From Candidatus Nomurabacteria bacterium (GTDB lineage: Bacteria; Patescibacteriota; Minisyncoccia; Phycocordibacterales; UBA918), in assembly GCA_020632075.1 (NCBI GenBank), contig JACKGH010000001.1, positions 458,852 to 522,851 on the forward strand: DNA of 64,000 nt. Direction: 5' to 3'. Each line of letters opens with the position of its first letter. The stretch's first letter is position 1. This document shows positions 1 through 64,000 of this stretch, piece after piece. A program made the translations under genes and the position numbers. Under the pieces are notes generated by a model. The model saw nothing but the letters and a program-made list of their open reading frames with translations. It had not been told where the DNA came from and made no database searches.

Positions 1-93
1 TTTGTCTTTTCGTCCACAGTAGACCCCTTTTATAGAACAAGAAAAACGGATTACGTTCTGAATACTACTTATTTTTCATGACAGTGCAAGAGT

Positions 94-693
94 ATGGCTT
101 GTGGTAAGATAGTATTCATGCGATACATCGTCTTTGACCTTGAAACCCAGAATATTTTCCAGGAAGTAAACTCAAACGACCCAACTGCGCTCGACATCTC
201 GGTCGCAACGGTCTACGACAGCGAGGAAGACAAGTACACCACCGTCACCATCGATGAGATCGAACAACTCTGGCCGATCATCGAAAAAGCCGACGCGCTC
301 GTAGGCTACAACTCCAACCACTTCGACATTCCACTTTTAAACAAATACTATCCGGGTGACCTCACCCAGATCAAGAGTATTGATCTCCTAGAAGACATCA
401 AGCTTTCACTTGGTCGTCGCCTGCGACTCGACAGCGTCGCGCAGGCGACGGTCGGCGCCAAGAAAAGCGCGGATGGACTACAAGCAGTGCGCTGGTGGAA
501 AGAAGGAAACATCAAAGATATCAAAAAGTACTGTGAGCAAGACGTAAGAGTAACCAAAGAAGTGTTTGAATACGCCCGCAAGAACGGTCATGTCCTCTTT
601 AAGGACGGCGCTCGCAAGCGAGAGATACCACTCGACACTGCACACTGGGAAGAATGCGAAGAAGTCGCTATGACTCACTCACTACTATTTTAA
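94..693 (+). CDS. DEDDy-type 3'-5' exonuclease, RNase H-like fold (DnaQ/PolB-exo-like), standalone
   Basis: 199-aa ORF; Exo I FDLET, Exo II YNSNHFDIPLL and Exo III YCEQDVRV motifs read from the translation; alternative start at Met9 (118). Confidence 0.6.
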   Translation: MACGKIVFMRYIVFDLETQNIFQEVNSNDPTALDISVATVYDSEEDKYTTVTIDEIEQLWPIIEKADALVGYNSNHFDIPLLNKYYPGDLTQIKSIDLLEDIKLSLGRRLRLDSVAQATVGAKKSADGLQAVRWWKEGNIKDIKKYCEQDVRVTKEVFEYARKNGHVLFKDGARKREIPLDTAHWEECEEVAMTHSLLF

Positions 694-695
694 AA

Positions 696-726
696 AGCGC
701 CCGTCATCCTGACGGGCGCTATCTTA
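696..726. terminator. intrinsic terminator hairpin between convergent genes
   Basis: agcgcccgtc-atcct-gacgggcgct; A/T runs on both sides. Confidence 0.7.
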
Positions 727-1128
727 TTATTCTCCAGTCGGTTCGACGACAACCTGACAGTCGACGTGTCCACCACCGTACCTATCGAGGTCACGCTGCA
801 GCCACGTATTGAACTGCTTCGACGCAACCAGTCGGGTAAGTTGGTGACCATTCTCATCCCAGGTTTCGTATCGGTAAAAGATCACTGAATCTGGAATAGT
901 CTCCGCTCGAACCACGATCAGCTTACCAACCGCCGCGATCCAACGAGTTACCTCTTGACCATCCACCATCGCTGCATAGACCCGGATGGTACTATTTGGC
1001 GCCCCGTCGAGACTGGAACAGTAGAAAGTCTCTACCAGACGAGCATCTGGTACCGACCCTGTTTGCACTTTCGCGAAGGCACTAGACGTCGAAGCAAGCA
1101 GTAGAAAAAACAACAAAAGTGTACGCAC
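727..1128 (-). CDS. hypothetical small secreted protein
   Basis: 133-aa ORF with N-terminal hydrophobic signal-like segment MRTLLLFFLLLASTSSAFA; no recognisable domain. Confidence 0.45.
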   Translation of the reverse strand: MRTLLLFFLLLASTSSAFAKVQTGSVPDARLVETFYCSSLDGAPNSTIRVYAAMVDGQEVTRWIAAVGKLIVVRAETIPDSVIFYRYETWDENGHQLTRLVASKQFNTWLQRDLDRYGGGHVDCQVVVEPTGE

Positions 1129-1202
1129 AACATGTCTCCCTATTTGGAATGATGTGTGTTTAAATTAATACATCAGAAAATATTACTGTCAAGCAATGAC
1201 TT

Positions 1203-2012
1203 TTAGGTGAAAAAATGCACGTACCAAACTAGTCCCGACAAGATCACCCCATACCATACAAACGGCCACAGTGTGTAGCGACGAATGAACTGCAAAAAGA
1301 AATGTATCACGATCAGTGCTGTTACATAGGCAATGACCGCACCAACAAACATCATAGCCCAATCAACCGCCCCTCCTTCTTTAAGAAGGTCGATAGACTT
1401 CTTAAGCCCCACCCCAAGTGTGATCGGGATCGCCAGTAAAAAAGAAAAACGAGTAGCTTCGTATCGAGACAATCCAAGCAACATACCACCAGCAATGGTC
1501 GATCCAGACCGCGACATGCCCGGCAATAGCGCTAAAGCCTGAAACAAACCGACTAGCAGACCATTTTTCACCGTAACTTCCCCATGACTTGGATTCAGAT
1601 AGTATCGCCATTCAGCATACATAAAGAAAACGGAAGCCAAGAAGAGTACCGTCGCTACCACAAGCGGGGTCTGCAAGTAGGTCTCAACGATAGATTCAAG
1701 TAACAAGCCAATAATAACTGCCGGTATAGTGCCGATCACTAAGGCATATAGAAATGTTATATCCTTTTCGTTCACTGGCAATCGACCCAACTTTCGCAAA
1801 GCAACCTGGATCAAATTCCAAATGTCATTTTTAAAATAGGTGATCACCGCGGCAGTAGTAGCAAAATGCAAAATAGCTGTAAATGCGAGATCATGAGCAT
1901 GATCGACCGCAAGCCAATCTTGGAACAGCACCAAGTGACCACTTGAAGAGACAGGTAAAAACTCAGTAATTCCTTGTACCAATCCAAGCACGATCGCATC
2001 CACCCATTCCAT
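1203..2012 (-). CDS. uppP: undecaprenyl-diphosphatase (BacA/UppP family)
   Basis: 269-aa polytopic membrane ORF; GITEFLPVSSSGHL and PGMSRSGSTI motifs typical of UppP. Confidence 0.9.
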   Translation of the reverse strand: MEWVDAIVLGLVQGITEFLPVSSSGHLVLFQDWLAVDHAHDLAFTAILHFATTAAVITYFKNDIWNLIQVALRKLGRLPVNEKDITFLYALVIGTIPAVIIGLLLESIVETYLQTPLVVATVLFLASVFFMYAEWRYYLNPSHGEVTVKNGLLVGLFQALALLPGMSRSGSTIAGGMLLGLSRYEATRFSFLLAIPITLGVGLKKSIDLLKEGGAVDWAMMFVGAVIAYVTALIVIHFFLQFIRRYTLWPFVWYGVILSGLVWYVHFFT

Positions 2013-2087
2013 ACAGCCAGAAGTATAGCACGTATATTCGTGTGCTATACTTTTTTCATAGTAATTATAAAGACTAGTTGAGTACGT

Positions 2088-2876
2088 ATGGAACCATCAA
2101 CCGATCAAACATCACCGGCAGTGCCGATCGCGATCATTTGCGGCTTTGCCATGATCGCAATCGCCATCTTCTTCACTAACAAAAACGACCAAGCCCCTGT
2201 TACAAACCAACAAACTGCTGAGCGACAAGCCGGCGTCGGTGAGGCGCGCCCAGTTGATAAGACTGATTACATTTTTGGTAATCCGAACGCACCGATCCTC
2301 ATGGTTGAGTACTCTGACTATGACTGTCCGTTTTGTAAGCAGTACCACTACACCATGGGTCAGATCATGGACGAGTATGGTGTAACCGGTCAAGTAGCAT
2401 GGGTATATCGCCAGTTCCCGCTGGGCGACCTACACCCAAACTCTCCTAAGATCTCAGAGGCTGCACTTTGTGTTGGCGACCTTGGTGGAAACGCAGCTTT
2501 CTGGAAGTTCTCTGATCTAGTATTCGAAGAGCGCGATATCGACGCACCAACTAACGTAACAAAGCTTCCTGAATACGCAGAAGCAGCAGGCGTCGATCGG
2601 ACCAAGTATATTGAGTGTGTCCAAAGTGGCCGCATGGAAGAGAAGGTACTTCAGAGCATTGAGGACGGATACAACTCCGGAGCTCGTGGCACACCGTACA
2701 CAGTACTGATCGCTGGCAATCAACAAGCCGTGATCAGTGGCGCACAGCCGTACGATACCCTTAAGGGAGTAGTACAGAACCTGATCGACCAACTCGAAGG
2801 TACATTCGACCCAAGCACAGCACAACAATCTGGAGAAGTGCCAACTACTGCAAATGGCGTTCCGATCTTGGAGTAG
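2088..2876 (+). CDS. DsbA-like thiol:disulfide oxidoreductase, membrane-anchored
   Basis: 262-aa ORF with N-terminal TM and thioredoxin-fold CPFC active site (YSDYDCPFCKQYH). Confidence 0.8.
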   Translation: MEPSTDQTSPAVPIAIICGFAMIAIAIFFTNKNDQAPVTNQQTAERQAGVGEARPVDKTDYIFGNPNAPILMVEYSDYDCPFCKQYHYTMGQIMDEYGVTGQVAWVYRQFPLGDLHPNSPKISEAALCVGDLGGNAAFWKFSDLVFEERDIDAPTNVTKLPEYAEAAGVDRTKYIECVQSGRMEEKVLQSIEDGYNSGARGTPYTVLIAGNQQAVISGAQPYDTLKGVVQNLIDQLEGTFDPSTAQQSGEVPTTANGVPILE

Positions 2877-2883
2877 GCTACAA

Positions 2884-2927
2884 CAAAAAACAGACGGCGC
2901 CCCTTTGGGCGCCGTCTGTTTTTCTTT
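2884..2927. terminator. bidirectional intrinsic terminator
   Basis: aaaaaa-cagacggcgcc-cctttg-ggcgccgtctg-tttttcttt. Confidence 0.85.
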
Positions 2928-2932
2928 CCTTA

Positions 2933-5900
2933 CTATAGCAACTGCACCAAATGGCAATACTCACTCTCTTTCTCATCGCATGGCGTAGTCAGAAATGCAC
3001 CACTCGCGATTTCTTTGGCAGCTGTAATAATCTCTTGCTTCAACGCTTCCACTTCTTCATCCGTGATCACAAACGATTCTTCATGGATCTGCCCTTTTGC
3101 GTCAGCTCGCACAAACGATAACGCTCCCTCCCGACAGCGATATCGCTCATCATCATAGAGTTCAAGGAGCAGCGCATAAAATACCAGCTGGCGCTTATAT
3201 CCGCCATCAGATGACTTTGTCTTCCCTTCAATATCATTACGTGTCTTTGGCTTACCGGTCTTGTAGTCGACCACGCGCGCCACTGAACCATCTTCATTCA
3301 GATCAAGTCGGTCGAGCTTACCAGTTAGTGGTATTTCTGGCAGATCAGCGTCACCAGTCTCAAGCACCACCTTGATCGAAAATTCTTCCTTGGTGGATTT
3401 TGGTAGGCCGGCTGCCAGGTGTTCACTATAGAGCGTTATCTCTTCGATACCTTGCTCCAATAGCCGCGAGAATTCTTCAGTACTCAAGGGCAGCCGGCCA
3501 AGCTCCTGCTCCAGTTTTTTCTTGATCCAGGTTGTGGTCGGCAATTTCTCCTCGCTCGTATGCACACGAGTCATATACTCCAGCGTATTATGGACTGCCG
3601 TACCATACTGCATGTGCGCCGGCTGTGTTTCAGGAATACGTAAGACATTGCGGTACAGATAATCCCACGGACTACGCAGATAGTTGTTAAGTGACGTCGC
3701 AGAAAAACCACGCTCGACGAGCACCTGTTTTAAAAGTGCTGGATCGATCGCAATGGCTTTGGTCGCTGCAGTCAACGAGGCAATTGGATCAAACTTCTCC
3801 TCCTCAATCTTAGTTGACTCACTAACCACAAACTGCTCATCCACGTCATCAAGCAGTCGAGCCGGAATGAGTTCGCGACCGTCAGCGTTCACCTCTGAAG
3901 TAGACACATGCAGCTGTCGCTTCGCACGAGTCATCGCTACGTATAGAAGCCGACGTTCATCTTCAATAAACTCGTGCTTTTCAACTTCATGCGCCATAAG
4001 CGGTAGGTCAAAGTATGTTTTCTTCCCGGTGCCACTCCAACTAGAGTCGATCAAATGCGGCACCAAGACCACTTCAAACTCAAGTCCCTTAGACTTATGT
4101 GCTGTCATCACTTGCACGGACTCAGTAGCTGTCGAAATGTACGGAGCATTAAGCGGCAAGCCGTATGCTTCACGAGTCGTAAAAATGTCTCCGACTGCTC
4201 GTAAGTCTCCAATACCATCACGTAATACCTGCTCTTCAATCTCATCATACAGACGACGCACCACGCGGGTTCCTTCAAATGGATCATGTGCAATGAGGTG
4301 ATCAAGGAACCCACTTGCTTGTAGTAAATACTCCAGCACCCGATGCGGCGCCTCATGCACCTCGCGCGCACGAGCTTCACTCACCACCTCAGCTACTCGT
4401 AGAAACGAAGCTGGATCACTCACTTTGAGTCGCTCGAGCTCAGCTTCACTACTTATGAGACTCCAGAGTGTTTTATCGTATGATCTTGCATTCAATACCT
4501 TCAGCAGATCATTTACGTCAATCCCCCAGTACGCTCCGTGGAGTACAGTAAAAAGGGCAACTTCGCTTTTATCAGTCACCACCACATTAATCAGCGAACG
4601 CACTGCTTGTGTTACCGGATGCCGAAGGACATCACCGTCAGCTGAGGCAGTTACCGGAATTGCAGCCTTACGCAGCAAGGCTGCAAACTGTTCTACTTCT
4701 CGGTTGGAACGAACAATGATCGCGATCTCGCTCGCTGCAATACCATCTATGAGCAGTGACTGTACCTTTGATACCACCCACGCGTCTTCTACTGCCTGAT
4801 GTGAGAATGAGCGCCTGGTCAGCACTGCTTGATCGACAGCCTTTGCCTCAAGCGGCACACGCAGATCCTTGAGCGGACCTTCATCTACTCGCACCAAACT
4901 GTGTGCAGCATCGAGGATCGTCTGTCCAGACCGGTAGTTCTCAGTAAGAGATATCACTTTGGTCCCCTTGAACTTCTCAGTGAAGTATAAAAAGTTTTCG
5001 AGTGATGCACCCTGAAAACGATAGATCGCCTGCTTCTCATCTCCCACCGCAAAAATGTTCGGTGCATCATGAAACGATGCGAGCAGTTCGAGGATCTTGT
5101 TCTGAGAACCATTCACGTCTTGGTGTTCATCAGCCAAAATGTACAAGTAACGCTCTTGAAGATCACGAAGCATGTCTTCATTCTGCTCGAGCGCTTGGAC
5201 TGTCTCCACGATCATGTCTTCGAAGTCGTAGAGATTCCGATCGTTCAAGAGTGCTTCATACTGCCGATACACATAAATGAGCTCGCGATTCTTTGCGACA
5301 TTCTTTTCTAGCTTGGTGTACTCACCACGCACCTTACCTTTGTGCGCCCCTTTGGTGTGATATCGCTCCACTTCCCCAAGTGCTTGCTCTTGCTGATCGA
5401 CGATCACTACCAACGCGTCTGGGGTAATATACTCCTGCTTAAGCTGACCAATGATGCGCTGCAGATGCGTCACATAGTACGCAGGATTGCCAGCTGGACG
5501 CAGTTGCTTTACGTTGCCGTCATTAACAATCGACTCAATAAGATCGATCTTTTCGAGGTCAGTGGCAGGGCAGCCGCCTATCACACGGTCGTAGGCATCG
5601 GGGTACTCAGAGATCAGGCGCTGCGCGAAGCCATGGAAGGTAAAGATCGGCACTTGATAGGCGGTGGCCCCGATATATTTCCGCAACCGCTGTCGCATTG
5701 CCTTCGCACCCGATTCGGTGAATGTAAGTGCCAAGACACCGTCAGCATGCACATCAGTCAGGCGCAAGATGTTTGCGATTCGCAAGGTAAGGATCTGTGT
5801 CTTGCCTGTACCAGGACCCGCCACGACCATGACTGGCCCTTCGATCGAATCTACCGCTTCTTTCTGTGCGGCGTTTAAGGAAGCGTACGCTTCCTTAAAC

Positions 5901-5935
5901 GCCGCCTCCCCAACTCTCTCCTTATCTGTACTCAT
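2933..5935 (-). CDS. UvrD/PcrA/AddA-type helicase fused to a C-terminal PD-(D/E)xK RecB/Cas4-like nuclease domain
   Basis: 1000-aa ORF; N-terminal Walker A VAGPGTGKTQ and UvrD helicase motifs; C-terminal VVDYKTGKP with YKRQLVFYALL (QhxxY nuclease motif) and terminal Cys residues (CREG, CDEKESEYC). Confidence 0.8.
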   Translation of the reverse strand: MSTDKERVGEAAFKEAYASLNAAQKEAVDSIEGPVMVVAGPGTGKTQILTLRIANILRLTDVHADGVLALTFTESGAKAMRQRLRKYIGATAYQVPIFTFHGFAQRLISEYPDAYDRVIGGCPATDLEKIDLIESIVNDGNVKQLRPAGNPAYYVTHLQRIIGQLKQEYITPDALVVIVDQQEQALGEVERYHTKGAHKGKVRGEYTKLEKNVAKNRELIYVYRQYEALLNDRNLYDFEDMIVETVQALEQNEDMLRDLQERYLYILADEHQDVNGSQNKILELLASFHDAPNIFAVGDEKQAIYRFQGASLENFLYFTEKFKGTKVISLTENYRSGQTILDAAHSLVRVDEGPLKDLRVPLEAKAVDQAVLTRRSFSHQAVEDAWVVSKVQSLLIDGIAASEIAIIVRSNREVEQFAALLRKAAIPVTASADGDVLRHPVTQAVRSLINVVVTDKSEVALFTVLHGAYWGIDVNDLLKVLNARSYDKTLWSLISSEAELERLKVSDPASFLRVAEVVSEARAREVHEAPHRVLEYLLQASGFLDHLIAHDPFEGTRVVRRLYDEIEEQVLRDGIGDLRAVGDIFTTREAYGLPLNAPYISTATESVQVMTAHKSKGLEFEVVLVPHLIDSSWSGTGKKTYFDLPLMAHEVEKHEFIEDERRLLYVAMTRAKRQLHVSTSEVNADGRELIPARLLDDVDEQFVVSESTKIEEEKFDPIASLTAATKAIAIDPALLKQVLVERGFSATSLNNYLRSPWDYLYRNVLRIPETQPAHMQYGTAVHNTLEYMTRVHTSEEKLPTTTWIKKKLEQELGRLPLSTEEFSRLLEQGIEEITLYSEHLAAGLPKSTKEEFSIKVVLETGDADLPEIPLTGKLDRLDLNEDGSVARVVDYKTGKPKTRNDIEGKTKSSDGGYKRQLVFYALLLELYDDERYRCREGALSFVRADAKGQIHEESFVITDEEVEALKQEIITAAKEIASGAFLTTPCDEKESEYCHLVQLL

Positions 5936-5983
5936 GCCTCACAGTATATCAAATCAACCATTGTTGACTCTTTATAAAAACCC

Positions 5984-6012
5984 TTGCAAAATAGCACTTT
6001 CGGTCGTATAGT
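5984..6012 (+). promoter_or_regulatory. candidate sigma-70 promoter (TTGCAA-17-TATAGT) for the antiporter gene
   Basis: Hexamers read directly; ~35 nt upstream of ATG 6048. Confidence 0.4.
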
Positions 6013-6047
6013 AGCGCTCTGTTTCAAAATTAAGAAGAAACGATTTT

Positions 6048-8138
6048 ATGTTAACTATTGGCACCACACTCGCCATCTTCCTGATGCTTGGTATCTCAAG
6101 CCTCGGACTTTTTCTCGCAAAACGACTCAACCTACCACACACTGTACTACTGGTACTCATTGGTATCGGACTCGGCTTTTTAGCCATGACCGACACTTTT
6201 TCATTTTTAGGTGAATTCCAACTCACTCCCGAGCTCCTCTTCTTCCTGCTTCTTCCTACTCTCATCTTCGAGTCAGCCTACAACATGAGTATCCGTAAGC
6301 TCGTCGCAGACGGTGCTGCAGTATTCTCTCTTGCTATCGGCAGTTTCCTTATATCGACGGCGATCATCACCGGACTTCTTCATGTGTTACTCCTCCTTAT
6401 CGGCATCGATATCCCACTCAGCATCACCTTACTCTTTGGCGCCCTGATTTCTGCTACCGACCCAGTTGCCGTGCTTGCCCTATTCAAAGAATACGGAGTA
6501 CCACGCAGGCTCTCACTTATTTTTGAAGGCGAAAGTCTTTTCAATGACGCAACAGCAGTAGCAGTCTTCCTCATCACCCTTGAAGCTCTCAATCACGGTG
6601 GGCTCTCAGTCGTTACTTCGATCACCGGCTTTCTGACTTTCAGTTCTATGCTGGTGTTTGGAGTCATCTTTGGTCTCTTGATCGGAGGACTTTTCACCTA
6701 CCTGGTGGGAGCAGCGCGTGAAAGTGAGACCGCCAGCATCACCCTTACCATCGTGCTTGCCCACATCACCTTCATTTTGGCTGAAGTCATATCACACATT
6801 GAATGGTTCGGTACATTTTCACTTCACATTTCACCGATCATCAGTACCACGATCGCCTCACTCATCATGGGTAATTATGCTCGCACCAAGCTCAACCCAC
6901 ACGCCGAGTCATTCGTCACTGGTCTCTGGGAGCAATTTGCCTTCATGGCGAACTCCCTTGTCTTTATCTTGATCGGTCTCCTCATGGTAGAAGTGCCGCT
7001 CTTTGAACCACAAGTATTCTGGGCAATTCTCATCACCATCTTAGTCGTCGCAGTTGCTCGCGCACTATCGATCTACCCAGTGATGTCTTTCTACAACCTC
7101 TTCCAGAGCAAAGCGCGCACAATCCCCAAGAACTGGCAACATCTCATGGCTTGGGGCTCACTCCGTGGTGCACTTGCAGTCACTATGGTATTGCTTATCC
7201 CTGAAGACCTCTCGGTACCAGGCTGGAATCTAGAACTCTCACCACGCGATTTCCTCCTCGCGATCACTATTGGCTGTATTGCAGCCACCCTCTTTATAAA
7301 GGCTACTACGATCAAGACTTTGGTGCGTCGCTTTAAGCTAGACAAGCTCACTGCCGTCGAAGAGATCGAGTACCAGGAAGCACAAGCGATCATCCATCAC
7401 CAGGTGAACGATCGGTTAGCAATGTATGAAAAGCGCGGATACATCGACGAGGCCATCGCTCACGAACTTCGCGAGAAGCATCAAGCAGCCTTCCATCGCG
7501 CCTGTGAACAAGCGTGTGCACTCTCTCAAGAACGTCGTAACGACCTCGCTTTCCGCGTACTACGCATTTACGCCATCGGTATCGAAAAGCGACACCTCAA
7601 GTTGCTCTACGACCATAACGAAGTGACCGAGTCTGTCTTCCGTCGTATTCAAGGCAAGCTCCGCTTGCAGCTGGAGGCGATCGAGAACGGCAATCTATCG
7701 CCAGACGTGACCATTCACGCCGACGAACGCGATGTATTTGAACGTCTCTTCCACACCATTAAAAAGATGCTCCACCGCGAAGAGAATATCCGCTCATTTG
7801 AGCATCGCTACATGTATTACCGCGCGCAAGCGATCATTTCTCGCAAGGTACTGAAGGAACTGACCCAACTAGAAAAGGTCTCCGATACCATCTTTACTTC
7901 CGAAGCAGTGACGCACGTAAACGATCTTTACACTTCATTCAAAGAAAATTCACAACGTAAGCTGCAAGAACTAAGCGCACAAAACGCAAACACTGCACGC
8001 ACCCTCGCCGAATCGCTCGCCAAACACGGGGTCCATACCATTGAAGAGACGGTACTTGACGATATTTACCGCAAAGAGCTGATCACTCCAAAGCTGTACA
8101 TCCTTCTTAAGGAAGAACTACGTGAAGCGAGCAAGTAG
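6048..8138 (+). CDS. Na+/H+ antiporter (CPA1/NhaP-type) with long cytoplasmic C-terminal domain
   Basis: 696-aa ORF; about 11 TM segments; ATDPVAVLALFKEYGVP and ESLFNDATAVAVF exchanger motifs; C-terminal ~280 aa hydrophilic and charged. Confidence 0.85.
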   Translation: MLTIGTTLAIFLMLGISSLGLFLAKRLNLPHTVLLVLIGIGLGFLAMTDTFSFLGEFQLTPELLFFLLLPTLIFESAYNMSIRKLVADGAAVFSLAIGSFLISTAIITGLLHVLLLLIGIDIPLSITLLFGALISATDPVAVLALFKEYGVPRRLSLIFEGESLFNDATAVAVFLITLEALNHGGLSVVTSITGFLTFSSMLVFGVIFGLLIGGLFTYLVGAARESETASITLTIVLAHITFILAEVISHIEWFGTFSLHISPIISTTIASLIMGNYARTKLNPHAESFVTGLWEQFAFMANSLVFILIGLLMVEVPLFEPQVFWAILITILVVAVARALSIYPVMSFYNLFQSKARTIPKNWQHLMAWGSLRGALAVTMVLLIPEDLSVPGWNLELSPRDFLLAITIGCIAATLFIKATTIKTLVRRFKLDKLTAVEEIEYQEAQAIIHHQVNDRLAMYEKRGYIDEAIAHELREKHQAAFHRACEQACALSQERRNDLAFRVLRIYAIGIEKRHLKLLYDHNEVTESVFRRIQGKLRLQLEAIENGNLSPDVTIHADERDVFERLFHTIKKMLHREENIRSFEHRYMYYRAQAIISRKVLKELTQLEKVSDTIFTSEAVTHVNDLYTSFKENSQRKLQELSAQNANTARTLAESLAKHGVHTIEETVLDDIYRKELITPKLYILLKEELREASK

Positions 8139-8169
8139 TGTACACCCCCGTTTTTTGGGTGTATGATAT

Positions 8170-8622
8170 TTGTATATGCAGGTAAAAGATATCGTAAAAC
8201 CTGCGGTGATCATTGCTGAGACAGACACGTTTGAAGATGCCCTCAAAGCAATGAACACCCAACATACAAACACGCTTTTGGTCACTGACGAAAACGGTGA
8301 GCTCGTTGGTGAAGTAACCGTTGCCGACCTCCTCGACGCAGTCGTTCCGGACACACTCGACGGCAGTGCGGTCATGGATCATTTTTCAACCGATGACGCA
8401 TTCATCGCTTCAATTGATGTAGCGCGTGATCTCCCTGTATCAGAATTCATGTCACTCGACTACTCGCCGCTCACCCTCAAAGACAATCTCATGTCTATCG
8501 TTGCCACCGCGATCGCGCACGAGCGTGCTCGCATTCCTGTTGTTGATGACGAAAACCACCCGATCGGTATTATCTCTCGACAGGGACTCAAGCAGATCCT
8601 TGCGAAGTTCATGGATGAGTAG
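8170..8622 (+). CDS. CBS-domain pair protein
   Basis: 150-aa ORF with two CBS-like segments (VIIAETDTFEDALKAM... and IPVVDDENHPIGIISRQGL). Confidence 0.7.
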   Translation: MYMQVKDIVKPAVIIAETDTFEDALKAMNTQHTNTLLVTDENGELVGEVTVADLLDAVVPDTLDGSAVMDHFSTDDAFIASIDVARDLPVSEFMSLDYSPLTLKDNLMSIVATAIAHERARIPVVDDENHPIGIISRQGLKQILAKFMDE

Positions 8623-9515
8623 TGCCAAACAACCCAGTCATGTTCGAGATAACTGTGTTTTCTAGTGTTGTATACGGCCTAGCGCTGTGTACTGTCTACT
8701 ACCTAGTAGTCTCTGCAATCAAAAAGCAGCTCGTACGAATTCACTTTCGTACAGCTTTTTTCTATATCACACTCTTTTGTCTCTTCGGGATCGCGGGAGA
8801 AGTCTTTGTAAACAATATATGGGAACACATCTTTGGCTGGCCTCTATGGGAGTACCGACTGTTCCCTGCTCACGGCGGTGATATCAGTTACTTCTTTCCA
8901 CTTATCTGGGGCATGCTCGGTTTTTACAAATACATCAATGACACTGCGTTTCACCGCTTCCCGCCCGATCAGCACCTCAAGCCAGCTGTGATCATGGGTG
9001 CCGAGGCGATTCTTCTCGAACTCGTCTACAACGGCTTATTCCTTCTTCTTTTTGATGAATACATCTTTTACTATCTCCCCGCCAACATGGGGCCGCTTTC
9101 GCACCTATCTTGCTGGCAAGTGATTCCATTTTATTTCGTCGTCGGCTTCTTCACGAGCGAGTTGATTCACGGACAACAAAAAGCCGGATACCACAACCGT
9201 GTCTTGCTCCGCATTGCATTCTACTGGATGGTGATTGGAGCCTTGATACTCTTTAGTAAAACCGGCCGGCGGCCTTCGGGGCCGGCCGGTTTTACGTCAT
9301 CTATTTCAAATCCTAATACGACTTCAGTCGTCGCGCCTTCTCGTGCTGGCGGATTTTCTCGAGCGCTTTCGCTTCGATCTGTCGGATACGCTCACGAGTC
9401 ACCCCAAACTCTTTACCAACCTCTTCAAGCGTATGATACGTCCCATCGAGGAGTCCATGTCGCATCTCAAGAATCTTTCGTTCTTTCTCTGAAAGTGTAT
9501 CGAGGATCTCAGTGA
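8622..9515 (+). CDS. hypothetical polytopic membrane protein; 3' end uncertain
   Basis: 297-aa ORF with GTG start overlapping the upstream stop, or ATG at 8640; several hydrophobic segments. The frame reads through the rpoD terminator hairpin (9258-9296) and about 200 nt antisense to the rpoD 3' end. Confidence 0.45.
9258..9296. terminator. intrinsic terminator downstream of rpoD
   Basis: aaaccggccggcggcc-ttcg-gggccggccggtttt (~14-bp GC stem). Confidence 0.85.
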
Positions 9516-10704
9516 TCTGGTCAGTGAGAATGCTATGCGCCACTTCCTGATCTGGTGACGTGATCTTATCATCAGAAATAAAGTCTGAGAGACGTGAGCG
9601 ATCATCATCATCACCCACCGGCAGTTCGAGTGAAATAGTATCCTGTGAGATCTTTTCGATCTGATACACCTTTTCTACCTCTACCTGCATTTCAGTTGCA
9701 ATTTCTTCGGGCATCGGGTCGCGACCAAGGTCTTGTGCCAAGCGGCGAGACACCTGCTTGTACTTCGCCATGGTTTCCACCATATGAACCGGAATACGAA
9801 TCGTACGTGACTGGTCAGCGAGTGCACGTGTGATCGCCTGGCGAATCCACCAGGTCGCATAGGTAGAGAACTTAAATCCCTTCGTGAAATCGAACTTGTC
9901 TACCGCCTTGAAGAGACCGAGGTTTCCTTCCTGGATCAAGTCAAGCAAGGTAAGGTCAGGTGAACGACCAACATACTTCTTCGCGATCGATACCACGAGA
10001 CGAAGGTTTGCTCGTGCAAGGAGGTTACGTGCCTCATCGTCACCTTCCACAATACGCTTTGCGAGCACGCGCTCTTCGTGCGCATTAAGCAGTGGGTACT
10101 GACCGATCTCCCGCAGATACATCTGGATTGAATCGTATCCACTATCGCTACGCTTGAAAGCATTCTTTTGCGCCAAGACTTCAGTACTTGGATCTTCACC
10201 AAGCATGCCGCCGCTCTGGAGCACATCAATACCAGCGATACTAAAACGTTCGTAGAGCGTATCTAGAAAATCTACATCCTTCTCGATCTCCGGAAACGCG
10301 CGCAAAAGCTCATCGTAGGTTACATACCCACGTTCTTTTCCAAGCTGCATTAGTTCTGCAGATTTCGCCTCGAGCAACTTTTCACTCTTAGTCAGCTTCT
10401 TTGGTGCAACCTTCTTTACGGCCTTTTTAACAACCTTCTTTACGGCCTTTTTAACAACCTTCTTTACCACTTTCTTTGCTGGCGCTTTTTTCGCAGCAGA
10501 AGCAGCCGCTTTCTTGGCGACTTTTTTCACAACTTTCTTTACTACCTTCTTTGCTGCAACTTTCTTTGCAACGGTTTTTTTGGCCACAGCTGTTTTCTTT
10601 GTAGCTTTTTTCGGGGCCGATTTTTTTGGTTTTGTCACGGTTTTTTTCACCGCTTTTTTCGCAACTTTTTTTGTGGCTTTTTTGGCAGCCATAATGTTCC
10701 TCAC
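9313..10704 (-). CDS. rpoD: RNA polymerase sigma-70 factor RpoD with ~100-aa Lys/Ala-rich N-terminal extension
   Basis: 463-aa ORF; sigma-70 regions 1.2-4 ([56 protein letters not shown]); N-terminus is KKAxKKV repeats. Confidence 0.92.
10408..10455 (-). repeat. exact 24-nt tandem duplication (caaccttctttacggcctttttaa x2) within the Lys/Ala-rich coding region of rpoD
   Basis: Read directly; the broader degenerate KKAVKKV-coding repeats span ~10390-10690. Confidence 0.8.
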
Positions 10705-10727
10705 TATACAGAAATAGTTAAAAAAGT

Positions 10728-12485
10728 CTAGTCCCTAATCTTAAGGAAACTGTCTGATTCATACGCCGGCTCCCGTCGTTTTGTTTCACAAACTTTTATC
10801 TCATTAAGTAGCTCCGCCACACGATTGTCATTCTGTGCATCTTCTGCAGCTTGCAGTTCCTGTCGCAATTCAGCCAATCGTTTCTTGATCGCATACGTTT
10901 TAAACTGATTAAGCTTTGCGACTATCTCTTCAAGGACGGCATGCTCAGGTAAGCTAGCAAAATGCTGCTCGATCATAAAGATCACCCCCGCAATATCGGC
11001 GTCAGTCGGGTCAGCCAGAGTGGTCAGCTCACTGATCAACTTCATTTCTGGTTCAACTTTACTAGAAATAGCTGCGTCAATAACCTGCAGTGCGGCCGAC
11101 AGATACACGAACGACTTCTGCGCCGTGTCCACCTGCACCACCACCTCAGGCCGAGCAGTTCGTTCCCTTTGCTCGGACTCTACTGACGTCTGTTCTCTCG
11201 AACTCGACTGCTCACGAAGTCGATCAAGCTCAAACCGGATCGCGTCAGCTGTCGTACCGATCGCTTCGGCTACCTTACCGACAAAGTGCTCCTGATCGAT
11301 CCGATTAGGTAGCAGCAAGATAAATGGCAACACCTCATCGCGTGCCTTTAGCTTGAATGATCGATCATCCTCGATCTCCCGTCGTAGTACATGCAGTAAA
11401 AATTCGATCACATGCACTGACTTCCCGATCACCTGCTTAAACTGCGCCGGATCCTTTTGAATCATATCAGCCGGATCTTCGCCGAGTGGTAACTCTGCTA
11501 CTTTTACATCAAGTCCGCGACCGAGCATAACCGATGCACTTTTTTTCATGGCATTAATGCCGGCGCGATCAGCATCGAGCGCAAGCACGACTCGATCAGA
11601 GAGTCGCTCCAGGAGCTGTACATGATGGAGCGTGAGTGCTGTACCAGACACCGCTACTGTATTACCGTAGCCGGCCTGATGGCACATCACCACATCAAAC
11701 TGCCCTTCAACGATCAGTGAGAAATTGAGCTTGCGGATACTCTCCTTTGCTTTGTCGTAGCCAAATAGTAGATCAGACTTTTTATAGAGTAGTGTCTCTG
11801 GTGAGTTTACGTACTTCGGTGCTTTATCATCAGGATGCAGAATGCGTCCTGAAAAGGCAACGATTTTACCACTTGGCTCTGCCATCGGAAACATCACCCG
11901 ATCACGAAAGACGTCAAATGGTTCTTTCCCGCCTTCGGTAGTCTTGATGAGTCCAGCCTTGAGAATCTCGTCTTTCGTAAAGCCTTTTGCTTCGAGCTGC
12001 TCTTTCACGTGTCGCCAGCCGTGCTTAGGCGGGCCGGGCGCGTAGCCGATCCGCCACTTTGCAATGGTCTGCGGAGTCACTCCGCGGCGCTTGAGATATG
12101 CTGCTGCTTCTGATTCTTGATCAAGCCACTCCGCATAAAACACTGTCGCCGCCTCAAGCGCCGCGTACAACCGCTCTCGCTCACTGCGCTTTTTTGGATC
12201 TTCAGGCACCAGCTCTACTCCTGCCTTGTCGGCCAAGATCTTCAGCGCTTCTTTGAAATCAACTCCTTCCATCGCCTGCACAAAGCTGAACATATCGCCG
12301 CCCTGCGAGGTAGAAAAACAGTAGTACATCCCACGGTCAGGTGAGACGTAAAACGACGGCGTCTTCTCAGAAGAAAACGGTGACTTACCTTTAAAGTTCT
12401 TTCCTGCTTTGTGTAGCTCAACGTACGGCGTGATAACGTCCAGAATACTGAGTTTGTCTTTGATCTGCTGCACCGCATCGCTCAT
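10728..12485 (-). CDS. dnaG: DNA primase DnaG
   Basis: 585-aa ORF; TOPRIM region [26 protein letters not shown] and DADRAG; N-terminal zinc-binding-domain scaffold (EKTPSF) with ligand residues mostly replaced; immediately upstream of rpoD (classic dnaG-rpoD arrangement). Confidence 0.9.
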
Positions 12486-12584
12486 AGTGGCTGTAGTATA
12501 CCGGAGTTCATGACTGATCGCGACTACATTGACTTATGACACAATAGTGCTACAGTTTTAAAAATTCAACTGGAGTTTCTTCTC

Positions 12585-12989
12585 ATGAATCCAGACCCTG
12601 TTCTTGTAAAACCATTCACAACACAGTACACGCATTTCAAACCCGGGGATATGCTTCTCACTTTTAATGTTCGCGGCTGGCAAAAACCACTAGATCAACA
12701 CTGGACCAACCCTCTCGACTTCTCTCAGGTCCAAGACCTACGACCAGGTGATAAGGTGTGGATCCGCTACTTAAGGACCGATGACATAGTCCATGGCTTC
12801 ATCTTGGTTTCGATCGCAGGCACCACCGTAATCCCCGGCGGACTCGAAATCAGGTACGCCACCGGCGGTGAGCGCGGTAGCTTCATCGCCCACGACAGCG
12901 ATCCAAAATCATGGCCACACGAGCTGACAAGCGAGAATGCTGTGTATGCCTGGACACACGGCAAACGCTTGGCTCGGCATATTTCGTAG
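12585..12989 (+). CDS. hypothetical protein
   Basis: 134-aa ORF followed by an intrinsic terminator; no recognisable domain. Confidence 0.4.
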   Translation: MNPDPVLVKPFTTQYTHFKPGDMLLTFNVRGWQKPLDQHWTNPLDFSQVQDLRPGDKVWIRYLRTDDIVHGFILVSIAGTTVIPGGLEIRYATGGERGSFIAHDSDPKSWPHELTSENAVYAWTHGKRLARHIS

Positions 12990-12996
12990 CATACCC

Positions 12997-13026
12997 CAGT
13001 CCCGACAAGAGTCGGGACTTTTTTGT
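12997..13026 (+). terminator. intrinsic terminator
   Basis: gtcccgac-aaga-gtcgggac-tttttt. Confidence 0.8.
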
Positions 13027-13186
13027 TGACAAGCCCTTTGAAGACGCTATAGTACGAGCAGTTCGTTTTATACTTCCTGGAGACAGAGATCACACTGGAG
13101 TCTCATAATAATCTCTCTCCAGATAATCTTTGATGCTAGAGAAGCATCGTTAGAAAAACCCGCTCCAGCGGGCTTTATCTTTTTAC

Positions 13187-13858
13187 TTACGCATCAAATG
13201 CAAGGACTCCCTTCTCTGAAACCAAGATCTCGCTGAGAGCTTGCCGCTTGGCTGGTGTCATCTTGGCCTTGATATAGACAGTCCGCTCACTTGCAGATGT
13301 TCGAGATCGTCGAATATGTACCACCTGCACACCACATTCATCGAAGATGTCGAGAATATCATCTTCTGCAGCATCGGTATTTTTGATCGTTACGCGCACC
13401 TCAAGGAATTCATGCAAACGATCGAGCCAGCGCTCAAATGGCGGCAAAAGCCACAGCACCGCCATCGCTAGTAGCGTCACAGCAGTCACCAATGGATACT
13501 CACCAGCTCCCGCCGCCATACCGAGCGACGCAACGAGCCAGATGGTAGCAGCTGTAGTGATACCGCCAATAGTTGCACCGTCTTTGATGATCACACCCGC
13601 ACCAAGGAAACCAACACCGGTCACAATTGCAGCAGCGATTCGGCCGGTTTCTTTTTGTGGATCACCAATGATCTGCGCCATGATCATAAAGAGTGCAGAA
13701 CCAACTGCGATAAGGATCATCGTGCGAAACCCAGCACTCTTATCACGATACTCTCGTTCGATACCAATAAGCCCACCCACAAGCGCAGCTACGAGCACCG
13801 GTACAAAGTACTTGGAAAGTTCAATAAACATCTCCGTCATTACCACTGATTCTAGCAT
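13187..13858 (-). CDS. MgtC/SapB-family membrane protein
   Basis: 223-aa ORF; LVGGLIGIEREYRDKSAGFRTMILIAVGSALF N-terminal motif characteristic of MgtC. Confidence 0.8.
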   Translation of the reverse strand: MLESVVMTEMFIELSKYFVPVLVAALVGGLIGIEREYRDKSAGFRTMILIAVGSALFMIMAQIIGDPQKETGRIAAAIVTGVGFLGAGVIIKDGATIGGITTAATIWLVASLGMAAGAGEYPLVTAVTLLAMAVLWLLPPFERWLDRLHEFLEVRVTIKNTDAAEDDILDIFDECGVQVVHIRRSRTSASERTVYIKAKMTPAKRQALSEILVSEKGVLAFDA

Positions 13859-13998
13859 GACCGAAAAAACAAAGTTTTACACAGGTGTTGATTTTGCGGG
13901 TTTGGCCGGCGGAAGCTTCGCTTCCGCCGGCGAAACTTGATTTTTACAATTTTTTGTGTTATTATATAAACAACTGCACATTACAGGAGATTCAAGCA

Positions 13999-14301
13999 GT
14001 GGATACGATTCAGAGTCTTACGATCGGAGTAACGGGTGTATTGTTCACCCTCTCGCTCCTCATCCTGATCACCGGAGCAGCAGCCATCTATCATCTACCC
14101 AAGGCGACGGTTCCGATCCGCACCATTGAGGTTGCGATCCTCTTCGGCGCAACGATCTATGGGTTTTACTGGCTGTCGGTCAAAGACCCATATTTCGACT
14201 ACGATACGTACACGATCAACCTCTGCATCTGGCACGCTGTGGTACTGGTTGTACTCCAACCACTGCTGGTGCGCTATCTGAACAGACAAAATCAATCCTA
14301 G
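13999..14301 (+). CDS. hypothetical small membrane protein
   Basis: GTG start 9 nt downstream of AGGAG (13985-13989); three hydrophobic segments. The longer 6-frame ORF from 13885 would include a strong palindromic hairpin and is less likely. Confidence 0.4.
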   Translation: MDTIQSLTIGVTGVLFTLSLLILITGAAAIYHLPKATVPIRTIEVAILFGATIYGFYWLSVKDPYFDYDTYTINLCIWHAVVLVVLQPLLVRYLNRQNQS

Positions 14302-14365
14302 AGCTAGTTGGCAAGCTCCCCCACCCTACACACATGGACGTGTGTGGGGTGTTTTTAAATGCGAA

Positions 14366-14404
14366 AGAAAAGGCCGGGCGCGAAGCGCCCGGCCTTTTCT
14401 TTTT
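14366..14404. terminator. bidirectional intrinsic terminator downstream of rpoC
   Basis: aagaaaa-ggccgggcgc-gaa-gcgcccggcc-ttttcttttt. Confidence 0.9.
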
Positions 14405-14414
14405 GCTAGATCAC

Positions 14415-17400
14415 TTAGTCGCGACCTGCTTGTAGTTCTTTGATCATCTCATGCTTCTTTGATCCTTCGAAGCCTGATCCCGCTGGGATAAGTTTACCGA
14501 TGATCACGTTTTCCATGAGACCAGCGAGATTGTCACTACTTCCCTTCACAGCTGCGTTGATGAGAACGCGAGTCGTGTTCTGGAATGATGCAGCTGAGAG
14601 GAAACTCTTACGTGAGAGTGAGGTTTCGGTGATACCGAGGATGAGTCGATCACCCTTCGCGATCTCTTTACCTTCTGCCTTCAGCTTCTCGTTTTCTTCC
14701 TGCATGATCCACTCCTCTACCACTTCACCATTAGTGAATCGGCTTTCGCCGCGGCTTGTCACCTTCATGCGTGACATCATCTGCTTCACAATAAGCTCGA
14801 TGTGCTTACGTGCGATGGTTACACCCTGGAGTTCGTAGATCTTGTTTACTTCAGAAATGATGTAGTCCTGAGTTACTTCCTGTCCACCAAACTTGAAGAG
14901 TTCAGGGAGAAGTGCAGAACCATCAGTGAGGAGCTGTCCAGCGACGACATCGTCACCCTTAGAGACAGCTACCACACGACGGAAGTGAACTTCGTATTCG
15001 TTGTTATCCTTCTTCTTTGGCGCACCTGGTGCAGTCATATCTGGCGCTACGACGATCACCTTCTCGCGACCTTCGGTACGGATCTCCTTCACGACACCAG
15101 AGTACTTACAGATCACCGCTGGGATCTTTGGCTGACGCTTTTCAAAGACTTCCTCCACACGAGGGAGACCTTGGGTCACGTCTCCACCAGCTGACGCAGC
15201 ACCTCCGGCGTGCTTGGTGTTCATAGTAAGCTGTGTACCTGGCTCACCGATCGCTTGCGCTGCCACTGTACCGACTGCTTCACCAATATCAACGAGATCG
15301 TTGGTAGTGAGGTCGATACCGTAACACTGCTGACAAACTCCGCGGAGTGTCTTACAGGTCATTGGTGAACGCACCACCACTGATTCACAAGTTGATTCTT
15401 CCACCGCGATCGCATCGCGACGTGAGAGCAAATGACCCTTCTTAAAGATCACATTACCCTTCGTGTCGACCGCGTCTTCAGCGAGGATACGTCCCTTGAT
15501 CGCCTTCGCGAATGAAATCTCGATACCAGACGCTGAGATACGGTTGATAGTGGTACCAGCCTTAGTCTTACAATTTGCCTCAGTCACGATCGCATCTTGT
15601 GCTACAACGAAGAGACGACGAGTCAGGTATCCAGCCTTTGCAGTCTGGAGCGCCGTGTCGGCGAGACCCTTACGTGAACCGTGAGTCGTGTTGAAGTACT
15701 CGATCGGTGACAGTCCTTCCTTCATAGATGAGATAACCGGAGTTTCGAGTGTCTCACCACGAGTGTTCACGATCAGACCCTTCATACCCGCCATCTGTGC
15801 GATCTGGCCGAGTGAACCTCGAGCACCAGACTTCCACATTTCGTAAGCAGAACCGTCTTCAGAAAGTGTCTCTGGTAGCGCCTTTTCGATCTCGGTCTTC
15901 GCGCGGTGCCAGATCTCGACGATCATACGACGGCGCTCGTCGCGTGAAAGCAAACCTTCTTCGTAGTGCTCGATAACTTCACGCTCCTCGTCTCGCGCTC
16001 CAGCAACGATCGCTGCCTTCGCTTCTGGTACGACCACTTCGTCGATACCCCAGGTAGTTCCTGAGACAGTCGCGTAGCGGAAACCAAACTTCTTAAGACG
16101 GTCAACGATCGGTGGCACTGCTTCAGCACCACGATCATCAATAATATCGATGATGATCTGGAAGAGTGTCTTCTGTACGATCACATCGTTGATGAAGTCA
16201 TGATCACTTGGCAGTACTGAGTTGAAGAGAAGTCGTCCGACAGTAGTTTCAAACAGCTGTCCATCAAACTGAGCGTACTTTGGAGTGTCGGTTGCAAGCA
16301 CCTTTACCTTCGCGCGGAAGTCGATCACTCCGTAGTCGTACGCGTTGATCGCGTCGTTTGGTGACGAGAAGTACTTACCTTCTCCTTGTGCACCTTCAAC
16401 TACCTTAGTCATCCAGTACGCACCAAGCGCCATATCAAGCAGCTTTTCAGACACCACTGGTTCTGAAGATCCTGGCTTGAGGATGTTGTGGTTTGCAGAA
16501 ATGATCTCTTTTGCTTCCATCTGTGCCTCTTCTGAGAGTGGTACGTGAACCGCCATCTGGTCACCGTCGAAGTCCGCGTTAAACGCGCGACAAACGAGTG
16601 GGTGTACCTGAATCGCGTTACCCTCGATCAGTACCGGACGGAATGCCTGAATACCCTGACGATGGAGTGTTGGCGCACGGTTCAACATCACGTGCTTACC
16701 TTTAATAATATCTTCGAGAATTGCCCATACTTCTGGCACCCCGTCTTCAATGAGACGACCAGCACCACGAATGTTGTAGGCAAGTTCTTGCTTCAAAAGC
16801 TCTGCGATCACAAACGGACGGAAAAGCTCGAGTGCCATATGCTTCGGCAGACCACACTGGTCGAGCGCGAGCTCAGGACCGATCACAATCACTGAACGTC
16901 CTGAGTAGTCCACTCGCTTACCGAGCAAGTTCTGACGGAAGTAGCCCTGCTTTGACTTAAGGTAGTCAGAGAGAGACTTCAGTGGACGACGCTGTGCGGC
17001 ACTCATGACTGAGTACGCACCACCTCCATGACGGATTGAGTTGTCGATGAGTGCGTCGACTGCCTCCTGCATGATTCGCTTTTCGTTGCGAAGGATCACG
17101 TCTGGAGCCTGGATGTCGATCAGCTTCTTGAGACGGTTGTTACGGTTGATCACGCGACGGTATAGGTCGTTGAGGTCTGAAGACGCGTGACGTCCACCTT
17201 CAAGTGCCACCATCGGACGGATTGCCGGTGGTACCACTGGGATACGAGTCAGGAAGAGCCATTCAGGACGTACTCCGGCGTGGAGCATACCGCGAATGAG
17301 TGCGAGACGCTTATCGAGCTTTGCTCGTTCCATTGCACCAGCCTTAGTGTAGCGATCTTCGAGTTCGTCAACCAGCTTCGCAAGATCGATCTCCTTGAAA

Positions 17401-18113
17401 AGGTCGTAGATCGCTTCCGCACCAATACGTGCTTCAAAGAGGGTTGAGTACTTGATCGAGAACTTGTGGAAACTTGCTTCATCAAGTACCACACCCTGCT
17501 GAATACTGTCGACCTCCTTTTTCACTTCATCCATGCGTGACTTGAGTGCTTCACGTGCTTCATCGTTGGTGAGCGACTTGAGCTTGGTCTTGAATTCAGT
17601 ATCGAGCTCAGACAGGATACGTGCCCGATCAGCTTCGCTCACCTTGGTCACGATATAACCTGCAAAGTAGATCACTTTCTCTACTGATGAGGCAGTGATA
17701 CCAAGGATCATCGCGATGCGACTTGGCACACCACGAAGGAACCATATGTGAGACACTGGCACACAAAGGTCGATGTGGCCCATGCGTTCACGACGTACAA
17801 TTGCGCGAGTAACCTCTACTCCACACTTTTCACAAGTAATACCCTTGTAGCGGATACCACGGTACTTCTTACAACTACATTCGTAGTCTTCAACTGGACC
17901 GAAGATACGTTCATCGAAAAGACCGTGCTTCTCTGGACGCTGAGTTCGGTAGTTGATGGTTTCTGGCTTGGTCACCTCACCCCAAGACCAGTCGAGGATC
18001 TGTTCAGGTGACGCCAGCTTCAGGCTCACGCCTGTGTAGTTGGTTGGCACGGGTGCAGGCTTCTTGAAATCAGTTTTCTGGAATGTTGATTCGTTAGACA
18101 TAGGCGCAAGCAT
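14415..18113 (-). CDS. rpoC: DNA-directed RNA polymerase subunit beta'
   Basis: 1232-aa ORF; [16 protein letters not shown] catalytic motif; zinc-finger Cys in the N-terminus ([20 protein letters not shown]). Confidence 0.97.
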
Positions 18114-21100
18114 TAAGCGTTCTCATAATTACGTCGGGTATCTTCTTTCTCAAGATGCACATCGAGTGCGAGACCACGCAGCTGATTGAGAAGGACGTTG
18201 AAGGCTGCTGGGGTGTGTGGGTGTGAGATCTGCTCGCCTCGTACGATCGCATCGAAGGCTGCAGAGCGACCAACAATGTCGTCAGACTTGATCGTAAGCA
18301 TCTCTCGGAGTGTGTAGGCTGCACCATACCCAAGGAGCGCCCACACTTCCATTTCTCCAAAGCGCTGTCCACCGATCTGTGCCTTACCACCAAGCGGCTG
18401 CTGGGTAATAAGAGAGTATGGACCAATCGAACGCATGTGGATCTTGTCTTCCACCATGTGGTGCAGCTTCAAGATGTACATGTATCCAACCGCAGTCTTC
18501 TGTGCGAATTCCTCACCAGTGAGACCATCGCGGAGTTGGATCTTTCCGTCTTCTGGAAGGCCAGCCTCTACAAGCTGCTTCTTCACGTCGTCTTCGTTTG
18601 CTCCTGCAAACGGTGGCACGATCGCCTGGAAGCCGAGGGTATTGGCTGCCATACCGAGGTGAATCTCAAGGATCTGACCAAGGTTCATACGTGACGGCAC
18701 ACCAAGTGGTGTCAGGAGAATATCTACTGGATCACCGTTTTCATCGTACGGCATATCTTCTTCTGGAAGAATACGTGAGATAACACCCTTGTTACCGTGA
18801 CGACCAGCAAGCTTGTCACCCACTGAAACGTTACGTACCTGGGCTACCGTAATAAGGATCTTCTTGATCACACCACTTTCGAGCTGATCACCATTTTCAC
18901 GTGAGAAAATCTTTACGCCGATCACACGACCACGCTTCCCGGCTTCGAGTCGGAGTGAAGTATCCTTCACATCCTTCGCCTTTTCACCGAAGATCGAACG
19001 AAGGAGTCGCTCTTCTGGAGTGAGTTGGGTTTCGCCCTTCGGGGTCACCTTACCAACGAGAATGTCGCCTGGGCGCACCTCTGCACCAATGCGGATCACA
19101 CCGGTTTCGTCGAGGTTGCGGAGCTTCATTTCAGATACGTTTGGAATATCTGGAGTGGTTACTTCTGGGCCAAGCTTGGTGTCTCGTACCGCCACTTCAA
19201 GTTCGTCGAGGTGGATGGTTGAGAATTTTGCCTGCTTTACAAGACGCTCAGAAATGATGATCGCGTCTTCGTAGTTTGCTCCGTTCCAACTCATAAACGC
19301 AATACGTGCGTTCTGACCTACGGCGATCTGACCGTTGTCAGTCGCGGTGGTGTCGGCGAGGAGATCACCACGCTTCACCTTCTGTCCAAGCGATACCGCT
19401 GGACGATGTGCAAACGCTGAGAAGTCGTTGGTCCGCTGCAACTGAGTGAGTGGATATTCATCCTTCTTACCCTTGTTATTCTTCACCACGATCATACGAG
19501 CGTCAACTTCGATCACTTCACCTGGTTCACGAGCATAGAGCACACGACCAATGTCTCGTGCTGCTACACCTTCTACACCAGTCGCGACGATCGGTGCTTC
19601 TTGCACCACACACGGAGTTGACTGCTTCTGCATGTTTGATCCCATGAGCGTACGGTTCGCGTCGTCGTGGTTGAGGAATGGAATCATTGAGGTCGCCACG
19701 GAGAATGGCTGGTTGGTTGCGATATCGATGTAGTCGATGTCATCGCGTGAGACGATACGTGGCTCTCCCTTGTAGCGAGCTTCCACAAATTCATTCTTGA
19801 TCTTGCCCTTATCATCTACTTCCACCGCTGCGTGTGCAATGGTGTGACCTTCTTCTTCATGCGCGTTCATGTAGGTGATCTCATCAGTGAGCTTACCCTT
19901 CTTCACCGCCATGTATGGTGTCTCGATGATACCAAAGCGGTTAACGCGAGAGTACATTGAGAGACGAAGAATAAGACCAATGTTTGGACCTTCCGGGGTG
20001 TGGATCGGACAGAGACGTCCGTAGTGACTCGGGTGTACGTCACGTACTTCAAAGCCAGCGCGCTCACGAGTGAGACCGCCTGGACCAAGCGCTGAAAGGG
20101 TGCGGAGGTGTTCTACCTCAGCGAGGATGTTCTGCTGCTGTGAGAATTGTGACAACTGGTTGGTTGTGAAGAATTCCTTGATCGCAGCCTGGAGTGGACG
20201 TGGGTTGATGATCTGCATCGGCAAAGATGTCTCTGCTTCGATGGTAGACATACGGTCTTGGATGTTTCGCTTCATGCGAGTCATACCGACACGCACGCGC
20301 TGCTGGAGCATTTCACCGAAGTATCGCACACGACGGAAACCGAGGTGGTCGATGTCATCTGGTAGTGCTGACGCATCGTGATTAGATTCGATGATCTGCT
20401 TCAAGATAAGCTGCATGTCATCGATCGTGACTGAACGCTGTGCAGTTGCCTTGGCGTCAGTTGGAAGACCAAAACGACCATTGAAGTGATGACGACCGAT
20501 CTCTGACAGGTCGTATCGCTCAGTTGAGAAAATAGAATCCACGAACTCACGAGCGTTTTCTACTGTTGCGAGGTCACCGTCACGAAGACGCTTGTAGATC
20601 TCGATATACGCTTCGTCAGTAGTCTTCGCTGGATCTTTTTCAAGAGTTGCCTTGATGTATTCTTCACCACGCTCGACCTTGCTCATGAGCTTGATCATTT
20701 CAGCATCCTTTTCGAGTCCAAGCACACGAAGCAGTGAAGTGATCGGGAACTTCTTCTTGCGGTCGATCTTTACATAGATCACACCATCAGCTTCAGATTC
20801 GATCTCCACCCACGCACCACGCGCTGGGATGATCTTCGCACCGAAGTAGGTCTTTCCCTTAGATTCATTAGTAGTGAAGAAAATACCGTAACTACGCGCA
20901 AGCTGTGGCACGATCACTCGCTCCACACCATTGATGATGAAGGTACCGTTGTCGGTCATCACTGGGATGTCCGTCATGAAGATCTCTTGGTCCTTTTCAG
21001 AATCAAACGTCTTGTTCTTTAGTACAACTGTTGCACGAAGCGGCGCCTCGTAGGTGCGCTTATTTTCCTTCGCAAACTCTGGTGAGTACTTTGGCGCACC

Positions 21101-21325
21101 CACTTCGTACTTCTTAAACTGTAATTCAAACTTCTTCTCTGAGTAGTCAGCGATCGGAGAAAACTCCTTAAAGATCTCCTTGAGTGCAGTCTCTACAAAC
21201 CAGGTGTATGACTCACGCTGTGGCTCAATGAGGTCAGGTAACGGGATACGTGGCGCAGCCGCTTTTTCGAAGCGTCGCTGTGGCCAGTGTCCGATTGACT
21301 GATCCTTTACATCAGTTTTACTCAT
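18113..21325 (-). CDS. rpoB: DNA-directed RNA polymerase subunit beta
   Basis: 1070-aa ORF; conserved beta-subunit blocks (GRHGNKGVISRILPEEDMPY, HMVEDKIHMRSIGPYSLITQQPLGGKAQ); stop overlaps the rpoC start by 1 nt. Confidence 0.97.
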   Translation of the reverse strand: MSKTDVKDQSIGHWPQRRFEKAAAPRIPLPDLIEPQRESYTWFVETALKEIFKEFSPIADYSEKKFELQFKKYEVGAPKYSPEFAKENKRTYEAPLRATVVLKNKTFDSEKDQEIFMTDIPVMTDNGTFIINGVERVIVPQLARSYGIFFTTNESKGKTYFGAKIIPARGAWVEIESEADGVIYVKIDRKKKFPITSLLRVLGLEKDAEMIKLMSKVERGEEYIKATLEKDPAKTTDEAYIEIYKRLRDGDLATVENAREFVDSIFSTERYDLSEIGRHHFNGRFGLPTDAKATAQRSVTIDDMQLILKQIIESNHDASALPDDIDHLGFRRVRYFGEMLQQRVRVGMTRMKRNIQDRMSTIEAETSLPMQIINPRPLQAAIKEFFTTNQLSQFSQQQNILAEVEHLRTLSALGPGGLTRERAGFEVRDVHPSHYGRLCPIHTPEGPNIGLILRLSMYSRVNRFGIIETPYMAVKKGKLTDEITYMNAHEEEGHTIAHAAVEVDDKGKIKNEFVEARYKGEPRIVSRDDIDYIDIATNQPFSVATSMIPFLNHDDANRTLMGSNMQKQSTPCVVQEAPIVATGVEGVAARDIGRVLYAREPGEVIEVDARMIVVKNNKGKKDEYPLTQLQRTNDFSAFAHRPAVSLGQKVKRGDLLADTTATDNGQIAVGQNARIAFMSWNGANYEDAIIISERLVKQAKFSTIHLDELEVAVRDTKLGPEVTTPDIPNVSEMKLRNLDETGVIRIGAEVRPGDILVGKVTPKGETQLTPEERLLRSIFGEKAKDVKDTSLRLEAGKRGRVIGVKIFSRENGDQLESGVIKKILITVAQVRNVSVGDKLAGRHGNKGVISRILPEEDMPYDENGDPVDILLTPLGVPSRMNLGQILEIHLGMAANTLGFQAIVPPFAGANEDDVKKQLVEAGLPEDGKIQLRDGLTGEEFAQKTAVGYMYILKLHHMVEDKIHMRSIGPYSLITQQPLGGKAQIGGQRFGEMEVWALLGYGAAYTLREMLTIKSDDIVGRSAAFDAIVRGEQISHPHTPAAFNVLLNQLRGLALDVHLEKEDTRRNYENA

Positions 21326-21650
21326 AACTAATCGTTACGGTTATAAAAATAGGTTTTGAGAAATGTGCAGCAAAAAATCACGCTCGCGCGCTTTTTCTTT
21401 CTCGTACATTCTCTACCCGATGAATAAAAACATCACAATTGTGATTGATGGTCACTGTGTGGAGTTTTTTGTTGAAACATCCTCTGAACAACAAAAAACG
21501 CTACAAGGTACCTAATTTACCCCCGCGCAAAGTAATCTCTCTTCCACAACTCACCCGAGATCGCAATACTGCGTTTGTGGACAAGATTATACAGTAGCCC
21601 CCAAAATATGCAAGCATATTTTGGGGGCTCTGTACATCAAGTACTGGGTG

Positions 21651-22097
21651 TTACTTCAAAATCCGGAAATGACCAATGTATGGCAACTCTTTCTCTTGTC
21701 CTTGATACGCGTTGTACGCGCCGTAAATCACAAGCGCTAATAGAGCCAAGCCGAGTAATTGGTACACAAAAAGACCAATGTCACTCAACATGACCAGAAA
21801 CATACTATGCACAAACGTCACCGCTACCCCGGCAATGAGCAAGATCAGTTGCTGATTGGCATGGAAGCGCACGTACGGCACATTTTTTGTTTTATCATCT
21901 AGAAGTGGTAGGAAAAAGAGAAATGGCAGAATGTAGCCAAGTATTGCAAATGTGCGGTACTCAGAGACATCACTCATCACCTTCTCTTCCGTCTGTGCCT
22001 GGGTTGATTCTGCGGTCGGTTCTGTTGTTGGATTGGTCGGTTCAGTCTGAGGTTCTGTACCTTGTGGCATTTGCTCATTGTTATTTTGTGGTTCCAT
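21651..22097 (-). CDS. small membrane protein (DUF4870-like) with Pro/Thr/Glu-rich N-terminus
   Basis: 148-aa ORF; ILGYILPFLFFLPLL...NVPYVRFHANQQLILLI pattern; two or three TM segments. Confidence 0.5.
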   Translation of the reverse strand: MEPQNNNEQMPQGTEPQTEPTNPTTEPTAESTQAQTEEKVMSDVSEYRTFAILGYILPFLFFLPLLDDKTKNVPYVRFHANQQLILLIAGVAVTFVHSMFLVMLSDIGLFVYQLLGLALLALVIYGAYNAYQGQEKELPYIGHFRILK

Positions 22098-22142
22098 AAT
22101 GATATGTATTACCCTTGTTACTTAAAATAGTATCACAAGATG

Positions 22143-22817
22143 CTATTTTTGTTGTCGTCTTTTTTCTATCTCCTTATGATCTCCGCTCAGAAAGACCTCG
22201 GGTACTTTGAGTTTCTTTTTCTTATACTCGATCACCTCCGGGCGAGTATATGTCTCCCCCGTTGTCGCACGATCGTCTTCGAGCGAATCTATCTCACCCA
22301 GCACGCCTGGTATGTGCCGTGAAGTCGCATCGATGATCGCAAGCGCCGGCAATTCGCCGCCGGTGAGAATGTAGTCACCCACACTCACCTCTTCAGCATT
22401 CAGTGCCGTTTTTACCCGCGCATCGATCCCTTCGTAGCGACCACTAATAAGCACGAGGTGGTCGTATTTTTTGGCGTAGTATTTCGCGCGGGCCTGGCTG
22501 AAAGCCTGCCCGCGCGGCGACATGATCAAGGTTTTCACTTTCTTATGATCCTTCTTGCGACCAACCGCCTTCTCCCAAGCCTTTATGATTGGCTCGGCTT
22601 TCATGACCATACCCGGCCCGCCACCATATGGCTTGTCGTCGACCTTGCGATGTTTATCCTTAGTGAAGTCGCGTGGATTGTAGTATTTCACTTCTATCTT
22701 CTTGCCGCGATGCTTCGCCCCCTTCCCCTTCTCGGTCTTTTGCGCACGCCCAAGCACACTCGCGCTCGTGTACGCTTCACAGACTTCAGGGAATAATGTA
22801 ACAACATGGAATTGCAT
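22143..22817 (-). CDS. trmD: tRNA (guanine37-N1)-methyltransferase
   Basis: 224-aa ORF; SPOUT/TrmD motifs DKPYGGGPGMVMKAEPI and LISGRYEGIDARV. Confidence 0.9.
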   Translation of the reverse strand: MQFHVVTLFPEVCEAYTSASVLGRAQKTEKGKGAKHRGKKIEVKYYNPRDFTKDKHRKVDDKPYGGGPGMVMKAEPIIKAWEKAVGRKKDHKKVKTLIMSPRGQAFSQARAKYYAKKYDHLVLISGRYEGIDARVKTALNAEEVSVGDYILTGGELPALAIIDATSRHIPGVLGEIDSLEDDRATTGETYTRPEVIEYKKKKLKVPEVFLSGDHKEIEKRRQQK

Positions 22818-22818
22818 T

Positions 22819-23235
22819 TTACTTACAACTTAAACTTTCGGGTTCGTCGACTAACTCTACACCATTATTAGACTCGTCAACACAATAGTAATTCCCCTCA
22901 TTATACTGAAACACACTCGCTCTCCATTCGTCTGACGAATCAACACACGTAACATTTGAGTCATCACCCCCATAAGAATCCTGCATAAGCTTCAGGTCTT
23001 CACTCGCTGACTCTAGATAAATCGTGACTGATTCTGAATCACAGCCACCCTTGTAACTATACTGATTTTGATTCCGGTACAATTCCATTTGTGATCGAAT
23101 ATTAGTCAGCTTTTGCTGCAACGCTTCTCCGATACAGTAACTTTCAAAACCATCACAACTATCTTTATCTAAAAGCAACCCATATACAACTACCGCAGAA
23201 AGACACAGACCAATAATTACAATAGTTTTTTTCAT
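22819..23235 (-). CDS. hypothetical secreted Cys-containing protein
   Basis: 138-aa ORF; signal peptide MKKTIVIIGLCLSAVVVYG; 6 Cys. Confidence 0.5.
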   Translation of the reverse strand: MKKTIVIIGLCLSAVVVYGLLLDKDSCDGFESYCIGEALQQKLTNIRSQMELYRNQNQYSYKGGCDSESVTIYLESASEDLKLMQDSYGGDDSNVTCVDSSDEWRASVFQYNEGNYYCVDESNNGVELVDEPESLSCK

Positions 23236-23242
23236 ACACTAA

Positions 23243-23674
23243 CTACAGTTTATCTTTATATTTCTTCAAAAAATACGGAAATTGTGAGTGTTGTGGTTCT
23301 GGAAAATCTTCTAATGCAAACCATTTGAGCTCAAGGCATTTCTCAGGTTCATTTATCTGCACTTCAGTCGGATCAATCTCTACTTTAAAATCATGCTGGA
23401 TCCAGTGTGTAATCTTCCCGTCAATCTCACGAAACACTTCACGGATACCCAGTTTTTCGATCGCGACTACAGACGCATTGCATTCTTCCTTCACCTCTCG
23501 ATGGATTGCCTCTTCGATCGTCTCGCCAAACTTAATTCCACCGCTCCCAACCGGACTCCAGGTAAAGTGCTCATCACGACACTTGTCGCTCCGATGCTCA
23601 AGAAGATACTTTCCTCGCCCATCGTGACACATGGTCGTCACCGCTACACCAATGAAATCAAACCCTTTCTTCAT
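23243..23674 (-). CDS. NUDIX hydrolase
   Basis: Start taken at MKKGFDF just downstream of a 22-bp hairpin; Nudix box GGIKFGETIEEAIHREVKEECN. Confidence 0.75.
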   Translation of the reverse strand: MKKGFDFIGVAVTTMCHDGRGKYLLEHRSDKCRDEHFTWSPVGSGGIKFGETIEEAIHREVKEECNASVVAIEKLGIREVFREIDGKITHWIQHDFKVEIDPTEVQINEPEKCLELKWFALEDFPEPQHSQFPYFLKKYKDKL

Positions 23675-23876
23675 TGCTCGTAGCGTAGCACAGAAACAGC
23701 GCGGCGCCCACAAAGTGGGCGCCGCGCTGTTTCTGTTGGAGTGATCTGTTAGATCTTTAGGTTTCCTAGAGATAAAAATTGGATGAAGAGCGAGGAGTCT
23801 AAGAATTTTACGAGAGAGGCGTACCTTGATGTACGTGACCGAGTAAAATTCTGTAACAACGACGCTATTCGCCAAT

Positions 23877-24230
23877 TTATATCTTTAGGTCGTCAATTGC
23901 TTGATCAAGTGACTTTGGCTCTGCAGCAGGGTTATCTTCCTGCATTGCCTCTGACATTTCGCGACTCATACCCTTACCACCTTCTGGCTCGTTGATCTTA
24001 AGATTAACGCGAGCGTCGTGCTTCATTCCTACGACACGAAGAAGGGTGCGGATGGCCTTAGCGGTGTTTCCAGATCGACCAATGATCTTACCCATATCAT
24101 CTGCGTGCACATCGAGAGTGAGGAGGACTCCCATTTCATCTACTGTACGGTTAATCCCAACCGCATCAGGATGATCCACGAGTGCCTTCACGAGATTCTC
24201 GAGAAACTGCTTATCTTCGTACTGTTCCAT
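23877..24230 (-). CDS. KH-domain RNA-binding protein (YlqC/UPF0109-like)
   Basis: 117-aa ORF; KH core GKIIGRSGNTAKAIRTLL; sits downstream of rpsP as in rpsP-KH-rimM-trmD clusters. Confidence 0.75.
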   Translation of the reverse strand: MEQYEDKQFLENLVKALVDHPDAVGINRTVDEMGVLLTLDVHADDMGKIIGRSGNTAKAIRTLLRVVGMKHDARVNLKINEPEGGKGMSREMSEAMQEDNPAAEPKSLDQAIDDLKI

Positions 24231-24329
24231 ACATCAATTGTGGCTATACTGGTAAGCGACCGTCACAGGAATGCAACGTGCTATTAAAATCATATGAGAC
24301 AGGAGCTCAGTCGTCAATACTTGCATGGG

Positions 24330-24387
24330 AGTAAAAACGCAGCGTTTTCTAACAAAGTAGTAAAAAACGGCCAGCGGCCGTTTCATT
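24330..24387 (-). terminator. tandem hairpin terminators just downstream of rpsP
   Basis: aaaacgc-a-gcgtttt and aacggcc-agc-ggccgtt, each followed by a T run on the minus strand. Confidence 0.7.
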
Positions 24388-24853
24388 ACTTGGTTTCTTC
24401 AGCTTCTGCTTCTGGAGCAGGCGCTTCTTCTTTTGAGGCTTCAGCTTCTGCTGGAGCCGCTTCCTCTGAAACTTCAGTAGATTCTGCTGCTGCTTCAGGA
24501 GCAGCCTCAGCTTCGGCGGCTGCTTTTTCGGCCTCTGCCTTGGCTGCTGCTTCCTCCTCAGCTCGCTTGATCGCCTCTTCGTCGATAATTGGTGACTTCT
24601 TTGGCAACACGTTAATCTTCTTGCCCTCAATCACCTTTTCTGACACAAGCAGGTTGTGCATGGTCTCAGAAGGCTGCACACCCTTTGCAAGCCATTCCTT
24701 AGCCTTGTCCTTATCAAGCTGAATGTGATTCATCTTAGGATTGTACGAACCAAGACGATCGACATGCTTGTCGCTCTTTGGGCCAGTTCGCTTATCGGTA
24801 ACCACAATACGATATGAAGGATCGTTGCGGCGGCCGACTCGTTGTAAACGCAT
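24386..24853 (-). CDS. rpsP: 30S ribosomal protein S16 with A/E-rich C-terminal extension
   Basis: MRLQRVGRRNDPSYRIVV N-terminus typical of bS16 (the 6-frame ORF begins 3 codons earlier at 24862); ~60-aa Ala/Glu/Lys low-complexity tail. Confidence 0.85.
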   Translation of the reverse strand: MRLQRVGRRNDPSYRIVVTDKRTGPKSDKHVDRLGSYNPKMNHIQLDKDKAKEWLAKGVQPSETMHNLLVSEKVIEGKKINVLPKKSPIIDEEAIKRAEEEAAAKAEAEKAAAEAEAAPEAAAESTEVSEEAAPAEAEASKEEAPAPEAEAEETK

Positions 24854-24910
24854 CATTAACATAGTGGCGCTAGCATAGCAGATTGTTTAAATCCGTCAAT
24901 AGCTCTAAAT

Positions 24911-24940
24911 CAAAAGACACCGCTATAAATAGCGGTGTCG
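24911..24940 (-). terminator. intrinsic terminator after the zinc-ribbon gene
   Basis: gacaccgcta-taaa-tagcggtgtc with T4 on the minus strand. Confidence 0.7.
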
Positions 24941-24969
24941 TTCATGACTGAGGTCAAACCAGATTCCGG

Positions 24970-25155
24970 CTAATTCGGATCATGAGCCCAATTTTGCGTA
25001 TACGTACAGTTCGAGCATTTCCATCCTTCTGCAGAAGGAACCAGAACTTCGCCGCATTCACCGCAGGTATACGGATGTGCGCCTACTCGGTTTTGATGTT
25101 CCTGCAATTGCAGAACTTGCTCCTCTGTCCATGGTGCAAAAATCTTCTCAGACAT
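24970..25155 (-). CDS. small zinc-ribbon protein
   Basis: 61-aa ORF with CGEC...CSNC (two CxxC pairs); followed by a terminator hairpin. Confidence 0.5.
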   Translation of the reverse strand: MSEKIFAPWTEEQVLQLQEHQNRVGAHPYTCGECGEVLVPSAEGWKCSNCTYTQNWAHDPN

Positions 25156-25273
25156 TACTTATTCCTCCCATCAAAAAAATTAAGCAGCTACTCCTAGAGG
25201 AAACCATATAGTAGCCATATATGACTGTCAATGATACACTGCGCCAATGAATAAAACCCATGAAGGAGCTATC

Positions 25274-27193
25274 ATGATCCGCGGAAAAGGGACCGGATTT
25301 GTGGCTCACCCAGACCTTGAGGAGGATATTGTGGTAGAGCGCGAAGCCTTAGGCTTCGCGCTCGATGGCGATATTGTTGAAATCGAGCTCAAGAAAAAAG
25401 TCCCTGGCAAGCGCCAAGAAGGCAAGGTTATACGTGTAGTTAAGCCTGCTCATCGCGAGTTGATCGGTACTGTTAAAGAAAAGGAAGAAAACGGCAAGAA
25501 ATTTTTGTATCTCTCGCCCGACAATCGCCGTATTCACATACGACCGGTTTTAAATGAAGCAACTGCCAACGATCTTGATATGAAGGTAGTCGTAGAGATC
25601 ACCAAGTGGTCACAGCCAAATCTTGATCCATTTGCCAAGATCGTTGAGATTATCGGCCGTGCTGGTGATCATGAGACCGAAATGCAGGCGATCATCCGCT
25701 CTGGTGGTTTTTCAAAAGCCTTCCCGGAATCAGTCCAGCAAGCAGCCCACGATCTCTACGAACGCAAAGAGCAGATCTTTGCTGACGCAATTGCCGACCC
25801 AAAGCGCCGCGATGTCCGTGGTGTCACCACCATGACTATCGACCCAGCCGATGCCAAGGACTTCGACGACGCACTCTCGGTCCGCACCCTTGAAAACGGC
25901 AATATCGAAGTTGGTATTCATATTGCCGACGTGTCGCACTACGTGGTTGAAGGCGAACCTCTCGACCAAGAAGCGCAAGAGCGCGGTACTTCAGTGTATC
26001 TCGTCGACCGCGTGATCCCGATGCTCCCGGAAGTTCTCTCAAACGACCTCTGTTCCCTACGCCCAAACGAAGATCGACTCGCGTTCTCAGCCATCTTTGA
26101 ACTCACACCAGAAGCTCGCATTGAAAATGCGTGGTATGGCCAAACAATCATTCACTCAGACAAGCGCTTTGCGTACGAAGACGCACAGAAAGTCCTCGAC
26201 GATCAAGCTGGCGACTACCTCGACGAACTCAACATCATGATGAACCTTTCTCGCCTCTTGCGCAAAAAGCGCTACCAAAGCGGCGCGATCGCTTTTGAGC
26301 AGCCAGAAGTGAAATTTGAACTCGATGAACGAGGTGCGCCGATTCGCGCCTACAAGAAAGAGCGGACTGAAACAATGATGATGATCGAGGACTTCATGCT
26401 CCTCGCCAACCGCGAAGTCGCAACCTACATCAACACAAAAGCAAAAAGTCAGAATCGTGAACTTGCCTTTGTGTATCGAATCCACGACGTTCCAAATCCA
26501 GACAAGATCGAAGAACTTGCTACGTTTGTACACGCCCTCGGACACGAGTTTGAGACCAAGAAAGGTATTGTGAAAGCGACCGAGATCAACAAGCTTATGG
26601 AAGCTGTCGAAGGCACCCCTGAAGAAAACCTCATCAAGACCGCGAGTATCAGGTCCATGGCCAAGGCAGTCTACTCCACCAAGAACATTGGACACTTCGG
26701 ACTCGCCTTCAAATACTACACGCACTTCACCTCACCGATCCGTCGCTACCCCGACCTGATGGTGCACCGTATGTTGCGACGCCATCTTGATGGTTCAAAT
26801 ATTGGTGAAAAAGAGACCGCCAAGTACGAGCGTATCTCAGTCCAATCTTCAGAACGAGAAATGGAAGCCGTGTCTGCCGAACGTGATTCGATCAAGTTCA
26901 AGCAAGTTGAATACATGATGAATCATGTCGGCGAAGAATTCGATGGGGTGATCACCGGCGTAACTGACTGGGGTATCTACGTCCAAGAAACCGGCGCAAT
27001 GGCTGAAGGTATGGTGAAACTCTCCAGTCTTAAGAGCGACTTCTATGAACATGAAGCAAACAAGTACCGTGTCCGCGGGCAGCGCACCGGTAAGGTCTAC
27101 CACCTCGGTGACCCCGTCCGCGTGAAGCTCGTCCGGGCTGACAAAGACGAACGGCAACTTGATTTTGAGATGATTGAGGAGAAGAGTAAGTAG
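25274..27193 (+). CDS. rnr: ribonuclease R (RNB family 3'-5' exoribonuclease)
   Basis: Start at MIRGKG has GAAGGAG 5 nt upstream (the 6-frame ORF starts at 25247); RNB catalytic region YLVDRVIPMLPEVLSNDLCSLRP; C-terminal S1-like domain. Confidence 0.9.
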   Translation: MIRGKGTGFVAHPDLEEDIVVEREALGFALDGDIVEIELKKKVPGKRQEGKVIRVVKPAHRELIGTVKEKEENGKKFLYLSPDNRRIHIRPVLNEATANDLDMKVVVEITKWSQPNLDPFAKIVEIIGRAGDHETEMQAIIRSGGFSKAFPESVQQAAHDLYERKEQIFADAIADPKRRDVRGVTTMTIDPADAKDFDDALSVRTLENGNIEVGIHIADVSHYVVEGEPLDQEAQERGTSVYLVDRVIPMLPEVLSNDLCSLRPNEDRLAFSAIFELTPEARIENAWYGQTIIHSDKRFAYEDAQKVLDDQAGDYLDELNIMMNLSRLLRKKRYQSGAIAFEQPEVKFELDERGAPIRAYKKERTETMMMIEDFMLLANREVATYINTKAKSQNRELAFVYRIHDVPNPDKIEELATFVHALGHEFETKKGIVKATEINKLMEAVEGTPEENLIKTASIRSMAKAVYSTKNIGHFGLAFKYYTHFTSPIRRYPDLMVHRMLRRHLDGSNIGEKETAKYERISVQSSEREMEAVSAERDSIKFKQVEYMMNHVGEEFDGVITGVTDWGIYVQETGAMAEGMVKLSSLKSDFYEHEANKYRVRGQRTGKVYHLGDPVRVKLVRADKDERQLDFEMIEEKSK

Positions 27194-27195
27194 AG

Positions 27196-27240
27196 AAAAT
27201 AAAACAGCCGGGCCCCGAAGGGGCCCGGCTGTTTTATTTT
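27196..27240. terminator. bidirectional intrinsic terminator after rnr
   Basis: aaaacagccgggcccc-gaa-ggggcccggctgtttt-atttt (16-bp stem). Confidence 0.9.
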
Positions 27241-28296
27241 CTACCCTCTCTGTGACCGCAATTGCTCTAAAGCCAATGTCCAAGCTTCACCCTCTACAAG
27301 ATACTTTGCTGAAACAGCGCCATAGCCAGATAAATAATCTCCTGCATCAGACGCTCTAGCGAAATCAATGATCGCTGGCACAAGATCGCGACCGCGCGGG
27401 ATCTGATCAGCCGGAACTTGTTTAAAGTAGTATTTTACGGCCTCAGCCAACCTCCCTGCTCCAGCATGATGAGAATCAGCTGCTAATCGAGGCAATATTT
27501 CGTCCTGCAACGTCTGTTCTTCAACCCCATGCTGACGCAGCAAGTCCATTGTTCCCTGGGACTCAAGATGACTAATAAGCTGATCGTATTTTTCTTCTAG
27601 ATGCAACGCTGCTACCCTGATCTGTTCTGCAGGATCTTGATACTTTTTTGGATCACTGCCGTATGATTCCAGTAGCTTCTCGGATACCTGCAGTAAGCCA
27701 GCATACTCACCATTACGACGTGATGGATCAAACCGAGACTCTTTGGCACACATACCGATTAATAGCTCACGAAGCTTCGCCTGTGCCCGCGGCGGGATCC
27801 CTTCTTGCGTCTCTTCATTCCATGCAAAGGTCACCTTATCTCTTAGATAATCAATAAGCGGCACGCCATCAATCTCTAGCTCAGTCGCATTTCGGAGCGT
27901 CTGCTCGACATCAACCGGAGACAGCTTCTCCACTCCCTCAAGCACTTTCTGCTCCAACACACCAGCAACCGACCCGCCATCAACTTCAGCCCAGTTGGCG
28001 TAGCGTTCAGAATCAAAACCACTATCTGCAGCATAGGTCTCTGTCGTATTATGCTGTGCATCTAGCACCAACGGTTCGGCGTCGGGTGCCTGCCCAGAAT
28101 CCTTCACCGGAGTAAATGTCAAACCTGCTACCAACGCCAAAACTTTACGCAGATCACGCTTTTGCTCTGGCGTGTGAGCACCAAACTCCTCTACTGGATC
28201 TATTTCATCATCAACAAACTCATATCCATCAGTCAAACTATAACTTCCATCACTATACTTTTCTGGAGGGTTTAAACTCGGGCGTATTTTTTCCAT
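27241..28296 (-). CDS. hypothetical protein with lytic-transglycosylase (SLT)-like motif
   Basis: 351-aa ORF; GMCAKESRFDPSRRNGEYAGLLQVS resembles the SLT catalytic ES...GLMQ motif; no obvious signal peptide. Confidence 0.5.
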   Translation of the reverse strand: MEKIRPSLNPPEKYSDGSYSLTDGYEFVDDEIDPVEEFGAHTPEQKRDLRKVLALVAGLTFTPVKDSGQAPDAEPLVLDAQHNTTETYAADSGFDSERYANWAEVDGGSVAGVLEQKVLEGVEKLSPVDVEQTLRNATELEIDGVPLIDYLRDKVTFAWNEETQEGIPPRAQAKLRELLIGMCAKESRFDPSRRNGEYAGLLQVSEKLLESYGSDPKKYQDPAEQIRVAALHLEEKYDQLISHLESQGTMDLLRQHGVEEQTLQDEILPRLAADSHHAGAGRLAEAVKYYFKQVPADQIPRGRDLVPAIIDFARASDAGDYLSGYGAVSAKYLVEGEAWTLALEQLRSQRG

Positions 28297-28310
28297 GTAT
28301 TGATGATAAC

Positions 28311-28338
28311 AAAAAAAGCGGAGAGTAACTCCGCTTTT
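28311..28338 (-). terminator. intrinsic terminator ~250 nt downstream of smc
   Basis: gcggag-agtaa-ctccgc with A7 upstream (T7 on the minus strand). Confidence 0.7.
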
Positions 28339-28590
28339 CGACAGGTGGTCATAATCCAGCCCAGGGCTCGTGATGTGGCCTTACTCGCGCTTTGATCGTA
28401 AGCAGCAACAATGACATTCTGTGATACGTTTTGTACCACCATTTTTGTTGCAGCAAGCGCTGCGCACGATACCCGCGCTTACCTGTCGACAAAGTGTCTC
28501 TGTTTGTTTCATTCATGTACATGTCCTCCGTCAGGTCCGATGGCTGTAACGACTGGGAGAAACAAAAGGTTACATGCACTGCGAGCTCGT

Positions 28591-30831
28591 TTACTTTGCC
28601 ACAGCAGCCGCTTCATCAAACTTCACTGAGAGTACTTTCGAGACACCGTCGGCACCCATGGTAATACCATAGAGAATACCAGCACGACTCATAGTCTCTC
28701 GATTATGTGTGATAAGCACGAGCTGCGACTTCTTTGCAAGGGCCTCGATCATGTCTCCGTATCGGCGACTATTAGCCTCATCAAGCGCTGCGTCGGTCTC
28801 GTCGAGAATAATGAACGGTGGTGGATTGACCTGACTCATTGCAAAGATAAGTGCGATGGAAGTAAGCGCTCGCTCACCGCCTGAAAGCATCTCAAGACCC
28901 TTGACCCGTTTGTTTGGTAGCGAGACATGCAACTCGACTCCGTCCTCGATCTGTGAATCTTCCTCGCCCTCTTCTTCATCACCACGCTTTTTGAGCTCAA
29001 CCCGCTTAAGACTAGCCGCTCCACCACCAAACATAAGGGTGAAAAATGTATGAAATTCTTTCGTGATCTTCTCTAGACCAATGGTAAATTGCTCTTGTAG
29101 CTTCCCTTGCATATCGACGATCAGCTCTTTGAGATTCTGTACCGACTCTTCCAAGTCTGAGAGCTCACGAGCCAAAAATTCATCACGTTCTTTGACAGTG
29201 TTGTATTCCTTAAGCAGGTCCTCGGTTGCACCAACACCAAGCTCCTCAAGTCGGATCTTGAGCTTTTCAAGATCGTGCTGTCGCTTGCGCTGCACACCAC
29301 GATCTTCACTGATGATCATTTGTTCAGTAAGAGTAGAACCAGATTCATTGATGATCTCTTGCTGGTAGTAGTCTGAGGCACCACGACCAAGGAGCGTGAC
29401 CGCTTCTTGTAGTTGTACTTTAAAATCTGCGCGGTCACGCTCCAATACTGCCAACTCCCGATCGATCGCCGCCAATTTCCCTTCACTGTCTCGCTGCTCA
29501 TTCATGAGTTCAAACATCTCTCGTTCTGCTTCGCGATTCTTTTCCGTATCGGCTAGCTGTGCTGACTGCAATCCCTTCAGCTTCGTTGCCGCCTCTTCTT
29601 CAACACCAACCGCTTTGGCAACCATCTTCTCTGCAGCGTGCAACATCTTTGAGAGCGCTTCCAGTTCTTCTTGATCAGCCGCACTTGTGTCGATCACCTC
29701 ACCTTGTTCAGTCTTTAGAAAACCGCGCAACTTCTCTAACAAGTCTTTTAGAGCGCGCTTTACTTCCTTTACATCATCTACATCGAGCGCCTTTTCAGCG
29801 TGCTTCTCGAGCGATTCAACCAACTCTTCAAGCTGAGCTCGTGAGACGACAGTACTCACCGCTGTTTTCTTAGGTGGCGTTGTTAGGCGACGCTCAATGA
29901 ATGAGACCTGCCCTTCAAGCTTGCTGTATTCTCGTTCAGCCTCCTGACGAGCTTGTGCAGCCTTGCGCAACTCCGCCTCAGCTTCAGTTAACTCAGCTGG
30001 TACTTCTGCGGTTTCGGTTTTAGCCAAGAGTGCTTTTACCTCCACCAACTTTTCCTTCACTTCTTCCAGCTGTTTAGCTGGATTCGATCGTTCTTTGGTA
30101 AGGCGATCAAAGTGATGTGCGACATACACATCTTCGCGTTTCAGGTACTCAGCATACTTCGTTCGCAGCTCTTTTTGCACCTCAAGCGAACGTTCAGCTT
30201 TTTCTACCTGCTTCTTTAAATATTTTAAATGTGGCGCAGCCTCACGACGGAGGGACTCAACCTGCGCGATGTTTTCATGGGTCTTTTCTAGTTTGCGCTC
30301 AGTTTCTTGTTTTTTGAGTTGGTACACCTTGAGACCAAGGGCATCTTCGATCATTTCACGACGCTCTTTCGGACCAGCAGCAAGCACTCGATCAGCTTCC
30401 CCCTGGGAAATGATGTGATGTCCGGTCGAACCTATATTCGCGCCAGCTAAAAGCTCATGGATATCTTTGAGTCGAACCGAAGAGTCGTTGAGCTTGTATT
30501 CGTTTTGACCATCACGATGGACGATACGCTCGATTTTGACTTCGTCAAAATCGAGCGCAAGCGACCGACTCTTATTATCGAACACTACCTGCACACTCGC
30601 TCGATTACCACGCGAGACCTTCTCTGAACCACCCCAGATGAGGTCCTCACCACGCTTGCCACGCATTGACTTCACCGACTGCTCTCCGAGTACAAAACGA
30701 AACGACTCAGCAGTATTACTTTTCCCTGAACCGTTCGGACCAACGATCGCGGTGATCGGCGCAGAAAATTCGAGCTCGCTTTTTTTAGCGAATGACTTGA
30801 AGCCATTGATGGTGAGCTCTTTCAAATACAT
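28591..30831 (-). CDS. smc: SMC-family chromosome-partition ATPase, unusually short (746 aa, no evident hinge domain)
   Basis: N-terminal Walker A IVGPNGSGKSN with the canonical SMC N-terminus; C-terminal signature LSGGERALTSIALIFAM and Walker B FIILDETDAALD; central region is coiled-coil-like, with no globular Gly-rich hinge. Confidence 0.8.
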   Translation of the reverse strand: MYLKELTINGFKSFAKKSELEFSAPITAIVGPNGSGKSNTAESFRFVLGEQSVKSMRGKRGEDLIWGGSEKVSRGNRASVQVVFDNKSRSLALDFDEVKIERIVHRDGQNEYKLNDSSVRLKDIHELLAGANIGSTGHHIISQGEADRVLAAGPKERREMIEDALGLKVYQLKKQETERKLEKTHENIAQVESLRREAAPHLKYLKKQVEKAERSLEVQKELRTKYAEYLKREDVYVAHHFDRLTKERSNPAKQLEEVKEKLVEVKALLAKTETAEVPAELTEAEAELRKAAQARQEAEREYSKLEGQVSFIERRLTTPPKKTAVSTVVSRAQLEELVESLEKHAEKALDVDDVKEVKRALKDLLEKLRGFLKTEQGEVIDTSAADQEELEALSKMLHAAEKMVAKAVGVEEEAATKLKGLQSAQLADTEKNREAEREMFELMNEQRDSEGKLAAIDRELAVLERDRADFKVQLQEAVTLLGRGASDYYQQEIINESGSTLTEQMIISEDRGVQRKRQHDLEKLKIRLEELGVGATEDLLKEYNTVKERDEFLARELSDLEESVQNLKELIVDMQGKLQEQFTIGLEKITKEFHTFFTLMFGGGAASLKRVELKKRGDEEEGEEDSQIEDGVELHVSLPNKRVKGLEMLSGGERALTSIALIFAMSQVNPPPFIILDETDAALDEANSRRYGDMIEALAKKSQLVLITHNRETMSRAGILYGITMGADGVSKVLSVKFDEAAAVAK

Positions 30832-30833
30832 AG

Positions 30834-31430
30834 CTATTCACACTGGCCACCAGCGCTATAAACTGCTACGGTTTCATAGAAATCTGTTGAAGCCTTATAT
30901 GCAGCGTCATGAGTATTACCATCACACTCACCACAGCTCGTCGGACAACGAGCAAACGTGTCGTCAGGCTGAATCCCATCTGCAGCAGTATCAAATCCTC
31001 CTAGACAATTTTCAGCCGTTAGCTTAAACCAGTTTTGACTAGCTGATCCAACATTGTATATGTACGTACACGCTGAGTTTGCTGAGTCGTCAGGACTCGG
31101 AAGACTTGAAATGAAATCGGGGATCAGATCATCAACGAATGGATTGATGGCACAATGCCCAGCTCCTCCGGTATCAGAGTCTGCTGTTGAGGTTGCTGCG
31201 GCGGTTGTTCCGCAGGCAGGAATATCTGGATAATGTCCATGTTGTGCTCGATACAATTCAATTGCTAACTGCAACTCTTTTAACTCCGAAAACACCTCTT
31301 TGTTACGTGCTTCAGTACGAGCATGTCCAAAATTGGCGTACAAGATAGCGGACAAGATACTGATGATCGCCACTACGACCATGATCTCAACTAAGGTGAA
31401 ACCTTTTCGTGCAAGATAGCTTTTTTTCAT
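30834..31430 (-). CDS. type IV pilin / pseudopilin (prepilin-type N-terminal methylation domain)
   Basis: 198-aa ORF; KGFTLVEIMVVVAIISIL class III signal; C-terminal Cys residues. Confidence 0.8.
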   Translation of the reverse strand: MKKSYLARKGFTLVEIMVVVAIISILSAILYANFGHARTEARNKEVFSELKELQLAIELYRAQHGHYPDIPACGTTAAATSTADSDTGGAGHCAINPFVDDLIPDFISSLPSPDDSANSACTYIYNVGSASQNWFKLTAENCLGGFDTAADGIQPDDTFARCPTSCGECDGNTHDAAYKASTDFYETVAVYSAGGQCE

Positions 31431-31479
31431 AGAATCATTATAACGTAGCCCTTCTAGAGTCTAGGCTACTTACTACCAC

Positions 31480-32157
31480 TTACGGCATTCGGCAGATCAC
31501 CTTTTCGAGCTCTTCTTCGTAGCGAACTGCATTCAATGGCCTAGGCTCATCAGGATAACCACCCCACAACCCGTATGAGTACCGAAACTCACTGTCAGTA
31601 TTATCGCATTTGATAACGCCCAGTCCACCAAATGGTGACACTGCGTTACAAACAGCATCAGGATTGTTATCACTCACATCACAGCTCATGAATGGATGAG
31701 GATCAGGGTAAAAAGCATTCGGTTTTTGGATACCTGGCGGCGTAAGTTCTGCTGTACGAGCAGCCATGATCTTGTACGCCGAGCGAGCTGCGTTAGTCAC
31801 GTAGATGTAGCCAGAATTATTCCCATTACGCTTCGGGTCGGTCGGCAATGCGCGAATGTACTCAGGAGCCAAGCCAACGATATACTGACCATCATCTGCA
31901 CTTGGACAATCATATATCGTGCCGATCTCACCAGACCACACCAGCGCTCCGTTGCAGCCTGGAGGGTACATTCCTTTATCTAGTTTGTACTGCTCGATCG
32001 CACTCTGCAGCGCTCTAAGATCAGCCTGTCGCTGCGCATTTCGAGACTGAACTGAGGCGTCATTGAAGTTGTAATACAACAGACTAGAAAGAATTGTGAT
32101 AACAGCCACCACAACAAGCATCTCTGGAAGAGTAAAACCTAGTGAAGAGCGATTCAT
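31480..32157 (-). CDS. type IV pilin / pseudopilin
   Basis: 225-aa ORF; GFTLPEMLVVVAVITIL prepilin motif; C-terminal Cys residues. Confidence 0.8.
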   Translation of the reverse strand: MNRSSLGFTLPEMLVVVAVITILSSLLYYNFNDASVQSRNAQRQADLRALQSAIEQYKLDKGMYPPGCNGALVWSGEIGTIYDCPSADDGQYIVGLAPEYIRALPTDPKRNGNNSGYIYVTNAARSAYKIMAARTAELTPPGIQKPNAFYPDPHPFMSCDVSDNNPDAVCNAVSPFGGLGVIKCDNTDSEFRYSYGLWGGYPDEPRPLNAVRYEEELEKVICRMP

Positions 32158-32187
32158 GCTACTAGTGTAGCATGTAGAAATAATCTG

Positions 32188-32904
32188 CTACTCAGTTTGC
32201 CAACCTTTTGCTTCGATTGCTTTCTCTGCTGCTTGTTGCTCAGCTTCTTGTTTTGAGCGTCCTTTGCCTTCAGCTACCTTCTCCTTACGCAAAAAGACTC
32301 CAACCGTAAACACCCGGTCATGATCTGGGCCTTCCTGACTAACTGTCTCGTAGGTTGGGGTCACCGAAACATGCTCCTGAGCCATCTCTTGGAAGCGGCT
32401 CTTAGCATCTTGCCACAGGCGCTTACGGACGATCTCATCAGTCTTCCCAAAGAGGCGATCAGCAATAAAGTTTTTCGCCGCATCGTAGCCCCTATCCATG
32501 TAAATAGCACCGATGCAGGCTTCAAACGCGTTGGCGAGAATGTACTGGCGGGCGCGTCCGACGTCTTTCGCCTCGCCCTTACTCATCAGCAAATAGTCGT
32601 TTACACCGAGCTGCTCGGACGCGCCCGCCAGTGAAACTGTATTCACCAAAGCTGCCCGCACTGCAGTAAGTTCTCCTTCAGGCTTCTCTGGATATTTATG
32701 AAAGAGGTAATCAGTCACCACGAGCTCCAACACCGCATCACCCAAAAACTCTAGACGTTCATTGTGGTCCCAGGTCGCGTCGCGGTGTTCATTCAAGTAT
32801 GAACGATGTGTAATAGCTGATAACAGTATCTGAATATCAGCAAAAGTAACTCCGAGCAGCTCTTGCAGCTTCTCTAAGTCGGTATCAAGTTTTGTAACTT
32901 CCAT
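32188..32904 (-). CDS. rnc: ribonuclease III
   Basis: 238-aa ORF; RNase III signature ERLEFLGDAVLELVV; C-terminal dsRBD. Confidence 0.92.
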   Translation of the reverse strand: MEVTKLDTDLEKLQELLGVTFADIQILLSAITHRSYLNEHRDATWDHNERLEFLGDAVLELVVTDYLFHKYPEKPEGELTAVRAALVNTVSLAGASEQLGVNDYLLMSKGEAKDVGRARQYILANAFEACIGAIYMDRGYDAAKNFIADRLFGKTDEIVRKRLWQDAKSRFQEMAQEHVSVTPTYETVSQEGPDHDRVFTVGVFLRKEKVAEGKGRSKQEAEQQAAEKAIEAKGWQTE

Positions 32905-33011
32905 GTGTAAGTATTAGCTACGAACCCTTTCTAGAGGCTCATCACAAATACGATCAGACCCTAGAGAGGCTTCTTGTAAAGAAACGATAAGTTTCACTGC
33001 TGACAGTAGCA

Positions 33012-33914
33012 CTATTTTGAGCCCCTGCCAACCAAAACCGTAACTGCCTTGGTAACGATCGGAAGAATGTCTTCGTAGAAGTTGAGCTCGAGAATATCAG
33101 CTACTTTGAACCATTTTGCGTCGTCAAGACCGCCCTTCTTGAGCAGTTCAATATCCTGATATGGTGCATTAGCTAGAAAGTAGTGTACCTGCTTGCGCAC
33201 TTTGCCTTTTTCTGGCTGTGAAGCGACGTATTCATTATTGCCAAGCTCTTGCTCAAGCGTGATTGGAAGACCAACTTCTTCAAGGAGTGCGCGAGTTGCC
33301 CCCTCCTCGACCGTTTCTTCTTCCTTCACCTTACTCTTAGACAAAGTCCAGTGACCAAAGATATCGTGTACAAGCGCAAGGTACAGCTGCCCTTCGTGTT
33401 CTGCGTAGACTACCGCACCAGAAAGACGCTCAATTGGCATTTGATCAAACGGCACATCTTTCTTGCGACGCTTACTCACCTCATCCTTTCCAGGTTCACC
33501 GATCTCCTTGTAGACCGCACCGAGTACACCGTTTACAAACCGACTACTATTATCGCCACCAAACTGCTTGGCGAGTTCGATCGCTTCGTTGATCGCCACC
33601 TTTGCTGGCACTTCTGCTCGATCAGCAAAAAGCAGCTCGTACAGCCCGAGTCGGAGAATATTTCGATCAACTGGAGAGATGCGGTCGATCGGCCAGTCTG
33701 GTGCAGCCTTTTCGATCACGAGGTCGAGCTCCGGCTGCTTCGCCATAACGCCGTCGAGTAGTTTTTCCATAAATGGCATATCGGTCTTGTTGGGCGCGAA
33801 TTCTGCGACGTTTCGCTCCAAGACTTCATGAACTGCTTTTTTCTCAAGCGCATTTAAATCCCACTCAAAGAGTGACTGAAGAACAATGCTGCGTGATAAA
33901 TGTCGATTTGCCAT
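33012..33914 (-). CDS. nusB: transcription antitermination factor NusB fused to a C-terminal Nudix-like domain
   Basis: 300-aa ORF; N-terminal ~140 aa NusB-like (RSIVLQSLFEWDL, ILRLGLYELLF); C-terminal ~150 aa has a Nudix-fold pattern GHWTLSKSKVKEEETVEEGATRALLEEVGL with a degenerate Nudix box. Confidence 0.8.
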   Translation of the reverse strand: MANRHLSRSIVLQSLFEWDLNALEKKAVHEVLERNVAEFAPNKTDMPFMEKLLDGVMAKQPELDLVIEKAAPDWPIDRISPVDRNILRLGLYELLFADRAEVPAKVAINEAIELAKQFGGDNSSRFVNGVLGAVYKEIGEPGKDEVSKRRKKDVPFDQMPIERLSGAVVYAEHEGQLYLALVHDIFGHWTLSKSKVKEEETVEEGATRALLEEVGLPITLEQELGNNEYVASQPEKGKVRKQVHYFLANAPYQDIELLKKGGLDDAKWFKVADILELNFYEDILPIVTKAVTVLVGRGSK

Positions 33915-34021
33915 ACTAATGTACTAAACGTTAACTGCTCTTAGTGTACCATTTTCGCCAGCACACAAGGAACAAAATCCACAAACCAAAGCCCTGCGTT
34001 TGCAGGGCTTTGCGTGAATTG

Positions 34022-34318
34022 TTACTTGTCTTTCACCTCAGACTCTACTGCTTCAGCGGCTGGTTCTGGAGTTGCTTCCGCTCCACCAAAGTCTGCCTGC
34101 TGTGCGTTGATCATGTCGCGCTTCGCCTGAAGACGCTCTTCGCGAGCCTTTTTCTTAGCCGCCAGATCAACGACCATGCGACCCTTGTAGTGACCGCACT
34201 CGAGACACATGTGGTGTGGTCGGTGCTGTGCGCCACAGTTAGCACAAGTAGCCAAAGTAGGCGCCTTGAGCGCATGATGTGAACGACGGTTCGCGGTGTG
34301 TGCCCGCGTATGACGCAT
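34022..34318 (-). CDS. rpmF: 50S ribosomal protein L32 with C-terminal extension
   Basis: [18 protein letters not shown]-terminus; CANC...CLEC zinc ribbon; ~45-aa charged tail. Confidence 0.85.
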
Positions 34319-34387
34319 TCGAATTACCATAGTGGCGAAACTATAGCAGAATCAACGGGAAAAGCAATACCTCATTGATGTAAATAC

Positions 34388-34425
34388 AAAAAGGCCGGCT
34401 CGCACTACGTGCTCGCCGGCCCAAG
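34388..34425 (-). terminator. intrinsic terminator after the small Cys-rich ORF, upstream of rpmF
   Basis: ggccggc..gcac-tac-gtgc..gccggcc with A5 upstream (T5 on minus). Confidence 0.75.
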
Positions 34426-34427
34426 CT

Positions 34428-34661
34428 TCATCTCGACGACGAAACGGCTCTTTGGTCACCATAAGTGTGGGTGCCAGTGCTGTAGAAAAATTCGCACTTT
34501 TCAGGCGCGACAGCACACGATACCGGCACCAATCCCGCTGGCTTACACTGAGTGAACGCATGACGCCCGATCAGCATGAACACTTGTGAAAACGACGTAT
34601 CACGTTGTTTACACCCGCCACAGACTCCAAGGTAACTCTTACCATCAGAACAGTCGGACAT
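34428..34661 (-). CDS. hypothetical small Cys-rich protein (possibly YceD/DUF177-like, by its position upstream of rpmF)
   Basis: 77-aa ORF, 6 Cys, GGGAGAG RBS-like sequence upstream; intrinsic terminator immediately after the stop. Confidence 0.35.
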   Translation of the reverse strand: MSDCSDGKSYLGVCGGCKQRDTSFSQVFMLIGRHAFTQCKPAGLVPVSCAVAPEKCEFFYSTGTHTYGDQRAVSSSR

Positions 34662-34739
34662 TTTCTCTCCCCGATAAAACTGCCCAAAAAAAAAAAGAAC
34701 TAGACCTTTACTATCAGTTACACTGACAACCAGAATATT

Positions 34740-35333
34740 CTACAACGTTTTTATATTCTTGCAATAGCTGGCGCGGTGGATCGGGCACTTACCTCGCTCG
34801 GCTATAGCTTGACGATGCGCTTTAGTGCCGTAACCCATATGCTGCTCGAAGCCATACTGGGTGTAGCGCCTGGCCATTTTGGTCATATATTTATCACGAG
34901 TGACTTTCGCAACGATCGACGCCAGACCGATCGCTGGCTCAGTCGCGTCGCCCTTTATGATGGTTTCCTGAGAGTATTCTGTTGGTGCATGGAGCGAGCC
35001 ATCGAGTCGTATGCGGCAGGTAGCCGGATCGAGCTCCAGGCGCTTGATACAACGATTCATTGCCAGCTTGATCGCGTATGAAATTCCTTTTTCATCGATC
35101 ACCGACGAACCGACCATCGCGACCGCAAAATCAAGCTTGCGGTGGTGACGCAGGTCTTGCGCCCGCCGGAAAAGCGCTTCGCGCTTTTCCGGCTTGATCT
35201 GCTTCGAGTCCCCCACTCCTTCAATTAGACCCCAATCAAACGAGGCTGGCACCACAACCACCCCTACACTTACCGGTCCTGCCAGTGGTCCTCGTCCAGC
35301 TTCATCTACTCCAACCAGCCATTTTGCTTTCAT
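34740..35333 (-). CDS. rnhB: ribonuclease HII
   Basis: 197-aa ORF; GVDEAGRGPLAGPV active-site motif. Confidence 0.92.
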   Translation of the reverse strand: MKAKWLVGVDEAGRGPLAGPVSVGVVVVPASFDWGLIEGVGDSKQIKPEKREALFRRAQDLRHHRKLDFAVAMVGSSVIDEKGISYAIKLAMNRCIKRLELDPATCRIRLDGSLHAPTEYSQETIIKGDATEPAIGLASIVAKVTRDKYMTKMARRYTQYGFEQHMGYGTKAHRQAIAERGKCPIHRASYCKNIKTL

Positions 35334-35410
35334 ACAGGAAGTATACCAAATTGACTTGTACTTAATGTTATTACATACTACAAAAAGTTGTTCATCCTGA
35401 GGAATCTGAC

Positions 35411-35773
35411 ATGAACTGTACTCAAATACTGTTTACATTGTTCATCAGCTTGTTTACTTGGTCTGTCAGTTACGCTGAAGAATCGAGGACCCCGGAGAAG
35501 ATGATCGAATCATCCCACGTATGCCCGCTCCAAGATTACAGGAATGTAAAGTTTGATTGGAAGATCATACACAAGGATGGAGACCAGAAGACCTCGGTTT
35601 TCCGGCAATTCCTTACTGGGAAAAGTTATCCTCCACAGGTCACTATAGAGTGGACTTCGACCACGCCGGTTGAGATTGAGTGCCAAAATGAACACATCGC
35701 CATCACCGTGAGAGACACAGCACTAATTAAGATCTTCCTACCGATGAAGTCAGGTCCCATTGGTACCATCTAA
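35411..35773 (+). CDS. hypothetical secreted protein
   Basis: 120-aa ORF; GAGGAA RBS; N-terminal signal-like segment. Confidence 0.5.
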   Translation: MNCTQILFTLFISLFTWSVSYAEESRTPEKMIESSHVCPLQDYRNVKFDWKIIHKDGDQKTSVFRQFLTGKSYPPQVTIEWTSTTPVEIECQNEHIAITVRDTALIKIFLPMKSGPIGTI

Positions 35774-35940
35774 TATAAAGACGGCGCGTTCAACACAGTT
35801 GAGCGCGCTTTTTTATCTACATTCTCGCACCAACCAGTCATTTCGCTTTCATGCAGGAAGCATACTAAACATTGACTTTTCAATATTATATGATACTATT
35901 TTAGCGAAAATGTTATTTTGGTAGCCAGGGAGTTACACCA

Positions 35941-36471
35941 ATGTATACTGACGAAACGACCAACCTTCCCTCCTTCGAAACAGCCAAGCCCGACGACCTG
36001 GTGTATGAGCTGTTCCACCTGTTCGAAAGAAGCGGACGCTGGTTCGACAACGTCGCACAGCAATGTGAGCGACTACTATGGACCGAGGCTGACCGTGAAG
36101 CCTGGACTAAGGCACAACATGCTATGTCCGAGGAACAACGTGCAGCCGAACAAGCAGCCTATATGGCGACACTCGGCAGCTTCGCTTGGATCTCCGAGCT
36201 CGATGAGTTCGGACTGTGGATGCACACCACCCTTGAGTCAAGAGGTGTCACCATCCACGCATTCCGCCTCGGATACGGGGAACCTGGTCGATCAGACGAC
36301 CCAACGATGTACGTTCTACATCATCCTGACGACAAAGATGATTACACGAAGGTGTATGTCATTCGCCGAGACGTAGATCCAAACTCATCGCTCCGTCGAA
36401 CAATCTGGGTCAACGAACCGATTCAGAAAATGTACGAGTGGTATCTCCAAAGTGAGGATATGGACGTATAG
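35941..36471 (+). CDS. hypothetical protein
   Basis: 176-aa ORF followed by a strong terminator; no recognisable domain. Confidence 0.5.
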   Translation: MYTDETTNLPSFETAKPDDLVYELFHLFERSGRWFDNVAQQCERLLWTEADREAWTKAQHAMSEEQRAAEQAAYMATLGSFAWISELDEFGLWMHTTLESRGVTIHAFRLGYGEPGRSDDPTMYVLHHPDDKDDYTKVYVIRRDVDPNSSLRRTIWVNEPIQKMYEWYLQSEDMDV

Positions 36472-36488
36472 CGTCCAGAACCTCTTCG

Positions 36489-36520
36489 AACACGGCCCAT
36501 GGGCCGTGTTTTTTTGTTTG
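36489..36520 (+). terminator. intrinsic terminator
   Basis: acacggccc-at-gggccgtgt-ttttttg. Confidence 0.85.
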
Positions 36521-36571
36521 AAGTACCCCTTCCAAAAAAGCATTGCGAAGGTTTGTTTCCAGATAGAGCGA

Positions 36572-36731
36572 GCATTCGCGGAAAAATACAATTGTGGAGA
36601 AATGTATATTTTTAATGATCTGGAACAGCAAATTACGACTGTTTGAGCCGTAGGCGAGTTTCGTAATTTGCGTTGTGTAAGAGAATATAAAAATAACAGT
36701 TCGGAGCATTCTTGTATTTTTCCGCGAATGC
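36572..36731. repeat. perfect 20-bp inverted repeat pair (GCATTCGCGGAAAAATACAA / TTGTATTTTTCCGCGAATGC) separated by 120 bp, just upstream of the dnaE promoter
   Basis: Arms 36572-36591 and 36712-36731 are exact reverse complements. Confidence 0.85.
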
Positions 36732-36739
36732 GAGCGAAA

Positions 36740-36748
36740 TGCTATAAT
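36740..36748 (+). promoter_or_regulatory. extended -10 (TGcTATAAT) 9 nt upstream of dnaE ATG; possible leaderless mRNA
   Basis: TGCTATAAT at 36740-36748, ATG at 36758, no SD between. Confidence 0.4.
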
Positions 36749-36757
36749 CACCCCACC

Positions 36758-39700
36758 ATGGCAGAATCCGACCAATCCTACCCACCAATCAAGGCTGACT
36801 TCGTCCACCTGCACGTACATTCAATGTACTCCCTCCTCAATGCCGTCCCGACCCCAAAGGAGCTTGTTAAAGCCGCCAAAGCAGACGGTCAGGATGCTCT
36901 TGCCATCACCGACGCTGGCGCACTCTACGGCGCGATCGACTTCTACAAAGCTTGCACCTACGAAGATGTGAAGCCGATCATCGGCCTCGACGCTTACCTT
37001 GCGCCACGGACTCGTTTTGATAAAGAAATGCAAGACCGGCCCCACTCGCGTCTTGTTCTCCTTTCGAAGACTTTTTCCGGCTACCAAAATCTTATCGAGA
37101 TGGTGACTCGTTCCAATGTCGACGGGTTTTACTACAAACCTCGCCTCGACGACGAGCTCCTTGAAAAACATCACGAGGGACTGATCTGTATCATCCCATC
37201 CTTTGCCGGGGAGATAGCTCAAGCACTCAAAGACAACAATCCCGACAAAGCCGCCGAACGCCTCGATTGGTACAAGAGCCTCTTTGGCGACGACTGCTAT
37301 CTTGAGATCTCCCATCACCCAGAGATCTTCGGCCACCAAGAAAATCAAGAACTCATCAAGAAGCTCGCGAGAGAGACAGACACTCCCCTCGTAGCTGCCC
37401 AAGACATCTACTATATGAAGCCTGGCGATCGGTTGGCGCGTGAGGTGATGGTGAAGATTGGGAGCGGTGGTGTCGTAGACACCACCGCTGATCACGATAC
37501 CGGCGAAGACTTTTCGTTCAAGACGCAAGCAGAGATGAAAGAATGGTTTGCTGATACTCCTGAGGCGATTTCAAATACCGTCAAGATCGCAAATGAATGC
37601 AACGTAAAAATCACCCTTGGCCAGGATGCCTGGATGTTCCCGAAGTACATCATCGAGAGTGGTCGTACACCCGACAACGAACTCCACCATCGCGCCTGGG
37701 AAGGAGTGACCTGGCGCGGTATGGATCCAGAAGACGAGGAACTAAAAGACCGCCTCACCTTCGAGCTCGACGTGATCAAGATGAAGGGCTACGCAACTTA
37801 CTTCCTCGCTGTGGGCGACCTCCTGCGTGAAGCGCGTGAGCGCGGCATCTACACCACCATTCGTGGTTCGGTGGCTGGATCACTCGCCACCTACGTGCTC
37901 GGGATCACCAACGTGGACCCGCTTGAGTACCGCCTCCCCTTCGAGCGTTTCCTCAACCCGGAACGACCATCGGCACCTGATATCGACATGGACTTTGCTG
38001 ATAATCGTCGCGATGAGATCATTTCCTATGCCCGCGAGAAATACGGCTACGACAACGTGGCGCAGATCGGTACCTTTGGAACTATGATGGCGAAAGCGGC
38101 CGTGCGCGACGTGGCGCGAGCCCTTGGTCATAGCTACTCCACCGGTGATCGTATCTCCAAAATGATACCAATGGGGAGCCAAGGATTTGCCATGACCATT
38201 GATCGCGCGATAGACATCGAACCTGAACTCGCCGAGTTGTACAAGAAAGATGCAGAAAGTCGCGAAGTGATCGACCTCGCGAAGCAGATCGAAGGGCGCG
38301 TACGACACCTCGGAGTACACGCGGCTGGTGTAGTGATCGCACCTGAACCCCTCAATAACTACGTTCCGATCCAGATCGACTCCAAGACCGGCAAGCAGAT
38401 CACCCAGTACGAAATGAAGTCTGTGGGTGAAGATGGTGTTGGTCTCCTCAAGTTCGACTTCCTCGGTATCAAAAACCTCGCCATTTTGGCTGACGCTGTA
38501 AAGCGTGTGAAAAAGATCCACAACGTTGACATTGATATTGAAAACATTCCACTTGATGACCCAAAGACCTTCGAGATCCTCGCCTCTGGTCAGACTATGG
38601 GACTTTTCCAGCTCAATGGTTCCGGTATGACTGCGTTCCTTAAGCAGCTGAAGCCGACTACTATTCATGACATCAACGCGATGGTGGCGCTCTATCGTCC
38701 TGGCCCGATGGAAATGATCCCGACGTACATCGAGCGAAAATACAATCCTTCCCTCGTAACCTATCTCGACCCACGCCTCGAGCCAATTCTTGAGCGATCG
38801 TACGGGGTGATCACCTACCAGGATGACGTGATGATGATCTCCATCCAGCTCGCAGGCTACTCTTGGCTCGAGGCTGACATGCTGCGTAAGGCGATGGGTA
38901 AGAAGATCCCTGAACTCATGGAAGAGCAAAAGAAAAAGCTGTTTGCTGGCTTCCTCGAACACGGCCTCTCGCAGGATAAGGCAGATAAGCTCTGGCAGCT
39001 CATTGAACCATTTGCGGCATATGGATTCAACAAAGCGCACGCTGCGTCGTACGGTCGCGTCGCCTACCAAACCGCCTACATGAAAGCCAACTTCCCCGTG
39101 GAGTACATGTCGGCCGTGCTCACCGCTGACTCGGGCGACACCGAAAAGATCTCTGAGATCATTCACGAATGTGAACGTATGGGCGTACCAGTACTTCCAC
39201 CAGACATCAATGAATCCTTTTCCGACTTCTCCGTGGTGCCGGGGAAAAATACCATCCGCTTTGGACTCACCACCATCAAAAACTTCGGTGAAGGCATCGC
39301 TGATGTGATCATCGAAGAACGAAAGAAGAACGGTCCGTTTGCATCCATGCAAGACTTCCTCACCCGCATCCATGACCGAGGACTCAACAAGAAATCCCTC
39401 GAAGCGCTTATCATGACCGGTGCCTTTGATAAGTTCGGTGAACGTGGCGAACTTATTGCCAACCTAGACAATCTCCTCGCCTACAACCGCGAGCAAGTTA
39501 GTGGCAAGGAAACTGGTCAGGACTCGCTCTTCGGCGGCATGGACGAAGTCTCTGGCCTCACTCTCGAACCGGCCGAAGACGCACCAATGGCCCAGAAACT
39601 CCTTTGGGAAAAGGAACTGCTTGGCGTGTACGTGTCCGGCCACCCACTCGACGCAGTGAAGGACGAGGTCGACAAACGACCAAGTATTGAGCAAGTAAAG

Positions 39701-39997
39701 AAGGGCCACCAGGGCACGACCGTTGTGACCACCGGCCTCATCGAGATCGTCAAAGAACTCCTCACCAAAAAGGGTGACAAAATGGCCTTCATCAAGATCG
39801 CCAACCAAACCGACAGTATCGAAACCGTCGCCTTCCCCGAAACCTACAAAGACAATCGTGAGCTCTTCGTGCCAGGCACCTGCGTGGCCATCAAAGGTAA
39901 GTTCAATGTCCGCAATGACGAGCCATCGATTTTGATCGATAAAGTGAAGCGACTTGGGAGTGATGAGATGGTGGGAGAGCCGATTTCTAGTAATTGA
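36758..39997 (+). CDS. dnaE: DNA polymerase III alpha subunit
   Basis: Start at MAESDQSY (the 6-frame ORF begins 30 codons earlier at 36668); PHP domain FVHLHVHSMYSLL; polymerase core through C-terminal OB domain; ~1080 aa. Confidence 0.95.
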   Translation: MAESDQSYPPIKADFVHLHVHSMYSLLNAVPTPKELVKAAKADGQDALAITDAGALYGAIDFYKACTYEDVKPIIGLDAYLAPRTRFDKEMQDRPHSRLVLLSKTFSGYQNLIEMVTRSNVDGFYYKPRLDDELLEKHHEGLICIIPSFAGEIAQALKDNNPDKAAERLDWYKSLFGDDCYLEISHHPEIFGHQENQELIKKLARETDTPLVAAQDIYYMKPGDRLAREVMVKIGSGGVVDTTADHDTGEDFSFKTQAEMKEWFADTPEAISNTVKIANECNVKITLGQDAWMFPKYIIESGRTPDNELHHRAWEGVTWRGMDPEDEELKDRLTFELDVIKMKGYATYFLAVGDLLREARERGIYTTIRGSVAGSLATYVLGITNVDPLEYRLPFERFLNPERPSAPDIDMDFADNRRDEIISYAREKYGYDNVAQIGTFGTMMAKAAVRDVARALGHSYSTGDRISKMIPMGSQGFAMTIDRAIDIEPELAELYKKDAESREVIDLAKQIEGRVRHLGVHAAGVVIAPEPLNNYVPIQIDSKTGKQITQYEMKSVGEDGVGLLKFDFLGIKNLAILADAVKRVKKIHNVDIDIENIPLDDPKTFEILASGQTMGLFQLNGSGMTAFLKQLKPTTIHDINAMVALYRPGPMEMIPTYIERKYNPSLVTYLDPRLEPILERSYGVITYQDDVMMISIQLAGYSWLEADMLRKAMGKKIPELMEEQKKKLFAGFLEHGLSQDKADKLWQLIEPFAAYGFNKAHAASYGRVAYQTAYMKANFPVEYMSAVLTADSGDTEKISEIIHECERMGVPVLPPDINESFSDFSVVPGKNTIRFGLTTIKNFGEGIADVIIEERKKNGPFASMQDFLTRIHDRGLNKKSLEALIMTGAFDKFGERGELIANLDNLLAYNREQVSGKETGQDSLFGGMDEVSGLTLEPAEDAPMAQKLLWEKELLGVYVSGHPLDAVKDEVDKRPSIEQVKKGHQGTTVVTTGLIEIVKELLTKKGDKMAFIKIANQTDSIETVAFPETYKDNRELFVPGTCVAIKGKFNVRNDEPSILIDKVKRLGSDEMVGEPISSN

Positions 39998-40404
39998 CAA
40001 ATGACAAACAATATGTATAGTATTTTAGTCCTAGGTCTTACTGGAGAACATCATGGAAGTTAATCCTGAAGAGTATCTCAATCGCGAATTCTTGTCTTTT
40101 GCAAAGAAATTTGGGTTTTCACCCTCGACATCTCAACCTCAACAGTTTAACGAACTTAGAACGACAGCCGTGGTGCACCTTCTCTATAGCATGGTTGACA
40201 CAAACCGTTTCGCCTCGCTTGACGAGACAAAACGACTACGGATTGGGGGATTGTCGCTGCAGCGTCGAAGAATGCCTGTCACAACAATAGTAACTACGAA
40301 CAAAATTTTAACTTGTCTCTATCGCTGGCAACCTGGATCAACACCTACCCGGCTGAGTAGAGAGGGATTCGTTGCACACCGCGTCCTCGGCCGCGGTTTT
40401 TTGT

Positions 40405-40430
40405 TTGACAATATTTTTTAGCGCTAGGAT
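40405..40430 (+). promoter_or_regulatory. promoter-like motif copy B (TTGACA-14-TAGGAT)
   Basis: tttgacaatattttttagcgctaggattgtagaaacagagattg is near-identical to copy A, including downstream ACAGAGATTG. Confidence 0.4.
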
Positions 40431-40456
40431 TGTAGAAACAGAGATTGTAACTTGAA

Positions 40457-40696
40457 CTAGTTAGGCGAACTTTGCTTCTTGAGCAAAATGTATGAAACCA
40501 AACCAGAAATAAACACGATGCAGAAGAGAAATAGAGCAAGATAAGCTTCGCTCACACCGATCATCCAGTACATACCAAACACCATCATCCAAACCAAATT
40601 CAATACGAAAGCAATACCGACCGTCAAGAGTATGAATTTTAGCAAGTAAATCACCTTAGAATCTGATGCGATAATTTCTTTTTGCAATATATTCAT
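40457..40696 (-). CDS. hypothetical small two-TM membrane protein (doubtful)
   Basis: 79-aa ORF with two hydrophobic segments; no SD; lies antisense to a region downstream of a promoter-like motif. Confidence 0.25.
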   Translation of the reverse strand: MNILQKEIIASDSKVIYLLKFILLTVGIAFVLNLVWMMVFGMYWMIGVSEAYLALFLFCIVFISGLVSYILLKKQSSPN

Positions 40697-40759
40697 AGCA
40701 TTACATTCTTAAATTTTATTATTCACATAATAGCATAGGCGACTTCTTTTCTGGAAAAA

Positions 40760-40787
40760 TTGACAATATTTCTAGTCGCGTTAGGAT
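40760..40787 (+). promoter_or_regulatory. promoter-like motif copy A (TTGACA-16-TAGGAT) upstream of the T-box leader
   Basis: TTGACA 40760-40765, TAGGAT 40782-40787; conserved block AATATTTCTAG...GCG.TTAGGATTGTA shared with copy B. Confidence 0.5.
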
Positions 40788-40792
40788 TGTAC

Positions 40793-40980
40793 GTACAGAG
40801 ATTGCAGCGGCTACCAACCGCTGGGGCGCGAACGAAGTGAGCGCCCATGAGGAATCACTTCCCTTCTAACCTGTACCAATGAAGCGCCGAGCGGCATACC
40901 AGCTCGGAAACTCGGTGGAACCGCGATCAAGATCGTCCGAGTAGGCACACGAATTTCGTGTATCTACTCGGACGTTTTTT
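40793..40980 (+). promoter_or_regulatory. T-box riboswitch leader (Thr-specific; ultrashort stem I with ACC in a 7-nt loop) ending in a terminator/antiterminator
   Basis: T-box sequence CUCGG-UGGAACC-GCGAUCAAGAUCG-CCGAG (40911-40941): 7-nt UGGAACC bulge flanked by helices, with the 3' strand shared with terminator stem GTCCGAGTAG/CTACTCGGAC + T6 (40935-40980); specifier hairpin CAGCGG-CUACCAA-CCGCUG at 40805-40823; UGGA bulge matches discriminator U of the tRNA-Thr in this window. Confidence 0.75.
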
Positions 40981-41353
40981 AAATGAGAAAAGGAGCCTAC
41001 GGCGACTATTTCGAATTTATGCAGGCGCTTCAGCAGATTCGACCTACCAAGGGAGAATATGCTAATAGCGAGCTGCACCAATTTATTAACCAGATTGTTC
41101 CTTTCAGACCTTTTCCAGACACGCATCCTCGCCTCCAGCGGGCTCGGCGCTATGCTCGCTGAGTTTCGCACTTTCGTGCGACCGAGCAAATCGAGCTGCG
41201 CAATGTCTGTCAAAAGTCTGAAAGGAACAATCACCACATCCGAGAGCCAGAGAATTATTGCTGTCTAGCGAAACATCTGCAGCGACAATACCCGGAGCGA
41301 AGCCGTTTCGTCTGATAGTAATAATTCTCTGGCTCTAAGAAAAATTCACAATT

Positions 41354-43105
41354 ATGGACCAATCACTCGAACACAAACGACACACCCTTGCTCACCTGCT
41401 CGCGGCAGCGGTGTTGCAGCGATACCCGCACGCCAAGCTCACCCTCGGCCCAGCGATCGACAACGGCTTTTACTACGATATCGACTTCTCAGCTGGCGAA
41501 ACACCGGGCGATAGCGATCTCAAGGGTCTCCAGAAAGACATGAAGAAGCTCCTCAATAAGTGGACTGACTTTACCCACGAGGAAGTCTCGGCGGAGCAGG
41601 CACGCGAAGCTTTTGCCGGCAACAAGTTCAAACTCGAGCTCATCGACGAGATCGAAGGCAAGAGTGAGACAATTACGCTCTACACATGTGGCGGCTTTAC
41701 CGATCTCTGTCGTGGTGGCCACTGTGAACACCCAAACAAAGACATCAACGCTGACGCGTTCAAGCTCGATAAGATCGCTGGTGCCTACTGGCGTGGTGAT
41801 GAGAAGAACCCGATGCTCACTCGCATCTACGGTCTCGCATTTGAGACCAAAGAAGAGCTCGAAGCCTATGAGAAGCAGCAGGAGGAAGCCAAAGCGCGTG
41901 ACCACCGCAAGCTCGGCAAAGAACTCGACCTCTTCACCTTCTCTGAACTGATTGGTCCAGGCCTCCCTCTTTTCACCCCTAAAGGCACCCTTATGCGTGA
42001 CCTCATCGTAGAAAAGATCATGAAGATTCAGGCGAAGTTCGGCTACACCAAAGTAACCATTCCGCACATCACCAAAAGCGATCTCTACAAGACCTCCGGT
42101 CACTGGGACAAGTTTAAGGATGAGCTCTTCCATGTTAAAGGTCAGTCTGACGCTGAGTTTGTGATGAAACCAATGAACTGTCCGCACCACACACAGATAT
42201 TCGACAGCCGGCCACGTTCATACAAAGAGCTACCGATCCGTTACGCCGAGACCACGATGGTCTATCGCGACGAGCAGGCCGGCGAGCTGATTGGTCTTAG
42301 TCGAGTGCGCAGTATTACGCAAGACGATGGACACGTGTTCTGTACCGTTGATCAGATCGAGCAGGAAGTCGAAAATATTCTTAACGTGATCAAGGAGTTC
42401 TACACTGCGCTTGGTATGTACGAAGAAGGTAAGTTCTGGGTTTCGCTCTCAGTCAGTGATCCAAATGATCCCGACGGCCGGCTAGGAGATGACGCTGTGT
42501 GGGACAAAGCAGAAAGCACCCTCGAAGAAGTAGCGAAGCGACTCAACCTCCCGTACAAGCGAGTTGAGGGTGAAGCAGCCTTTTATGGACCAAAGATCGA
42601 CTTCATGTTCTATGATGCGATCGGGCGCGAGAGGCAGCTTGGCACCGCCCAGCTCGACTTCGTGATGCCAAGTCGCTTTGGCCTCACCTACACTGACAAC
42701 GAAGGCAACAAGCAGATTCCAGTAATGATCCATCGTGCCATTGCAGGATCACTCGAGCGCTTTATGGCTGTGATGATCGAGCACTTCGCCGGCAACTTCC
42801 CACTCTGGCTCTCGCCGGTACAGCTCGCCGTGATTCCGGTCGCTGATGCGCACAATGAATATGCACGAGAGGTGGCGGAAATTTTGCGCCAGCAAAATTT
42901 CCGCGTCGAGCTCGACGACTCAAAAGAAGGTATGGGCAAGAAGATCCGCGCTGCCAAACAAGCCAAACTCCCCTACTTCATCGTCATTGGTGACAAAGAA
43001 GTTGAAGGGAAAACCATCACCCTTGAAAGTCGTGACGCCGAGGGTTCAGAATCGCTCAACATTGAGGCATTGCTGGCGAAATTATCTACCGAGGCAAGCG
43101 TATAA
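41354..43105 (+). CDS. thrS: threonyl-tRNA synthetase (lacks N-terminal TGS domain)
   Basis: 583-aa ORF beginning in the editing domain (RHTLAHLLAAAV); class II motifs and C-terminal anticodon-binding domain. Confidence 0.95.
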   Translation: MDQSLEHKRHTLAHLLAAAVLQRYPHAKLTLGPAIDNGFYYDIDFSAGETPGDSDLKGLQKDMKKLLNKWTDFTHEEVSAEQAREAFAGNKFKLELIDEIEGKSETITLYTCGGFTDLCRGGHCEHPNKDINADAFKLDKIAGAYWRGDEKNPMLTRIYGLAFETKEELEAYEKQQEEAKARDHRKLGKELDLFTFSELIGPGLPLFTPKGTLMRDLIVEKIMKIQAKFGYTKVTIPHITKSDLYKTSGHWDKFKDELFHVKGQSDAEFVMKPMNCPHHTQIFDSRPRSYKELPIRYAETTMVYRDEQAGELIGLSRVRSITQDDGHVFCTVDQIEQEVENILNVIKEFYTALGMYEEGKFWVSLSVSDPNDPDGRLGDDAVWDKAESTLEEVAKRLNLPYKRVEGEAAFYGPKIDFMFYDAIGRERQLGTAQLDFVMPSRFGLTYTDNEGNKQIPVMIHRAIAGSLERFMAVMIEHFAGNFPLWLSPVQLAVIPVADAHNEYAREVAEILRQQNFRVELDDSKEGMGKKIRAAKQAKLPYFIVIGDKEVEGKTITLESRDAEGSESLNIEALLAKLSTEASV

Positions 43106-43156
43106 GATTACAGATAGCACGAAGTGGCCGACTCCATTGCAGTCTGCTACTTATCC

Positions 43157-43205
43157 AAAAAACAAAGGCCGCGCCCACATTCGTGGGCGCGGCCTTTTGT
43201 TTTTA
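43157..43205. terminator. bidirectional intrinsic terminator between thrS and the surface-protein gene
   Basis: aaaaaacaaa-ggccgcgcccac-attc-gtgggcgcggcc-ttttgttttt. Confidence 0.9.
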
Positions 43206-43206
43206 C

Positions 43207-46200
43207 TTATGAAACAGCCTTCACTGCTTTCATGATAGCCATCTTCACGGCTTCTTGTTCAGAGGTGTATGTACCATCGAGTGCACTCGTAAGTGCAGAG
43301 ATCGCATTTTTGAGCTGCCCATCAGACAACCGAGTAGTTTCTCGCGTAAGCATGTCTGAAACCTTTTCAGAACCACCCTTACGATTGCGATAGACCGCAT
43401 CAAGGTCGGCAGAAGCGTCAGCTAGTGCAAACATTGGTCGCTTTCCGATCATCTCGTACGCAGCAACGATGTTGCCAGTCACGATCGCTTCAGCAAGTGA
43501 ACCGGTACCTTCAGGTACTGTCGCTGGAATGAACGGCTCCTGACTTGAAGACACTTGACCGACCTGACACACGTCACACAGATTACGCATGCGTGCTTCG
43601 TTGATAACGATCCAGCCGTCTTCAAGCGGGTACGTTTTCTTTGCTTCTGCGATCACTGTATCAAGCGCTTCGTTACGCTCAACTTCACCTGTGGTCGTGC
43701 CTACAAAGTGACGCACCGCATCACTTGAAAGTAATGCCTTTTGGGCGTGCGCACGGTTCTCAAGATCAGTTACTACTGCATCGTCCACCTGATGTGGATT
43801 TACCGCAGGAACTTCGACCTCGTTTTCTTTGTGGTTTTCATAACCGATCGCTGGCGTACCAGTTGGCAAATTACTCGGAGTTGCAAAGTCAGCTGGCGCT
43901 GGAGTAGTGGTCACCGACTTCACAAAGAGGTCAGGCTTCACTCCTTCCGCCTTCTGCATTGCCGCCACACCATCGAAAGATGGTGATGGTGTGGCCTTAG
44001 TAAAATTTACCGGCGAATCAGTTACGGTTCGCTTTCGGATCACCAAAAGGTAGGTAATGAAGAATGCCCATGCCACAAGCAATCCATAGAAGAGGAAAGT
44101 CATGATCGGACCAGCTTCAAAACCGGTGTATGGCACCTGTGAGAGTGAGATACCAGCAACGAGTGGCTGCTGATCGCGAGTCTGTAGCACAACTACATCA
44201 TCATCGATCGCAACAGCAACAGTACACTCATCTTCACGTGAACCTCGCTCAGCAAGCAATGTGAACTTCGTGTCACGAGTTGGACGCAAGGTAAGCTCAC
44301 CATCGTAGTAATCCTCCTTGTCACTTGCAAGGTAATCATCAGTCGTGAAGAGGATCTCACCACGATCGTCCTTGATCGTTACCTCAGTTGCGCGTGAAGT
44401 GTCCCACGTAAGAGTCACTTCATCGCCACGTGAGATACGAGTGTCTGAAATATCGAGTTCACAACGTGGTGATGAGCTTCCGCCACCGCCACCGCCGCTT
44501 GATACATCAATAGTAAGTGGACAGGTAATGGTCTTATCACCCTGCGTAGCAGTAAGAGTGTACGTAGTGTCATCAGATGGAGTTACTGACTGGCTTCCAG
44601 AAAGTGAAGTCGCATTGATGTTACTGATCGATACCGTATCAACGTTGGTTGTACTCCAGTTAAGTGTACTTTCGCTACCACGCGTGATCGAGTAGTCATC
44701 CGCAGTGAAGGTAACGTTATCAGCACACGTGAATACCGGCTCTGGATCTGCTACCGCAACTGGCGCCACACAACTCACCTGATCATTGTTCCCGTCGATC
44801 GCAGTGAGAGTGAACGTGGTTGATTCAGTTACGTTAAGTGACTGTGAACCAGTAAGTCCGACAGTTCCTATCGTTGGTGTGATCGATACTGTATTTGCGC
44901 CAGTTACTTCCCAGTTAAGTGATACTGGACCACCGCCATATGGAAGCTGGTTTGGTGTTGCAGTGAAGAATTCACATACTGGCACCGGATCTTCTGAGAC
45001 AGTTACTGGTGCCGTACAGTTCACAGTCTGATCGTTCTCACCTTTGACCGTGAGGATGTAGGTAGTGTTAGTTGTTGGAGAAACAGTATGTGTACCATCT
45101 ACAGCAACAATACCGATCCCATTATCAAGACTGACCTCAGTCGCGTTGGTGGTTTCCCAAGTCAAAGTTGTGCTGTCTCCAACGGTAATACCTGATGGAT
45201 TAGCCACGAACAGATCACAGCTTGGGAGCTTAGGCACTTCAACAGTTACCGGTACCTGACATTCTGTCACCTGGTCCTTCTGACCGATCACGGTCAGAGT
45301 GTATGTGATAGTAGCAAGCGGTGTCACGCTGATCGAACCATCTGCAGAAACTGCACCGATACCGTTGTTGATAAACACCTGATCAGCGTTTGAACTCTCC
45401 CACGTAAGGGTTGCGCTTTCACCTAGCAATATGGTGCTTGGAGTTGCAGTGAACAGATCACAGCTTGGCACTGGTACGATCGACACGTCAACCGGTACTG
45501 AACAAGTAACCGACTGACCAGTCGCTCCGTATACAGTAAGTGTGTACGTTGTATCTACTGTAGGCGATACAACGATCGAACCATCTGCAGAAACTGCACC
45601 GATACCGTTGTTCATAACAACATCAGTTGCGTTTGAAGTATTCCAGGTCAAGGTTGCGCTGTCGCCGACCATGATCGCAGTTGGATTAGCAGAGAAGTAA
45701 TCACAACTTGGAGCTGGTGGCTGTGTGACAGTCACCGGTACTGAACAAGTAACCGACTGACCAGCAAGACCTGCAACCGTCATGACGTAGGTCGTGTTGG
45801 TTGTTGGTGACACTGACACCGAACCGTCTGCAGCAACAACACCAACACCGTTGTTGATGGTTACTGATTCTGCGTTGGTTGTTTCCCATGTCAGAGTCAC
45901 TGTGCCACCGGTAGTGATCGTAGACGGAGTAGCAGTGAACATATCACAGCTCGGTGCCGGGATAGTAGTTACGGTCACTGGCACAGAACAGGTCACTGTT
46001 TGTCCAGTGCCATATGCTGTGAGTACGTATGTAGTATTGACTGTCGGTGACACAACGCGCGTACCGTCTACAGACACTGCACCGATACCGTTGTTAATAC
46101 TTACTGCAGTTGCGTTGGTTGTTTCCCAACTCAAAAGTGTCGTCTCACCAACAGTGATCACTGCTGGTGTCGCGGTGAATGAATCGCAACGTGGGACTGG

Positions 46201-47174
46201 AGTATAACAGTCGGTATCAATGAGAGTTCGAACAGTTTGGCTGTACTCCCAGGTCTGGAAGTTATTGAGTTCCTTGGCTGATGCCTTAGCTTGGTTGGTC
46301 ACTTCAAAATCACCACACTGTGCAGGAGTCTTTACGGTACCTCCCCACGTGATAGTTCCTACTTCACCTGGTTCGAGTACGTGTCCATTAAAACGAAGAG
46401 TTCGGTCGCTGGCGGTGTAGACAGGACTAGTGCCGTATCCAGCACTGAGATTCGATGACACTTGATACCAAGCGTAGTTCAGATCAGTGTCGACCACATC
46501 GACGATCTTCACTCCTCCACCAGTACAGTCAGCATCACCAACGTTCTTCACGGTGATAGTGTAGATGAGCTCGTCACCAGGTAGACCGACGGTCTTATTG
46601 ACTGATTTCTGAACATCAAGCTCACAGTACTTTGGAGTTTCTGGGGGCAGACAGGTGACTTGTACTTGCTGCACACACGACGATCCGCCGTTTGACAAAG
46701 CTTGCAAGGTAAAGATGGTACTTTCCTGAAGGTTATTGATCACCATCGAGCCTGAATCCGCTGAGACAGTATTGCCGTTGATCGTAATGGTGTCGAAACC
46801 ACTCGTTGACCAATTGAGGGTAAAGCTCTCACCAGTAGTTACAAGTGTTTTGCTAGCATCAAGTACACACTCGATAAAATCACTACTGTAAGCACCACCT
46901 GAAGTGTCCGTCGTGTAATTGAGATCAAAATCTCCACCAAGGTCCAAATTCGAACCTAGATCGAGATTTGTATCAAGATTTAGACCTGAGTTCAGGTCGA
47001 GATTTGTATCTAAATTGGTCCCAGGGCTAAAATCGATCCCTGAGTCGAGCTGCGTGAGCGCGATCGCAGTACTTGCTGGAGGCAAGACCGTGGTCACCAC
47101 AAACGCAAAGACCACCATCACACTTGCGATGGTCTTGAATTTCTTGTTCATAACATTACGCTTAGTTTGATTCA
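43207..47174 (-). CDS. giant cell-surface protein: signal peptide, DUF11-like domain, ~8 tandem Ig-like repeats, VPYTG + TM + RKR, then a ~280-aa cytoplasmic domain
   Basis: Start MNQTKRNVMNKKFKTIASVMVVFAFVV has AGGAG upstream (the 6-frame ORF starts at 47211); ~95-aa repeats CDxFTATP...TLTWETTNA...NNGIG...VSPTxNTTYxLT...VTCxVPV; Gly6 linker; VPYTGFEAGPIMTFLFYGLLVAWAFFITYLLVIRKR. Confidence 0.85.
44180..46190 (-). repeat. coding tandem repeats (~285 bp, ~8 degenerate copies) for Ig-like domains of the giant surface protein
   Basis: Periodic ~95-aa protein repeats bounded by conserved Cys; visible as a recurring DNA pattern. Confidence 0.7.
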
Positions 47175-47331
47175 TAACATCTATACTCCTGTCTACACCT
47201 GTGCGACACAAGAGTAATGAAGGTTACGAAACAGCGCCTACAATAAGGCTATCTAAGAACGTTGAGCGACTAGCTCACGGAGAACAAATGATGGAAAATC
47301 ATAGTTCAAAAAGCACCTTTTGTCAAGGAAT

Positions 47332-48054
47332 CTAGAGTGCTTGTACGTCAACGAGCTTGGCCTCTACGATGTAGCGATCGTCAACACTTCCAAAGCTGTT
47401 ACAAGTGGCCAACGTCAGCGTTTTACTGGTGCCTGCAATTGGCACTGTCACATCCTGGGCTCGAGCTCGATACACTTTTTCAACTCGATACTCATACATA
47501 CCATCTTCAGAATAGAGCTTGATCTTATCGCCCCACTCTAGATTCTGAATACCATTGAAAGCCTGGAAGTTTTTATTGAAGACTTGCGGCAAATAACTCG
47601 AGTGACCCAAGATGAAGACGGTCCCTTCCTGCGCCAACGTTGCAGAATCAGGATGCCGAACGACACCCTCGAGCAAAGACGCGTCAAGATCAGCGATCGT
47701 ACGTGAGGTCGGATTAAGCACTGTCACGTCTTTCTCAAGACGATCGATCACCAATCGCATTGGCAACACACCTTCAACTGAGATTGACTCAGACGACACT
47801 GCTGGAGCCACTTCAGGCTCATCTATTTCTTCTACCACTTCCTCGACTTCTGCTTCTGCTGTTTCTTCAGCCTGCGCACGCGGCGTAACCGAAACCACCT
47901 CAGTAGCTTCTTCTGTTTCCATTGTGGTTTCGGCCGGCGGCTCAGGAATAAAGTCGACCGCCACCAACAAAATGTACGTGAGCGTGAACACCAAAAAGAA
48001 CGTGCCAAGAAACACGGACTTCTTTGCCCAGATTTGATCAAACAGTGCGTTCAT
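47332..48054 (-). CDS. sortase (class undetermined)
   Basis: 240-aa ORF; N-terminal TM anchor; FILGHSS (His) and TLTLATC (TLxTC catalytic Cys) motifs; immediately upstream of the giant surface protein on the same strand. Confidence 0.8.
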   Translation of the reverse strand: MNALFDQIWAKKSVFLGTFFLVFTLTYILLVAVDFIPEPPAETTMETEEATEVVSVTPRAQAEETAEAEVEEVVEEIDEPEVAPAVSSESISVEGVLPMRLVIDRLEKDVTVLNPTSRTIADLDASLLEGVVRHPDSATLAQEGTVFILGHSSYLPQVFNKNFQAFNGIQNLEWGDKIKLYSEDGMYEYRVEKVYRARAQDVTVPIAGTSKTLTLATCNSFGSVDDRYIVEAKLVDVQAL

Positions 48055-48206
48055 TTAGAATAGCTGAATTTAGTGTATAAACTATAGCATTATATTAAGA
48101 TATGTCAATATATTTGCTGGCTCTTTGTTGTACTTCGCCACAGTACGAAAATAATGATAGATTGTATATTGACAAGTCATATACCTTGTGGTAGCTTTCG
48201 CGCATT

Positions 48207-49274
48207 ATGAACAATGTGTCAGAAAAACAAAAGGACTCAGTCCTCAAGACGCTCGCGATCGTAGGTTTTATTGGTGTAATTATTTTGATCGCGTGGTTGT
48301 CTGTAAAATTTGTAGCCGTCGCACCAGGAGCGTTTTCATCACTCGCTTCCCTTGCCGGTACACTCAACGAACGAGAATCAGCGATCCAGGAGACTGGAGC
48401 AAAGCAAACATTTACAGTAACCAGTGACGCAACCCTTGTTGCAGCTGGTACTTCGGTGGGGCTTTCTTGGGAAGACACCGAAACACCCGGATCATATGCA
48501 TTCTTTTACGATTGTGTTGAAGGGGTAGCGATCGACCTCGTTAATGAAGACGGCGTACAAAGTATTAGCTGTGGCACAAACTATAATCTTGGCAAAACCA
48601 CTTCTCTTTTGCTTACGATCGATTCAGAAAAGAATCGATACACTGATGTTGACTACACTGTCTCGTTCCTTGGCACGAACGACACCACTCCACGGGCAAG
48701 CGGAACTTCATCACTGACTGTCGTGAATAGTAATATCAGCTCTTACGTACCAACAACTGTTGCAACTATCGATACGGAACTGCCGGCACAAGACCAGGTA
48801 GTCGTGGCGACTCCGGAACCTGAGATTGAAGCACCTATCGTTGAAACTCAACCAACACCAAGCGTACCAACAACCCCAACCTACGAACAAGAGTACGTAT
48901 ACACCATTCCGACTTCTGACCCGAATGGTCGCACTGATCTTGGTACACGCTTCATCGCAGCTGGATCGATCGTCGGAAATACTTTCTTCTCCGAAGCAAT
49001 TAAGCGCGGTGACGATGGCGCAATCCAGTTCGCTGTAAAGAACTACGGTACCAAAACCTCAGCTAAGTGGACTTTCTCAGTCACACTTCCAGGTGGTGGC
49101 ACCTACAACTCAGCTGAGCAACAGCCACTGAAGCCAAATGAAGAAGCAACACTGACCATCGGTTTCCCTGAAGCATTCGGCTCTAGTCACACCTTTGTTG
49201 TTACTATCGACGAATCAACTGACCGGAACACCATCAACGACCGATTCGCACAACCTGTCACATTCATAAACTAA
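48207..49274 (+). CDS. hypothetical membrane-anchored extracellular protein
   Basis: 355-aa ORF; N-terminal TM (LAIVGFIGVIILIAWL); Thr/Pro-rich linker; terminator follows. Confidence 0.55.
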   Translation: MNNVSEKQKDSVLKTLAIVGFIGVIILIAWLSVKFVAVAPGAFSSLASLAGTLNERESAIQETGAKQTFTVTSDATLVAAGTSVGLSWEDTETPGSYAFFYDCVEGVAIDLVNEDGVQSISCGTNYNLGKTTSLLLTIDSEKNRYTDVDYTVSFLGTNDTTPRASGTSSLTVVNSNISSYVPTTVATIDTELPAQDQVVVATPEPEIEAPIVETQPTPSVPTTPTYEQEYVYTIPTSDPNGRTDLGTRFIAAGSIVGNTFFSEAIKRGDDGAIQFAVKNYGTKTSAKWTFSVTLPGGGTYNSAEQQPLKPNEEATLTIGFPEAFGSSHTFVVTIDESTDRNTINDRFAQPVTFIN

Positions 49275-49280
49275 CTACAG

Positions 49281-49316
49281 TAAAAACGGCCGGCCCCTTT
49301 GGGGCCGGCCGTTTTA
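49281..49316. terminator. bidirectional intrinsic terminator
   Basis: aaaaa-cggccggcccc-ttt-ggggccggccg-tttt. Confidence 0.9.
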
Positions 49317-49332
49317 TCTCCTCGTGCTTTTG

Positions 49333-51411
49333 CTAAATATCCAAGTTCGCCATCTTCGCATTACTCTGGATGAATGACTTTCGACTCGTTACGTCAGTAC
49401 CCATGAGAATATCGAAGATCTTGTCTGCCTGCTGTGCATCTTCGATATCAACGCGCTTGAGAATTCGGTTATCAATGTTCATCGTGGTCTCCGCGAGTTC
49501 TTCAGCATTCATCTCACCAAGACCCTTGTAGCGCTGAATGCGAGCCTTGCCTTTTTTAGCAGTTGTCTCCACCTCAGCTTCCTCTCCTTCTTCTACCTCC
49601 TCCTCAACTGTATCCATGTCTACATCCTCGCCCATTCCCTTGAGAATTTCGAACTTCTCTTCATCGGTGAAAGCATAGTGTGTCTCCTTCCCTTTCTGGA
49701 TCTTATACAGTGGTGGTTGCGCAATGTAGATATACCCCTCATCGATCAGTGTGCGGAAATACCGGAAGAACAGTGTGAGCAAGAGCGTACGAATGTGCGC
49801 TCCATCAACGTCAGCGTCAGTCGCAATGATGATCTTGTGATAGCGAAGCTTGTTTACATCAAACACATCACCAATTGCAGTACCAAGCGCGATCACGAGA
49901 TTCTTGATCTGCTCTGAAGCAAGCATCTTGTCGATACGTGCTCGTTCCACGTTGAGGATCTTACCGCGTAGCGGCAACACTGCCTGCGTCTTGCGGTCGC
50001 GTCCCATCTTGGCACTACCACCAGCAGAGTCTCCCTCCACAATGAAGAGTTCTGAGTCTTCGGCCTTTTTACTCTGACAATCAGCCAACTTTCCTGGGAG
50101 CGACATCCCCTCAAGCGCACCCTTTCGAAGCACCGAGTCCTTTGCTGCTTTTGCTGCTTTGCGTGCCTTTACCGCAAGGATCACCTTATTGATGATCGCT
50201 TTAGCGTCATCTGGGTTTTCTTCAAGGAAGGTGCCAAACGCATCTGCAAATACCTGCTCAGTCGCACCACGTGCTTCTACCGAACCAAGCTTCGCTTTGG
50301 TCTGTCCTTCAAACTGAATTTCCGGCATCTTCACCGATATCACTGCAGTGATACCTTCAAGAACGTCATCTCCAGTAAAACCAGCGTCCTTGTCTTTTGC
50401 TGAGAAAAAGTTTCCTTTCTTGGCGTAGTTGTTGAGCGTACGAGTGAGTGCAGTCTTAAAACCAGTCACATGCGTACCTTGTTCTGGGTTGTAGATGTTG
50501 TTTGCAAACGCAGTGATGCGCGGTGAAATATCATCAACATACTGGAGCGCCACTTCTACCGCCAGCACTTCCTTACTTACGTCAGTCTTTTCAACATAGA
50601 AAATATTCTTGTTGATCGGCTTTTGGTAGTGATTGTTGAATGCTACAAGTGACTTAAGTCCTCCTTCGAAGTAGAAATGTTCGTGTGGTACCGGCAAATG
50701 TTCGTCAGACAAATAGATAGTATCTTGAAGCGACTTCGGATCGAGCTTTGCACCACTCTCACGAGCATCTACCACTGACATCTTCATACCTTTCACCAAG
50801 TACGCCTGCTGACGAAGGTGTGACACTACCTTTTTCCAATCAAACTTGATCTCCGGGAAGATCGTCGGGTCAGCTTGGAAGATCACGATCGTACCATTGT
50901 GTTTAGTGCTACCGAGTTTCTTTACTTTCGCTTTCGCCACACCAATGTTGTACTCCTGCATGTAGTGACCACCCTCTTTGTGAACATCCACACGTGTATG
51001 AGTAGACAGCGCGTTCACCACCGACACACCCACGCCATGAAGACCACCAGAAACTTTGTAGCCTGATTCATCACCACCAAACTTACCACCAGCGTGAAGT
51101 GTACACATGATCGTCTCGAGTGCAGATACTTTCGTCTGCTTGTGAATATCGACTGGAATACCACGACCGTTGTCCACCACGCGGATGTAGTTGTCCGGGA
51201 GGAGCGCCACTTCTACTCGATCAGCAAAGCCACCCATCGCCTCATCGCGAGAGTTGTCAAAGATCTCCCAGATCATGTGATGAAGACCTTCCGGACCAGT
51301 CGTACCGATGTACATACCCGGGCGCTTTCGCACTGGCTCAAGTCCTTCAAGAACAGAGATGGATGAGGCATCATAGCCTTTTTCTTTCTTCGCTGGTTTT
51401 TTGGCAGCCAT
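49333..51411 (-). CDS. gyrB: DNA gyrase subunit B (type IIA topoisomerase ATPase subunit)
   Basis: 692-aa ORF; GHKL ATPase N-terminus (YDASSISVLEGLEPVRKRPGMYIG); TOPRIM EGDSAGG; C-terminal RYKGLGEM; ParE not formally excluded. Confidence 0.8.
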   Translation of the reverse strand: MAAKKPAKKEKGYDASSISVLEGLEPVRKRPGMYIGTTGPEGLHHMIWEIFDNSRDEAMGGFADRVEVALLPDNYIRVVDNGRGIPVDIHKQTKVSALETIMCTLHAGGKFGGDESGYKVSGGLHGVGVSVVNALSTHTRVDVHKEGGHYMQEYNIGVAKAKVKKLGSTKHNGTIVIFQADPTIFPEIKFDWKKVVSHLRQQAYLVKGMKMSVVDARESGAKLDPKSLQDTIYLSDEHLPVPHEHFYFEGGLKSLVAFNNHYQKPINKNIFYVEKTDVSKEVLAVEVALQYVDDISPRITAFANNIYNPEQGTHVTGFKTALTRTLNNYAKKGNFFSAKDKDAGFTGDDVLEGITAVISVKMPEIQFEGQTKAKLGSVEARGATEQVFADAFGTFLEENPDDAKAIINKVILAVKARKAAKAAKDSVLRKGALEGMSLPGKLADCQSKKAEDSELFIVEGDSAGGSAKMGRDRKTQAVLPLRGKILNVERARIDKMLASEQIKNLVIALGTAIGDVFDVNKLRYHKIIIATDADVDGAHIRTLLLTLFFRYFRTLIDEGYIYIAQPPLYKIQKGKETHYAFTDEEKFEILKGMGEDVDMDTVEEEVEEGEEAEVETTAKKGKARIQRYKGLGEMNAEELAETTMNIDNRILKRVDIEDAQQADKIFDILMGTDVTSRKSFIQSNAKMANLDI

Positions 51412-51588
51412 AATGTGTGTCTGTAGTACTAAATAAAACGGTTAAATTGGCCGTAATTATATCATTTTCACCACCTAAAATCCCTTCCCTTTAGAGCGGT
51501 TTGTTGAGTAATTTTGTATTGATATTTTAATAATATATGTTATTTATTATAGAAACTGTACTTATGTAAATTGAATGGGAGTAGACCA

Positions 51589-51855
51589 ATGCACGGCGCC
51601 GCCTCTATATTCTTGCTGCTTGCTGCCATGTTTGTGGAACTGCTGGCACACACCGTTATGTCAACATCTCGATATGCGGACCTCTGGACCATTGTCGGTA
51701 TCCTATTCGCTTTTTTCAGTGTCCTGACTGGAATTGCAGCATACCTACGGTCAAATCTGGAGAGATCCAGACGCCAACTAGACTTTGAACAAAGACTGTA
51801 TCGCCTACGAGAAGCGGGTATACGGATGCACGAAGAATGCAAAAACAAGAAGTGA
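51589..51855 (+). CDS. hypothetical small membrane protein
   Basis: Start MHGAASIFLLLAAMF with GGGAG 7 nt upstream; two TM segments; terminator follows. Confidence 0.4.
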   Translation: MHGAASIFLLLAAMFVELLAHTVMSTSRYADLWTIVGILFAFFSVLTGIAAYLRSNLERSRRQLDFEQRLYRLREAGIRMHEECKNKK

Positions 51856-51863
51856 TCAATCAC

Positions 51864-51892
51864 AAAAGACCGGCTCTAGGCCGGTCTTTCTT
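51864..51892. terminator. bidirectional intrinsic terminator
   Basis: aaaa-gaccggc-tctag-gccggtc-tttctt. Confidence 0.75.
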
Positions 51893-51903
51893 ATCTAATA
51901 TAG

Positions 51904-53841
51904 TTATCTCACTTCCCATCCCTTCTCTGCTGCCACCTTGTACACCACATCCATGTATCCATTCACCTCTTCGTCGGTGAGGGTTTTTTCGGTTGACTGG
52001 AAAACGAGACGAAAGGCGTAACTCGTGCGGCCGTCTTTTTCGAAAGTGTCGAAGAGATCAGAGCGGACCAAGAGTGGGCCGGCGGCGGCAGTGAGCTCGG
52101 CTTCGACCATTTCGTGTTGGTCGCCGCCGGCCACCCACAACGCGATATCGCGTGACATCGCCGGGTACGGCGACACTCGCTTATACTGTGCATCAGGCTT
52201 TTTTACAAACTCGTCATACGCATCTGGCGTCGTAAGCTTCTCAAGTACAGCACTGAGGTCGAGCTCAGCTACCCCTTTTTCAATATCCCACTCCAGCTCA
52301 TTGCCGAGCACGGTCGACACTACTGCCATGCCTTCCTCCAACACCTTATCGTCATTTGGACTGTAACCATTCCCCTTCGTACGCACACCAAGGGTTAAGG
52401 CCACATGCTCCCCCACTCCCGTTTCTGTCTTATCAAACACCGTACCGATCTCAAACACGCGCACCGCGTCGACACCGAGCAAGTCACAGTGCGTATGATT
52501 CGCATCAAGCACCGCCGTGATGTTTTTCTTCAGTGTATTGCGGACATAACTCTTATCGCTCGCCAGCGCATTCTGCAGCTGGATCTTCGCTTTCTTGAGA
52601 AACGATGAAGTGATCACTTCTGAGTACCCAGACTCAGTCAGTCGCATGCGAAGCACATCACTAAAGTACTGCTTCTGATTCACTTCTGCGAGCGGTACTG
52701 CCTCTGGCACTATCGACTCCACTTTGGTGAGTCCATGAATCCGTCCGACTTCTTCGATGTAATCAGCCTCAATCGCAAGATCAGTCCGCTCCCACGGTGC
52801 GGTCGCCACGAGCACCCCAGCTTCCTTTTCTTCTACCGCAGCCCCTGTGCGCGCAATGATATTCTTCACCTCGTCTGCCGAAAGTGTAAGTCCAAGCAAT
52901 GCATTCACCTTCTCTACCCGCACCTCAGTCGAGACCGGTTCGTACTTTTCAAGATACTCATCCACCACCCCCTCACAAGCACCACCGGCAATATCAGTAA
53001 TAAGCTTGATGATCTCAGCCTGCGCGTACATTGGCAGCTCGCGTGCTGGCTCATTTTCAAAACGCTTTGAGGCATCTGTGAGGATGCCGAGACGGCGGGC
53101 GGTTTTGCGGATAGTCGTTGGGTTGAAGTGTGCTGCTTCCAGGATAATATTCTTCGAGTCCGCGGTCAGTTCCGCAAACCGCCCGCCTTTGATACCAGCG
53201 AGCCCCACCGGTGTATCAGTCGATCCGTCAACGATCAAAAGTTCGTCTCCACGCAACTCGACGATACGATCCTCAGATGATCCACTTTCGCCTAAAAGAC
53301 TCACCGACTCACCTTCTTTGGCGAAGCGCACATCAAACTGCCACTCGCCGTCTTGCTTCGGGAACTTATCCGCATCATACGCGTGCATTGGCTGCCCAAG
53401 CGCAAACATCACGTAGTTAGTTGCGTCCACAATGTTATTGATAGAGCGTTGGCCAAGCGCCTCAAGACGCTGCACCAGCCACTTGGGCGACGCCTTCACC
53501 TTGATACCGGTCATCAGCGCAAGCGAAAAGCGTGGACACGCAGCGCTGTCAGCAATATTGATCTTGATCTTATCGGTCGAGACAAGTTCTGACTTCTCTG
53601 CCAGCGGATCGTGTGCGAGCGATACATCAAGTAGCGTCGCAAGCTCACGCGCAATACCCCGATGCGAAAGACAATCGCTCGAACGATTGGGCAACACGTC
53701 GACATCGATCACCGTTTCGCCTGCTCGCTCCTCGACTCCCTCAATCTCAAACGCATGGAAGGTCAACAAATCTTCTACCTGCTTAGGGTCAGGCAATGCA
53801 TCACCAAGATAATCTTTGAGCCAACTGTGTACTACTTCCAT
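51904..53841 (-). CDS. pheT: phenylalanyl-tRNA synthetase beta subunit (short form)
   Basis: 645-aa ORF; N-terminus MEVVHSWLKDYLG; B3/4, B5 and C-terminal catalytic-like domains; immediately downstream of pheS. Confidence 0.9.
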   Translation of the reverse strand: MEVVHSWLKDYLGDALPDPKQVEDLLTFHAFEIEGVEERAGETVIDVDVLPNRSSDCLSHRGIARELATLLDVSLAHDPLAEKSELVSTDKIKINIADSAACPRFSLALMTGIKVKASPKWLVQRLEALGQRSINNIVDATNYVMFALGQPMHAYDADKFPKQDGEWQFDVRFAKEGESVSLLGESGSSEDRIVELRGDELLIVDGSTDTPVGLAGIKGGRFAELTADSKNIILEAAHFNPTTIRKTARRLGILTDASKRFENEPARELPMYAQAEIIKLITDIAGGACEGVVDEYLEKYEPVSTEVRVEKVNALLGLTLSADEVKNIIARTGAAVEEKEAGVLVATAPWERTDLAIEADYIEEVGRIHGLTKVESIVPEAVPLAEVNQKQYFSDVLRMRLTESGYSEVITSSFLKKAKIQLQNALASDKSYVRNTLKKNITAVLDANHTHCDLLGVDAVRVFEIGTVFDKTETGVGEHVALTLGVRTKGNGYSPNDDKVLEEGMAVVSTVLGNELEWDIEKGVAELDLSAVLEKLTTPDAYDEFVKKPDAQYKRVSPYPAMSRDIALWVAGGDQHEMVEAELTAAAGPLLVRSDLFDTFEKDGRTSYAFRLVFQSTEKTLTDEEVNGYMDVVYKVAAEKGWEVR

Positions 53842-53844
53842 ACT

Positions 53845-54564
53845 TTAGAATTGATTAACGAACCGAAGGTCTCCCGTATAAAAATCACGAACGTCCTCGA
53901 CTCCATACTTCATCACGCCGAGTCGATCGATACCCATACCAAACGCAAAACCTGAGTAGACGTCTGGATCAATCCCGCTGGCACGAAGCACATTCGGATG
54001 CACCATCCCTGCCCCCATCACTTCGATCCATTTGCCACAGAGCTTGCCTTCACCTTCGATCTTCATATCAACCTCAAAGCCTGGTTCCACAAACGGAAAG
54101 AAGCTCGGACGAAACCGCACTTCGGTCTTACCGCTAAAGAGCTTTGAGAAAAAATGTTCAAGCGTGCCTTTGAGATGTCCGAGATGCACACCCTTGTCGA
54201 CATAAAGTCCTTCCAGCTGATAAAACTGCGCTTCGTGCGTCGCGTCGGTGGTTTCGTTGCGGAATACCTTGCCCGGCACAATGATGCGGATCGGCGGCTC
54301 ATGACTTTCCATGTAGCGCGCCTGCACTGGACTGGTGTGGGTACGAAGCACCGTCGGTTCAGATACGTCCTTAGCCTTAAACCAAAACGTATCCTGCATA
54401 TCGCGTGACGGGTGGTCCTTCGGGACATTGAGCTGGTCAAAGTTGTAGTGCTCGGTCTCAGCCTCCGGACCTTCCGCAAACACAAACCCGATCTCCGCAA
54501 AGATCGCATTGATCTCTGTGATCATTTGAGTAATCGGGTGTTGGTGTCCGGGTTTTGGTTTCAT
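53845..54564 (-). CDS. pheS: phenylalanyl-tRNA synthetase alpha subunit (short form)
   Basis: 239-aa ORF; class II aaRS motifs (FRNETTDATHEAQFYQLEG, GAGMVHPNVL); ends ...FVNQF. Confidence 0.92.
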   Translation of the reverse strand: MKPKPGHQHPITQMITEINAIFAEIGFVFAEGPEAETEHYNFDQLNVPKDHPSRDMQDTFWFKAKDVSEPTVLRTHTSPVQARYMESHEPPIRIIVPGKVFRNETTDATHEAQFYQLEGLYVDKGVHLGHLKGTLEHFFSKLFSGKTEVRFRPSFFPFVEPGFEVDMKIEGEGKLCGKWIEVMGAGMVHPNVLRASGIDPDVYSGFAFGMGIDRLGVMKYGVEDVRDFYTGDLRFVNQF

Positions 54565-54591
54565 AGATGGAAACTAATTAGAAATATGTCG

Positions 54592-54600
54592 CAATCCTAA
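54592..54600 (-). promoter_or_regulatory. TTAGGATTG motif (copy C) 28 nt upstream of pheS start
   Basis: Minus strand reads gcgcggcTTAGGATTGcgacatatttctaattagtttccatctATG; the AATATTTTCTAC block occurs further upstream. Confidence 0.4.
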
Positions 54601-54770
54601 GCCGCGCAAAATTTGAGTAGAAAATATTGCAGACGACTGAGTCATACTTGAGTATGACGAAGAAGGATAAAATATTTTATGCCAAATTTTGCGCGGCGTC
54701 GATGCGAAATGATTTGTAAAAGATAACTTCATATCAGATTTCTTATTAGTTTCCCAAGTGTAGCACGCGT

Positions 54771-55925
54771 TTAAATTGGTTCAATTTCAGTGACAACGGC
54801 AAAATACTGATCATTATCACGAATGTAGATCTCGTCGTTTTCTACCACCACCTGGAAGTCGGTTCCTGGGTAAAGCAACTGCGAGTTTTGCCAAGCGCGA
54901 TCATCGATCTCGGTTACATAGAGACCGTCCTCAAGTTGCAGCAAGACCAGATCTGAACGACGAGGGAAGAAATCATAAAAGTACACATCCTGTCGCTGGC
55001 GATCAAGTTTGATCTCCGGTCGACAGAGTCGATTAGCATCTAGCACAAGCGGTGTGGTTGTCGACTCTGACAGCAGCTCAATCTGATCTGCCACGTGTTC
55101 TCCATACCGCACAGCAATTGAAGTCGTCGATGAGTCGCTTACACAAAAGTACGGTGGAATCGTGCCACCTGACTGCTGCCAGACCGCATAAAGCTCTTCG
55201 TCTCGTTCAACCAATCGGATGTTGCCGCGTTCGATCGGCAATTCTGGGGTAGTCGTCGCGTCGCCCAAAAGAGGCGCAGTGGTCGTCGCAAACCGGAAAC
55301 GTTCTACGCCATCAAGCAATCGCGCAAACACCGATTGTGAAGAGGTCGAGGTGGTACTGAACAAGCTTTCAACATAGATAAACTCTTCATTCAGATCATA
55401 CTGTGACTTAAATGTCGTCGTTGCCACAAGCACCGGCACCGTCGAACTTGCTCGTTCAAAAATAGATTCTGTCGACCGTGTACCGAAATACACCGGCACT
55501 CCACCACCAGCAACATACTCAGTGATCGGCCGCAGCTGTGGCCGAACCGGCATGTTGAACGCAGCGGCCTCGATTACAATATGCGCGTCTACCGGCAACA
55601 CCTTCACCCACGTCTGCAAATCTGGCCGCTGCACCACCACTCGATGATTGCCCGCTTCAATATTCTGAATGTAGTACGCCGACCGGAAAAAGCGTGGCTG
55701 CTCAACCAATTCTTCATCAAGATACACATCGACATCAAGCACGTCGGTGGTGACATACATACCACCAACCGTTACGATTGTTGTTTCTTCATTATCAAAA
55801 CTGAGACGATATCCAGTAGTGTAGAAAATAAGCACCGGCAGCGTAAACAAGAACACCAAAACCAACACAAAGAATAATCCTTGTCGACGTTTATATGAAA
55901 GTTCTCCGATCTGTGGCTCTTGCAT
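54771..55925 (-). CDS. hypothetical membrane-anchored protein, partner of the GT2 synthase
   Basis: 384-aa ORF; N-terminal TM (LFFVLVLVFLFTLPVLIFY) then a large Thr-rich extracytoplasmic domain; its start abuts the stop of the upstream GT2 gene. Confidence 0.5.
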   Translation of the reverse strand: MQEPQIGELSYKRRQGLFFVLVLVFLFTLPVLIFYTTGYRLSFDNEETTIVTVGGMYVTTDVLDVDVYLDEELVEQPRFFRSAYYIQNIEAGNHRVVVQRPDLQTWVKVLPVDAHIVIEAAAFNMPVRPQLRPITEYVAGGGVPVYFGTRSTESIFERASSTVPVLVATTTFKSQYDLNEEFIYVESLFSTTSTSSQSVFARLLDGVERFRFATTTAPLLGDATTTPELPIERGNIRLVERDEELYAVWQQSGGTIPPYFCVSDSSTTSIAVRYGEHVADQIELLSESTTTPLVLDANRLCRPEIKLDRQRQDVYFYDFFPRRSDLVLLQLEDGLYVTEIDDRAWQNSQLLYPGTDFQVVVENDEIYIRDNDQYFAVVTEIEPI

Positions 55926-55927
55926 AC

Positions 55928-57490
55928 TTAATTTTTTTGTCGCTTAGGAGTCACCCAGAAGCCCATATACTTCCCAAATAGTAACCGAGTCTGTGAATCG
56001 AGTCCTGGGATGGCACTAAAAACCACCATGGTGATTGGCACCATGATCCATTGTACTGCCATTACGACATAGCGGAACCGGCTGTGGTGCGCAGGGCGTG
56101 GCGGCGTGAGTGACAATGAGATGATCGAAGATAACACCAAACCACCCATCGCCAAGATAAGCAGGTTGCGGACCATGATCGGCAGCTCAAAAGAGAGTAG
56201 TGTCTGATGAAAATCCGGGGGGCCGAGATAGATCGGTGCCCAGCCCAAAATGAAAAGCACAAGTGGATAGGTAGCAAGCGACCAGTACCCCTCCCCTTGC
56301 AGTAAGCCAATTGCCCAGCGCTTCTTCAGCGGAATGTCTTTATTCTTCACAAAGTGATACACGATGTAGCACCAGTTCTCGACACCGTACGTCCAACGTC
56401 GATGTTGCTTGTAGATATTTTTGATCGTACCGCGAAGCGTCGGCGCTACCGTTGCATCCATAGCGATCGGGTATGACAATGACACCACTTCAAAATCACC
56501 GTTGTTCGCGACAAGTAAATTCCAATAAATACGCGAATCTTCACTCACCACGTTCGCTTGGCCATAGCCGATCTCATAGAGTGCTTGGAAGCTCACTGAG
56601 TGCGACGAGAATGTCGCCGCTTTCTCCGGACGTTCCTGCATGATCATCTGCCAGAAGGTACTCGACATCGCCATTACGCGTGAGAGCGCTGGCGCATCCC
56701 AGAGATTGTTCGTGAAAAGCGGCACTGGCTGGAACGCGCTCTTGTACGGATTCTCAACGGTCATGAAATGCCAAATAAGACAATTGAAATAATCTGGATA
56801 GATCACTGTGTCGACGTCGAAGATTGATGTGATGACGTTTTTGTACGGAATCTGGTGCTTGTCGATGATCTGCTCACGCACCTGATGCAGGGCATGATGT
56901 GTATTCGAACCCTTTCCGGCCAACTCCCCTGGCAGGTCTGCCGGGTGGACCGTCACCATAAAGTGACCAAACTTGCCGGCATACTTTCGCTCCATCTCGC
57001 GCGCAAGGTTTTCGGCATCTTTGCCGGCGCGGCCTTCGGCCGCGAGCACGACGATCATTTTCTTTGGATCGTATTTGGCTTCAAGTAGACCTTTCAGCGC
57101 CCCTTCAAGCACCTCCTTCGGCTCTTCATAAAATGGGAAGATCACGAGGTGATAAAAATGGTCATAACAAAAACGACCAACGAGCTGCTCCCAATCGAGT
57201 TCCATATGATGCTTCAGCCGCTTCCAATTATGTCGCACATGGTACGACAAGAAGATGGTCTTTAAGAGCCAAAAGACGGCGAAAGCGATAATGAAGTATG
57301 CCGCAAAGAATGATGCATAAATTGACGCGAGTACGAGACCGATCAAAAAACCCCACGACGCGATACCTGGTACGATCTCAAGGAATCGATAAAAACGCCG
57401 GTCTTTGCCGGTTAGTTCTGAGGCGCGAGCGACTTTGAAGTCGGCCCTGCGCGCATATGGAAGCAAATGCGACTGGTCTACCTCCGCCAT
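55928..57490 (-). CDS. processive family-2 glycosyltransferase (cellulose/chitin-synthase-like) with integral membrane domains
   Basis: Start MAEVDQ (the 6-frame ORF starts at 57514); GT-A region with DVDT; QHRRW (QxxRW) motif; N- and C-terminal TM segments. Confidence 0.75.
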   Translation of the reverse strand: MAEVDQSHLLPYARRADFKVARASELTGKDRRFYRFLEIVPGIASWGFLIGLVLASIYASFFAAYFIIAFAVFWLLKTIFLSYHVRHNWKRLKHHMELDWEQLVGRFCYDHFYHLVIFPFYEEPKEVLEGALKGLLEAKYDPKKMIVVLAAEGRAGKDAENLAREMERKYAGKFGHFMVTVHPADLPGELAGKGSNTHHALHQVREQIIDKHQIPYKNVITSIFDVDTVIYPDYFNCLIWHFMTVENPYKSAFQPVPLFTNNLWDAPALSRVMAMSSTFWQMIMQERPEKAATFSSHSVSFQALYEIGYGQANVVSEDSRIYWNLLVANNGDFEVVSLSYPIAMDATVAPTLRGTIKNIYKQHRRWTYGVENWCYIVYHFVKNKDIPLKKRWAIGLLQGEGYWSLATYPLVLFILGWAPIYLGPPDFHQTLLSFELPIMVRNLLILAMGGLVLSSIISLSLTPPRPAHHSRFRYVVMAVQWIMVPITMVVFSAIPGLDSQTRLLFGKYMGFWVTPKRQKN

Positions 57491-57600
57491 ACGTATCCGC
57501 GAGTATATACCCATTTGGGCTTAAAATAAAGGCTTCTGGCGCAACCTTTTCTCGAAAAATAAAACGAACAATTGCACTAGCATTACTTAAAAATATCTGG

Positions 57601-57606
57601 TAGGAT
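57601..57606 (+). promoter_or_regulatory. TAGGAT -10-like element upstream of the tRNA-Thr locus
   Basis: aaaatatctggTAGGATgcatg resembles the TAGGAT motifs at 40425 and 40782. Confidence 0.3.
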
Positions 57607-57621
57607 GCATGTCACCAAAAA

Positions 57622-57645
57622 GCCACCTTTGCTCAGTTGGTAGAG
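57622..57645 (+). other. tRNA-like 5' fragment: 23/24 nt identical to the 5' end of the downstream tRNA-Thr
   Basis: gccacctttgctcagttggtagag versus gccaccttagctcagttggtagag at 57741; no matching 3' half found before the complete tRNA. Confidence 0.6.
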
Positions 57646-57740
57646 TTGAAATAGTCTGGGAGATTATTTCAAAGTTTTGTCACAAAACCGTTGCTCTGAC
57701 CTCTGAAACATTGCGGGCAGTTGGGCACAAAATTAAATAC

Positions 57741-57813
57741 GCCACCTTAGCTCAGTTGGTAGAGCAACGGTTTTGTAAACCGTGGGTCGTCAGTTCGAGT
57801 CTGACAGGTGGCT
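57741..57813 (+). tRNA. tRNA-Thr (anticodon UGU); CCA not encoded
   Basis: Cloverleaf read directly: acceptor GCCACCT/AGGTGGC, D-arm GCTCAGTTGGTAGAGC, anticodon arm ACGGT-TTTGTAA-ACCGT, T-arm GTCAG-TTCGAGT-CTGAC, discriminator U. Confidence 0.9.
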
Positions 57814-57823
57814 CAGAGTACAT

Positions 57824-57863
57824 AAAAGAAAGAGCCGGGCGCTTCGCGCCCGGCTCTTTCTTT
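57824..57863. terminator. bidirectional intrinsic terminator after tRNA-Thr
   Basis: aaaagaaag-agccgggcgc-ttcg-gcgcccggct-ctttcttt. Confidence 0.9.
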
Positions 57864-58305
57864 AAAAACTCTCCTCCAACTTCTTTTTCCGCAATTTCCG
57901 TTGCTCCGCTGGCGTCAATGCCGTCTCTTCTTTGTGCTGTGCCATTTGTCGCAAATGGTTGAGTTCGTGGAGCTCTCGCTTCTCGCGACGCAACTGCTTG
58001 GTCCGCGCCCGATTGCGTTCAAACATACTCTCGAAGTATGTGTACATCGCCACAATACCGCGCAGGAAAGTCCGTAACACACCATGAATACTGTAATACC
58101 AGTTGAGCTGCACGATGTATTTCACAAAGTGCTCCCAACTGCGCACGATCCACGAACCCAGTCGATCTGTTTTATCATCAAGCCAATCACGCAGTGATGA
58201 CGCAAAAAAGCGTCGACCACGACGCTTTTCTGCTCGCACGAGCAATAGTAATGCAACAAAGACAAGGAGCACGATCGTAAATGTCGTTGTTGCAGTAGAG
58301 ATCAT
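57862..58305 (-). CDS. hypothetical membrane-anchored protein
   Basis: 147-aa ORF; N-terminal TM; basic/coiled C-terminus. Confidence 0.5.
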   Translation of the reverse strand: MISTATTTFTIVLLVFVALLLLVRAEKRRGRRFFASSLRDWLDDKTDRLGSWIVRSWEHFVKYIVQLNWYYSIHGVLRTFLRGIVAMYTYFESMFERNRARTKQLRREKRELHELNHLRQMAQHKEETALTPAEQRKLRKKKLEESF

Positions 58306-58311
58306 TGCTGA

Positions 58312-58896
58312 CTATTTTACAGAGACTCGTGAGATCTGTGCAATTGAGATATTCTCACCAAACTTCTGCACGCCACCAGTTACCATCTCACCGATGGTCT
58401 GATCTGGATTCTTCACGAAGTCCTGTTCCATAAGCACCTGATCCTTGAAGTACGAATCAAGCTTGCCTTGCATGATCTTTTCCTTCATGTCTTCTGGCTT
58501 GCCTTCGAGCTCAGGAGCAAACACTTCCTTTGCTTTTTCGATCGCATCTTCTGGAAGTTCATCCTTTGAGATGTACTTTGGATCAGTTGCCGCTACATGC
58601 ATCGCAATATCCTTCGCAAGTGCAACGAATTCTTCGTTCTTTGATACGAAGTCAGTTTCACAGGCTAGCAGCACCACTGCCGCTACTTCATTAGTGTTGT
58701 GTACGTACACACCGACTGCGCCAGCACCAAGTTCACGGTCTGCTTTTTTCTCTGCAGCTTCAGAACGCTTCTTCTTAAGGATGATCACAGCCTTGTCCAT
58801 GTCACCCGCTGCTTCTTCAAGCGCCTTCTTACACTGCATCACTGAGATGCCAGTCTTATCTCGTAATTCTTTGAGTTGTGCTGATGTAATTTCCAT
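58312..58896 (-). CDS. tsf: elongation factor Ts (short form)
   Basis: 194-aa ORF; N-terminal UBA-like ITSAQLKELRDKTGISVMQCKKALEEAAGDMDKA. Confidence 0.9.
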   Translation of the reverse strand: MEITSAQLKELRDKTGISVMQCKKALEEAAGDMDKAVIILKKKRSEAAEKKADRELGAGAVGVYVHNTNEVAAVVLLACETDFVSKNEEFVALAKDIAMHVAATDPKYISKDELPEDAIEKAKEVFAPELEGKPEDMKEKIMQGKLDSYFKDQVLMEQDFVKNPDQTIGEMVTGGVQKFGENISIAQISRVSVK

Positions 58897-58995
58897 ATGA
58901 ATGAATATCCAGAGGATATATTTATGAATGTACGTCTGAATGTGCGCTATTCCCAGCGCACATTCCTAGACGAATCTAACAAATTATAACAGAGA

Positions 58996-59742
58996 CTATG
59001 CAGGACGACGTCGGTCTCCACCACGTGGACGGCTGTCCGCAGGCTTTGGTACGTACGTTGCCTTTCCTTCTGCGTACGCGTCTACCAATTCGTGCACCAA
59101 GAGTGACACACTGCTCTGAAGCGAATCGTTCGCTACTACCGGGTAGGTGATCTTTCGAGCATCACAGTCTGAGCTCATAAGCGCGATCACTGGAATATTC
59201 TTTTCACGAGCTTCGTTGATCGCGATCTCATCATGACGTGGGTCTACCACTACCATAAGATCTGGAAGCTTTGGCATCTTTGCAATACCTGCAAAGTTGA
59301 AGCTGAGCTTATCGATCTCGCGACCAAGCACGACACGCTCCTTCTTGGTGTACTTTCGTTCGAGTTCACCTGATTCCTTTTCGTGCATCAACGCTTCAAG
59401 ACGATTGATACGCTTCTTGATCTCGCTCCAGTTAGTGAGCATACCTCCGATCCAACGGTTAGTCACATATGGTGACTCGGTCTTTTCTGCCGCTGCAGTG
59501 ACGATCTTTGCTGCTTCGTCCTTGGTACTTACAAACAGCACGATCTTGCCGTGTGAACCAGCTTCCTTAAGAGTTTCCTTGGCAGTTTCGAGTAATGCGG
59601 TTGTCTTTTCGAGGTCGATGATATCGCTTCCGTCTTTGGTTGCGAACACATACTTTGCCACCGAAGGGTGACGACGACTCTTCTTAAAACCGAAGTGTGA
59701 CCCGGCTTCAAAAAGCTTGTCGATGATTGATGTTGTTGACAT
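58996..59742 (-). CDS. rpsB: 30S ribosomal protein S2
   Basis: 248-aa ORF; AGSHFGFKKSRRHPSVAKYVF and NRWIGGMLTNW motifs; rpsB-tsf order. Confidence 0.93.
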   Translation of the reverse strand: MSTTSIIDKLFEAGSHFGFKKSRRHPSVAKYVFATKDGSDIIDLEKTTALLETAKETLKEAGSHGKIVLFVSTKDEAAKIVTAAAEKTESPYVTNRWIGGMLTNWSEIKKRINRLEALMHEKESGELERKYTKKERVVLGREIDKLSFNFAGIAKMPKLPDLMVVVDPRHDEIAINEAREKNIPVIALMSSDCDARKITYPVVANDSLQSSVSLLVHELVDAYAEGKATYVPKPADSRPRGGDRRRPA

Positions 59743-59927
59743 AAATATTGTTATTGGCGACTCATGTGAGCTATCACGCGGCGAGACTGGTTACTATTAA
59801 TGCCTCCCGAGGTGAAACAACTGCACGCTGACCGAAGTGAACGTTACGCAGTCTGAGTCTTTCTAAAAAAGCGCCTAATTGCGCTAGCGGCGAGATAGTA
59901 CCATGGCGACGCATGGAGCGCAATAGA

Positions 59928-60920
59928 TTATTCATCTTCGTCAGTACCAAGTTCGCCACCTGCAGCGACTTTCTGCAGCGACTCTACGATCGGACCAAGT
60001 GCCCCACCAAGGGTTGCCTCGATCGAGTGCCATGACTGCTTAATACGATGATCGGTGATGCGATTTTGCGGGAAGTTGTAGGTACGGATCTTTTCTGAAC
60101 GATCACCAGTACCGATCTGATTTTTGCGCGTATCGGCGTGCTTTTTCATTTCTTCTTCTTCATGCATTGCTTCAAGCTTCGCGATCAAAAGTGTCATCGC
60201 TTTTTCACGATTCTTCAACTGTGAACGCTCACTCTGGGAACGCACATCAACACCAGTCGGACGATGAATGAGTCGTACTGCAGTTTCCACCTTGTTGACA
60301 TTCTGACCGCCAGCGCCCCCAGAGCGTGAAAATTCCATATCAATATCGCTTGGATTGATCTCGATACTTGGCTTTTTACGCAGTGGCAAAATTGCCACCG
60401 ATGCAGTAGAGGTATGAATACGGCCCTGCTTCTCGGTCGCCGGAATACGCTGTACACGATGAACACCCGTTTCATAGCGCAGGTCTTCATATGCCTTTGG
60501 GTGCAAGATCTCAAACGCCGCTTCTTTGTATCCACCCGCTTCAGTCGCTGAGACATGCTCAGTGGTGCGCGGCCAGCCATTTACTTCGGCATACTTTAGA
60601 TACATGTTGGCTAACTCACCTGCAAAGAGCGACGCTTCATCGCCACCAGCACCAGCCCGCACTTCGAGAACGACACCATACGGCTTTGCTTCCTCTTCTC
60701 TACTTGCTTCAATGATGTGGTCCATTTCATCCCATTGTCCTTGAAGCTGCTTGGTGAGTGATTCGATTTCTTCTTGTGCAAGCTCTGCCATTTCTGGATC
60801 TGATGCAGCAAGTTCCTCAGCTTCGCGGAGCTTCGCAAGCTCACTCTCAAACTGCGACGCCAAAAATTGCGTCTTTTGATTTTCTTTGAATTCTTTCAGT
60901 TTGTCTTGGTCGATCTCCAT
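59928..60920 (-). CDS. prfA: peptide chain release factor 1
   Basis: 330-aa ORF; GGQ motif [13 protein letters not shown]; PAT tripeptide motif (RIPATEKQG) indicating RF1. Confidence 0.9.
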
Positions 60921-61116
60921 GTGCGCTCAAGTGTACTTATTATCGTAGCAATAGCAAGACTCCTTACTCATTAAGTCGCGCAATGAAACGCTGTCCTGAA
61001 GACACGAATCAAGTTCTCCGCTCGCGACGCGAACCCGTCAAGAGACTCTGTCTCTTGACTGAACCGCTGCTCCGCGAGGTCTTCCGGACAGCGTTTCAAT
61101 CGCGCTCGCAGCCAGA

Positions 61117-61148
61117 CCAAAACAAAACCACCCTCTCGGGTGGCTTTG
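61117..61148 (-). terminator. intrinsic terminator after rpmE
   Basis: ccaccc-tctc-gggtgg preceded by aaaacaaaa (T-rich on the minus strand). Confidence 0.7.
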
Positions 61149-61162
61149 TGAAGGTAGTGACT

Positions 61163-61429
61163 TTACTTCTTCTTGCGATCGCCAGCCTTGGCCATTCGCT
61201 GCTTGAAGCGGTCTACTCGACCGGCGCTGTCCATTACCTTCTCCTGTCCAGTATAAAACGGGTGTGAGGCGCTGGTTACATCTACCTTAAAGATTGGGTA
61301 CTCCTTACCATCAGTCCAGGTGTCAGTCTCTTCAGTTTCGATAGTTGAACCGATGAGCATACGCTCATTTGAAGAGTTGTCGTGAAAGATTACCATGCGG
61401 TAATTTTCTGGATGAATATCTTTTTTCAT
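61163..61429 (-). CDS. rpmE: 50S ribosomal protein L31 (type B, no zinc-binding Cys)
   Basis: 88-aa ORF; [11 protein letters not shown]-terminus; no CxxC motifs. Confidence 0.85.
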
Positions 61430-61554
61430 ATTACAAATACTTCGGCGTTCTCATGAAGTCAGCGGTCTGACTTCGGGAATATAATAAGCAAGAACACCTA
61501 ATTTCTTGTGGCGGTTACTATAGCAGAAACCAATAACATTTCAATACTTCGACA

Positions 61555-61992
61555 TCAGCACTTTTTAGCCCATAATTTATCTATCTGTTCACTGATTCTT
61601 AAGACGAGAGGTTCGAGTTCTTTTTCAGCGGTATGATTCGCAAGCACCTCCGCTAAACGTTCTATATCTTCTGCAGTTTTTTTGTCATATTTTTTAACTC
61701 TTGCTGCAGCGTATTTCAACCTTAATCTTATTCCGTTTTGCTCTTTTCGTTCGAAATTGACCAGCAGTTCAGTTAACCGATCATGGATTTTTGTATGGAG
61801 TTCCTTTACATCATCTGCCTCACGCTGGTATTTTGCATACTTCTTTCTAAACGAAAATTTAACCAGTTCTTTTGCCAACAAAACACCAAGAGTGACAAAA
61901 AATGGCAGAGCTAGTGAATATAGCGTAACAGTCATAAGATGTAAGCTTGATAAGTACTCAACTATTGCCTTGATTACATTTGAGATATCCAT
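61555..61992 (-). CDS. hypothetical membrane protein
   Basis: Start at MDISNV avoids overlap with the upstream gene (the 6-frame ORF extends to 62031); one TM; charged helical C-terminus. Confidence 0.45.
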   Translation of the reverse strand: MDISNVIKAIVEYLSSLHLMTVTLYSLALPFFVTLGVLLAKELVKFSFRKKYAKYQREADDVKELHTKIHDRLTELLVNFERKEQNGIRLRLKYAAARVKKYDKKTAEDIERLAEVLANHTAEKELEPLVLRISEQIDKLWAKKC

Positions 61993-61999
61993 GTAATTC

Positions 62000-63361
62000 T
62001 TACGATCCCAAGATCTGAATCTCCTGTGCAAGACGTGATTTACGATTCATCACCTGGTCACCATAGAAGGCATTAGCAGGATTAGAGGCGCCGCCCCAAC
62101 CAGCGTAGTAGCGAAGTGCAGCCAAACGGTCGCCACTGTACGTGCCATTTGCACCATTATCTCGCAGCAAGAGCGCGGTCGCGATAAAGGCATCGCGGTT
62201 GTTGAATGGGTTGGCTGGTGTGTTGTTGCCATTGATACGGCGAATCGCGTCAGACCCCTTGTCGTATGTCCACTCACCACCGATATTAATAATACCGCCA
62301 TAGATCGCCCACGTTGATGGGATAAACTGTGATGGACCCATCGCTCCTCCCCACCCTACACGCGACCCATTTTGCATGATTGGACACGACACAGTGCGAG
62401 AGTATGGATCAAAGCCAAGAATATCCGCGATCGCCAAGAACACTGGTTCATCGCGCGTCGGGTGCATTACCGGTCGCGAGCTGTGACTATCGCTAAAGAG
62501 ACAGCTACCAAGATTAGAGCCGATGTTTGTCTCTTGTTCCAAGATCGCCAAGATCAGTGCCGCACTCACTCCTGTTACACCAGACGCATACTGCGCTAAA
62601 GCAACCGCGTCTGGGAATGGAATACCACCGCCACCACCAAGGAGTTCGAAGAGTGCACTACGAAGCTGGGCTGCGGTCTTTCGTTGAGAATCAAGCAATG
62701 CTTGATACTCCTCTTCTTCACCCTTTGTCACAGTCAGAATACGCGCTTTCTCTGCTTCTTTGGCTTCGATATCATCCTTCTGTAGTTCCTGGATCCGCTT
62801 CATCTCCGCTTCAGTTTGCTGCTTGTTCTCAAGCTCGTTCTTCTGCTCAACGGTATCACGTCGAATACCATGAAGCACCGCAAGTGATTCGTTGAGTGAT
62901 TCCTTGATTGATTGATAGGTTGCAACATCGGTAAAGAACTCTGAAAAGCTTTGCTTACTCAACATCACCTCAACCAACGAGTAGTCTTCTAGAAGCGCTG
63001 ACTTCCGAACCAAATCAGCAAGAGATTCCTGCTGTTTTGCCAGTCGCTCTGCCAAAATATCAAGCACCACTTCCTTCTCACCGATCTGATCTGAAAGCTG
63101 CTCGATTGCTACTGCGCGTGCTTGAATACCAAGCTGTGCTTTCTTGATCTCACCCTCAATAATAGTTAGGTCGCGTTCGAGTGTCTGCCTTTCTTGTTGC
63201 TTGTCCTCCACCAATCGCTGCTGCGTGAGGATCTGTCGCTCAACATTTTGCAACTCAGTCTCAAGACGCTTACGGCGTTCCGCTTCTGTTTCACTATCAG
63301 CCCATTGTGGGGGTATCAGTAAAGCTAATACGAAAATACCGGCGATGAACGTACGTGTCAT
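62000..63361 (-). CDS. secreted coiled-coil protein with C-terminal MltB-like lytic transglycosylase domain
   Basis: 453-aa ORF; signal peptide; ~230-aa coiled coil; C-terminal GAMGPSQFIPSTW (GxMQFxPxTW family-3 LT motif). Confidence 0.7.
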   Translation of the reverse strand: MTRTFIAGIFVLALLIPPQWADSETEAERRKRLETELQNVERQILTQQRLVEDKQQERQTLERDLTIIEGEIKKAQLGIQARAVAIEQLSDQIGEKEVVLDILAERLAKQQESLADLVRKSALLEDYSLVEVMLSKQSFSEFFTDVATYQSIKESLNESLAVLHGIRRDTVEQKNELENKQQTEAEMKRIQELQKDDIEAKEAEKARILTVTKGEEEEYQALLDSQRKTAAQLRSALFELLGGGGGIPFPDAVALAQYASGVTGVSAALILAILEQETNIGSNLGSCLFSDSHSSRPVMHPTRDEPVFLAIADILGFDPYSRTVSCPIMQNGSRVGWGGAMGPSQFIPSTWAIYGGIINIGGEWTYDKGSDAIRRINGNNTPANPFNNRDAFIATALLLRDNGANGTYSGDRLAALRYYAGWGGASNPANAFYGDQVMNRKSRLAQEIQILGS

Positions 63362-63407
63362 GCCGGTATTATAGCAGAGTCTGTCAGGTGTCTAGTCTCG
63401 ACAAACC

Positions 63408-64000
63408 CTATGCTTTCTCCTCCTCTACGTCTTCCTTTCCTTTCTTTTCAACCTCGATCGAGCTCATATCGACTGGCTCACTTGATTCTTCTTCAGATCC
63501 ACTTGCGCGTGAGGCGCTGATGACCACTACTGCTTCTTCTGGGTCAAGCTCTACCTTCACGCCAGCAGGAATCGAAAGATCACTTACGTGGATCTTATCT
63601 GAAACCTTCTGAAGTACGCTTAGATCAACATCGATATGACTTGGCAATACACCAGGCTTACATACAACCTCGATCTCATGATGCACTTTAGTAACTGAAC
63701 CTTCCTTACTTTCTTCAACTGGCGCTTCACCGATGAAGTGTAGTGGTACATGAGCGGTGATCTCCATATCCTTATCTACTGCGTAGAGATCGACATGCAT
63801 TACTCGCTGCTTTACTGGATTAAACTCTACATCCTTGATAAGCACTTCAACTGACTTACTGAGTCCAGAGAGCTCGATCACGGTTGCTTCACCAGCCTCT
63901 TTAAGCACCTTATCAAATGCCTTTTCATCAAGCACCACGCTAGTTGGCTCTTGCTTTGGGCCATAAATGACCGCCGGTACGCTACCGTTAGCTCGTAAAG
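63408..64000 (-). CDS. rplY: 50S ribosomal protein L25 / general stress protein Ctc (5' end beyond window)
   Basis: Frame stays open upstream of the reported GTG to the window edge (…AVIYGPKQEPTSVVLDEK); L25 beta-barrel region and acidic C-terminal tail. Confidence 0.8.
   Translation of the reverse strand, partial: LRANGSVPAVIYGPKQEPTSVVLDEKAFDKVLKEAGEATVIELSGLSKSVEVLIKDVEFNPVKQRVMHVDLYAVDKDMEITAHVPLHFIGEAPVEESKEGSVTKVHHEIEVVCKPGVLPSHIDVDLSVLQKVSDKIHVSDLSIPAGVKVELDPEEAVVVISASRASGSEEESSEPVDMSSIEVEKKGKEDVEEEKA

What the first reader, a model, noticed from the sequence alone, without database searches (positions are those of the whole stretch)
57601..57863. tRNA-Thr(UGU) preceded by a near-identical copy of its own first 24 nt and by a segment complementary to its D/anticodon stem
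Positions 57622-57645 match tRNA nucleotides 1-24 (23/24 identical). A downstream segment caaaaccgttgctct (57685-57699) is the reverse complement of the tRNA D-stem to anticodon-stem region (AGAGCAACGGTTTTG). No 3' half exists for the first copy. Possibilities are a relic of site-specific integration at the tRNA 5' end, a pseudo-tRNA, or a leader that can pair with the mature tRNA sequence to regulate processing. A TAGGAT -10-like box lies just upstream at 57601.
Basis: seen in the sequence. Interest (0 to 1): 0.55.

Follow-up and report, generated by a model that had tools for sequence, protein, structure and literature searches.

The report
Conserved decoy-and-antisense leader of tRNA-Thr
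The sequence upstream of this tRNA-Thr gene is not junk: it is one copy of a conserved, undescribed RNA element of Patescibacteria, made of a mimic of the tRNA's first 24 bases, an extra covarying hairpin and a stretch antisense to the tRNA, and it could refold the tRNA precursor into a second shape.

Summary
tRNA-Thr(UGU) lies at 57741-57814. A 23/24 copy of its nt 1-24 lies at 57622-57645. A perfect 16-nt antisense of its nt 21-36 lies at 57682-57697 and extends to 25 nt at 84%.

The same architecture recurs next to tRNA-Thr(UGU) in about 45 distinct Patescibacteria sequences, always co-oriented with the tRNA. It occurs upstream, behind a conserved extended -10 promoter (U-type, as here), or immediately downstream with its own tRNA 3' half (D-type). 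All 12 hairpin pairs covary, and the mismatch asymmetry says the tRNA-sense strand folds. The copy follows each lineage's acceptor stem and the antisense follows its anticodon stem. The adjacent spacer is unalignable. No Rfam family or tRNA finder matches it.

It is therefore a selected, tRNA-Thr-derived structured leader, not a neutral relic, an att scar or a second tRNA. My inferred mechanism is a strand swap. The antisense can capture the genuine 5' half while the decoy half pairs with the tRNA's 3' half. That fold is predicted 10 kcal/mol more stable here and is the predicted optimum in 21 of 28 orthologues. Function is untested.

The parts
57598..57606 (+). Extended -10 promoter box TGgTAGGAT; the inferred transcription start is about 57613
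   Evidence: Read from the sequence. TGnTAnnAT or GCATAAT boxes lie 12-30 nt upstream of the element in orthologues, and 12-55 nt upstream of the tRNA in loci that lack the element. A strict -35/-10 consensus scan finds nothing, so promoter function is inferred.
57622..57645 (+). Decoy 5' half: a copy of tRNA-Thr nt 1-24 (acceptor 5' strand plus D arm without C25), 23/24 identical
   Evidence: In 22 of 30 orthologous U-type elements nt 1-7 equal the local tRNA, although acceptor stems differ between lineages. 96.1% of cells can pair with the tRNA 3' acceptor strand.
57646..57672 (+). Hairpin A: 12-bp stem (57646-57657 / 57661-57672) with a GGG triloop (57658-57660), inserted after tRNA position 24. 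The tRNA has no counterpart.
   Evidence: pair I3. Unique in the window. 47 distinct homologues: 12/12 pairs show double changes and 90.4% of cells are paired, against 68.5% in shuffles. G.U 16 against A.C 5, and G.A 39 against C.U 1, so the sense strand folds. The covariance model R1 hit at 57638-57680 scores 64.7 bits, E 2e-12.
57673..57681 (+). Anticodon-region mimic AGTTTTGT (about tRNA nt 29-36) plus loop C. It is the 5' strand of hairpin B.
   Evidence: In every lineage this piece follows the local tRNA's anticodon stem and loop (GTTTTGT, CATTTGT, CACTTGT, GATTTGT).
57682..57706 (+). Antisense segment. 57682-57697 is a perfect complement of tRNA nt 21-36, and the 25 nt to 57706 are 84% complementary to nt 12-36. 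Its first 7 nt also close hairpin B with 57674-57680.
   Evidence: (pair I1). Duplex energy with tRNA nt 1-40 is -35.0 kcal/mol, against -15.8 with the element's own 5' half. The tRNA is the better partner in 21 of 23 orthologues.
57707..57740 (+). Unconserved spacer ending in the A/T-rich proximal leader AAAATTAAATAC
   Evidence: The alignment of 22 precursors shows no conservation here. The AAATTAAATA-like end also occurs in loci without the element.
57741..57814 (+). Intact tRNA-Thr(UGU); CCA is not encoded
   Evidence: ARAGORN; Rfam RF00005, 71.2 bits.
57825..57863 (.). Bidirectional intrinsic terminator: perfect 18-bp GC-rich palindrome with a TTC loop, A run before and T run after. It overlaps the stop codon of the convergent 147-aa gene.
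   Evidence: pair I2. The same style of terminator occurs elsewhere in the window. The simple terminator scan did not flag it.

Best explanation
Positions 57598-57740 are the promoter and leader of the tRNA-Thr(UGU) gene. The leader is one copy of a conserved, previously undescribed structured RNA element of Patescibacteria, which I call the HA element. It derives from a tRNA-Thr paralogue and has three parts: tRNA nt 1-24; an inserted 12-bp hairpin with a GGG triloop; and the anticodon-loop sequence followed by its own complement, extended into an antisense of the tRNA's D-stem and anticodon-stem region. Shown: the element is conserved, stereotyped in position, co-oriented with the tRNA, folds on the sense strand and co-varies with the local tRNA. 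Inferred mechanism: the primary transcript has two mutually exclusive folds. In fold I the antisense is held by the element's own imperfect sense copy as a Y-shaped leader, the tRNA folds normally, and RNase P cuts at 57741 to release tRNA-Thr and a leader of about 128 nt. In fold II the antisense captures the genuine 5' half (nt 12-36). The CGUUG stretch, which is unpaired in fold I, could serve as a toehold. The decoy 5' half then pairs with the tRNA's 3' acceptor strand. The result is a tRNA-shaped RNA of about 193 nt with an acceptor stem, D arm, hairpin A in place of the anticodon arm, and T arm. Its core is the same as that of the stand-alone D-type copies found downstream of the tRNA in sister genomes. 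The element would thus divert or gate tRNA-Thr maturation, or produce a non-decoding tRNA-Thr mimic. What selects between the folds, and what binds the invariant GGG loop, is unknown.
For: Recurrence: 30 of 80 loci fetched through the neighbouring glycosyltransferase gene, independently of the element, hold at least one covariance-model hit at E<1e-3, all at the tRNA-Thr locus. The window has one hit. About 45 distinct instances were found, all beside tRNA-Thr(UGU), all co-oriented, in two fixed registers: starting 110-125 nt upstream of the tRNA start, or 18-20 nt after its end. Selection: hairpin A has 12/12 covarying pairs; 0 of 500 shuffles reach the observed values and slid registers pair at 55% or less. 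Mismatches are strand-asymmetric. The neighbouring spacer shows no conservation. Transcribed context: a conserved extended -10 box lies upstream of the element. Tracking of the tRNA: the acceptor copy equals the local acceptor stem across six stem types, and the mimic and antisense follow the local anticodon stem. In the class with GGTTTGT, the sense copy has lost one T but the antisense still matches the tRNA's four T's. The antisense binds the tRNA better than the element's own half in 21 of 23 loci. Two folds: the window precursor has an MFE of -71.3 kcal/mol in the swapped fold, against -61.0 for leader and tRNA folded apart, with z = -4.4. The decoy pairs with the 3' acceptor strand in 21 of 28 orthologous precursors and in the RNAalifold consensus. 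In 34 related loci without an upstream element, the leader invades the tRNA body in one. Sister genomes carry either the U-type (window, L053, L002) or the D-type (L001, L023), as expected if the two are alternative ways to supply one element.
Against: No expression, processing or structure-probing data exist, so the two-fold model rests on nearest-neighbour energies. These ignore co-transcriptional order, tertiary structure and tRNA modifications, all of which favour the normal tRNA. That the decoy can pair with the 3' strand follows trivially from its being a copy. Its agreement with the local tRNA could come from gene conversion: mismatch rates in nt 1-7 (0.043 per site without the two degenerate cases) and nt 8-24 (0.069) are similar, and only half of its private changes keep wobble pairing. 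Five short U-types lack the antisense. Several copies have lost the acceptor strand. D-types have no antisense and are often broken by insertions. The instances used for covariation were filtered for at least 9 of 12 pairs, which inflates the percentage paired. However, the GT-anchored subset was not selected on the hairpin. Specificity to tRNA-Thr could not be tested, because the scan pattern required TTGT.
Confidence: 0.5

Rival explanations
1. The functional unit is the HA element itself (tRNA-Thr-like 5' part, hairpin A and the UUUGUAA sequence), acting in trans. tRNA processing by RNase P and RNase Z merely cuts it out of the transcript. It would serve as a stable small RNA or as a decoy or binding platform for a protein that recognises tRNA-Thr, such as ThrRS, a modification enzyme or a tRNA-targeting nuclease. 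The antisense only stabilises the released leader.
For: The element works in either position, upstream or downstream of the tRNA. Specific base pairs and the GGG loop of hairpin A are nearly invariant, as expected for a sequence-specific partner. The leader alone folds into a compact Y shape of -34 kcal/mol. The UUUGUAA anticodon-loop sequence is kept in both types.
Against: This reading does not explain why the antisense matches the tRNA better than the element's own sense strand, or why it extends into tRNA nt 21-28, for which the element has no partner. The leader alone is only marginally more stable than shuffles (z = -2.0). No candidate partner protein is encoded nearby.
Confidence: 0.25
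2. The element is a non-functional by-product of recombination at a tRNA integration hot spot. Tandem partial duplicates of tRNA-Thr arose from unequal crossing-over or Campbell-type integration and are kept similar to the tRNA by gene conversion. Hairpin A would be an old palindromic insertion.
For: The locus is a hot spot. Many relatives carry perfect copies of the tRNA 3' part and variable cargo genes downstream of the tRNA. Units expand in tandem: L146 has three copies at a 118-nt period, and L204 has U, U, tRNA, D, D. The cassette has flipped orientation between close relatives. The direct repeats of nt 1-24 would allow simple loss of the element, which matches loci with very short leaders.
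Against: Neutral sequence in these genomes is unalignable, as the spacer shows. Hairpin A, by contrast, keeps its pairing through double substitutions at all 12 positions, with strand-specific mismatch types. The architecture and spacing are stereotyped down to 57% identity of the flanking protein. An antisense that threatens the folding of an essential tRNA should decay, yet it is kept and updated. The duplicated part is the 5' end, whereas known integrases regenerate the 3' part (my own knowledge). No integrase-like ORF stood out among the ORFs listed for the islands, but they were judged only by length and N-terminal sequence and were not run against Pfam.
Confidence: 0.15
3. The element acts at the DNA level. 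The palindromes would fold in single-stranded DNA or bind a dimeric protein, as a recombination site, the end of a miniature mobile element of about 118 nt, or an origin-like hairpin.
For: U and D units are both about 118 nt. Palindromes A and B are perfect or nearly so. The locus rearranges often.
Against: The arm sequences vary freely, which argues against protein recognition of duplex DNA. Tandem G.A mismatches and excess G.T on the transcribed-sense strand fit RNA. Hairpin A is not dispersed, with one copy in 64 kb. No true instance was found among 14 pattern hits in viral contigs. The element always lies inside the tRNA transcription unit and is co-oriented with the tRNA.
Confidence: 0.08
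4. The element is a second, unusual tRNA gene: a split, permuted or intron-containing tRNA, or a tRNA-Pro(GGG) as ARAGORN calls the D-type copies.
For: ARAGORN calls the full-length D-type copies of L146 97-nt tRNA-Pro(GGG), with hairpin A as the anticodon arm.
Against: In the window no tRNA is called there. Rfam's tRNA model misses the D-type copies even at E<=1. The bases flanking GGG covary as Watson-Crick pairs (CU/AG, AU/AU, CC/GG, UC/GA), so the loop is a triloop on a 12-bp stem and not a 7-nt anticodon loop with an invariant U33. A 12-bp arm cannot decode on the ribosome (my own knowledge). An intact tRNA-Thr sits next to every copy, so nothing needs splicing.
Confidence: 0.02

Closest known systems
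Synthetic RNase P riboswitch (designed 5' leaders that sequester or expose the pre-tRNA leader; PMC7897497 and PMC8925977, seen)
   Same: A structured 5' leader of a bacterial pre-tRNA adopts alternative pairings that decide whether RNase P can mature the tRNA.
   Different: Those leaders are engineered and ligand-controlled, and they act on the single-stranded leader next to the cleavage site. This element is natural. It pairs with the tRNA body (nt 12-36), carries a spare 5' half that can replace the genuine one, and has no known ligand.
T-box riboswitch leaders (my own knowledge)
   Same: Both are leader RNAs holding a sequence complementary to a tRNA anticodon; here ACA lies within the antisense. 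Both also have a G-rich loop that could in principle pair with the tRNA 3' end. The T-box uses UGGN. Here GGG is complementary to U73-C74-C75, which is untested.
   Different: T-boxes regulate mRNAs for aminoacyl-tRNA synthetases and amino-acid genes by binding folded tRNA in trans through Stem I and an antiterminator. No Rfam T-box match was found. Here the partner is the tRNA encoded in the same transcript, the complementarity is 11-25 nt and requires the tRNA to be unfolded, and no terminator or antiterminator pair is present.
Split tRNA genes of Nanoarchaeum equitans, whose halves are joined through complementary flanking sequences (my own knowledge; overview PMC4033280, seen)
   Same: A separately encoded tRNA 5' half is followed by a sequence complementary to another part of the tRNA locus, which allows two pieces to assemble into one cloverleaf.
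   Different: In Nanoarchaeum no intact gene exists and the halves must be joined to make the tRNA. Here an intact tRNA is present, the spare half stops at nt 24 and carries an extra hairpin, and the organism is a bacterium with no known splicing endonuclease.
Partial tRNA copies (att sites) left by integrative elements at tRNA genes (my own knowledge)
   Same: These are direct repeats of part of a tRNA gene beside the intact gene. The same locus in relatives shows such 3'-part repeats with cargo genes.
   Different: att repeats duplicate the 3' part, flank kilobases of foreign DNA and decay neutrally. The window's repeat is the 5' part, lies 95 nt away, sits inside the transcription unit, and is joined to a covarying hairpin and an antisense segment.
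tRNA-mimicking operators and tRNA-like RNAs, such as the E. coli thrS operator, the tmRNA tRNA-like domain and YrlA (my own knowledge)
   Same: RNA that copies features of a tRNA, here tRNA-Thr, without decoding. A long helix replaces the anticodon arm.
   Different: There is no sequence or Rfam match. The mimic is built from the tRNA's own 5' half, and in the U-type it must borrow the 3' half of the real tRNA.

Membership tests
tRNA (Rfam RF00005 / ARAGORN cloverleaf) | Scores above the family threshold (29 bits) or is called a cloverleaf with a 7-nt anticodon loop | tested here: not met
   Only 57741-57813/14 is called. Nothing is found at 57600-57740, even at E<=10. Full-length D-type relatives are missed at E<=1. 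ARAGORN's 'tRNA-Pro(GGG)' call for them conflicts with covariation of the bases flanking the loop.
att-site relic of a tRNA-targeting integrative element | The repeat is the tRNA 3' part, and foreign DNA with an integrase lies between the repeats | tested here: not met
   The repeat is nt 1-24, with 95 nt between the copies. No integrase ORF is evident in the 7 kb listed around the tRNA; Pfam was run only on the four nearest products, which are a GT2 glycosyltransferase, EF-Ts and two proteins without a match.
att-site relic of a tRNA-targeting integrative element | The repeat decays neutrally and is not conserved in position or structure among species | tested here: not met
   The register is stereotyped in about 45 instances, and the attached hairpin covaries.
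T-box riboswitch | Stem I with a specifier loop, and an antiterminator/terminator pair with a UGGN bulge; matches RF00230 | tested here: not met
   No Rfam hit at E<=10. No terminator follows the element; the only terminator lies after the tRNA.
Group I intron in a Patescibacteria tRNA gene (PMC13011429) | A self-splicing intron of the group I family interrupts the anticodon loop, and no intact gene remains | tested here: not met
   The tRNA is uninterrupted. No Intron_gpI hit was found. The insertion in the pseudo-half is 23-27 nt and sits after position 24. In the paper the introns sit in the anticodon loop, for example at 35/36.
Split or permuted tRNA gene | No intact gene exists; the halves are needed to make the tRNA | tested here: not met
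   An intact tRNA-Thr lies adjacent to every instance.
Cis-acting structured leader RNA with alternative pairings (generic riboswitch-like or attenuator-like kind) | Lies between a promoter and the gene it precedes, on the sense strand | tested here: met
   A conserved extended -10 box lies upstream and the element is co-oriented with the tRNA in all instances. The strand asymmetry of mismatches fits the sense strand. Transcription itself is not shown.
Cis-acting structured leader RNA with alternative pairings (generic riboswitch-like or attenuator-like kind) | Secondary structure is conserved and supported by covariation | tested here: met
   Hairpin A shows double changes at 12/12 pairs; 0 of 500 shuffles reach the observed values.
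Cis-acting structured leader RNA with alternative pairings (generic riboswitch-like or attenuator-like kind) | Two mutually exclusive conformations with different outcomes for the downstream gene | tested here: inconclusive
   Both folds are predicted. The swapped fold is 10 kcal/mol more stable in the window, is the MFE in 21 of 28 orthologues, and appears in 1 of 34 controls. The evidence is thermodynamic prediction only.
Cis-acting structured leader RNA with alternative pairings (generic riboswitch-like or attenuator-like kind) | A signal (ligand, protein, tRNA or RNase P load) selects the conformation | not testable with these tools
   No candidate was identified. The invariant GGG loop hints at a partner.
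Dispersed palindromic repeat (REP- or MITE-like) | Many copies are scattered in intergenic regions of the same genome | tested here: not met
   There is one copy in 64 kb at <=3 mismatches and one covariance-model hit in the window. A scan for GGG-triloop hairpins finds only this one. Whole genomes were not available.

The most novel reading that the evidence does not exclude
A natural pre-tRNA strand-swap switch. One transcript encodes two interchangeable 5' halves for a single tRNA 3' half, plus an antisense that decides which half is used. The cell would then make either decoding tRNA-Thr(UGU) or a non-decoding tRNA-Thr-shaped RNA carrying hairpin A, the same core that sister genomes encode as a separate gene downstream. 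That RNA would be a new class of tRNA-derived regulator or Thr-acceptor mimic in the reduced genomes of Patescibacteria.
Probability: 0.3. Interest if true: 0.88.

Novelty: new variant of a known kind. Interest (0 to 1): 0.74.

Why it matters
Bacterial tRNA leaders are usually treated as short throw-away sequences. Control of tRNA supply at the level of precursor folding is known to me only from engineered RNase P riboswitches. Here a natural leader holds a spare tRNA half, a covarying extra hairpin and an antisense against its own tRNA, and it is conserved across a broad group of ultra-small Patescibacteria. It gives a concrete and easily testable candidate for RNA-based control, or re-use, of an essential single-copy tRNA in organisms that have lost much protein-based regulation. 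It also defines a new RNA motif for annotation: a covariance model is in hand. It warns that ARAGORN miscalls the full-length relatives as 97-nt tRNA-Pro(GGG). Finally, it marks the tRNA-Thr locus as a fast-rearranging spot, with inversions, tandem units and cargo islands, in these genomes.

Tried and rejected
- **Second tRNA:** rejected.
- **Known RNA family:** an Rfam evalue-mode search of the region gave only noise below threshold. Gathering-mode searches of four related loci found only the canonical tRNAs.
- **Phage or mobile attP:** a degenerate pattern for the element gave 14 hits in IMG/VR viral contigs. None had hairpin complementarity or a tRNA context.
- **Dispersed palindrome or terminator:** hairpin A is unique in the window. 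It is unlike the genome's GC-rich terminators with TTC or GAA loops. GGG-triloop hairpins at the 3' end of pheT in L033 and L041 score only 24.7 bits with the model and overlap coding sequence.
- **Anticodon-arm reading of hairpin A (ARAGORN's tRNA-Pro):** rejected because the bases flanking the loop covary.
- **Integrase relics:** the ORFs in the variable islands of 15 relatives were listed. None looked like an integrase by length or N-terminus, but they were not run against Pfam, so this is weak.
- **Population variants:** exact-protein look-ups found six short contigs of a 99.85%-identical strain. Their orientation matches the window's and they end in or near the tRNA, so they add nothing on presence or absence.
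- **Selection versus gene conversion on the acceptor copy:** mismatch rates and wobble bias were inconclusive.
- **Literature:** five searches found no description of such a leader.
Full report
**What is in the window**

ARAGORN calls a single tRNA in 64 kb, tRNA-Thr(UGU) at 57741-57814 on the + strand. Rfam's tRNA model agrees at 71.2 bits and matches nothing else between 57300 and 58100, even at E<=10.

Upstream, 57622-57645 repeats tRNA nt 1-24 with one change. Positions 57682-57697 are a perfect reverse complement of tRNA nt 21-36. The complementarity continues to 25 nt at 84%, 57682-57706 against 57752-57776. Both repeats exceed chance: 0.12 and 0.08 matches are expected in the window, and two of each are observed.

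A perfect 12-bp hairpin with a GGG triloop (hairpin A, 57646-57672) follows the 24-nt copy directly. After it comes AGTTTTGT, which equals tRNA nt 29-36 and forms a short palindrome (hairpin B) with the first bases of the antisense.

The other features are as follows.
- TGgTAGGAT at 57598-57606 is an extended -10 box.
- An 18-bp GC-rich palindrome at 57825-57863 is a bidirectional terminator of the kind seen elsewhere in the window.
- The flanking genes are a GT2-family glycosyltransferase (55928-57514, -), a 147-aa protein of unknown function (57862-58305, -), and then tsf and rpsB.

**Relatives**

The glycosyltransferase protein retrieved 80 loci from species-representative genomes. All are Patescibacteria MAGs labelled Paceibacteria, Nomurabacteria, Kaiserbacteria and the like, at 53-85% identity. 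In 64 of them tRNA-Thr(UGU) sits in the same gap between the glycosyltransferase and the 147-aa gene and tsf.

About two dozen of these loci have a direct copy of their own tRNA nt 1-24 lying 85-99 nt upstream of the tRNA. Many also have an inverted copy of nt ~21-38 lying 40-47 nt upstream. Laid side by side, the upstream sequences share one architecture:
1. promoter box
2. nt 1-24
3. a 27-nt hairpin
4. the anticodon-loop sequence
5. its complement
6. an unalignable spacer of about 40 nt
7. the tRNA

A degenerate pattern for the element found more cases in metagenome contigs. Together there are about 45 distinct instances.

Every instance lies beside tRNA-Thr(UGU) and is co-oriented with it. 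There are two fixed registers.
- **U-type, as in the window:** starts 110-125 nt before the tRNA start.
- **D-type:** starts 18-20 nt after the tRNA end and continues into a tRNA 3' half with a T arm and an acceptor 3' strand.

L204 holds U, U, tRNA, D, D. L146 holds a tRNA followed by three identical D copies at a 118-nt period.

A covariance model of the D-arm end, hairpin A and tail (R1) gives one hit in the window (64.7 bits). It gives 33 hits at E<1e-3 in 30 of the 80 GT-anchored loci, all at the tRNA locus.

On a tree of the glycosyltransferase, most genomes of the nearer clade carry a U or a D. Sister genomes differ: the window, L053 and L002 have U, while L001 and L023 have D.

**Is it selected?**

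Hairpin A has no counterpart in the tRNA, so gene conversion from the tRNA cannot maintain it.
- Across 47 distinct sequences, all 12 pairs show changes on both sides. 90.4% of cells are paired against 68.5% in shuffles, none of 500 shuffles reaches the observed values, and slid registers give 55% or less.
- Mismatches are strand-specific. There are 16 G.U against 5 A.C, and 39 G.A or A.G (a tandem G.A at stem positions 3-4 in one class) against 1 C.U. The structure therefore forms on the tRNA-sense strand, as expected for RNA.
- The GGG loop and four base pairs are nearly invariant.
- In the same alignment the spacer is unconserved, which serves as an internal neutral control.

One caveat applies. 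Instances were kept only if at least 9 of 12 positions paired, which inflates the percentage paired. The GT-anchored loci were collected without reference to the hairpin, and nearly all upstream copies there carry it.

**Coupling to the tRNA**

The acceptor stems of these tRNAs differ between lineages: GCCACCT, GCCATCT, GCCGCCT, GCCAGCT, GCCGATT and GCCGGGA. The upstream copy equals the local version in 22 of 30 cases that retain it. 96.1% of its cells can pair with the tRNA 3' acceptor strand, compared with 100% for the genuine strand.

The anticodon-region mimic and the antisense follow the local anticodon stem: GTTTTGT, CATTTGT, CACTTGT or GATTTGT. In one class the sense mimic has lost a T (GGTTTGT), yet the antisense still complements the tRNA's GGTTTTGT.

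Computed duplexes of the antisense region are stronger with tRNA nt 1-40 (mean -22.9 kcal/mol) than with the element's own 5' half (mean -15.9). This holds in 21 of 23 loci. In the window the values are -35.0 and -15.8.

Gene conversion could explain the 24-nt copy. Mismatch rates in nt 1-7 and nt 8-24 are similar, so this point stays open. Conversion is a less likely explanation for an inverted segment that keeps step with the tRNA.

**Mechanism (inferred)**

Folding the presumed primary transcript (57613-57817) gives an MFE of -71.3 kcal/mol, with z = -4.4 against shuffles. In this fold:
- the upstream nt 1-7 pair with the tRNA's 3' acceptor strand;
- the upstream D arm and hairpin A form;
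- the antisense makes a long helix with the genuine tRNA nt 12-36;
- the T arm forms.

Leader and tRNA folded separately total -61.0 kcal/mol. The leader alone forms a Y shape in which the antisense is held by the element's own sense copy, leaving CGUUG unpaired.

The swapped acceptor pairing is the predicted optimum in 21 of 28 orthologous precursors. It also appears in the RNAalifold consensus of 22 precursors. Among 34 related loci without an upstream element, the leader invades the tRNA body in only one.

I therefore propose two exclusive folds.
- **Fold I** forms first during transcription. It yields normal tRNA-Thr and a free leader after RNase P cleavage at 57741.
- **Fold II** is reached by strand displacement from the CGUUG toehold. 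It yields a tRNA-shaped RNA whose anticodon arm is replaced by hairpin A. D-type copies encode the same core (5' part, hairpin A, T arm, acceptor 3' strand) directly.

This accounts for the spare half, for the antisense, for their coupling to the tRNA, and for genomes carrying either U or D. It remains a thermodynamic prediction. Co-transcriptional order, tertiary contacts and modifications all favour the normal tRNA. Five short U-types lack the antisense. Several copies have lost the acceptor strand. Many D-types are interrupted by insertions.

**Alternatives**

- **The element acts in trans.** It could be a stable small RNA or a protein decoy that tRNA processing merely excises. The invariant loop and the position-independence favour this. 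The tRNA-directed antisense does not.
- **A neutral recombination relic.** The locus is clearly dynamic, with perfect 3'-part repeats, cargo islands, tandem units and flips of cassette orientation. But neutrality contradicts the covariation, the stereotyped register and the maintained antisense.
- **A DNA-level role.** The freely varying arms, the RNA-type mismatches, the single copy per window and the absence from viral contigs argue against this.
- **A second tRNA.** This is excluded. ARAGORN's 97-nt tRNA-Pro(GGG) call for D copies is an artefact, because the bases flanking GGG covary as pairs.

**Comparison with known systems**

No Rfam family matches. Five literature searches found no description. 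The recently reported group I introns in Patescibacteria tRNA genes are a different thing.

- The nearest functional analogue is engineered: RNase P riboswitches that gate 5' processing through leader structure (PMC7897497).
- T-box leaders, split tRNA halves of Nanoarchaeum, tRNA-mimicking operators and att-site repeats each share one trait but fail the defining features listed in the membership table. These comparisons rest on my own knowledge.

I file the element as a new variant of the kind "cis-encoded structured leader or tRNA-derived RNA element", with a distinct architecture and no described natural counterpart.

**Verdict**

That the element is conserved and selected is well supported. 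The strand-swap mechanism is plausible but unproven.

Noticed in passing
window 57598-57863 compared with L053, L002, L006 and others: The whole cassette (promoter, element, tRNA) is inverted relative to the flanking glycosyltransferase and 147-aa genes in the window. The same holds in 11 of 64 relatives (L006, L016, L019, L020, L024, L028, L039, L045, L047, L051, L073). The close relatives L053 and L002, with about 86% identical cassettes, have the opposite orientation. No flanking inverted repeats were found in the window.
   Followed up: partly
L146 (reverse strand about 4020-4446); L204 2585-3180: There are tandem arrays of full-length hairpin-A pseudo-tRNAs after the real tRNA-Thr. L146 has three identical 97-nt copies at a 118-nt period. 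Only the last copy has a different T loop and trailer. ARAGORN annotates them as tRNA-Pro(GGG), while Rfam's tRNA model misses them.
   Followed up: yes
L031 and L121; L023 and L126 (D-type copies): Different genomes share homologous small insertions at the same site inside the 3' half of D-type copies. L031 and L121 share about 71 nt with terminal inverted repeats GTATCC/GGATAC in the T stem. L023 and L126 share about 55 nt in the T loop. These may be miniature mobile or intervening sequences.
   Followed up: no
L001, L013, L023, L028, L049 (flanks of tRNA-Thr): The 5' leader and 3' trailer of the tRNA are complementary over 8-11 nt and are followed by a T run, for example AAAGCTGCGA|tRNA|TCGCAGCTTTTT. 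The tRNA sits at the tip of a long stem that looks like an intrinsic terminator.
   Followed up: no
L062 and L067, upstream of tRNA-Thr: More distant relatives have a different upstream repeat. There are two or three tandem units of about 55-75 nt. Each starts with a copy of the tRNA's first 12-22 nt, followed by another hairpin (CTTGG...CCAAG). Leader units that mimic the 5' end may therefore be a wider theme.
   Followed up: no
L033 about 9480-9507; L041 about 5964-5996: The 3' end of pheT carries a 12-bp hairpin with a GGG triloop that overlaps the stop codon (…TGGGAGGTGAGATAG…). It resembles hairpin A and scores 24.7 bits (E 0.0075) with model R1 in L041.
   Followed up: partly
relatives L014, L019, L020, L022, L024, L060, L062, L071 and others, downstream of tRNA-Thr: Variable islands of 0.7-3 kb lie directly downstream of the tRNA. 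They carry cargo ORFs, including roughly 590-aa proteins shared by L014, L019, L020 and L022, and about 380-390-aa and 300-330-aa proteins shared by L060 and L062. Many relatives also carry perfect copies of the tRNA 3' part downstream of the tRNA (e.g. L001, L022, L031, L064, L071). The locus behaves as an integration hot spot, but no integrase was evident.
   Followed up: partly
window 14382, 23712, 27217, 49298, 57843: Terminators in this genome are long (15-23 bp), perfect, GC-rich palindromes. They have TTC/GAA or AAA/TTT triloops and are flanked by A and T runs, so they could act in both directions.
   Followed up: no
L215-L220 (SRR15882951, SRR6747736, ERZ28655481, ERZ27309210 and others): Six public assemblies hold contigs 99.85% identical to window 57786-60500. 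The two that reach past the 147-aa gene stop in the terminator (57849) or inside the tRNA (57786); the other four stop within or at the end of that gene. This hints that the repeats or strain heterogeneity break assemblies here.
   Followed up: partly
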